Shown here: piece after piece, positions 1 through 64,000 of the stretch
Numbering within the stretch: the first letter of the stretch is position 1
How the letters are laid out: every line of letters starts with the position of its first letter
NCBI GenBank assembly: GCA_965112735.1
Contig: OZ218950.1
Span: forward strand, 248,001 to 312,000
Origin: Phaeosaccion multiseriatum
Lineage: Eukaryota; Protista; Ochrophyta, other classes
Length of the DNA: 64,000 bases
Reading direction: 5' to 3'
The notes under the pieces: generated by a model
The model's database searches: none
Seen by the model: the letters and a program-made list of their open reading frames with translations, nothing else
What the model was told of the DNA's origin: nothing
Made by a program: the position numbers and the translations under genes

Positions 1-119
1 ATGTATGTATGTATGTATGTATGTATGTTCAACATGCTCTCACGCCCGCCGCCCCACTCCCTACTCCGATGCCACGTGACTTCCATCTTGACCGTTACAT
101 CCGTTACGTTTCATCGCAG

Positions 120-745
120 TTCCTGTACGTGGGGGAGAAGGAACTGATGGAGAACGACTCTCTGAACAAGGAGAGCGCGGCCAACATCATTCAGAAAGCT
201 ATCAGTCAAAAGGGAGACAACCAGTACCAGAGCTTCAAGCTCAAGAGCCTCAAGGAGGTTAGTGGGTGTAGGGCACGGCGAGGGCGCGGTCGTGTGGGCC
301 AGTTGGTAATGCGGACCAGTTGGTTTCCTTCCTACTGATTCCATGTCTTACCCGCGTCCTTCCTCTCGTCCTTGTTGCCTTGTTCGCGTCCTTGCCTCTC
401 CTCCTTCTCCTCCTTCTCCTCCTCCTCCTCCTCCTCCTCCTCCTCCTCCTCCTCCTCCTCCTCCTCCTCCTCCTCCTCCTCCTCTGGATGCTGCTGCTGC
501 TTGCTCAGGGAGGAAAGGGCAGGGGATCGCAGAAGTACTTCCTCGCGGCATTCTCCTATGAACTCCTCACCGGCGCCGGATTCACCGTGGACAGAGTAGG
601 TGAGTCAGTCAGTGAGTCAGGCGGCCAGTCAGTCAAGTCTGGCGTTTTCAGTTTCAGTTTAGGAGACCCACCCCAGCAGTGAGTGCCGATGACCTGATGG
701 GCAGTTACTCTGTGGGCACCTTTCCTCTCCCACCCTCCCCCCCGT

Positions 746-798
<53 letters not shown>

Positions 799-1000
799 TT
801 GCGTGTTTGTGTGTTCGCGTCTTCCCCCACCTTCAGGCAACGCGGCCATCACGCAGCTGGGCGGCAACACGCAGGCCGTTGTGGCGGCGACGACCTCCAA
901 GCGTTACAAGAAACTGCAGCCAGAGATGGAGGAGATTGCAAGGAGCTTCAGGGTCTATGACGGCATCCCAAAGAGAATGGTGCAGAACCAGAGGAGATAA
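120..1000 (+). CDS. PsbP-like thylakoid lumen protein, 3' part (5' exons upstream of window)
   Basis: Exons 120-257, 509-599 and 837-1000 join in phase via GT-AG introns. Product ends YELLTGAGFTVDRVGNAAITQLGGNTQAVVAATTSKRYKKLQPEMEEIARSFRVY, resembling the PsbP-domain C-terminus. Confidence 0.6.
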
Positions 1001-2010
1001 AATGAGGACGGAGGAGGGAATGAATGGGACAGCTTGAAGGGGCAGAGGAGAGGAGGCGAGATGGGCAGAGGAGATGACTAAATGTATTGGAGGTGAAGCA
1101 TAGAACAAAACAAAAGAGGAGAGGAGATGAGAAGGGCCACCGGATACCAAATGGGGTACAACCAACCAACCAACCAACCAACCACCGGATACTGAGGCAT
1201 AGAGCAAGAGGAAGGTTGAGCCATTCCCAGACCCGTATGCCTGCAGAAGAGATGGTGAGATGGTGAGATAGTGAGTAGATGCTCGAGCAGTAGAGGAAGG
1301 GAGAACAGGGGCCACAAGGAGAGGGGCCAGGACCAAGCACGAGAGAGGAGGGAGGGATGGGGTAGAAGCAGTGAGTGGAGGGAGGAGCAAGGAGGGGGGC
1401 AAGGGCGGGCCATTGTGATTGTGTTGGTCCCCTTTTCAATGAAGCGTGAGGGCCGTGTCGTCGTGCCGTTTCGGCGTGTGGGAGAGGGACCAAAGTCCTC
1501 TCCAGTGGTGAAGGGTTGGGAGGACCAAGCTTTTTAGAGGAAGACGAGTAGATTGAAGTAATTCATTGGTTTTCCTTTTTCTAGTTTTTTTCCTTCCTCC
1601 TCCCCCAAAGCGTTTAATCATACCATACAATACGTATTCATTTAAAAAAAAAAACCAAGTGAAAAGTGAAGGAAGAGTGGCACAGCCATCACTGTCCTTG
1701 TCTATTTAGTATAAATGTGCTTTTAATTAAGAAGCGAGGCATGGAGCCTTTTCCCTCGCGTGTTGGTTCTCTACTGTATCACTTGTTACATGGGCCCTTT
1801 GCTAGTGCTCGTGATTGCAGGGAGGTCTGCCTGTTTCAACCGTTTCAAGACCCACGCTCCCTCCCTCCCCCCCCCTGACGCATTCGGACCATTTACCACA
1901 CGTCCCTCACGGCGGGGCAAAAACCATTTAAGCCGACGCAACACCCCCCCACCCCTCTTGATCAAGCAGCTTCCACTTCCTCCCTCCCTCCTCCTCCATT
2001 CTTTAATGCC

Positions 2011-3258
2011 TTATACGGTATAGCTCCCCGGCCTGTTGAACAGCCTGGCCCCTGCCTCCAATGCCTCTTCCGCTACCCCCCGCCCCCTCCCCCCCTGCCC
2101 CCCTCCTTGCATTCCTCGTCCTCCGTACGGACCCCCCCCCCCATACGGTCCGGGGCCCACGTACGGCGCCACCGGACCCGCGTAGGGACCTGCACCCACG
2201 TAGGGTCCACCCATCTGCTCCCCGCCTCGTCCCCTCCCCACCCTCTCCACGGAGGCCCACACGCCCCTGCCCATGACATCCTTGGGAGCTCTCCGGCCGG
2301 TCCAGAGTTGGAACTGCTCCACACCCTGTTCGATGAGCATCTCTGCTCCTTGCACGAACTCGCAGTTGTTCTGCACGGCCTGTGTGTGTGTGTGTGTGTG
2401 AGAGAGAGAGGGAGTGCGAGTGAAAGAGACGAGACAGAGCCAGAAAGAGTGTGAGAGAGCGACAGTGGTGGCGGTGGTCGTGGCAGACAAAAGAGAGGAG
2501 CAAAGACCGCTAATGCGCCCGTTCCCATCGTTTGTAACTGTGCGGGTGCCTCTACCACATGAAACAGATAAGCACAGCACAGCAAGGCACAGACAGCCCT
2601 TAGCCCATATACCTACACATGAAGGGAAGGAAGGAAAGCAGAAGAAAGCACGATTGAGGGGTTGGTCCCTTGTATCGCGTGTATCACCAACCCGCCCACC
2701 TCACCTGGTCCAGTAGAGCTGTCCTGGAAGGCTTGTAAGCGGCATCAAAGACCACAGGGCGGTGCTGCAACAGATGGTACGGCAGCGTGAAGCGCGCCGA
2801 GCCGGGGATGGTGCCAATCACCACATCTATGCCCGTGGAGGGGTCCACGCCGACCTGTTCAAGCTCGTCCCACCCCAGGTCGGAAACCGCCTGGCCGTCG
2901 AAGCGATCCGCCAGGGCTTGTGCCTGTGGGGTTGTTACAGGGTCAGAGCAGGGATGTGGGCGGAGCGGGAGTGGGGGGGGGTGCGGTTATGCATCGATAT
3001 CGCTGTCGATATCAAATGTAGAGAGGGCAGAGGCCGTTGCGCGCCCAGGGGCTGCTGCCGCCCACTTGTCCGTCCCGTCGCGCAAGGCAAGTTACTAGTA
3101 AGTCAATGGATACAGCTATTCGTAAGTCAATGACCTTGTGGAGCGTCCTGTTGAAGACGATCAACTTGAAGCCCATCTGCTGGCAGGCGTACAGCCTGTG
3201 GGGAGGCGGGAGGGGAGCACATGTCGGCGGAAGGCAAGGAGGAGGGGTGGAAGCAGCT

Positions 3259-3295
<37 letters not shown>

Positions 3296-6200
3296 TGGTG
3301 GTACAAAAGCTTCAGGAGGATGTGGCGTTCCAGGCACCTCCGGAGGGTTCTGGTTCGGTGCTCTCCTCGCCTCGCATGCAATAAGTCAGGGAAACTAGCC
3401 ATCGATCGGCTCTCTCTCTCTCTCTCTCTCCCTCTCCCTCCCCCCACTACTCACTACCCTCCACTCACCCTGCCATGGCAGCGCCGCCCGCCCCGACAAC
3501 CAAAGCCACACCCTGCTTCGCCTTGGTGCCGCCCCTCCTCTTGAGAGCCCTCTTGACGGGCCTGAGGATGCCCAGCCAGTCCGTGTTCTCTCCAAGCAGG
3601 CGCCTCTCACCCGTCTCCGGGTCCTTGAACACAATCACGGTATTCACGGCTCCGATGCGGTCTGCGGCATGCCCAACCTGGATGTGTGCGTGTGTGTGCG
3701 TGTGTGTGCGTGTAGGGGGGGGAGGGGGTGCGTGGGTGCGTGTGTGCGTTGAGTGGGGGTTGCTGCTCCGTGTGGCATGGGCACGGCGCTAACTTCGAAA
3801 ACTATGAAACTGAAACCCTCCAAACCTTCCACTCCACCTCCCCCCCCCCTCTCCCTGGCCCTCTCAGTCTACACACACGCAATTACCCATATGCTTAAAA
3901 AAGGCTGACTCGCCCCCCCTGCCCAAGTCCATAAGCTAACAAAACTCATCCCAGCGCCCTCCCTCCCTCCCTCCCTCCCCACTCACCTCATCCAGATATT
4001 TGAGAATGTTCTGTTTGTGCGGAATGGTCACACTCGCCCCGCCGAAGTCCTCCATCGCGAGTGCCCTTGCCATGGCAGACTCGTCCCTCCCCTCCACTCG
4101 CGTGTACTCGTGAGGCAAACGGCACCGGCGGAAGGCAGCATTGTGCATATCTGGACTCGGAGACCCCGAGATGGGGAAGCCAAACAAGTGGAAAGACTTT
4201 TTGGGTACCATACCCAAGCCTCTGCGGAGTTTCATGATGTCTTCGGAGCTGAGTTGTCCGGGGGCGGCGGGGAAGGGCAACTTGTCGTGTGTAACGGGCG
4301 TGAAGCTCTTGTTGAGCACTCGGCTAAGCTTGCCGAGTTGGGTGAGGCACACACCGATGTAAGGGACAGGAAGGTCCAGGCTGGCGGCTGTAACGGTTGA
4401 GGGTAGGGCAGGGTAGGGTAGGGTATGGTGGCGGAGCGGGGAGGGAGGGAGGGAGGGAGGGAGTGAGAGGGTGGGGGCGGGAGGGGGTGAGTGAGAGAGC
4501 GAGGGCGTCAGAGTGGGAGTGAGAGTGAGGGAGAGAACAAAAAGGGAACGACTACTTTGCAACTGTAAAATATAGGAGCACGCCGTCCACACAAGAGGGT
4601 AGTGTGAAAGACAAAGGACGAAGGCCACGAACAAACAAACAAACAAACAACCAAGCAGCCCTCCATCCATCCATCCCGGGAATACGGGCCACCTCACTAC
4701 CCCGGGGGATGCGAGGTGGTGGTGCCCTTTCCACACCTAGTTACACCCTTGTACCTGTGTACATACGTACCTGCAGCGTGAATGTTGAGGCTGTCCTCAG
4801 GGTCGTGTGCGGTGGTGACGACCTTCACTGCGTCCACGCGGCCGTCGTGGTAGCATTGGGTGAAGAGCGCAGCGGCCTGAGGGGGGAGGGGCGGGGGGGG
4901 GGGAGGTATGAGGTGAGGTGAGGCGGAGCGAGAGGGGCACAACGACAGCGGAAAAAAGAGATTCGGTTAGAGCGGCCAAGAGCAACAAACAGAGGAAGAC
5001 GACAAGGGCCTTCTCCCTGGAGTCAGTCCTTCTCCGATGCATTTGCCTCCCCCTCCAAACGCAAACTTTACTGACTCACTGCTCAACTCAGCCACAACCC
5101 ACGCTTCACAGCCCAATGCCCATATGCCCCTGCATCCCCTCCCTTCCTCCCTCCCTCCATCACCACCTCACCTGGTCCTGAGACGTCTTCCTGCCCACGA
5201 CATGGTAACTGCCCATCAGCACCGTGCCCGGGTAGCACGCCTGCGCCTCGTCGATAATGCCGGTACGGAAAGTCGAGTCCCAGTTGGCCTCGATGTCGAG
5301 GTAGTCCGTGCCACCGCGGAGTCCCCAGCGGGCGAGATTGAAGATGGCCTGCGGATCGTTCTCGAAGTTGCCGCACTGCCCCTGACTGCGGACTGTGAAG
5401 ATGACGGGCATGCCGTAGGTGTGTCTCCTGAGGATGGACATTTGGCGCAGCACCTTGGGGGGGGAGGGGGGAGTTTGCCAACGGTTGTGTGTGTGTGTGT
5501 GTGTGTGTGTGCGGTACGTGCGTCGTGGGTGCGTGTATGGTGAGTGGGTGGTGAGGGAAGGAGAGGTTTGGAGGGAGGGGAGAGGCGGTTAGCTTTGGGT
5601 CCTCATAAGGACAAATCAAAAGGAATTTCGTCACAACGGCGATTGGAAGCAGCTTTGCACGCACACTCCACTCACACGCACGCCTGACACACAAACACAT
5701 ACCCACACCCATTGACTTACTACTACTACTACTACTACTACTACCATTGACTTACTACTACTACTCCCATGGACTTACTACACACATACCTCGAAGGGGT
5801 CGTCCCTCCCTGCGAGCAAGTCCACTCTCAGCTCCATGGCGTCCACCCCCCCGCACAGCTGGGGCAGGAGACCCATATGCTGCGACATGTCCGCGAATGT
5901 AAGGCTCAGGAAGAAGGTGTTGGGCCCCATGTCGAGCTTAATCTTCTCCTTGGAGGGGTGAGGCTGCCTCGCGAAATGGATGAGGTGCTTAAGATCGGCC
6001 GCGGCCGCTCTTGCCGCCTCTGCATATTGTTCGGACTGGGTCTGAGTAACCTCCTCCTCCTCCGTAAAGGCGAGGGCGAATCGGGTGACGGTGTCATCAC
6101 GATTGTCGCGGAGCACCGGCGCACGGGCCTTGGCATCAAAGACGAGGGTGTAACGAGTGATATCGGTGGCGGCTTGCCTCTGCTGCATGGTCTCCCCCGC

Positions 6201-8948
6201 CGTGGCAATGTGGATGGTGATGAGAGTGCTGCCCTGTGCCTCTGCCGCTGCCTCTGTTGCCTGTACTACCGCCGACGTGAGGATCTCGCTCCGGTCGAGC
6301 AGGTCCAGCACAAACACAGCCGCCGTATCTGCCGAGGCGATGGACTCAGCGATGAGCTGGCACGTGTTGGTCGGGATAGACTTGGTGAGTGGGTTGGCAG
6401 CAGATGCAAACAGCACGCCAATGTCCGTCCCCTCGTCCATCTGTCGCTGGGTGAGAATGTCTGCCAAGAGAGACTTGATCCCGTGTCCCACCAGCACGAT
6501 GCCACCTCGTCCGTTGCGGTTTCGCTTCAACGTCTCTACCCCTCCCACATAAGGGGCATCGCTGTCTCCTGCTCTACTGTAGCGCTCTTCTCCCACTCGG
6601 GCGGCGTTGGAGCGATCTCTGTCTCTGTCTGCCCCTCCTGTATACGGGCCCCGGTCGTCTCCCCCTCCTCCTTGATAGGGGCGGTCACCTTCTCCAACCC
6701 GCGTAGCGGACACGTCTACGATCCTATCTCTTCCTCCTCCTCCTCCTCCTCCATAGGGCCCTCCATAGGAGCCTTCTCCTCCTCCTCCCCCATAGGGCCC
6801 TCCATAGGAGGCTTCTCCTCCTCCTCTTCCTCCTCCATAGGAGCCCCGATCACCCGTCATGACATCTGCGACGATCCTCTGTCCTCCCGACCCGGCATAG
6901 GAAGCCCGATCCCCGGGAATGATTCTCTCTGATCCTGGAGGAACATAGTTGGAGGTTGGCTCCGCTCCGATGATCCGATCGCCTCCTACTCCTTCGTAGA
7001 TGCGATCTGCTCCCGTCCTAATGGGGCGATCTCTTCCAACGCCCAGGAGGTCGCCCACTCCACCTGCCCCTCCTCCTGCAGAGGGGTCTCCTCCGATAAT
7101 GCGATCTCCTCCAACACTCTCAAAGGTGCGATCTCCCCCCATCCCTCTTCCTCCGTGAAGAAGATCGGGCACTCCAGAGCCGCCTCCTCCTCCTCCTCCT
7201 CCTGATAGGGAGGGGTCCCTACCAACGATCCGATCTCCTCCAACGCTTTCATACATGCGGTCTCCCCCCATCCCCGAGGGGCGATCTCTTCCCATTCCAG
7301 AGTCACCCATACCTCCTCCCCCTCCCCCCCCCCCTCCTGATCCATAGGAAGAGCGGCCATCTCCTCCACCTCCGTAGGGCGGGCCGCCCATCGAAGAGGG
7401 ACCTCCTCCTCCTCCTCCTCCTCCTCCTCCTCCTCCTCCTCCTCCAACCATAGTGGAGCCACCTCCAAAGGAGGAGCCGCCTGGAGAGGGGCCACCTCCT
7501 CCTCCTCCGTAGGGAGGGCCACCCATAGAGGAGGGACCTCCTCCTCCTCCTCCTCCTCCTCCTCCTCCTCGAGAAGATCGATCGCCTCCTCCTACTGTAG
7601 TGGTGCCACCTCCAAAGGAAGAGCCGCCCGGAGAGGGGCCACTTCCTCCGTAAGGAGGGCCACCCATAGAGGAGCCACCCATAGAGGAGCTGCCCGCTCC
7701 ATAGGGCGGGCCGCCCGAAGACGGGCCATCTCCTCCTCTAGAGGAACCACCTCCTGCTGCTGCTCCATACGGAGGGCCGCCCGAAGACGGGCCATCTCCT
7801 CCTCTAGAGGAACCACCTCCTGCTGCTGCTCCATACGGAGGGCCGCCGGAAGAGGAGCCGCCCGCTCCATAGGGCGGGCCGCCCGAAGAGGGGCCATCTC
7901 CTCCGCCTCTTCCGTAGGAGCCACCTCCTCCTCTCCCATAGGAAGGGCGGCTGTCTCCTCCTCTTGAGGAGCTATCTCCTCCTCTAGAGGAGCCACCTCC
8001 TCCTGCTGCTCCATAAGGAGGGCCGCCGCCCGAAGAGGGGCCATCTCCTCCAGCTGCTCCATACGGAGGGCCGCCTGAAGAGGAGCTATCTCCTCCTCTA
8101 GAGGACCCACCTCCTCCTGCTGCTCCATACGGAGGGCCGCCTGAAGAGGACCCACCTCCTCCTGCAGCTCCATACGGAGGGCCGCCTGAAGAGGAGCTAT
8201 CTCCTCCTCTGGAGGACCCACCTCCTGCTGCTGCTCCATACGGAGGACCGCCTGAAGAGGAGCTATCTCCTCCTCTAGAGGAGCCACCTCCTCCTGCTGC
8301 TCCATAAGGAGGGCCGCCCGAAGAGGAGCCACCTCCTGCTGCTCCATAAGGAGGCCCGCCGGAAGAGGGGCCATCTCCTCCTCCTCCTGCCGCTCCATAG
8401 GGTGGGCCTCCCGAGGAGGAACCACCTCCTCCTCCTGCGGCTCCATATGGAGGGCCGCCCGAAGAGGCTGCTCCATAGGGAGGGCCACCGGAAGATGAGC
8501 TTTCTCCTCCTCCTCCTCCTCCTCCTGCGCGGTAGCCCCCTCCTCTTCCATAGGAGCGCTCTCCTCCCCCTCCTCCTCCTCCAGAGCTACCTCCTCCAGA
8601 GCTACCTCCTCCAGAGGAGCCACCGCCTGCTGCTCCGTAGGGAGGGCCTGAAGAGCCTGATGCCGCATAGGGCGGGCCTGAAGAGGGAGGATCTCCTGCA
8701 TTGGATTGCTTATCAGCTCCCGGAGGCCTCCGATCTAGGGCCGATCCTTTACCATAGGAGCGAGCTGCCAACGGTAACACGCCTCGTGCGAAGTGGCGTT
8801 CCTTCAAACTACTGCTCCTGCTGTTCCCGCGGCCACCGCTCCTCATGCTGCTACTGAAGCTGCTAAGGGACGGAGCCATGAAGGCGTACGCATGATCAGA
8901 AGGGGGCGGCGCAAGAAGCAGGCCAGCCAGCACCCATCTGTTCCGCAT
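2011..8948 (-). CDS. Plastid-targeted type I 3-dehydroquinate dehydratase / shikimate dehydrogenase (AROM C-terminal-like) with long Gly/Tyr-rich N-terminal repeat region
   Basis: Exons 8948-5790, 5453-5172, 4876-4771, 4387-3987, 3677-3469, 3195-3135, 2923-2705, 2379-2011, all in phase. DHQase motifs: ELRVDLL, SYH, DAVKVV, AAPGQL. SDH motifs: [45 protein letters not shown]-terminal signal peptide followed by AYA-FMAP. Confidence 0.9.
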
Positions 8949-9275
8949 GGCTTCAACACGCGGTGTTTATGCGCGCAATCCTCACAAAGCAGTTTGATTT
9001 TGGCAAAAACAGAAATCGACCAACCAAAACAATCGATCACTTCGATTTTTGGTGAAAGAAAGAGCTGAAACCTGAAACTGCGGTTTCAGCCACATCTCCG
9101 ACGGCGGCTGTGCATTTGAGGTGTTTTCCATGGACCTTCTTTCAAGCCTATAGCGCCACCCCAACTTCATCTGCTGCTGCAACTCCTGCTGCTGCGGTGG
9201 TGAAGGGGGGGGGCTGGGCCAGGGGGAAGCTGAGGCTGTGGCACACCTCTCTGGGGTAGAGAGGGGTAGCCAGCC

Positions 9276-27593
<18,318 letters not shown>

Positions 27594-29146
27594 GGGATGA
27601 ATGACTGACGTCACAGGAGAGAGATGAATGACTGACGTCACAGGAGAGAGATGAATGGCCGGCGTCACAGCCTCACTCACAGCTCATGTGCCTGCGGGGG
27701 TGGTGCGAAGGAGGGTGTGTGCGCTAAAGAGAGGCTCAGAGTCGTCGGCGGAGCAATGGCGAGAGAGAAGAGAGAGAGAGAGTGGCAGATGAAGGCGAGA
27801 GAGAAGAGAGAGAGAGAGAGTGGCAGATGAAGGGATTCAGTGATTCGTGAATGGAGGGCGGTGCGGTGGTTTTTACGATTAGGATGAGTGTTACTACAGT
27901 ATACCTACAGTATACCTACAGCATGCCTACCGTATACCTTCAGTAGTGGTGAGGTTTGAATCAGTTGTCATGTGACTGGGTTGGAACACTTGGCGTTGGC
28001 CTTGGGCCGGGAATAGACCGGGGGGGAGGGGGCTTTGAGGATGCTTCGAGGATGCTGTTTTGTTTTGTTGTGTGCGTGTGTGTGTGTGTGCGTGTGGGGG
28101 GGGGGGGGATGCGTGTGTGTGTGTGTGCGTGTGTGTGTGTGTGTGTGTGCGTGTGTGTGTGCGTGTGTGTGTGCGTGTGTGTGTGCGCATATGTATGCAT
28201 GCGTGTGGGTGGGCGTGGATTTTTTGTGAGCGTGTGCGTGGAGGGTTTGATAGAGACATAAGAGGGGATGGGGCCAAGTGAGTGAGCCGAGCGCGGAAGC
28301 AGAGAATAATAGAAATCAATAATTTAATTGAAATCACAGATTTACATTATAGGGGAAGAAAAGGTTAAGCAGCGCCCAACAGTTCGGTCGCTCGCCCATT
28401 CCCTGCCATCCACGGCCATCCACCCCCTGCCAAAGGCCTGCCAACAGGTTAAGGCTCTCCTGCCAAAGGGCTGCCAAAGCCGCAGGGCCCTTCCGCCTTT
28501 GTGCCGCTCTGCTCCGCGGCGCTGGGCAGGCAGAGCAAAGTAAGGCGCCATTCAGTTGGGCGAATGCTGCGCTGCCGAATCCCAGCAGCCCAGCAGGCAA
28601 GCAGCATGCCTGTAAATCGTCACTCACTCCTTGAGTGACAGGCTGCAGAAAGGCGCAAGAGATACTGTAGGCGACAGGCTCAAGGCTGTGGCCTGTGCCT
28701 GTTTGAGCCCAGGGCCTTTCGAATGGCAAGGGCGCCTTCCAACGTCCACACAGCCAACACAGCTCAGGGGAGGGCACAACCCTCCCCAGGGGGCACCACC
28801 TCCGTCGTTGCCAACTGGACTCGCGCCCCTTTTGCTATTCCTCCCGCCGGATAGGTACAACTGTATCGCGCGGCTGCCCAATACCCGCACAGCCTGCCCT
28901 TCCCTCCCCTGGATCACCAACGGCCCTGTCCTGCCCTGTACCACCAACGGCTCCAAGCATATCCGGCGTGTGTTTTCTGCGTGTGTCTCTGCATTGGGCG
29001 GACTCACTCAAACTCAAACACACGCGGTGTGAGGCAGCCTGCTCGAGCCCATCGAGTTTGACCTCGTGACACTGTGTCGGTGTGGTGTGACCCCGTCCCA
29101 AAGAAACAGTCCGGTCCGTTTCAACCGTTTCACGTGTCAAGCGTCA

Positions 29147-29609
29147 TCATGATTCCTTCTTTTCTTGGCTTCCTTCAGCAATTGGTGCTACGGCCTGTGA
29201 CCTTGCCACCCTCCTGTAGAAGTCCCAGTTGTACACGATGAAGATGAGACGCAGAAACGACGCCAGCAGCACCTACACACAGGTTCGGTTTGAGTTCCAA
29301 GTGTCAGTTTGGACCCTTACCGTACGCGAAAACCAATCAAGAGGACAGGTGGGCACAGACACCAAACCCGATATTGGCCAAAGTGCATGAAACTAAAACG
29401 TGAATACTCGAGAGATAGAGTATATCTCTCTTTAATCTCTACACCTCACACCTGCAGACAGGCCTCTCCGCGGCTGAACACGGGGGCGAAGCCTGCGGTT
29501 CCCAAGGCGAGGAACTTGCCGTCCAGGCCAGAGCTGATGGCGAAGTCGCCACGCTTCATACCCGACACGAGGTCCTTGGCGACCTTGTTGAGCAAAGGGG
29601 GGGGGGGGC

Positions 29610-29682
<73 letters not shown>

Positions 29683-30993
29683 AGTGTGTATCTCTGAGGA
29701 GGAGGCACAGGCCATCATCCCAAGTGAGTTTGACGTCAATCAGCACACACGCACCCACCTGCCGAGCAGAGAAGGGCTTTCCTCCCGCCTCGGACAGCTT
29801 CGCACACATCTCGCTCTTGAGCTTGTTCTCCTGCTCGAACCCTTTAGCAGCAGCAGTTGGTGATACATGATACGCCAGCGGCAGGGCAGGGAGGGGGGTG
29901 GAGTTGGCGTCAAGGAGCGCAGACGCGGCGGGGGACAAGAGCCGGTCTCGGCAGTGGTAGTGCACGCGTGCGTGTGTGCGTGCGTGACGGAGAGAGAGGT
30001 GGGGAGGGACACACCCACTGCGCTGTTTCACGTCAAAACAGCGACTGAGTGAATCTACAGTCTCCCCCCGCACCCCCCCCCACCGAACAAATCGGCGCCA
30101 CCGAAGTGCACGGCCTCTACCTACTCTACCTGGGGTCTCTGTGTCGGGAGGATAGCACACTGAAACTGCAATTCCACGGCCCTGCACCTCCATCTGCAGG
30201 GCCTCCGCCAGCCCCCTGAGGGCGAACTTGCTTGCCGCGTAGGCGGTGTAACCGTATATACTGCACTGCCCGACCATGCTCGACGTGAACACGATCCTCT
30301 TGCCAGTGGTGGGTGTGTCAACGCCTTTGTCGGCTTGCTTCATGCAGTCAAGCACGGCGCGGGTGGGATACATGCTGCCGACGACGTTGACGCGGAGCAT
30401 ACGTTCGTAGTCAAGAGGATCCATCTCGTCGAAGGCCTGGGGCAGGGCATAGCCTGCGCAGTTGATGAGCACCTGGGAGGACAGGATGGGGGGGGGGGGG
30501 GAGAGGGAGAGAGGAGGGCCCGAGAGACAGAGAAAGGGAGAGGGAAAGAGTGACAGAGTGACAGAGTGAGGAGTGCTGCATGGCCAGTGCCCTAGTTGGT
30601 GCTCCTCCCTCACTTCCCATTCAGTGCCATCCCCCACCCCCCCCCCCACCCCTGCCCAACCTGCGGCCAGGCCCTCCTCTTTCCCATCCACTGCCATCCC
30701 TCTGTCTCACCTGTATCTGCCCCCCCGCGGAGCTGTGTACGGCCTCTATGGCCTTCCTGACTTCTTCGTAGTCCCGAGACACGTCCACAGACACGCCTGC
30801 GATGTGCTGGTGGTCGGGATCGACGATCTCGCTGTGGAGTGTTTCGAGTGCCGCTGAGCGCGAGGGCGAGGGAGAGAGAGAGAGGGGGGGGGGGGAGGGA
30901 GAGCGAGAGAGAGAGAGAGAAAGAGAGAGAGAGGAAAAGGGAGAGCGAGAGCGAGAGAGAGGGAGAGAGGGAGGGAGGGAGGGAGGGGGAGCG

Positions 30994-31064
<71 letters not shown>

Positions 31065-31421
31065 CAGATGGAGAGGGAGAGGGTGGGCATTCGTAGTAGA
31101 GAGTCGTTACGGGGGGGTTGGATAAAAAGAAGAAATGGAGTGAGTCTAAGACAAAGTCCATCAGTTTATGCACCATCACGTACCATCTATTCGGCCCTGG
31201 TCCCGGGCAATGATGGTTACGCTCGCCCCTTCTTGCACCAGCTTCTTGGCCGCTTCCAGGCCGATGCCACTACTTCCGCCCGTCACTACGCAATGGACCC
31301 CCTTCACATCAAGCCTTGAGCGGCTTCTGGCCATCGTCAATACGCTGATCAGCGAGTACCCCACCGCCACCGCGCCTGCACATACGCATCCTATCGCCCA
31401 CGGGTGTGAAGAAATACTCAT
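29147..31421 (-). CDS. KDSR: 3-ketodihydrosphingosine reductase (SDR family, TSC10/KDSR-like)
   Basis: Exons 31421-31184, 30853-30711, 30472-30130, 29842-29759, 29583-29452, 29272-29147. N-terminal TM segment, TGGSSGIG, NCAG, YAASK, family-typical PPDTETPGFEQEN, C-terminal TM and terminal KKES (KKXX ER-retrieval motif). Confidence 0.85.
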
Positions 31422-31601
31422 CTTAAGGCCCTGCGAGATAAATAAAGGAGGACGGGGAGGATATCCTTCTATCCGCGGGGAGGGATCCGAATGATGGACC
31501 AATGATGTAATGATGAGAGCAGAGTAAGCGAGGAATTTTGGAGTCCACGCCTGATCACAGATGGCGGCTTCATGGCGGGAGAAAATTTATGCACTAGTAG
31601 C

Positions 31602-34019
31602 ATGAACAACGACCAGATACCCCTGCTGCTCGTCGGGCTGGTGAGTAACGCCCTACTCAATTTCTCTCTCTTTTCTCTTATCCTCTCTCTCCCTTCTCCT
31701 CCTCCTTGATACTGCTCTCTCTTGCAGGACATTGGCGGTACCAACCTAAAAGCCGCCCTGTATGAGGTTGTCACGGATGTGGGGGGATGCGGTGATGATA
31801 CGGCTGCTCCATCGACGTACCAGTGCAAACAGATGGGTGGCAAGGTGAGTCGCCCAACGTGTGCTGTTCTGGGCCCACGGCCCTGCCGGTCCAACGATGA
31901 GTACATGCAGCGGTCAGAGGAGCAACAGGAGGAGGCAGAGGAGGGAGCACGACAGCCCGAGGGACAGGGCCAGTCGGGCCCGGACAAGGTAATGGATTCG
32001 AATGCCTCACTCCTCTCATTTAAGCTACGACAGTGTCACTGGGGCGAGCAAGCATGGGCAGGTCTCAAGAAGGACAGTCACACCCCACACTTGCTGGATC
32101 GTTGCTGGGTCGCTCTCTGGTGCAAGCGCAATTTGTTTTACTTTTCCCTGGCCTCACAATCACTCACTGATTTCCCCCTCGTGGATCTTGCTGCATTTTA
32201 CGCACGGCTGCTGCTGCTACTACTATTTTGTCACTGCTCCTGCTGCTGTATCACCATCTGCTGTGTGCTGCTGCAGGTGGTGCGTGCTCTATTGGAGCTT
32301 GTGTCTTCGCTGCTGGAGCGACACGCGCGAAGCTGGGCACAAGTCACGGTCGTGGGGATGTGCTGTCCAGGGCAGGTGAACAGGTGCGTGTAGTAGGCCA
32401 GCGATCGCCGGTAACTCCTCATCCTTACAGTATATCTTAAGATTCCCTCATCTTGTCCGATTCCCTCATCCACTTGAACCCGGACCCTGGTCCTGGCCCT
32501 GGCCCTTGATTCTGACCCTGACCCTGACCCTGTATGCCATATGCCATGCCCGGCGAACGAACGAATGGCACCACGGAACATCAGGTCAACGGGCACTGTT
32601 ACAGGCGCCGCGAACCTTCCTCGTGACTCTGCCTGGGCCGACGCCCCCCTGGGCCCTCTGATGGAGGCTGCGTGCGGCCGCCCCGTGCATCTCATCAACG
32701 ACGCTGACGCTGCGGCTGTGGGCGAGATGATGTTCGGCTACGGGAGGACGAGGCGGATGGAGAGCCTCGCCGTCTATAGTGAGTGCTTGCTCGCTTACCC
32801 GTGGGCCTGCTTGCTGCCCTCCCTCTCCCCCCACCGGCCGTACCCACGCCTTTGGTCTCTTCTGTGTACTACTGCACTCTATGGCACCCTAAGGCACTCT
32901 ATGGCATTCTATGGCATTCTGTGGCACTCTATGGCACTCTATGGCACTCTATGGCATTCTATGGCACTCTATGGCACCCTGTGGCACTCACTTTATTTAT
33001 TAAACTCTCCGTCGCACTTTGGGCATTCCTCGTCCCTCTCAAGCCCTCGGCACCGGCGTCGGCATGGGCCTTTGCCTACGCGGCCGCCTCTGGCAGGGGG
33101 ACCACGGCAGGGTTGAGGGTGGGCACGTGATCGTGGACTGGAGTCCCCAGGCCAGGCCCTGCCCCTGCGGACAGGGGGGCTGTCTGGAGATGTACGCTTC
33201 CGCCACAGCCGTTGTGCAGACATACAACACACTTGCATCAGCATCAGCAGCAGCAGCAGCATCAGCATCATCATCTGTATCTGTATCTGGATCTGCCTCC
33301 TCGATGGGCGACTCTGCTGCTCCTCCTGCTCCTCCTGCTCCTCCTCCTCCTGCTCCTCCTCCTCCGGCTTTGAGAGCACAAGAGTGCGTCGTGCCGTCTC
33401 GGGTCCGCGCTGATGCTCCTCCTCAAGCCGTGGGAGGAGCCATCACCGCGGCAGCTGTAGCGCTTCCCGAGGAGCTGAAGAACGGCTCCAGTGAGGCACT
33501 CGTTACGTCAGCCTGCCAAGTGTTCAGGAAAGCCGCGGTGGGTGGCGACGACGACGACGCTGGTGAGCCAACTGGCGAGGGCGGGGCGGGGGGGGGGGGG
33601 TGCTGCTCACCTCATGGTGAGGCGTGTTTTGAAGGCCTCTACATAGAGTCGTGATTCGATTGTTGTCGGAGGGAATGGCGGGTATGGCATGCACAGTCCG
33701 ATTTTGGTGACGTCAAAGTCACAACGTTTCTAATTTTCTGTTCTCCCTCTCCGCTGGCACCCCCCTGTCCCTCTCTCTTCCCCTCCCCCCTCCACAACAT
33801 ACCCCTATGCCTGCCCCTTGGCCGAACTGATCGATCGCAGGCACCGCGATCGCCAAGAGAGCTGTGGAAGAGTGCGTGACGGCGCTTGCCTACGCCATAC
33901 TCAACACGTGCCGGACGCTCGATGTCAGTGCAGTTCTGCTGGGGGGGGGTGTCGCCAACGCAGGAGGGCAGCTTCTCGACAAGGTCCGTGAGAAGGTGAG
34001 CGGTGGAGGGACAACAAAC

Positions 34020-34060
<41 letters not shown>

Positions 34061-34165
34061 TAGAGAGAGAGAGATAGAGAGAGAGAAAGAGAGAGAGAGA
34101 GAGAGGTGAGCGAGCACGCACACACGCACACACAGAGCGAGCGAAGGAGAGAGGAGAGAACAGAG

Positions 34166-34205
<40 letters not shown>

Positions 34206-34226
34206 CACACAATCACATTCACACAC

Positions 34227-34287
<61 letters not shown>

Positions 34288-34670
34288 GAGAGAGAAGATA
34301 ACGAGAGCACGCACACGCACACGCACTCACACCACGACTGAGAGTGGACTTGAGCTCTTTCTTCCCCTTCCGCCGCCGCCCGCAGAGTAGAAGGCTTTGG
34401 GGAGTGATGAAGGGCCCTCATCCCTCAGAGTCCCTCACAGCCCTCCTCCTCCCTTCCCACCTCACGCGCCGCCTCTTGCCTCTTCCTCTGCTGTCCCTGG
34501 TGCTCTACCCCCGCGGCTGCCCTCCCACCTCCTGTCGAGCTCAGGTGGGGTCCATCCAGTGGTCTGTGCTCCCCTCCTCCGACGTGTACATTGGCCTGGC
34601 TACTTGTGGGACCGACGGGCTGCTAGGGGCCGCTGCTGCAGCTCTACTCGAGGCTGAGGGGGACACGTAG
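31602..34670 (+). CDS. ROK-family sugar kinase (glucokinase-like)
   Basis: Spliced product contains GLDIGGTNLK, NDADAAAVGE, TLGTGVGMG, EGGH, CPCGQGGCLEMYAS (Zn motif), LLGGGV and GLLGAA. Seven GT-AG exons. Confidence 0.88.
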
Positions 34671-34769
34671 AGATGAGAGAGTCAGAGAGGAGGGAAGAAA
34701 GCGAGCCACATCATAGCGGCATATGGACTGAAAGGGGGCACGCATTACCTCCCCACCCCCGGAAGGAGT

Positions 34770-35905
34770 ACGGACGAGGGCATTGCATTGGCCTCCAATC
34801 AGGTCAGTGCCCCTCAGTACATGGGGGGGCGGAGATAGCAGGGAGATATCACGACATGTTGTCTTGCGCCTACACATGCCTCCCACCAGGATTGCTCGAC
34901 CCATGTGCCTACACATGCCTCCCACCAGGATTGCTCGACCCATGTGCCTACACATGCCTCCCACCAGGAGTGCTCGATGCGCTGTATGCCTTCAGCGCCC
35001 TGCTCCTTGCCATTCTACTTTTCCACACCTTTCCCTCTCGTGGGTCACAGCTATCAACCCCCGCTTGTCTCCCCCCCTCTCTCTGACCTTGTTTCTCTCC
35101 TTCTCTTCCACCTACCTTCCTTCTCTGTACCATATCTTCCCTCTCACCCTCCTTCCTGACTCCCCCCCTCGGGGCGCTCGCTCCCTCGCTGCAGGTGCAA
35201 TACAGCCTCATCGACCAGCGGCCTGGCCAGAAGATGGCACAGGTGTGTGACGAGCGAGGCGTGAAGCTGCTATGCTATGGAGTGCTCCTGGGAGGCTTCT
35301 TGTCGGACAAGTGGGTGGGACTGCCCGACCCTGCAAGCAGCGGCAGCATGGAAACCGTCTCGCAGAAGAAGTACTACAACGTGATGCGGTATTGGGTGAG
35401 TACGGAGGGCGTGAGGGCGCGTGGGAGGGAGGGAGGGTTTTTGCTTGCCCCTTCACTAGTTCCGTTTCTGTCTCATTTCTCCTTCCCCGGAAGGGAGGAG
35501 AAACTGCTCGACAACTAACGTCTGTGTGCGTGTGTGCGTGCGTGTCAGGGCTCGTGGGAGAAGTTCCAGGAGCTCCTCTCCGTCTGCAAGGAGGTGGCCT
35601 CCAAGCACGGCGTGAGCATCGCCCAGGTCGGCACCCGCTGGGTGCTCCAGCAAAAGGCGGTGAGTCTCAGGGAGGGGTGAGAGATTGATGAAATTAGCAA
35701 AACTGAACAATGCTTGAATTGACTGATGCAGGTTGGGGGCGCCATAATTGGCCAGCGTCTGGGCTACACAGAGCACGTCGCGGACACCAAGCGGGTGTTC
35801 GACTTCCAGCTGGACCGGCAGGACTTGGAGTCGCTGGCCGAGGCGAGCAGGGGGAGGGACCTCATGAGAATCATTGGAGACTGCGGCGACGAGTACAGGG
35901 CCTAA
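34770..35905 (+). pseudogene. Aldo-keto reductase, C-terminal half only (5'-truncated copy or assembly break)
   Basis: Pieces TDEGIALASNQ (ends at donor 34802), VQYSLIDQRP...YGVLLGGFLSDKW (35195-35395), GSWEKFQELL...SIAQVGTRWVLQQ, and GAIIGQRLG...GDCGDEYRA*. I found no N-terminal AKR exons between the ROK stop (34670) and 34770. Confidence 0.7.
34866..34978. repeat. 39-bp tandem repeat x3 (GCCTACACATGCCTCCCACCAGGATTGCTCGACCCATGT)
   Basis: Seen directly, in the AKR intron. Confidence 0.9.
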
Positions 35906-36193
35906 AGGCCGGGGTTGTGGGCCGACTTTGCGCCCTCTAACCTGCAGTTTAATAGACGGATTAAAGCCTCAACTCGCTCTCCGCAGAAGCGCAGGAGGAG
36001 GGTGGTGAGGAGCCACTACACTCAAAACGCAAGAAAAAGAGGAAGGCGTGTGTTTGTTTGGTTAAAGTGCGGGTTTCATTATATTAAATACAGACAGGGG
36101 GGTGGCATGTGGCTGCGCGCTGCTTACCAAAGCCCTCTATATGCCCCAAATATGCCTCAAAAATTTATCTAAACCCTGGTGGGAGCAAGCTCC

Positions 36194-36847
36194 TTAGTTC
36201 CAGGTGTAAGCCTGTCCGAGGATGTCGTTGATGATGTAGGGGCGGCCGTTGAGCTGCTCGTGGACCATGAGGGCGAGGATGCCCATCTGCGCGGCGCGGC
36301 CGTTGTTGAGCTCGATGGAGCGCTTGCGGCTCTGGGTCTCCTCGTCCCAGGATGCCCAGGTGGAGTTCTCTCCGAACCTGTTCATGTCACCGGGGGTGGA
36401 GCCCTCCACCTGCTGCATGACGGCCAGCTCGAGGAAGCCGATGAAGGCGACCAGCTGGGCAATGCCGGCGGCGGGGATCTTGGAGAAGGCGGCAAGTCCG
36501 TTGGGCACGTCCGTGAACTTGATGTTCTCGGAGATGGAGAGGTATCCGGGCAGGCGCACGTTCTGCTGCACAAGGTGACCAGCGATGGCAAGCATGGAGA
36601 TGCGTCCGTGCTTCACCTCGACGTATCGGAGTCGGTCGAATCGCTCCTGGTCGGCGTCGTTGAGGAGTCCGAGGGGGTCGAAGAATCCGAGAGGGGCCTG
36701 TGCTCCCTCGGCGTCCTCGAAGGCCATCTTCATGCTGCTGGAGCTCTTGGGGGCCTTGGCAACCGCGCTGCCGGTGAAGGCGGTGGGCGCCACGAAGGCG
36801 GAGGCGCACCCGAGGGTGGCCAGAGCGGCGACGCAGGCAGTCTTCAT
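36194..36847 (-). CDS. Lhcf: Fucoxanthin-chlorophyll a/c light-harvesting protein (Lhcf family), intronless
   Basis: ASAFVAP presequence; GAQAPLGFFDPLG, EVKHGRISMLA, ELNNGRAAQMG. Confidence 0.95.
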   Translation of the reverse strand: MKTACVAALATLGCASAFVAPTAFTGSAVAKAPKSSSSMKMAFEDAEGAQAPLGFFDPLGLLNDADQERFDRLRYVEVKHGRISMLAIAGHLVQQNVRLPGYLSISENIKFTDVPNGLAAFSKIPAAGIAQLVAFIGFLELAVMQQVEGSTPGDMNRFGENSTWASWDEETQSRKRSIELNNGRAAQMGILALMVHEQLNGRPYIINDILGQAYTWN

Positions 36848-37089
36848 TTTGTTTGCTTTAGAAAAGGTGGGAGAAAGAATGTGCTTTTGTTTGTGCGGGA
36901 GTGGGAGTGATTTCACTTGGGGAGGGCACGCTCCCAAAATCAAGATCAAATCAAGGTGATGTCACCCCCTGAATTAAACTCATATTCACGTTTTGCTTGA
37001 GGAGGAGGATTTGGGATACATCGAAAGAATAAGGGCCGGCAGGAGAGGAAATAAAGAGCAGTGAAGACGAGTCACACGCAGAAGTAAAG

Positions 37090-38247
37090 ATGCCTTCCCA
37101 AGCTGTCGTCACTCTTGCGCTGTTGGTGCCCTCCGTGGCGCTGCTCCACTCGGGAGCGCATGCCTTCACGGCGCCCTTGGCAGCAGGGAGGGTGGGGAGG
37201 GTAGGAGGGGCCAGCAGGGCAGCCAGCGCCACCACGCAGCTGTCTGCGGGCGCGGGGGCCTTTGGCACGGGCGGCTTCTTCGGCAAGAAGCCCGAGGTGG
37301 ACTACATGACGCCCAAGAGTGAGTACGCCAACACTCCCGGCTCGCTCACCGAGACAGAGGAGCTTATCGGCGAGATCATGGTCACGGACGATGCCAGCGC
37401 CTCCAAGCTGGCCGACGACTGCATTTTGGAGGCCGAGCGCCTGTTCACGTCCAAGGAGGGCTGGAAGGGCGTGCTGGAGCAGGACGGGGTGTTCGTGGAG
37501 CAGAAGGACTTGCACGGGGCCTTTGGCAAGTCGGGTGTCAAGCTGGTGCGGGGCGTGGGCATCATCGACGCCTCGGCAGAGGACTTTTACAAGTTCCAGG
37601 TGTCCCGGGAGGGCTTCCAGGCCATTGACGAGTACCTGGTGAACCACCGCAATGTGGGCAAGTACACATGGGAGACGGAGGAGAAGAACGGCTACACCAA
37701 AGACGACTACGAGCTCATGATGAACAGGGTGGAGTGGCAGTACCCCACCAAGACCAGGGAGTTTGTGGCGCTCGACACTATCGACAGGAAGCGCAAGATT
37801 CTCATCTCCAAGAGCGCGCTGCACCCCGACCGCCCGGGGGGCAGCCGCTACCAGGACGACGTGCCCTTGGACGAGGACGAGTTTGTGAGGGCTGTGCAGT
37901 ACTACGCCAGCAAGGTGGACGAGCTGGAGGATGGGCGCTGCTTGCTCACCATGGTCACCTGGGGGGAGATGTGCGATTCGTACAGCTCATGGTGGGTCAA
38001 CAAGTTCAACGCACACGTTTTCATCACGCCCAAGTTCGAGCGCTTCAAGCGGGCCATGCAGGGGGAGGACGTGTTCGAGCTCAGTGACATTGTCAAGGAG
38101 GCGTGGAAGCTGCCTGCTCTGCTCATGGTGAAGCCCGACACAGAGTCCTCCAACGCCTCCGACTTTGTCAAGAAGGAGATGGACAAGGCCGCGGCGGCAA
38201 GAGAAATCAGCAGAGACTCGGACATGTACGATGACAAGAAGGCATGA
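37090..38247 (+). CDS. Plastid-targeted START/SRPBCC lipid-binding domain protein, intronless
   Basis: 385-aa ORF with strong coding bias. Signal peptide followed by AHA-FTAP. START-like pattern WKGVLEQDGVFVEQK...YPTKTREFV...ILISKS..HP...FVRA. Confidence 0.7.
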   Translation: MPSQAVVTLALLVPSVALLHSGAHAFTAPLAAGRVGRVGGASRAASATTQLSAGAGAFGTGGFFGKKPEVDYMTPKSEYANTPGSLTETEELIGEIMVTDDASASKLADDCILEAERLFTSKEGWKGVLEQDGVFVEQKDLHGAFGKSGVKLVRGVGIIDASAEDFYKFQVSREGFQAIDEYLVNHRNVGKYTWETEEKNGYTKDDYELMMNRVEWQYPTKTREFVALDTIDRKRKILISKSALHPDRPGGSRYQDDVPLDEDEFVRAVQYYASKVDELEDGRCLLTMVTWGEMCDSYSSWWVNKFNAHVFITPKFERFKRAMQGEDVFELSDIVKEAWKLPALLMVKPDTESSNASDFVKKEMDKAAAAREISRDSDMYDDKKA

Positions 38248-39613
38248 AGCTGAAACTTGATTATAGACGTTGTGTATATAATTGGGTGGGGGATGGGGGG
38301 GTGGAGGTTGGTGGCGATGGGATGTGTGTGCCTTGAACGCCCGCTTGGTCTTTCTGTTTCGCGTAGGAGTGTGAATTGGTGCGATGGAACTTCGCAGCTC
38401 GATTCCTGCCCCTCATGGCGATAACAGGAGTATCAGTGGGTGGGTGAAGCACATATGTCCCCCATCTCCACCTCCTCCCCACCCCATGGAAGGACCGCCT
38501 GCTGAGTGTTGAGCTCCTTGCCACACTTGATCCCTTTTGATCAGCGAGGCAGGCACAGGCGTGGTCCACATGGGAGGTTTACATACTATAGATTTGCTAT
38601 ACAGTATCATAAACTTAATTGCTATACTACTTGCACTACATGGCACTTCCGTGGGGTGGTTGGGCTTCCATCCATCTCTTCTTTTACTGAAGTATATATA
38701 CTTCAATGCTTAGCTCTGAAGTAAAGGATGCATAAACCCCCCCCCCCCCCCCTTTACTCTACATACCCATGTTTTCCCTCCTGCATCCATGGACTGAGAC
38801 ACAAGGCTCCTACCCATTACTCGAGTGGGCAAGCAAGCAAGCAAGCAAGCAAGTAAGCAAGCTGTCGACAGATGGACAGGAGGAGGCTCACAAAGCCGCC
38901 CAATAGCGCTTTGCCAAGCCGTCCGGCCTGTCCGCCGCTCTCGCTACAAGGATGGCTTCCCTCACCCGTTGATGGCTGATGGGTGCATCCACTTGGCTTG
39001 TCGAACCACTTGGTGATTCACAATGACACGCGTGCCCTTTTCCAATGGCATTGTAGCATGCCCCCTCCCTCTCCTTTCTGCCCTTTCTCACACAAAAATA
39101 GTCCAAGCATCCGCCCTTCAAGGCCCTGAATTACCCCTCCATTTCCTCCAACCCTCCCCCCTCCCCCTGCATTTACACCATCCCCTTCTCCCTCCCTCCT
39201 CACGAGCTGAGAGCAAAACAAAACCCCTCATCACAGTATCACCCCCCCCCCCCTCTGTGTCTGACTTGAACAAAGCCCCCCCCCCCTCCTTCCCTCCCCA
39301 CCAAACGCCTCCAATCCGTCCGCTGCCATCCGTCCTCTGTGCTCCCCTTCACGCATGCCATGCCTAGCAGCATTTCCTTGCATGCCTGCTCCTTCGCCTC
39401 TCTTCCCAAAAATGACCCTTCTAGCTCCCTCTTCCCTCCATCTCACGTCACATCCTGTGGTCAAATACAGGACCAACACACGCACACACAAACACACACC
39501 CCCACACTCCCGCAGGCCCGTGATGCTGTGCCCAACACAGAGGGGCCCTCTCCCCACGCCCCCTCCTCCTTCCAACGCCAGTGCCAGTGCTTGCTCTCCT
39601 CCCTCCTCCCTCT

Positions 39614-41784
39614 CTACACAAGCGGCTTCTTCCGAGCCAGCGACCTCGCCCTCTTCTCTGGCCATGGATACGTCTGTGCCACCCCCGTGAGTGCCTCCGC
39701 CAACCCCAGTACCGCAACAATCCATTTCGGCAGCAGGCCCTTCTCGAAGCTCCAGTGCACGGCGTTGGGCAGGTAGAAGATGTCACGCAGCAGTTGCCAC
39801 GCGAGGCAGCGCTTCCTCCGAGCAAGCTCCTTCAGCTGCTCCTGGAGCCGTGCTTTCCGGAAGGCGGAATCGTCTGTGTGTGTGTTGTGTGTGTGTGTGT
39901 GTGTGTGAGTGTGTGTGAGTGCCATCCATTGGGCGCATGGTGGGGTGGGGTAGGGTAGAGGCCAGAGAAGAGGGGTGGTGTTAGGTGGTGTGGGGGGGGG
40001 GGTAGGTTGGGGGGGGTGCATACATAGGGCACACGCGCTGGAACTGAAATTGAGGCCGCTGTTTTTTAAAGGTATGGAGGGTGGGCGGGGTAGCAATGGT
40101 GGTGGAAGGGGAGGAGCGGAGTGGAGAGGCCGGCGCCTCTGAAGCGGTGCTCAGGTACACTTGGGGAGGAGAAGCGAAGAGTAGGAGATGAGTAGGCAAG
40201 ACGGGCATGGCTTGGCCACTTGTAAAACACGTCTGCTTACTCCCATACGCCTGACCTGTGCTGCTGAGCTCCTCCAGTTGCCGCACCACCTCCTCCTCCT
40301 CTTCCTTCCTCTCCCTCTCCTTCAGCGTCACCACCCAGAAATCCACAATGACATAAAAGAGCCACGCCCAGTTGCTGCGCGCGAACAGCGTGTCCCCGCT
40401 CATCCTCACGAACTTGGGGGTAGTGTACGCAGCCCACCCCAAGTGCTCCAAGGGGTGGTACCACAGCATGGACCACGCCTGGAGCCTGGGGAAGGGGGGA
40501 GGGGGCAAGGGCGGGGAGAAAGGGCCATTGGGAGGGCCGTAGGAGGGGGAATGTAACGGAATGTAACGGCTGTAGGAGGGGGTGGGTGGGTGGCAAGAAG
40601 GGGCCGAGGGTACAGGGCCAAAAAGGGAACGTCTGACCAGGAAGGCCAAGAAAAGGGCAAAGTCAAGACAAGTTGAGGTAAAGTGTAGAGAGGCCCTGCG
40701 CACCTTGTGAGTGTCCGAACTGTGGGCGATTTAGAGCCCCCTGCCCACGAATCATCTTTCAGCGCCTGCCATGCGCTGGTGCATCCAAAGATTCTCATTA
40801 GACATCTGCGGGGAGGGGGGGGGAGAGAGGGAGGGGATGAGACGACCAGTGGACACACGCAATAGGCAAACAAGGGCACGGCAGACATGTGCGAGAAAGG
40901 GTGCGATGCATCGGCCGCTGAGGAGCCAAAGTCTCCCCTCCTCGGGCTCCTGGGGGAAATAGGAAGCAGACTGACGAGATTGGTCGATTCGGCTTGGTCG
41001 ACTGAAGCTCCCACGCCGTTGCATCCTTACCGAGTCATACTTATACTGCTATACATCTCTGCAAGGCCTACCGCGGCCGTTGATTCCTCGCCATTGATCC
41101 TCCTCAGCGCGAAGGAGAGGGTGGACATTGTGTACCTGAGAGTGAGGGAAGGAGTGTGTGTGTGCATGCGAGAGAGAGAGAGGGGAGAGAGAGAGAGAGA
41201 GAGACGGGGGAGAGAGGGTGAGCAAGACAGAACAACAGACAAAGATAGTAGAAGGGGAGCGGCAGAGGGGGCTGAGTGAGGACAGTTGGAGGGGTGGACA
41301 ATGGCGAAAGAGAAGGGAAGGAGGTGGTGCGGTGAGCTGGTTTGTTTCTCGGGTCCGAGGCGTCCATTAAAGCTGAGGATGTAGCATCGCTCGTCGATCG
41401 ATTCGTCTCCACTGGTTTAGTGGTGCGGCCTAAAGCAAGTTGAGGTTGAGCGAGACGAAAAAACTGCGAAATCGAGGAGCAGAGCAGCAGCTCCGCGCAG
41501 CAGCAACAGCAGAGGGGGCTCGGTCTATCGCTCACTCACCCCATAAGCTTAATTGTCTTGTCGGCATAGGCCAGCTGCGAGGAGTACCCAACAAAGGAAG
41601 AGAGGAGGGAAGGCTCGTCTCCTCCGTCATAGCTCGAGCAGCTGAGACTGCGTGCCACTACCGGTGGCGCCAGCCCCTCCTTCCCTTGGCCCGCTGGCTC
41701 TTCCATAGAGGCGAGCAGGCCTCCGTCTCCATTGCTCTCGTCCTCCTCCCCCCTCCCCTCCTCCTTGTACTCCTCCTTGGCCAT
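39614..41784 (-). CDS. PEX11: Peroxisomal membrane protein PEX11 family
   Basis: Five in-phase exons. DKTIKLMGY, ISMTRCLMRIFG, YHPLEHLGW and LPNAVHW...LGLAEALTG match the PEX11 pattern. Confidence 0.75.
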
Positions 41785-41950
41785 CGCATACGCGAAGTGG
41801 TCAAGGCGAAAGGAGGGAGGGGGCTGAAATTCAAATTCACCGTCCTAAATCTTCACCTTCTGCGCCTGAGAGGCTGGGATATAAGACGTTCTCCTCGGGG
41901 CTGCTTCTTCCTATCCGCTTGAGCCTACCCACGGCTGAAGACTTAAGAAG

Positions 41951-43999
41951 ATGGGGAACGCTGGGTCGTCTTCAGGGGGCTCGGGTTCGTCCCCCGACCC
42001 CAACCACCCCATCTTCTCGTCCATCTCTCCAGCCCCTCCACCATCGGCAAGCGCCATTGAGGCTGCGGCCAGACAGGACGAGGAGAGCGGGGTGCATCGA
42101 GGGACGATGGGGGCTGCGGTTAGAGAGCATGGAGTGCCGGGGATTGCGGCTTGGGCGGTCCAGGGCAGAGGAAAGGACAAGGCGGCGGGGAGTAGTGGTA
42201 GCGGTGGTGGCAGGAGCAAAAGTAGCAAGAACAATAATGGAGAGGCGCAGGAAAGACGGGAAGGGAAGGACTCGACGGAGAATAAGAAGAAGAAGAAGAG
42301 GAGGAGGGACGAGGGCTCTGCTGCTGCGGCGAGGGGGGGGCCAGCGAGGCGGGCAAAGGACGGCAGGCTGGACAAATTATCCGGAAGTCACCGTGTGGAG
42401 CGCTACGTAGGACAGGAGCTCGTCGATGGGGAGTCTCTCACAGATCAGGTGCTGAGGAAGGCGGGTCTTCCGCAGCGTCGCCCCAAGGGGATGGTAGAGG
42501 AGGAGATGGAGCTGGAGAGGAGGAGAGAGGAGCTGCGAAAGAAGAGGGCGGCCAGGGCGGATGACAGGCTTAAAAACCTCACCCCATTCCAAATCAAGGC
42601 GATGGATCTCCTTACGAAGGGCCAAATTACAAGTACGTGCTTCGCCATGGACGCTTTGCCTCTTGTTGTGTCTGTATGTCTGTCTGTCTGTCTGTCTGTC
42701 TGTCTGCATGCCTTTGGAGTTATTGGTGCAGGTTGCGGGGGCATGTAGCACCTCGCCTTCTTTGTCTTGCTGACGCTGTCTGTGTGCTCATTTATGGTCT
42801 ACACCACACTTTGTTTTGCCCGTGTCCGGGGGGCACACAGGCTTTGTCGCGGCATCGCTGGCCGCAGCCAAGGCGACGTTGCGGGGAGAGAATGTGCTCG
42901 AGGTGAGCACTCGGGCGGGTGCCCGGGCATTTTTCCTCACCTTTCCCTTCCTGGGCGGGGCGGAGTTCTCGCAAAACATTAGGGGCGACAAGAAGCTTGG
43001 AGAGACCAATTACGCCATCGGAGGGGCCTCGGCAGGCGTTTTCTACGGCGTTGTATGTACGTTCGTACTTAGTGTGCTTGTTTGGAGGAGGTGGTATGGT
43101 ACCTAGTGTGTCGTTTGGAGGAGGACATCCTCCTGTACGTCTCTGTACGTCTCTGCCGTTGTCTCTGTCTCTGTCGCTGTTGTCGGTGGAGCGCTCCATC
43201 GGCTCAGGGGGCTCGAGAAAGCGAGTGTGCGTTTGTGTACGCTGTGCTGCGGGTGCTGGGCTGACGAGGAGGGGACGGCTGTGGCGGACGGAGGGAAGGG
43301 GAGGGAGGGAGGGAGGGAGGGAGGGAGGGAGTGAGGTATACCAAGCTGGACAATACTCTCCGGAGTACTGCCAAAGGTCGGGTAGTCCGACAGACGATGA
43401 CCTCTGCTCCCTCTCTTGCCGCCCGTTGCGGAGCGCGACGATGCTCAGCTGCTTCACTTCTCTCACCCACACATGCCCACACGCTTGTCCGTTCCTCTGC
43501 TGTCCCTTCTCTCTTGTCCCCTCTTTCTCGTGGCGGGGAATTACACACCACCCCGTTGGCTTGGCCGCGTTTTGTGCCTTGGCTGCTGTGGGGGAGCACA
43601 GACGGGATTCGGTCGGGACTGAAGGCCGCAACAGGGCTGTCTCTTCTGGGCTATGGGGGTTTCTGCTCCTACATTTGGCTGAGGGACTACATCATTGAGG
43701 TACGGAGAGGGGAGGGGAGGAGAGGAGAGGGGAGGGGAGGAGAGGGGAGAGGAGGGGAGGAGGGGGGAGGGGTGGGGAGGAGAGGGGAGGAGAGGGGGGA
43801 GGAGAGGAGAGCGGAGGGGAGTGAGGGGATGGGAGGGGAGGGGGGCTGCGGGGCATGCGGAGCGTCGAGGAAGCGGAAGTGTGCCCGCACGAGAAAGGCG
43901 ACAGGCTTCTCTTCGCTTCCTCCCTCGGACAGGATGACCAGAGCGTGGCTTAAGCATCGCTTTGCTTGCTCGCTCTTGACAACACTGCACCACATGGCG

Positions 44000-44034
<35 letters not shown>

Positions 44035-44346
44035 TCGCTGTGCGGCTTGCAGGTGGAGGAGGACGAGAGGAAGAACGGCCGTGCCGGCTTCCTCTTCTAC
44101 GGCGTGCCCAAGCGGCAACCCAAACAAAGAGAGCACCCGATTTTGGCCGACAAACCGCTCAAGCATCCGCCTTGGACCCCTCCGAGAAAGGGCGGCGAGG
44201 CAGCAGGAGTAGGGGAAGGGGAAGGGGGAGCCGGTGGAGACGGGGGCGTGAGAGCGAAGGACGAGAGCAAGGCGGCGGCGGCAGCGGTGGTGGTAGCAGC
44301 AGGGCAGGACGGGGGGGCAGGGCAGGGTCGGAGAGGCCCGAGCTAG
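41951..44346 (+). CDS. Tim17/Tim22/Tim23-superfamily membrane protein (putative)
   Basis: Exons ~41951-42631, 42841-43057, 43602-43699, 44053-44346 in phase. Gly-rich TM segments and IRGDKKLGETNYAIGGASAGVFYG resemble the PRAT/Tim17 motif. Confidence 0.55.
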
Positions 44347-45105
44347 CATGGGCGCCGGTCAGAAGCAGGCGGAGAAAGAGGTGTCACTCACTTGCCTTAA
44401 CATGCAGTAAGCATATGGGAATAGACGCGACTTTTTTCCCCGTGGGAGGGTGGACTTGGATACACACAATATTATTACATTGTCCATTATTTTCGTTTCA
44501 TTGTCTGATGCCATGAGCTCCCCCCCCTCATGCCTGGTGCATAAGCTCCCTCCCGTTATGCCTGCCTGGGCATGAGCTCCCCCCTCCTCCTCCCCTGAGG
44601 TCCTCGCGACTCGCTCTTCACTGGACCCTCCGGCGGCAGTGCAGCGAAGGGCAGTGACAGGTATATCGGTCACTCACTCACTCACTCACTCACTCACTCA
44701 CTCACTCACTCACTCACTCACTCACTCACTCACTCACTCACTCACTCACTCACTCACTCACTCACTCACTCACTCACTCACTCACTCACTCACTCACTCA
44801 CACTCTCACTCGCGCTCACTCACTCACTCTCACACACACACCTCTACTACACGCACATCACCTACTGTGTGTGCGTGCGTGCGTGCGTGTGTCTGCACAG
44901 AGTGTGCGCACATTGTGTGATCTCTGGTGGAGCTATCTATCGATATCGATTTAAAATCGATATCGATTTAATCAATACAATTGATCCTCACCTCGCGTCG
45001 ATAAGAATAACTGAAACCGGTTTGTGTGCTCAAAGATCGGTTCCACAGTATGCAGTCGGGCCTTCACACCTTACTTGACAACCCCCCCTCCCCCACCGGC
45101 AGTTA

Positions 45106-46211
45106 CTACTTGCTCTTGGGCGTCTCCTCGGGACAGGAGCCCCCCCCCCGCCTCTGCGCCACAAGCTTGGCGCCAAGCATTCTGCAGGCGGCATTGGCCG
45201 TTGGTTACGCAGCAGTTGGTTCCGCAGCAGTTGGTTCCGCAGCAGTTGGTTCCGCAGCCGTTGGTTCCGCAGCCGTTGGTTCCGCAGCCGTTGGTTCCGC
45301 AGCAGTTGGGTTTTACGCAGCCGTTGGTTCCGCAGCAGTTGGGTTTTACGCAGCCGTTGGTGCGCAGCAACCGTTCCATCGCGAGGGGAAGGTAGACGAG
45401 GAGGAGGGGGGAGCCGAAGCGGGTGAGAAGGAGAGAGAGTAAGACAGTATCTAGTGAAGTGTAATGGAAAGCGAGTGAATTCCTCGGATGTTTGTTTCCT
45501 TCCCCTCCCTCCCTTCCTCCCTCCCTCCTTCCTTCCTTCCTTCCTTCCTTCCTTCCTTCCTTCCTTCCTTCCCTCCTTCCTTCCTTCCTTCCTTCCTTCC
45601 CTCCTTCCTTCCTTCCTTCCTTCCTTCCTTCCTTCCTTCCTCCCCCGACCACCCAAGCACGCACCCACCCCACAATCATGGCGGGCAGGTAGTAAAGCGC
45701 CACACTGGAGGAGCCCGTCGTCCCCACCATAACCGCTGAGTGAGGAGGGAAGAAGTGGAGCATATGAGAGGGAGAGAGGAGGGAGGAGGGAAGGAAGGAA
45801 GGGAGGGGGTGGTTGGGTGAGTGACAGAGGAGTGGTGGAGGAGGGAAGTGAGCGAGTGAGTGTGTGTGTGAGTGAGTCGGTGTGTGTGTGTGAGTGAGTG
45901 AGTGAGTGAGTGAGTGAACGAGTGAGTGAGTGAGTGAGTAAGTAAGTGAGTGAGTGAGTGAGTGAGTGAGTGAGTGAGTGAGTGAGTGAGTGAGTGAGTG
46001 AGTGAGTGAGTGAGTGAGTGCGTGAGTGAGTGAGTGAGTGAGCGTGCCTCAGGTGCCGGAACCGACCCTCTCCTACCTGGCCCCGGACACATGCCGCCGA
46101 CGGCCCATCCTACCCCGAAGATGGCGGCCCCGAGGACGAGCTTGGCATCCACCACTTTGTTCGTCGGTATCTGTGAGGAGAGAGACAGACAGACAGGCAG
46201 ACAGGCAGACA

Positions 46212-46242
<31 letters not shown>

Positions 46243-46245
46243 GGG

Positions 46246-46282
<37 letters not shown>

Positions 46283-48196
46283 GGGGTCAGTTCCGATTGC
46301 CTCTTTTGGGGCCACCCATCCAAGGCAGTAAGTCAGCAAGTCATTGAGTAGTTCTTCAGCGGCACAACGTCCTCCTACCTGGAAGCTCGTGGGGCACCCT
46401 GCCGTGAGTGCGTGTGTGCCCTCGCCACCCTCGGCCTCCGCCTTGGGAGGGCCACTGGAAGAGCCACCGGTAGGAGCGAGGAGGGGTGCACCCTCTGCCC
46501 GCTTGGGAGGGGCACTTTCTGCAGCAGCAGCGAGGAGGGGCTTGTCAAAGCGCTTCGTGATGAAGCGGAAACCAAAGAAGCACAGCGGTACCGCAGACCC
46601 CATGACGAACATGAGGGAAGGGTCCCAATTATCGGGACCCAAAGTAAGGAAGTTCCAGATCTTGGCTCTGTCGCCCATGCCCTGAGGGAAGCAACAGTTA
46701 CAAAACAACAGTTACAAAAGGAGAGGAGAGGAGGAGGGGTCGAGATGGGGTAGGACCAGGCGTTAGGTGGGCATGGAGGGCGCTCGTGCCATTGGGATGG
46801 ATCAAGAGGAGGAGACCAACCCAGACATTCCCGAGTTTCAAAGACAACCCCTTTGGTCTGCGCTGTCCTGTCCTGCCCATACACCTCTACTCTACCCTGC
46901 CCTGCCCACGCAGCTCTACTCTACCCTGCCCTGCCCATACACCCCTTCTACCCTGCCCTACCCATACACTTCTCTCACCGAGATGCCCAGGCCGACTGAG
47001 AACATCGCCCCGCACAGCGCCGACACCCACGACGTGTTGAATCCTATCCGCATCTCAGTGCCCTTCGCCAGAGCCAACACCGCCGCTGCCAGGCTCACGG
47101 CCCTTACGGTGTCTGACTTGGGCTCGACGAGGGACCCGACGGCGGGGGAGCCCAGCAGTTGGTGATACGCGAGGGTGGTGGAGTTGATGACACCGACAGA
47201 CATGAAGGTAGCGACAGCGACGATGCTGCGCTTGGAGAGGCGAGACAGCCCCGAGATACCGTGGCCGCTGAGGGAGGAGGAGGCAGGAATGGAGTGGTGG
47301 TGGTGGTGGTGGTGGTAGTGGTGGTGGGGAGAGGGGCGGGAGGGGGGGTTAGGGAGGGTGGAATGGCAGGAGGGAGAGGATATGAGGGAGAGGGAGAGAG
47401 GGAGAGAGGGGAGAGATGGAGAGAGACACCTTTGCCGACATTTGTGTGTAGTGTGTTTGTTTCCCTCTCTACCCTGCGTGTGTGTGTGTTCCTCCAGCTC
47501 GTCTTGCCTGGTGCATCCGTTTGCCAGCCTGGTCCCGAAGCCCACGAGCAGTCCCCCTGTCATGAGCTGCAGGGGTGAGGAGGACACGCCTCCTAGTCCC
47601 ACACAGCCGGGCAGCAAAGAGTCGATGGCTAGAGAGCCCAGCACGAAGCCTGGGATAGAAAGAGGGTGAGGAGGGAGGGTGAGGAGGGAGAGAGGGGGGG
47701 AGGGGGGGAAGGCAGCCAACGCCCGCACAGGAGGCAAAATTCCTTCCAAGATCAGAGCCATACTGAGCCAAGCCACTCAGACGACAAAGAGCCACAAAAA
47801 GAGCTTCTTTCTTTCTTCCTCTTTCTCCCTCTCTATCTACGACATCTCTCTCTCTCTCTCTCTCTCTCTATGTGCGTCAAGCTCTCGGCGTTAGTAGTGC
47901 TATCGCACGTGCCTGCAGCGTAAGGGCCCTTCCAGTAGAAGGTAGACGAGAAGTCCTTGGACCCTAGCATGTCGAAGAAGCCCGACAGACCAGTGAGTCT
48001 CCCCGTTGCCAGCACTGTCGACGCAGAGGCGGAGGGAGGGGCATATGGTAAGCGGAGAAAGAGAGGAGGGGAGGTTTATGAATCGGAAAGTGACGCGGGC
48101 AAACTTACGGTAGTAGCACGTCGAGACGCCCAGGATAAGCCCTCCCGCAGAGGCGGGTAGTGGCGAGAATGTCGTGGGTGTTATCGGCAACTCCAT
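45106..48196 (-). CDS. YeeE/YedE (TsuA/PmpAB-like) sulfur-compound transporter, fused two-module form
   Basis: Exons 48196-48109, 48014-47913, 47649-47508, 47267-46979, 46681-46379, 46170-46077, 45735-45669, 45181-45106. Motifs: [74 protein letters not shown]. Confidence 0.9.
45206..45362. repeat. 15-16-bp tandem repeat (GCAGC(A/C)GTTGGTTCC) in last YeeE intron
   Basis: About 10 units seen directly. Confidence 0.9.
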
Positions 48197-48412
48197 GGCT
48201 GCTAGCAAGGTTGCACGACAGGAGATGATGCGGAGTGTATAAAGGGCACAAGACTTTTTTTTCGGAAATCAGGCGGAGCGGAAGGGATATCCGTATCGAT
48301 ATCCGGAAGGTCGCCAGAAAAGGCGGAAAGGCCGCCAAAAGTACGACGTAAGGCAATGAAGAAAGAGCTGGCGCGGGGGGAGGAAGGGGAGAAAAGGAGA
48401 TCATTATCAATC
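48197..48412. promoter_or_regulatory. Putative bidirectional promoter between YeeE/YedE and CoADR-rhodanese genes
   Basis: 216 bp separate the divergent ATGs. TATAAA at ~48238; CGGAAGGGATATCCGTATCGATATCCGGAAGG at ~48279-48310. Confidence 0.55.
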
Positions 48413-49390
48413 ATGAGTGAAAGGAAGAGAGTGATCATCGTTGGAGGAGTGGCGGGGGGCGCGTCTACAGGTGAGGATGGAGAGAAGAGAGAGAGAGGGA
48501 GAGAGAGAGGGGGGAAGGGAGAGGAGGAACAAAGAATAAATGTCCTGAACTCGTATCGAACAGGAGCGAGGCTCAGGAGGCTCGAGGAGGATGCGGAGAT
48601 CATCATCTTTGAGAGAGGCCCCGACCCTTCCTTTGCCAACTGTGGCATGCCCTACTACATCGGTGCGTGCGCTCTGAACTTTTACTTTTGGTTCGTCTAA
48701 AGTCCACGTAAACCCACCCTCCACCCCTCCCCTCTCTGAAGCGAGCACTACAGTAGCCAATCCTCTACTGTCTACTTCAACCCAGCCTCCTGTACTCCTC
48801 TTTCTGTTGAGTGCAGGTGGGGAGATTGAAGACAGGAGAAAGCTCAACGTGCAGAGCGCGGCATCGCTCAAGAGGAGACTGAACCTCGACGTGAGGGTCC
48901 GAACAGGTACTTGCTTGGCCTACTTCAGGGGGGAGAAAAGTGGAAGGGAGAGGTTTTGTGAGAGGCAGCAGCAGGCAGCCGCAGGAGCCAGCAGCAGGGT
49001 GGACAGTAATGACTGCTGAGAAAGAAAGAGAAAGCGACAATGTCGGGGGGGGGGGGATTTCCAGACTGAGATGCATACGTGAACCCCTATCCGCCGCTCA
49101 ACTCGTTTGTTCCTGCCGCCCCCCACACATTACTGCAAAGAGGTGGTGTCAATCGATAGAGAGGCCAAGACGGTGGAAGTTCGCCCTGTGGGCTCGGCCG
49201 TGACGACCACGGAGACCTACACGCACCTCGTGTTGAGCATTGGCGCACAGCCCTTCACCCCTCCGATACCGGGCATCGACAGAGGTACGCGTGTCTACGT
49301 GTGAAGTGAGATTGATTGATTGGTTGTGCGGTGAGACAGAACAGACAAGGCGTCTCTTTCTGCCCGTCTCCCTCCCTCCCTCCCTCCCTC

Positions 49391-49444
<54 letters not shown>

Positions 49445-49445
49445 T

Positions 49446-49495
<50 letters not shown>

Positions 49496-50491
49496 TCCTC
49501 GCCTGATGGCTACTCAGTCTACGCTGGGCCTGTCACCTGCCGTCCTTTCCTCCTCCTCCTCCGCTCGTTGTATGCTTACACCTAAAAAAGCCCAATTGCA
49601 GTTGCGTTTGTGACACCCAAGCACTCATACCACGCACCACCGTGACGATCGTTCCGCGACCTTGCCCCAGACACCAACTTCGTGCTCAGAGACCTCACAG
49701 ACATGGACAAGATCTTTGCCCGCCTCACGGGAGGGACGAGGGACGGCCAACAAGAGGGCTGCCGAAAGGCCGTCATTGCGGGTGCGTGTGTGCGTATGTG
49801 CGTGTCGAGTACCCTTCGTAGATGCTTCGTATGTGTCAGTCCCCAGAAGCAGAAGCAGGACGTTGTGGGTGCACGCGCATGTGTGTGGGTGCGTGTGTGT
49901 GTGTGTGTGCGTGTGTGTGCGTGTGTGTGCGTGTGTGTGTGTGCGTGTGTGTATGTGTGTGTGTGTGTGCGTGCGTGTTCTCACAACCACTCCTTTCCTC
50001 ACCCCTCCTCTGCAGGGGCGGGCTTCGTGGGTCTGGAGATGGCCGAGCAGCTGCAGCGGCGTGGGCTTGACGTTCACCTCGTGGAGGCGGCCCCGCAGGT
50101 GCGTGCTGGCCCCTCCACTCACTCACTCTCCCACGCACTCACTCACTCCCTCACTCACTCACTCACTCCCTCACTCACTCACTCCCTCACTCACTCACTC
50201 ACTCACTCACTCACCCACTCACCCACTCCGTCACTCACTCACTCACCCACTCCCTCCCTCCCTCCCTCCCTCCCTCCCTCCCTCCTCGAAGGTGTTGACT
50301 CCTCTCGACCCCGAGATGGCCGCCCTCTGCCAGGTGTGTGCGTGCGTGTGACGTTAGGGGAAGAGAATCAAAGAATTCAAGCATCTGGCGATGTAACACT
50401 GCATATGATCTTTGTCCACCCCATCCTCGCCCTTGCCCTCTTCGTGAATGACTGACTGACTGACTGGCTGGCTGACTAAATGAATGACTGT

Positions 50492-50528
<37 letters not shown>

Positions 50529-51660
50529 TGACTGACTGACTGACTGACTGACTGACTGAATGAATGAATGAATGAACGAATGAATGACTGACTGCCTGAC
50601 TGCCTGCCTCCCTGGCACGCCTGCAGGTTGAGCTGGAGAGCAAGGGCGTGAAGGTGTACACGAACTCGCGTATCGAGGCCTTCGAGGAGCACACAGCCTC
50701 ACAGGACCCGTGAGTGTGTTCGTGGCTGTGAGCGCGCGCGTGCTCTTGCTAGGGCGCTTCTTTCTGTCCTGGGCTGCAATGCCACACATGGCTGACTCTC
50801 TCCCTCCCTCCCTCCCTCCGTTCCTGCCTCTCCCTCCCTCCCTCCCTCCCTCCCTCCCTCCCTCCCTCCCTCCCTCCCTTCCTCCCTTCCTCCCTCCCTC
50901 CCTCCCTCCCTCCGTCCCTCCCTCCCTCCCTCCCTCCCTGCCTGCCTGCCTGCCTGCCTCCCTCCCTCCCCTCCCCTCCCCTCCCCTCCCCTCCCCTCCC
51001 CTCCCCTCCCCTCCCCTCCCCTCCCCTCCCCTCCCCTCCCTCCCTGCCTCTGCCTGCCTGCCTCTGGCTACCTCTCCGCGTGCATGGCAGCCACGCTCTC
51101 ACAGATGTTGTCATCCAAGGCGGAAGGCGTATTCCCTGCTGCCTGGTGCTGCTTGGGCTCGGGGTCAGGCCGGACACCCAACTTGCCAAGGACGCAGGGA
51201 TTGAGCTCAACGACAGAGGAGGTGAGACAGCGAAGGCTCACAAAGGGCGACGATTTTGAGCATTTCGAGGCAGACCAAAGTCGTCTCTGACGCATCGAGA
51301 ACCAGGCCGTCACTGCTGCTGTGGATGTGTGCCAATAGCCGTCTCCCTTTCCCCCTTTCTCCCTCTCCCTCTCTCTCCCCATCCCCCGCCCCCCTCCTCC
51401 TCTCTCTCCCTCTCCCTCTCCCTCTCCCTCTCCCCCTCCCCCTCCCTCTCCCCCCCACCTCTCCTATCTCGCAAACGGTCGTCGCCAAAGGCATAATCGT
51501 GGATGCCAACATGCGCACCAACGACCCCAGCATCTTTGCCGTCGGGGATGCCGTAGAGGTGGCCAATGCAGTGACTGCGGGTGGCAAGTGGATGGTCCCT
51601 CTTGCAGGACCGGCCAATCGGCAGGGGAGACTCGCAGCGGACAATATCGCTGGGTTAGAG

Positions 51661-51700
<40 letters not shown>

Positions 51701-53779
51701 TTGTGTGTGTGTGCGTGTGTGTGTGAATGTGATTGTGTGTGCGTGCGTGTGTGTGTGTGTGTGTATGTGCGTGTGTGCATATGTGTGTGCATATGTGCGT
51801 GTGTGTATGTGCGTGTGATTGTGTGCGTGTGTGTGTGCGTGTGTGCGTATGTGCGTGTTTGCGTGTGTGTGTGCGCGTGTGTGTGCGTGTGTGTGTGCGC
51901 CACCAACTCAACTCACCAGAGCCAGCCAGCCCTGTGTGGCCAGCCCTGTGGCACGGATTAGTCTGACTCTATTCCGTCCTGACACCAATGAGTCCTTCCT
52001 GTCCTGACACTGAGTGGCTCGAGGAGGCTCCTAAAGAGGGGCCAATACAAGACAGTGCAAGATCGAGGCGTGTGCGGACAGGAGAGAGTCCAAGACCAGA
52101 GCGAGCCTGCATCCTTACTCTCTTCCCTCTCTTCCCTCTACCCCCCCGGATCTCCATAAGTCAATGAACCCCCCCCCCCCCCATCTCTCCCCTCCTCTCA
52201 TACGTACAGAGTCGGTCCTACCGCGGCTCGTTCGGTACGTCGATCCTCCGCGTCTTCTCCCTCATGGCTGCTTGCACGGGGCTCAGCGAGACCGCCGTGA
52301 AGCAAGAGCTAAGGGAGGGCAAACGGACCAAGGGCTACCACACCGTCCACCTGCACCCCTCCAGCCATGCCGGGTACTACCCAGGGGCCGCACCCGTACA
52401 CCTCAAGATTGTCTTTGAGAAGGGGTCCGGGAAGCTGCTGGTGAGGGAGAGGCGGGGTGGGGCGGGCGGGAGGGAGGGAGGGAGGGAGGGAGGGAGGGAG
52501 GGAGGGAGGGTGGGAGGGAGGGAGGGAGGGAGGGAGGGAGGGAGGGAGGGAGGGAGGGAGGGAGGGAGGGAGAGAGGGAGGGAGGGAGGGAGGGGGTGGG
52601 TGGGTGGGTGGGTGGGTGAGGAGGTGAGAGAGAGAGGAGAGGGAACTACTGCCAAAGAAGTCAAGACTACCAAAGAGATGAATCCGAGAGTCCTCTTGCT
52701 CCCTTCCGACTCCCTTCTGGCTTCCCCCTGGAGAGTGGCGTCCGAGTGAGAGCACTCGCTGACTTCCTGACTTTCTCACTCACTCACTCACTCACTCACT
52801 CACTCGCTGACTGACTGACTGACTGACTGACTGACTGACTGACTGACTGACTGACTGACTGACTATCGGACTGACGGACTGACTATCGGACTGACGGACT
52901 GACGAACTGACTGACAACCGGAACCCTTCCCCCCCCCGCCGCCCCAGGGCGCCCAAGCCGTGGGCAAGGACGGTGCCGACAAGCGCATCGACGTGCTGGC
53001 GACGGCCGTGTACGCGGGACTCACAGTCGACGACCTCGCGCAGCTCGAGGTAGGCGAGTTGGTTGTTCGAGTTGTGTGCCGCAATCCGCAATTGTTGGCT
53101 GACCCCTGCTGACCCCTTGGATTGGGTTGTCGCTCCTCCGGCCATAGTCAGTCCCGAACCGTCCATGGCATCGCGACTTATTTTGGAGCGCATTATTGTT
53201 ACTACTCTCTCCCTCTCTCTCTTTGTCTTGTTTCCTTCTGGCCCCTCCGCTCTGCCCGCCCGCCTCTCTCTCTCCCTTTCTTCCCCCCTCTCTCTCTCCC
53301 TCTCTCTCTCCCTCTCTCTCCCTCTGTCTCTTCCTCTCTGTTATTCCCCTCCGCCCAACGCATCGTGAAGTACCATCTACCGCTCTGATCGCCGCGCGTT
53401 GCCGTCCATCCATTGCCATCCATTGCCATCCATTGCTCCCTCTCAGCTGTGCTACTCCCCTCCCGTGGGCTCGGCCAAAGACTGTGTCAACTTCGCAGGC
53501 ATGATTGGTCAGGTGTGTGTGTCTGTGTGTGTTTGTGTGGGAGTGTGTGTGAGTGTGTGTGTGTGTGTGTATGTGTGTGCGTGTGTGGGTGCACTCGGCT
53601 GCTGGGAAAGGATGGCACTCCATGGATCGACAGCTCTCGTAGCTTATCACCACCTGTTGTACTTCGGCTGGGATGATTGTGCCCATCCAGTGAGGGTGGA
53701 GAATGGGTGCATGAATGCCGTATGCCTTCTCACCACCTCTCTTCCTTCTCTTTCTCTCTTGTCTCTGTCTGTCTGTCTC

Positions 53780-53862
<83 letters not shown>

Positions 53863-54547
53863 GGCTGGCTGGCTGTCTGTCTGTCTGTCTGTCTCTCTTC
53901 TCCCCTCCCCTCCCCTCCTTGCCGTTACAGAATGTTTTGGGTGGTCTGGTGAGCGTGGTGCAATGGTCCGAGCTCGAGGCTCTGGCCAAGGACGACGACG
54001 TATTCCTGCTTGACGTGCGCGGCCCTGGGGAGCTCCAGGCCCCCGGGGGAGAGCTGCGCCCCCCGGGGGAGTGTGCCAACATTCCTATTGACGAGCTCAG
54101 GAGCAGGCTCGACGAGGTGAGGGGGGAGGGTAGCAGTTTGAGTTTTGCGTCCGAGTTTGGGTTTGAGTTTGAGTTTGAGCTTGGCAGCAGCAGCGGCGGG
54201 GCGTACGAGATGCCCGCAATACTCATCCACACACTCGTCCACTCATTCCTTTCACTCCCTCGCCTCCATTGGCCTGCTTGCCTGTTTGCTTGCCTGTTTG
54301 CCTGCCTGTTTGCTTGCCTGCTGCCTGCCTGCCTGCCTGTCTCTTGCTTGCTTACTGAGCTTGGGCCCCTCCCTCCCTCCGATGCCCACATCCACAGGTG
54401 CCCAAGGACAAGCACATTGTGGTGTCTTGCCGGACAGGGCAACGTTCCTACTACGGCTGCCGCATCCTGCTGCAGAAGGGCTACGAGAGAGTCAGCAACC
54501 TCTCGGGGGCTTACTTGACCTACTCCTCAACCACCGCCATCAGCTGA
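48413..54547 (+). CDS. CoA-disulfide/persulfide reductase with C-terminal rhodanese domain (CoADR-RHD / Npsr-like)
   Basis: 15 in-phase exons: 48413-48470, 48564-48662, 48817-48906, 49141-49284, 49671-49781, 50016-50098, 50292-50333, 50627-50709, 51091-51221, 51491-51660, 52210-52440, 52948-53049, 53447-53512, 53931-54116, 54398-54547. Motifs: GGVAGG (FAD), SFANCG (redox Cys), GAGFVGLE (NAD(P)H), [34 protein letters not shown]; rhodanese LDVR...NIPIDEL...CRTGQRS. Confidence 0.93.
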
Positions 54548-54561
54548 CCAGCGACAGGCAA

Positions 54562-54790
54562 TTCCTCGCCTCCGCCTCCTTCTCATGTGTCTCCCCACTG
54601 TCCTTATCCCGCTCGTTTCATCTCGCCAACCCCTTGCCCTTGAGTCCGCATGTTGGACGTGAGTGCTGCTCGTTTTCGTAGCGTCTCGGAGCTGCCTCCT
54701 CGACGACACTCAGGGTTAGGGGTTGGCCAGAGGAAACGAGCGGGACAAGTACAGTGGGGAGACACATGAGAAGGAGGCGGAGGCGAGGAA
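54562..54790. repeat. Imperfect inverted repeat (arms 54562-54645 and 54708-54790, ~83 bp; ~62-bp loop)
   Basis: Left arm TTCCTCGCCTCCGCCTCCTTCTCATGTGTCTCCCCACTGT... is the reverse complement of the right arm ...ACAGTGGGGAGACACATGAGAAGGAGGCGGAGGCGAGGAA. Confidence 0.9.
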
Positions 54791-55484
54791 GTGGCGGGTG
54801 GAAGCATTGCGCAGGAGCAGCAGCACGGGAGACGAAGGAGGCCGGCGCACAACAACAACGGCACAGAAGGTGGGAGAAGGAAGGAGAGCGCGGCATCGGA
54901 GAGAAGAGGCTGCGGGAAAGGACAGACGACAGGCGGGCGTGGAAGAAGCAGGGATGCTCACCATCACCATCATCATGTTGGTCTGGCTGCGATGCGTCTC
55001 CGGACTTGAGGTGTTGGGCCTGCAGGTCATCCATGCAGGAAATCGGCTGCCGCGTGGAGGAAGTGGGTGGGAAGGCGAAAGACTCGAAGTCTGCAGGAGA
55101 GAAGAGAGAGGAGGAGAAGGAAGAGGCGGTCACCTAAGGAGACGAAGAGAATTGATGGGCACAGGCACAGCGCGTGCTGCACAGTCGCTTAGCTACCTTG
55201 TTTGTTTGAGGTCCTCTCTTGCAGGCACTGTTGCTAGGGCTGTAGTAGCTGCAGCTGTCTCTGTGAACTGTTGCTCGGGCTGTAGTAGCTGCAGCTGTCT
55301 GTGTGAACTGTGGTGATACATGGGTCGCAAGAGGGAGTATGTATATGCTTCGTAACGGCCTCCCTCGAGCGAGCGGCGAGCGATACATAATCGCGGGAGG
55401 GGCGCAAGCAGACCTGATGTCGCTCTTTAGTTCAGTCTTACGTAAGTCTTGTAAGGAGGGGCGGCAGAGGAGAGGAGGCCCCAC

Positions 55485-55790
55485 GGCGTCTTTTTGTAGC
55501 CAAACTGTATACAAACGGGAGAGTGATGAGTGATAAGGCGTCTTTTTGTAGCCAAACTGTATACAAACGGGAGAGTGGTCTTTTTGTAGCCAAACTGTAT
55601 ATAAACGGGAGAGTGATGAGTGATAAGACGTCTTTTTGTAGCCAAACTGTATACAAACGGGAGAGTGATGAGTGATAAGGCGTCTTTTTGTAGCCAAACT
55701 GTATACAAACGGGAGAGTGATGAGTGATAAGGCGTCTTTTTGTAGCCAAACTGTATATAAACGGGGGAGTGATGAGTGATAAGGCGTCTT
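55485..55790. repeat. 52-bp minisatellite, ~6 units (GGCGTCTTTTTGTAGCCAAACTGTATACAAACGGGAGAGTGATGAGTGATAA)
   Basis: Seen directly; one unit is internally deleted. Confidence 0.92.
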
Positions 55791-56248
55791 CGCACTTCCC
55801 CCTCCCCCCCGTCTCTCTCGGCCACTGTCACGGCACTCTGCCACGGCGCTCTGTCACGGCACTCTGTCACGGCATCAATGGCAGCCTCATCGTCCTCCTC
55901 TTGAGAGAGCGGACGCCCCTACGGTCCCGCGGCAACGGAATAGAAAGGCGATGAAATTATGAACGATGAAATGATGAATGGTGTACCTGTATTAATTTAG
56001 AGCACCAACAATGTGTGTGTGTGTGTGTGTGCGTGCGTGCCCGGTCGGCACTCCCCAGCCGCCGCAAGTGGAAGTGGTGGGCCGCCGCTGAACCTTCACT
56101 GATGAGTCATTGAGACTCAGACTCAAGCCTCCCGGGAGGATTTCAGTTTCAAAAGATCGATCGAAAGCTTCTTTCTTGCTTTGAGTCAACCCATCACTCA
56201 TCACTGAGTCCCCACCCCAGCCTCAGCATCTCTTGCTCTTTCAATGGC

Positions 56249-57444
56249 TCATTCGTCCTGCTTCACCCTTGCTTCTCCGAACAGAGGGGCGGACTTGCTT
56301 ACGTCAAGGTTTTGAATGCGGCACACTCCCACAACCCTCTGCAGCAGAGGGGAGGGACAGGGGAGGGACAGGGGAGCGGGGAGGGCGGGGAGTGAGAATA
56401 AGAGGGGCGTGTGGAGGCACGGGAAGCAAGGAAGTAGGTAGAGGGCTCAGCACTCAACGGGCAGGCAAAAGGGGGCCAAGAAAACAACAGAGAATCCGTA
56501 GTACTGCTGTAGTGGCCAGGCTGATCCACTGATCCACTGATCCACTGATCCACTGATTCACTGATCCACCTCCTCCCCCTGTGTACCGTGACCGGCAGCA
56601 CACAGCTTGCAGTATGCAGCATGGCAGCGCTTGGTGACTCAACAGCACCGTCTCCAACACGCTGAGCCTGCTCCCTCCCACCCTCCCTCCCGGTCTCCCT
56701 CCCTCTCCCTCTCCCTCTCCCTATCTCTCGAACTCCCACCTCTCAGCCCTTCCGCACTCTCCTCTCTCTGACTCCTCCTTCCGCTCCCGCTCTCCCTCCC
56801 TCTCACTCACACACACCTCTGGTAGCTCTCCCTGCTCCCTCCCCTCCAGTGTAACTGCCACGTCCACGACGAGGGCCTTGGCGGCTCCGACGCACAGAGA
56901 CACAATGTTGTAGGCCACAGCGCTGCTCGCCACATCCACATCCTACAGGCGTATGGGGGATGGCAGTGGGTGGCAGCGGATGGATTTAGAGGAATATGGG
57001 AAGGGAGGATGGAGCACAAGGTGCAGATGCAGTGGGGTAAGTAGGTGGGTGGGTGGGCGGGAGGGAGGGAGGGGAGGGAGGCGGGTGAAGGGCTGCTACT
57101 GTGACACCAACTACTGCTGCAGCTGATGTTGTATCACCAACTGCAGCTCGTTCCACTGCCTGCCTAGCCCTCGCCCCTCTCTCCCTCTCTCCCACTACCC
57201 TCTCCTGCCCTCACCGTCTCTACGTAGCAGTCTCCGCGGAAGTAGCGCTGCGTGAGCTTGCGGCCCAGCAGAGTGGGCTTGCCTCCCACGGCCCTCTTCA
57301 CGACCCAGGGGCCGTCGATCACGCGCGGGCAAACCTTGAAGCGCTGGTAGCAAACAGGGGAGAGGGGAGAGGGGAGAGGGGAGGGTTGAGAGGGAGGGGG
57401 AGGGTGAGGGTCAGAGTTAGCGGCAGAGGCAGGGTCAGGGTGAC

Positions 57445-57477
<33 letters not shown>

Positions 57478-60400
57478 CATCAGAACCAGGGGCAGGGTCA
57501 AGGGCTAGAGCAGCAGGCTCCATCCTCCCCACCTGATTGCGGAAGTCGCTTTGGGGCAGGAAGCCGCGGTTTCCGTCGTCGACGTTTGTGTCAATGTCCT
57601 CCTCCTCCTCGGCCTTGGGCACATCTGCAAAGGCCCTCAGCAGTCGGATGAAGCGCCGCTCCTCCACGCTGCCGTACGCCTCCTCCCTCTCCGAGGGAAG
57701 CGCGAACACAGTCACAAAGGATAGGCACGGCTTGCCAGGTATCTGGTAGTTGGCGATGAAGAAGAAGGGTCCCCCACCCCCTCCATCTCTGCCTCCGCCT
57801 CCCCTCCCACCAGCGGCACTGCGGAGCCTATCCATGACGTCCTTACACCTTCCCTGCCTGGCAATGTGGTCTGCTCGAGACAAAGATGGCGGCAACGTGT
57901 ACAGCTCCGCGTGAACCAACACACCCATCGCCGGTCCCGAGGCCGCCTTCACCCTGTCCATCATGTAGTACTCTCCCCTCAGGCTAAAGTCACAGCTGGC
58001 ACCGATGTCCACCATCATCTCTCTTAGCTCGGGTCGGGCAGGGGACGCCTCCGGAGCAGCCGCGCTCATCATGTCCGCAAGCGCGGTGGTGGTCGGGGCG
58101 GGAGACATACGCGAGGAAGAGGGCTTCATACCCTTCCCACTCTTGCTCTTGCTCTTACCCACCAACCCTCTTCTCGACCGTCTTGATCCCTGCTGCTGCG
58201 GCTGCTGCTCTGGGCCGGTGGTGAAGCGGGTCGCTCTGTGAGAAAGAGAGAGGGAGTGTGTGTGTGTGTGTGTGTGTGTGTGAGCAACAGAGAGAGATGA
58301 GGGATAGATGGATGGAGAGGGAAGGGTGGAGAGAGAGAGGGAGAGAGAGAGTGAAAATGTGTGAGAGCGAGAGAGGGCGGGGTAGAGGTAGAGAGAGTGT
58401 GAGAGAGAGTGAGTGTGTGTGTGTGTGTGAGAGAGAGACCAGAGAGAGCGAGAGAGAAAGAGGTGGCAAAAACAAAAAGCAACGGCAACAAAAGAATCAG
58501 AAGAAAGGGCGACGCGTGCCCTCCCCACCTCTTCCCCCCTCAAACCCCATCCACTGCCATCCGTACCTTCTGTCGCCCTCCCACCCTCCTCCACCCTCCT
58601 CCCTGGCCCTCCTACTCTCCTCCGCCGTGACGAGGGTTTCCAGATCGTCATCCGACAAGGGCACCGCGAGTGCGTGAGGGTCGAGCGTATGCAACCTCAC
58701 TGCCCCGAGAAGCTGCTCAGGCAACTCATCCGCTGTGCGCCCTGGGGAAGGGGGTGACGGTGCAGGGGTTTGAGTTTGAGTTGTGTGTGGCGTACATGTC
58801 TGCGTCTAGGAGGATGTGGGTGTGTGAGTGGGTGCGTCTCACGAAAAGAAAGTGCCTCTCTTCTAGACTGCCCCTCGGCCGACTCACTGAGTGCACTTAC
58901 TCACTCACCCACTCACTCACTGACTGACTGACTGACTGACTGACTGACTGACTGGCTGACTGCCCGACGGACATGCGGGCTGCCTAACTGATTGACGGAT
59001 TGAGGACGGATTGAGGACGGATTGACGACAGACTGACTGACTGCCGATCGACTGACACCAGGCACTGATTGACTGACACCAGGCACTGATTGGCTGAAAC
59101 TGGGCACTGACCTTCAAGAGTGAGTCCCAGGTCGATGACGAGCTTCCTCCCGTTCTTGGCACATAAGTGTGCGGCCTTCAGAGCCACGGTCGATGAGCCG
59201 ATGCACACGTCCACCTGACACACGCACACATCCACGCACGCACACACACACACACACGAGGGCACGGGGTGAAGAGAGGCCTGGCAGGCTACGCTGCTTC
59301 TGAGACGAGAGTGAGACGAACGCAACGCACGGTGAGCCAGAGCCTCACGCCCTGGCTATCTGACACCTGACACTACAGACAGATAGATAGACAGACAGGC
59401 AGACAGACAGACAGGCAGACAGATAGACAGATAGACAGACAGATAGACAGACAGATAGACAGACAGATAGACAGACAGAGAGACAGGCAGACAGACAGAC
59501 GGACAGACACCTGCCACCTGACTGCCGCCAGCACAGAGCTCAAGCGTGCGCTTCGTTCGTCATCCTCGTCATCCTCGTCATCCTCGTCATCCTCGTCATC
59601 CTCGTCATCCTCGTCATCCTCCAGAGCCACGCCCTACAACTCACAGGGCCCTTGCTCACTCATGAGCGCATCAGTCCTCATGTCCGCCTCACAGAGTCAA
59701 TCAGTCAGTCAATCCACCAATAAACAAATCAATCAAGCCAGCATATATATAAAGCCATCAACCAGTCAGTCAACCAGTCAATCAACCAGTCAATCAATCA
59801 GCCAATCAATCGATCAATCACGTCACTCCTACCTCTCTCCCCCCTCGCGGCGCTTCCCCTCTTACCGCTTACCGCACTCCCTCCCTCGCTCCCTATCAAT
59901 TCTATTCACTGCCATCTGACAGACCCATCATCATTCACTGCCATCTGACAGACCCTTCACTACCATGAGACTTCTCCGCCCTCCCTCCCTCCTTCCTTCC
60001 TTCCCTCCTTCCTTCCCTCCCTTCTTCCTTCCCTCCTTCCCTCCCTCACTCACTCACTCACTCACCTCCAGATATCCTTGCCCCCTAAAGTAGCGCAGCA
60101 TGAGTCTCTGCCCGATGAGTGTGGGCGTCTGAGGCAGCGACTTGGCTAACCAAGATCCCTCCACTATAGTGGGAATGAGCTTGAGCCGCTCGTTCTGGAA
60201 AGAGTCCTTGCCCAGCACCCCGGAGCGGAGACCCTCTTCTTTCTCGCCGCCCTCCTTGTCAGAATCAGCACCGGCGGCATCACTCTGCAGCAGCGCCTCA
60301 CCTTCACCACCTGCACTATCAAATGCTGCTGCTACTGCTGCTGCTTCTGGCCTCTCTGCTACATCGTCATCATCACTATCACCATGGCCATCCCCATCCA

Positions 60401-61338
60401 TATCGTCATCCTCAGGCACGTCCATGAACTGCCGGAGCATCCTTGCAAGGGCCCGCCGATCTCGCTCATCGTCTCGCTCATCTCCCCCCTCGTCTTCCCG
60501 TTGGTGATACGCACTGCCACTTCCACTGCCACTGCCACTGTGAAGCGATGAGGGGCGGGAGATGGAGATGGAGGCCTTTGATGTCTTGTGAAGCAAGTTC
60601 TTGACCTTGCCGCCCCCAGACGCAGACACACTTGACGAGCTAGAGCTCTTCGAGTGCGAGTGAGACGAAGAAGAGGAATCCCCCCCCCCTGCCCCTGTTG
60701 ACACTTGTCCTCTCCCTCTCCCTCTCCCTCTGTCTCGCGCAGCGCTCTCCTCCAAGTCAAAGTCAAAGTCCTCCTCCAAACCCTCAAAAAAGGAGGCAGG
60801 GAGACGCCAGTAGCACACCAGACTCAGAGAGCCTTCCCTGTCTTTCTCTTTGTCCTTTTCCTTGCCCTCCATTTGGAAGTTCACAATGAGCAGCGGTGGC
60901 AGGCGGCCTGCTCCCACCCCTTCTCCCCCTCCTCCTCCTCCTCGTCCTCCTCCTCCTCCTCCTCCTCCTCCTCCTCCTCCTCCTCCTCCTCCTCCTCCTC
61001 CTCCTCCTCCTCCTCCTCCTCCTCCTCCTCCTCCTCCTCCATCGTAGCCGCCATCTATGTCATCATCATCGTCGTCGTCGAAGCCATCGCTGCGGTCGCT
61101 GCCCGTCTGGAGCGCCAGGAGGCTCTCCCTCGCGCGATCAAAGCGAACGATGTGATCAACCCTCCTCAAGGGGTGGTTGATAGAGAAGACGTCGACGTGC
61201 ACCAATCGGCAGGCAGCATACGGGTTCCGGACCTTTACATCGACCGCACCGGCGTCAGGGTGGGGGTGAGGGTGAGGGTGAGGGTGAGGGTGGGGTGGAG
61301 GGGGAGGGTGAGGGTGAGGGTGGGATGGAGGGGGGGGC

Positions 61339-61405
<67 letters not shown>

Positions 61406-61557
61406 GGGTGGAGGGGGAGGGTGAGGGTGAGGGTGGGGTGGAGGGGGAGGGTGAGGGTGAGGGTAAGGGTGAGGGTGGGATGGGGGGGGGGGCGAGGGTG
61501 AGGGTGAGGGTGAGGGTGGGGTGGAGGGGCAGGGGGAGGGTGAGGGTGAGGGTAAGG

Positions 61558-61626
<69 letters not shown>

Positions 61627-63878
61627 AGAGTGAGGGTGAGAGTGGGGGTGAGAGTGGGGGTGAGAGGTGGGGGTGAGAGTGGGGGTGAGGGGTACCCCTC
61701 TGATGAATGCTCACCTTAAGTTTGTCAGAGAGATAGTGCCGCCCGCGAAGCTCGAACTGACTGCTGCCCAGGCCTGTCAGTACGGAGGGTCGTTGAGGCG
61801 GATGGCAGTGGAGGTATGGCAGTGGATGAAGAAGGGCGGGGGGGGGGGGGGGGGGGAGATGGCAGTGGAGGGAGGAGTCGTGGGGATGGCAGTGAATGGA
61901 GGGTGGGGGAAGGGGTGGGGTTGTTGGAGGGAGAAGGTGGGGGGTAGCACCACAACATCGCCCACAGGGAAGTGGAAAGGCAACAAAGGCGGGCTGCATC
62001 ACCAACTGCTGCAGCTGGAGACAAGCTCTTGCCCCCTACTAGATATGAACCCTCCACACATCCACCCATCCACCCATCTATCCACACGCACACACACATG
62101 CACACACCTGCATCCTCTACGTGGTCCCACAGCTCCGGACGCAGCCTGGGCATCCCCGGTGGGCCCCCTGGGGTCCCCCCTGGGAAAAGGCCACTCCCTC
62201 CAGGGGAAAGGCTGAAAGACGAAGTGGCCCGGATCGAAGCCGCGGAGGACATTGAGCCCGTCCCGCGCCTATACGGATTAAGTTTGAGTTTCAGTTGTTA
62301 GGTTGGTTCGCCATTCAGTTTCTAAGATTCAAGTGCGATGAAAGGAAGGCGGTCAGTCACCATTTCAGATTGAGACAACGAGCAGGAAGAAGCCTTCGAA
62401 CCTCTCCCTCCCTACCTCCCTCCCTCCCTCCCTCCCCTCCTTCCCCCCATCCACTGCCATCCCTCCCTCACCGATGGCCTTGTCTGGGCCTCTCGTACAG
62501 CGGCTCCGGCGTCCGCTCCCCCCACTGCAGCCGGTCCACCCTTATCGTCCCCAGCACCTCCTCGGGTAGCTCCTCCTCAGAAGCGGCCTCCAAGAGGAAA
62601 CCTTCGCGGGGGATGGCAGTGGATGAGATTGAGGGAGGAGGGAGAGAGAGAAGGAGGGAGGAAGGAGGGAGGGAGGGAGGGAGGGAGGGAGGGAGGGAGG
62701 GAGGGGGGTGGGTGGGAGAGAGCAAATAAACTGACTGAAAATGGGGGGGTGGCAGTAGATGGGACAACTTCATCGATACATATCGTACCTTCGACATGAT
62801 ACATCGACATCGATACATCGATAAATAATTCCTTCGACTTATCACCCTCCCCCGAACCATGACGTAGCACAGCAGCATACGGAACATTACGTAGGCACGT
62901 ACCTAAGTCCAACACCATGTCCTCTGTGTGTGGAAGCACCTTGCCCACCACTGCCTCGGCCCACACCGAGGCCGTCAGGTCCACACACGTCTCCATGTAG
63001 CACAAGCCTCGGAAGTGTCGCAGAGGGATGTGCTGCCCGACACGCTTGGGGCCTCCGCTGTCTGCGGCGGTGCGTGCCGCCCAGTGGCCTTGAGCTACCT
63101 TGGAGATGACCTTTGGGATGGGATTGAGAGAGATATTGAAAGGGGGGGGAGGGAGGGAGGGAGGAAGAGAGAGAGCGAGAGCGAGAGAAAGAGGGAGAGA
63201 TATGAGATACATGTATACAATACGAGAGAGGTATGAGAGAGAGAAGGGAGAGAGAACATGCGAGAAAGAGAAACAGAGAGAGAAGAGAGAGAGAAAGAGA
63301 GAGAAGAGAGAAGGGAGAGACCGAGGGAGAGAAGTGATAGAGGAACGAAGCGAGAGAGAGGCAATCCACAGAGACGGCAGCAGAGAGGGTTAGTCAGCTG
63401 CATGGCAAAGGAGTCACGCCATGCACGTCCTGAATGAACTGAAACGGACATGCAAACGAAAATGAAAACTGGCGACACCGACCTTGAGTCGCTGATTGCG
63501 AAAGTCCGTCTTCCCGAGGGGGGCATCCCCCGACCACCATGCGACCCCCTCGGGAAGGGCTGAGTGGACAGGGAGGCTGCAGTAGCGCAGCAGGAGAGAG
63601 ACGAACTTGTCGCTACCGCTCTCATGCTCTCTGTCCGTCTCTCTGTCTGTCTGTCGCTGTCTCTGTCTGTGGCTGGAGCTGTGGTTCCTAACGCTAGTGC
63701 TGTCCAAGCCGCTGGTCTGGACACCTCTGTCTCCTGCGCCTGCACCTGTGGGGGGGTGGTGGTTCGGGGGGCCTGCTGAAGCGGATGCTGCTGTATCACC
63801 AACTGCTGGTGCTGCTGCTGCTGCTGCTGCTGCTGCCTCATGGCTTGAATCTGAGGCCTCCTCTCTTGTCATGGGGGT
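56249..63878 (-). CDS. Protein with at least three tandem EDR2 C-terminal (DUF1336) domains; 5' end beyond window
   Basis: Three copies of the pattern FRN.R.K....(I/V)..G.W.......P..(I/L/V)G......(Y/H)FRG..Y.E...D...S..A......LVID.G..LE.....ELPE..LG..R. FELRGRHYLSDK and FSLRGEYYMMDR open repeats 2 and 3. Last exon 56338-56249 (RVVGVCRIQNLDVSK...). Confidence 0.85.
61262..61690. repeat. (TGAGGG)n-type intronic hexamer repeat
   Basis: Seen directly; a similar tract lies at ~57400-57480. Confidence 0.85.
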
Positions 63879-64000
63879 CTGCGGAGGAGGAGGAGTGAGT
63901 GAGAGAGTGAGTGAGAGAGTGAGTGAGTGAGTGAGTGAGAAGAGAGAGTGAGGGAGAAGAGAGGAGTGAGGGGGAGGGAGGGAGAGAATGTTCAGCCCCT

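Follow-up and report, generated by a model that had tools for sequence, protein, structure and literature searches.

The window analysed in this study, 64,000 nucleotides of Phaeosaccion multiseriatum DNA, contains two intact genes that are transcribed away from each other, a putative sulfur transporter gene on the reverse strand and a putative persulfide reductase gene on the forward strand. Their features are collected in Table 1.

Table 1. Positions of the transporter gene, the reductase gene and the spacer between them, in coordinates of the window.
Feature	Position	Strand	Remarks
Transporter gene, ATG to stop	45106..48196	-	386 aa; 8 exons, 7 introns; spliced model guided by P0001
Transporter start codon (ATG)	48196-48194	-	
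Transporter stop codon (TAG)	45108-45106	-	
Transporter exons 1-4	48196-48109, 48014-47913, 47649-47508, 47267-46979	-	
Transporter exons 5-8	46681-46379, 46170-46077, 45735-45669, 45181-45106	-	
GCTSGHG motif	47258..47518	-	Transporter residues 108-114; interrupted by intron 3; Cys109 at 47515-47513
CPGP motif	46078..46089	-	Transporter residues 336-339; Cys336
Divergent spacer, ATG to ATG	48197..48412		216 bp exactly
Possible 19-residue N-terminal extension of the reductase	48356..48412	+	MKKELARGEEGEKRRSLSI; upstream in-frame ATG at 48356
Reductase gene, ATG to stop	48413..54547	+	581 aa; 15 exons, 14 introns, all GT-AG
Reductase exons 1-5	48413-48470, 48564-48662, 48817-48906, 49141-49284, 49671-49781	+	
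Reductase exons 6-10	50016-50098, 50292-50333, 50627-50709, 51091-51221, 51491-51660	+	
Reductase exons 11-15	52210-52440, 52948-53049, 53447-53512, 53931-54116, 54398-54547	+	
SFANCG motif	48629..48646	+	Cys46, redox-active cysteine of the CoADR-type domain; column invariant in alignment A3; matches 3ICR and 3NTA; family motif SFxxC(G)LPY
CRTGQRS motif	54428..54448	+	Cys543, rhodanese active-site loop; aligned to the CxxGxR loop in 3ICR and 3NTA

The reductase model was obtained by tblastn with P0015, P0023 and P0049 as queries, combined with a splice-site search. The intron numbers given by the original prediction, seven for the transporter and 14 for the reductase, were reproduced in the spliced models, and both genes are intron-rich nuclear genes. 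The cysteine motifs that it had described as kept, two in each protein, were all located. The original account was corrected for the transporter, in which the donor sites of introns 2 and 3 are of the GC type (CAG/GCACGT and CAG/GCAAGA). About 50 residues of low complexity are predicted to be inserted in exon 5 of this gene. All tandem-repeat arrays within 45.1-54.5 kb fell inside predicted introns, which provides an independent check on the exon models. An antisense ORF of 473 aa (53021-54442) was disregarded as an apparent by-product of the low complexity of the intron sequence.

The predicted 216-bp spacer was exact to the base. With the start codons no more than 216 bp apart, the promoters of the two genes must overlap. 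The GC content of the spacer was 52%, against 59% for the window, and a TATAAAG sequence (about 48239-48245) and paired GATATC palindromes at 48286 and 48298 were found in it. If the reductase started at 48356 instead of 48413, the spacer would be reduced to 159 bp; the 19-residue extension thus gained is acidic and unlike a targeting peptide. The caution that unrelated genes in the window are also head to head was justified, since an FCP gene and a seemingly unrelated ORF diverge from a spacer of 242 bp. Purine-rich 8-mers were the only motifs found in common between both divergent spacers of the window. Divergent neighbours that seem unrelated are found elsewhere in the window at distances of about 220-240 bp, so the orientation of the two genes says little. 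When ten other stretches of the window, most of them away from the immediate flanks, were scanned with Pfam, no other sulfur gene was detected. The FCP of the window was closest to FCP17 of the Macrocystis PSI-FCP structure 9YGV, with about three quarters of the residues identical as estimated from the alignment, and the FCP gene and an ORF of 385 aa are apparently single-exon.

The transporter had been assigned to the YeeE/YedE family, and this was correct: its pieces match Pfam Sulf_transp and DUF6691, and both halves are joined in one chain. On sequence grounds, it is a transporter of the fused YedE1/YedE2 (PmpB/PmpA) type, the GCTSGHG side mapping onto PmpB and the CPGP side onto PmpA (PMC11582611). 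Of the 54 columns that are at least 80% conserved in the family, it retains 51, and Cys109 and Cys336 both lie in columns of this kind. A crude Kyte-Doolittle scan indicated about eight hydrophobic stretches, the expectation for the YedE1E2/PmpAB type being about four helices per half. The protein belongs to a eukaryote-wide fused family with members in fungi, red and green algae, cryptophytes and ochrophytes, and its identity was at most 40% to any sequence found and 35% to an Ectocarpus protein. A word-index search with exon 4 returned P0001 as the sole relative. A metagenome scan with the same exon gave six short loci sharing only the conserved motif; no reductase was found in these six, and the scan yielded no close relative of the source organism. 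In a MAFFT alignment of the exon pieces of the genes with their homologues (A2), several pieces, especially those of the transporter, were misplaced, and this alignment was left out of the searches.

The assignment of the second gene to the CoADR-RHD/Npsr family was likewise sound. Judged from its alignments, the protein is a full-length CoADR-RHD/Npsr/CoAPR homologue. From end to end, the spliced reductase could be aligned with its homologues, 52-58% of the residues being identical (with a reported E of 0), and with haptophyte proteins the identity was 57-58% over the full length. It retains 134 of the 142 family-invariant columns, both catalytic cysteines included, and the dinucleotide sites GGVAGGAS and GAGFVGLE are present. 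The exon pieces match Pfam Pyr_redox_2, Pyr_redox and Pyr_redox_dim; Pfam Rhodanese was below threshold on these split pieces and is recorded for the full-length homologues, with whose rhodanese part exons 14 and 15 align. The homologue profile (A3) matched 3ICR, 3NTA and 8A56 over the full length (E 1e-222 to 1e-213). Its close homologues P0198 and P0049 fell below the equivalog cut-offs for classical CoA-disulfide reductases (TIGR03385, NF007123 and NF010037), with 435-450 bits against 578.8, 353 against 458 and 320-341 against 394. CoAPR was reported to depend on two cysteines, C42 and C508 (PMC9405070), and counterparts of both are present in the reductase.

In the reductase tree, the protein was sister to haptophyte sequences within a eukaryote-only clade (haptophytes, diatoms and Tribonema), so far known only from haptophytes and ochrophytes. 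The affinities of the alga conflict in this respect, since its FCP is closest to a Macrocystis protein, its reductase to haptophyte sequences, and its transporter is only 35% identical to the Ectocarpus protein. Because the reductase clade is nested among bacterial sequences, the reductase is of bacterial origin. The bacterial ancestry that had been considered for the pair was supported for the reductase; the transporter falls in the eukaryote-wide fused family. No plastid presequence was found on either protein, in agreement with the original prediction, and the FCP gene of the same window, which shows a signal peptide and an ASAF/VAP motif, provides a clear contrast.

Of the three signs that, according to the original prediction, would jointly refute it, the first, a lack of linkage in related genomes, was observed in our comparison, for distant relatives. 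The two genes were unlinked in all six other eukaryotic loci, which come from distant relatives only and among which Nitzschia alone was shown to carry both genes. No transporter was found within 10 kb of the reductase in Prymnesium (L001), Tribonema (L085), Seminavis (L092) and two further eukaryotic loci, and in Nitzschia (L002) the two genes are not adjacent and lie on different contigs. Among 80 bacterial reductase loci, a transporter within 10 kb was found in one, that of Shewanella sp. AS1, in which reductase, Sulf_transp and DUF6691 follow one another in this order at intervals of 27 and 9 nt (L042 9998-12628). A phmmer search found no TsuA- or YedE-type ORFs beside the 80 bacterial reductases, and the transporter is absent from the bacterial loci nearest to the eukaryote reductase clade (L003-L006, L008, L011, L012, L020). 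Among the named matches listed, the best 120 of 8000, there was no reductase homologue from fungi, red and green algae or a cryptophyte. If these transporter-bearing lineages are truly without the reductase, the two genes are not obligate partners.

Our interpretation is that two separate, intact nuclear genes of an FCP-bearing (chlorophyll a/c) alga, both handling sulfane sulfur, share a short divergent promoter region in this lineage; we put it forward tentatively, at just short of an even chance. It is reported that the short YedE1E2 proteins of bacteria import zero-valent sulfur with the formation of glutathione persulfide, and that both conserved cysteines are essential (PMC10812762). By analogy with these proteins, the transporter would most probably conduct sulfur in the zero-valent or polysulfide form through a membrane by way of its two cysteines embedded there, and low-molecular-weight persulfides would be produced on the cytosolic side. 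The reductase is presumed to be cytosolic. Cys543 in its rhodanese domain would accept the sulfane sulfur, and the persulfide bound to CoA would then be reduced to the thiol and H2S by Cys46 with FAD and NAD(P)H. The outcome might be the clearance of persulfide stress, or a supply of sulfide for cysteine synthesis. The gene structures, the families, the conserved catalytic residues, the lack of targeting peptides and the failure to see the adjacency in any other alga checked are observations, whereas we infer which substrates are used, in which direction and across which membrane transport takes place, the co-expression from the 216-bp spacer and the sequential action of both proteins.

The two genes may instead serve sulfur metabolism independently and be neighbours by chance, their head-to-head placement reflecting the packing of a compact genome with no functional or regulatory meaning. 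We regard this as a real possibility, though somewhat below even chances. It accounts for a pairing that is missing from six of six other eukaryotic loci and present in only one of 80 bacterial loci, for the similar divergent pair of seemingly unrelated genes in the same window, and for the different histories of a reductase nested among bacteria and a transporter of a eukaryote-wide family. However, the adjacency of two specific sulfane-sulfur genes among thousands is unlikely a priori (by a rough estimate, of the order of 2/N per gene), and both families form an operon in Shewanella. In bacteria, CoA-persulfide reductase and YedE/YeeE transporters also occur together in reactive-sulfur regulons (PMC13467558). 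Moreover, at 52-58% identity the comparison was with distant genomes, in which loss of gene order would be expected anyway. Taken together, the adjacency is specific to this lineage, with or without a functional meaning. Since the pairing is missing from every other algal genome examined, a common function of the transporter and the reductase is plausible but unproven. The sulfur module originally proposed is supported in part only.

It is also conceivable, but rather unlikely, that the alga assembled a counterpart of the bacterial reductase-YedE1-YedE2 operon independently, by a change of gene order and not by transfer, with a bidirectional promoter for both a fused importer of zero-valent sulfur and a cytosolic CoA-persulfide reductase. 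If this were true, polysulfide or elemental sulfur from the environment could be taken up by phytoplankton and converted into sulfide, to be assimilated or used in redox buffering; such a source of sulfur is currently not counted for eukaryotic algae.

Another explanation is a unit for thiosulfate assimilation, in which a TsuA-like protein would import thiosulfate and a cytosolic thiosulfate/polysulfide reductase would release sulfide for cysteine synthesis. The Thermotoga NSR homologue was reported to have a thiosulfate reductase activity stimulated by CoA, and thiosulfate was reported to induce yeeE 42-fold along with nsr (PMC9431562). TsuA is in the same superfamily as the transporter, and the equivalents of E. 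coli TsuA Cys91 and Cys293 are Cys109 and Cys336. The position of TsuA Cys22, however, is occupied by Thr in the transporter (GRLTGLSG), so that two of the three TsuA cysteines are kept. The similarity to E. coli TsuA and YedE is local only (E about 1e-5), that to TsuA being confined to a 51-residue match (E 2.7e-5, BLASTP). Against the 400-bit cut-off of the NCBIfam TsuA model, P0001, the closest homologue, scored 18.7 and a Shewanella half 27.2, and the scores were far below the cut-off of the seleno-YedE model as well. A TusA-like partner such as TsuB/YeeD is not known to adjoin the transporter. In addition, the short YedE1E2 and long TsuA types differed in the uptake assay, the long TsuA-like form being inactive with zero-valent sulfur (PMC10812762). 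The likeness to TsuA drawn in the original prediction is thus replaced by the fused YedE1/YedE2 type, and we consider a thiosulfate unit improbable. A relic of a bacterial operon, transferred whole and broken up afterwards into a divergent pair of nuclear genes with introns, would agree with a reductase clade nested among bacterial sequences and with the reductase-YedE1-YedE2 operon of Shewanella, but it is very improbable, because the transporter is of the fused, eukaryote-wide type and nothing suggests a joint arrival of both genes from bacteria, the bacterial loci nearest to the eukaryote clade are all without a transporter, the pair is missing from other algae with an orthologous reductase, and the Shewanella reductase lies in a distant region of the tree.

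Both families are widespread in algae, and the literature searched for eukaryotic YeeE/YedE and algal CoADR-RHD contained no characterised eukaryotic member of either family. If both proteins cooperate, they would provide an algal route for the uptake and reduction of sulfane sulfur (polysulfide, S0 and persulfides). Such a route would matter for how phytoplankton obtain sulfur and tolerate sulfide where waters are sulfidic or low in oxygen, and also for signalling by reactive sulfur in eukaryotes. The locus is a cheap test bed, as it comprises only two genes with four cysteines and a single promoter of 216 bp. If the adjacency is coincidental, two well-supported gene models and a eukaryote CoADR-RHD clade of bacterial ancestry remain. 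The recognition that eukaryotic "YeeE/YedE" proteins are fused YedE1/YedE2 types, and not TsuA, would be useful in that case too.

Compared with known systems, the transporter resembles YedE1E2 of Cupriavidus and Sinorhizobium and PmpAB of Serratia in having the same Pfam halves, one conserved cysteine per half and the same motifs. The bacterial proteins are short and paired, whereas here one chain of 386 aa joins the halves through the low-complexity loop of about 50 residues; the algal protein is eukaryotic, with seven introns, and its transport function is presumed by analogy. The closest systems to the reductase are B. anthracis CoADR-RHD (3ICR), Shewanella loihica Npsr (3NTA), E. faecalis CoAPR (8A56) and the Archaeoglobus fulgidus enzyme (6PFZ). 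It shares with the CoADR-RHD/Npsr/CoAPR enzymes the FAD/NAD(P)H disulfide-reductase fold, the dimerisation domain, the C-terminal rhodanese and both cysteine motifs, but it is encoded in the nucleus with 14 introns, it belongs to a eukaryote-only clade, and its rhodanese loop reads CRTGQRS, compared with CQLGMRG or CQVGLRG in the solved enzymes.

Bidirectional pairs and small metabolic clusters exist in eukaryotes, for example the nitrate-assimilation clusters of green algae. The locus is similar to these in that two genes of one physiological area have a short divergent intergenic region in common, while it consists of two genes only and, among the algae examined, its adjacency has been seen in this lineage alone. 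In the Shewanella sp. AS1 operon, the same three protein modules stand side by side; they are co-directional in the bacterium and divergent with separate transcripts in the alga, and the bacterial reductase is distant in the tree from the eukaryote clade.

The region was translated in all frames with database homologues as guides (P0001, the closest homologue, for the transporter; P0015, P0023 and P0049 for the reductase), each junction was scanned for frame-consistent GT/GC...AG splice sites, and both coding sequences were then assembled. The rebuilt models matched exactly the coordinates, intron counts and spacer of the original prediction, and all four motifs quoted there were found in the rebuilt proteins. 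The reductase introns were GT-AG throughout (14/14), and two of the seven transporter introns, the second (47912-47650, CAG/GCACGT) and the third (47507-47268, CAG/GCAAGA), both on the minus strand, had GC-AG sites. The tandem-repeat arrays at 45.1-54.5 kb all fell within predicted introns of the two genes, which independently supports the exon models. Long microsatellite arrays occupied 17 of the 21 introns (45182-47912, 49285-54397) and no exon; most consist of tetranucleotide units (GTGA/CACT, TTCC, CAGG, CTCC, GGGA, CTGA, TCTG) or of GT, repeated up to about 60 times. An ATG at 48356, in frame with the reductase, could extend it by 19 acidic residues, and transporter exon 5 encodes a putative loop of low complexity, about 50 residues long. 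The identities and integrity of both genes are firm; statements on the whole proteins draw on close homologues and on BLAST and HMMER searches run locally.

Features of the window and their positions
Feature	Position	Strand	Remarks
Transporter (YeeE/YedE family)	ATG 48196 to stop 45108-45106	-	8 exons, 7 introns, 386 aa
Reductase (CoADR-RHD-like)	ATG 48413 to stop ending 54547	+	15 exons, 14 introns, 581 aa
ATG-to-ATG spacer	48197-48412		216 bp between transporter and reductase starts
FCP light-harvesting gene	36197-36847	-	apparently intronless; ASAF/VAP presequence
385-aa ORF	37090-38247	+	AHAF/TAP presequence; Pfam match none
EDR2_C (PF07059) stretch	57167-58696	-	Pfam E 2e-22
EDR2_C (PF07059) stretch	62580-63389	-	Pfam E 6e-6

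The exon pieces of the reductase match Pfam Pyr_redox_2, Pyr_redox and Pyr_redox_dim, and the spliced protein gave full-length alignments to database proteins, with 52-58% identity. A profile built from 15 homologues matched, at E values of 1e-222 to 1e-213, the solved structures 3ICR (B. anthracis CoADR-RHD), 3NTA with related entries (Shewanella loihica Npsr) and 8A56 (Enterococcus faecalis CoA-persulfide reductase). The protein retains 134 of the 142 invariant columns of the 15-homologue alignment, and the remaining eight changes look conservative. Two cysteines are required for catalysis in CoAPR (PMC9405070), and their counterparts, Cys46 (SFANCG) and Cys543 (rhodanese loop CRTGQRS), are both retained. 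Its close homologues score under the NCBIfam cut-offs set for classical CoA-disulfide reductase, which fits the rhodanese-fused subfamily and not plain CoADR.

Named reductase matches, among those listed, came from haptophytes (Chrysotila carterae, Prymnesium parvum), diatoms (Nitzschia, Cylindrotheca), the xanthophyte Tribonema and many bacteria. In a quick IQ-TREE search of 104 rows, one clade of 18 rows took in all named eukaryotic reductases (SH-aLRT 100) and was nested (support 99) among sequences of Verrucomicrobiota, Planctomycetota, Nitrospirota, Acidobacteriota and similar groups. This nesting supports, for the reductase, the bacterial ancestry that had been raised as a possibility for the pair. 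The window protein, on a long branch, was placed next to the haptophyte sequences as their sister (support 93). The transfer is common to several algal groups and seems to be old; the 14 introns are consistent with a long stay in the nucleus. Intron load varies widely among the orthologues, which span about 1.9 kb in Prymnesium (L001 10001-11932), 1.8 kb in Nitzschia (L002 10001-11809) and 5.1 kb in Tribonema (L085 10001-15100), against 6.1 kb in the window.

In the transporter, Pfam assigned the N-terminal half to Sulf_transp and the C-terminal half to DUF6691, and the same fused architecture was found across eukaryotes (Guillardia, Porphyridium, Gracilaria, Gonium, Seminavis, Nitzschia, Mallomonas, Ectocarpus and fungi). 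The window protein is divergent, with at most 40% identity to any eukaryotic relative and a long branch inside the eukaryotic fused family (trees were quick or FastTree searches). It retains 51 of 54 columns conserved at ≥80%, including Cys109 and Cys336. A TsuA identity was rejected: similarity to E. coli TsuA and YedE is local only (E about 1e-5), Thr stands where TsuA has Cys22, and the closest homologue reached 18.7 bits against the TsuA model cut-off of 400 bits. According to PMC10812762, short YedE1E2 pairs take up zero-valent sulfur and need both cysteines to do so, but the long TsuA-like form does not import it. The window protein is therefore best described as a fused YedE1/YedE2 type.

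The reductase enters its Rossmann fold at once, and about 15 residues precede the first hydrophobic stretch of the transporter. The FCP gene, by comparison, has a clear signal peptide with ASAF/VAP, and its neighbour has AHAF/TAP; the lack of an obvious plastid presequence on both sulfur proteins, as first proposed, is thus a real contrast. Among PDB entries, the FCP gene product was closest to FCP17 in structure 9YGV (Macrocystis PSI-FCP), at E 3.6e-93 and an estimated identity of about three quarters.

Elsewhere, ten other stretches scanned against Pfam gave matches to EDR2_C and to short-chain dehydrogenases; the two EDR2_C stretches may represent either tandem paralogues or exons of a single large gene. 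A long stop-free stretch (24018-27590, +) encodes what we take, by eye, to be a kinesin-motor-like peptide. About 1 kb downstream of the reductase, a tandem repeat (55488-55790; 52-nt and 90-nt periods, 2-4 copies, 97% matches) is a source of spurious ORFs on both strands. GATATC occurs 10 times, roughly as base composition predicts, and forms close pairs (12-17 nt apart) at 2996/3008, 44942/44959, just downstream of the transporter stop, and 48286/48298, inside the spacer; about 0.05 such pairs would be expected (rough estimate). The paired motif may represent a recurring element with a regulatory or boundary role.

The analysis leads us to suggest, with slightly less than even confidence, that transporter and reductase are linked in function. 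Such a link makes biochemical sense: sulfane sulfur would enter through the transporter, which would also generate persulfides, and the reductase would turn CoA-bound persulfide into H2S. In reviews, reactive-sulfur regulons are described as containing both CoA-persulfide reductase and YedE/YeeE transporters (PMC13467558), and because the starts lie at most 216 bp apart, the promoter space must be shared. Pure coincidence nevertheless has a substantial chance, though clearly under one half. No transporter was found within 10 kb of the reductase orthologues of Prymnesium parvum, Nitzschia inconspicua and Tribonema minus, the two genes lie on different contigs in Nitzschia, and no reductase was found near the transporter loci of Seminavis and two further eukaryotes, so the search for synteny went against the proposed module. 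These genomes are all distant, however, and lost gene order is expected there even if it is meaningful in the window. In Nitzschia inconspicua (L002 15116-15701) and Tribonema minus (L085 7272-8511), the reductase orthologue has a DUF842 (PF05811) gene at most a few kb away, which may be a trace of conserved ochrophyte microsynteny. Coincidence is also favoured by the bacteria: among 80 species with the reductase, examined with flanks up to 10 kb, only one, Shewanella sp. AS1, had the transporter nearby, and all those nearest the eukaryotic clade had none beside it. Many eukaryote lineages have the transporter family but no reductase homologue among the named matches listed (the best 120 of 8000 reductase matches). 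Within the window, the ten scanned stretches, which partly cover the immediate flanks, held no sulfur-related family, and the FCP gene and the 385-aa ORF also diverge, from a 242-bp spacer, which bears out the earlier caveat on head-to-head genes. A thiosulfate (TsuA-like) variant is improbable given the rejected TsuA identity, and a relic of a transferred operon is very improbable.

Neither family is itself new; the novelty lies in a well-resolved eukaryotic member of each, and in their adjacency, not seen in the other algae checked. In the Shewanella sp. AS1 locus (L042), SufE and a class-V aminotransferase (cysteine desulfurase-like), also of sulfur trafficking, follow the operon on the opposite strand (12720-14442, -). 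The operon itself, a striking case that speaks against coincidence, runs from the reductase to Sulf_transp and then DUF6691 as separate genes, with gaps of 27 and 9 nt, and these are the same modules as in the window pair.
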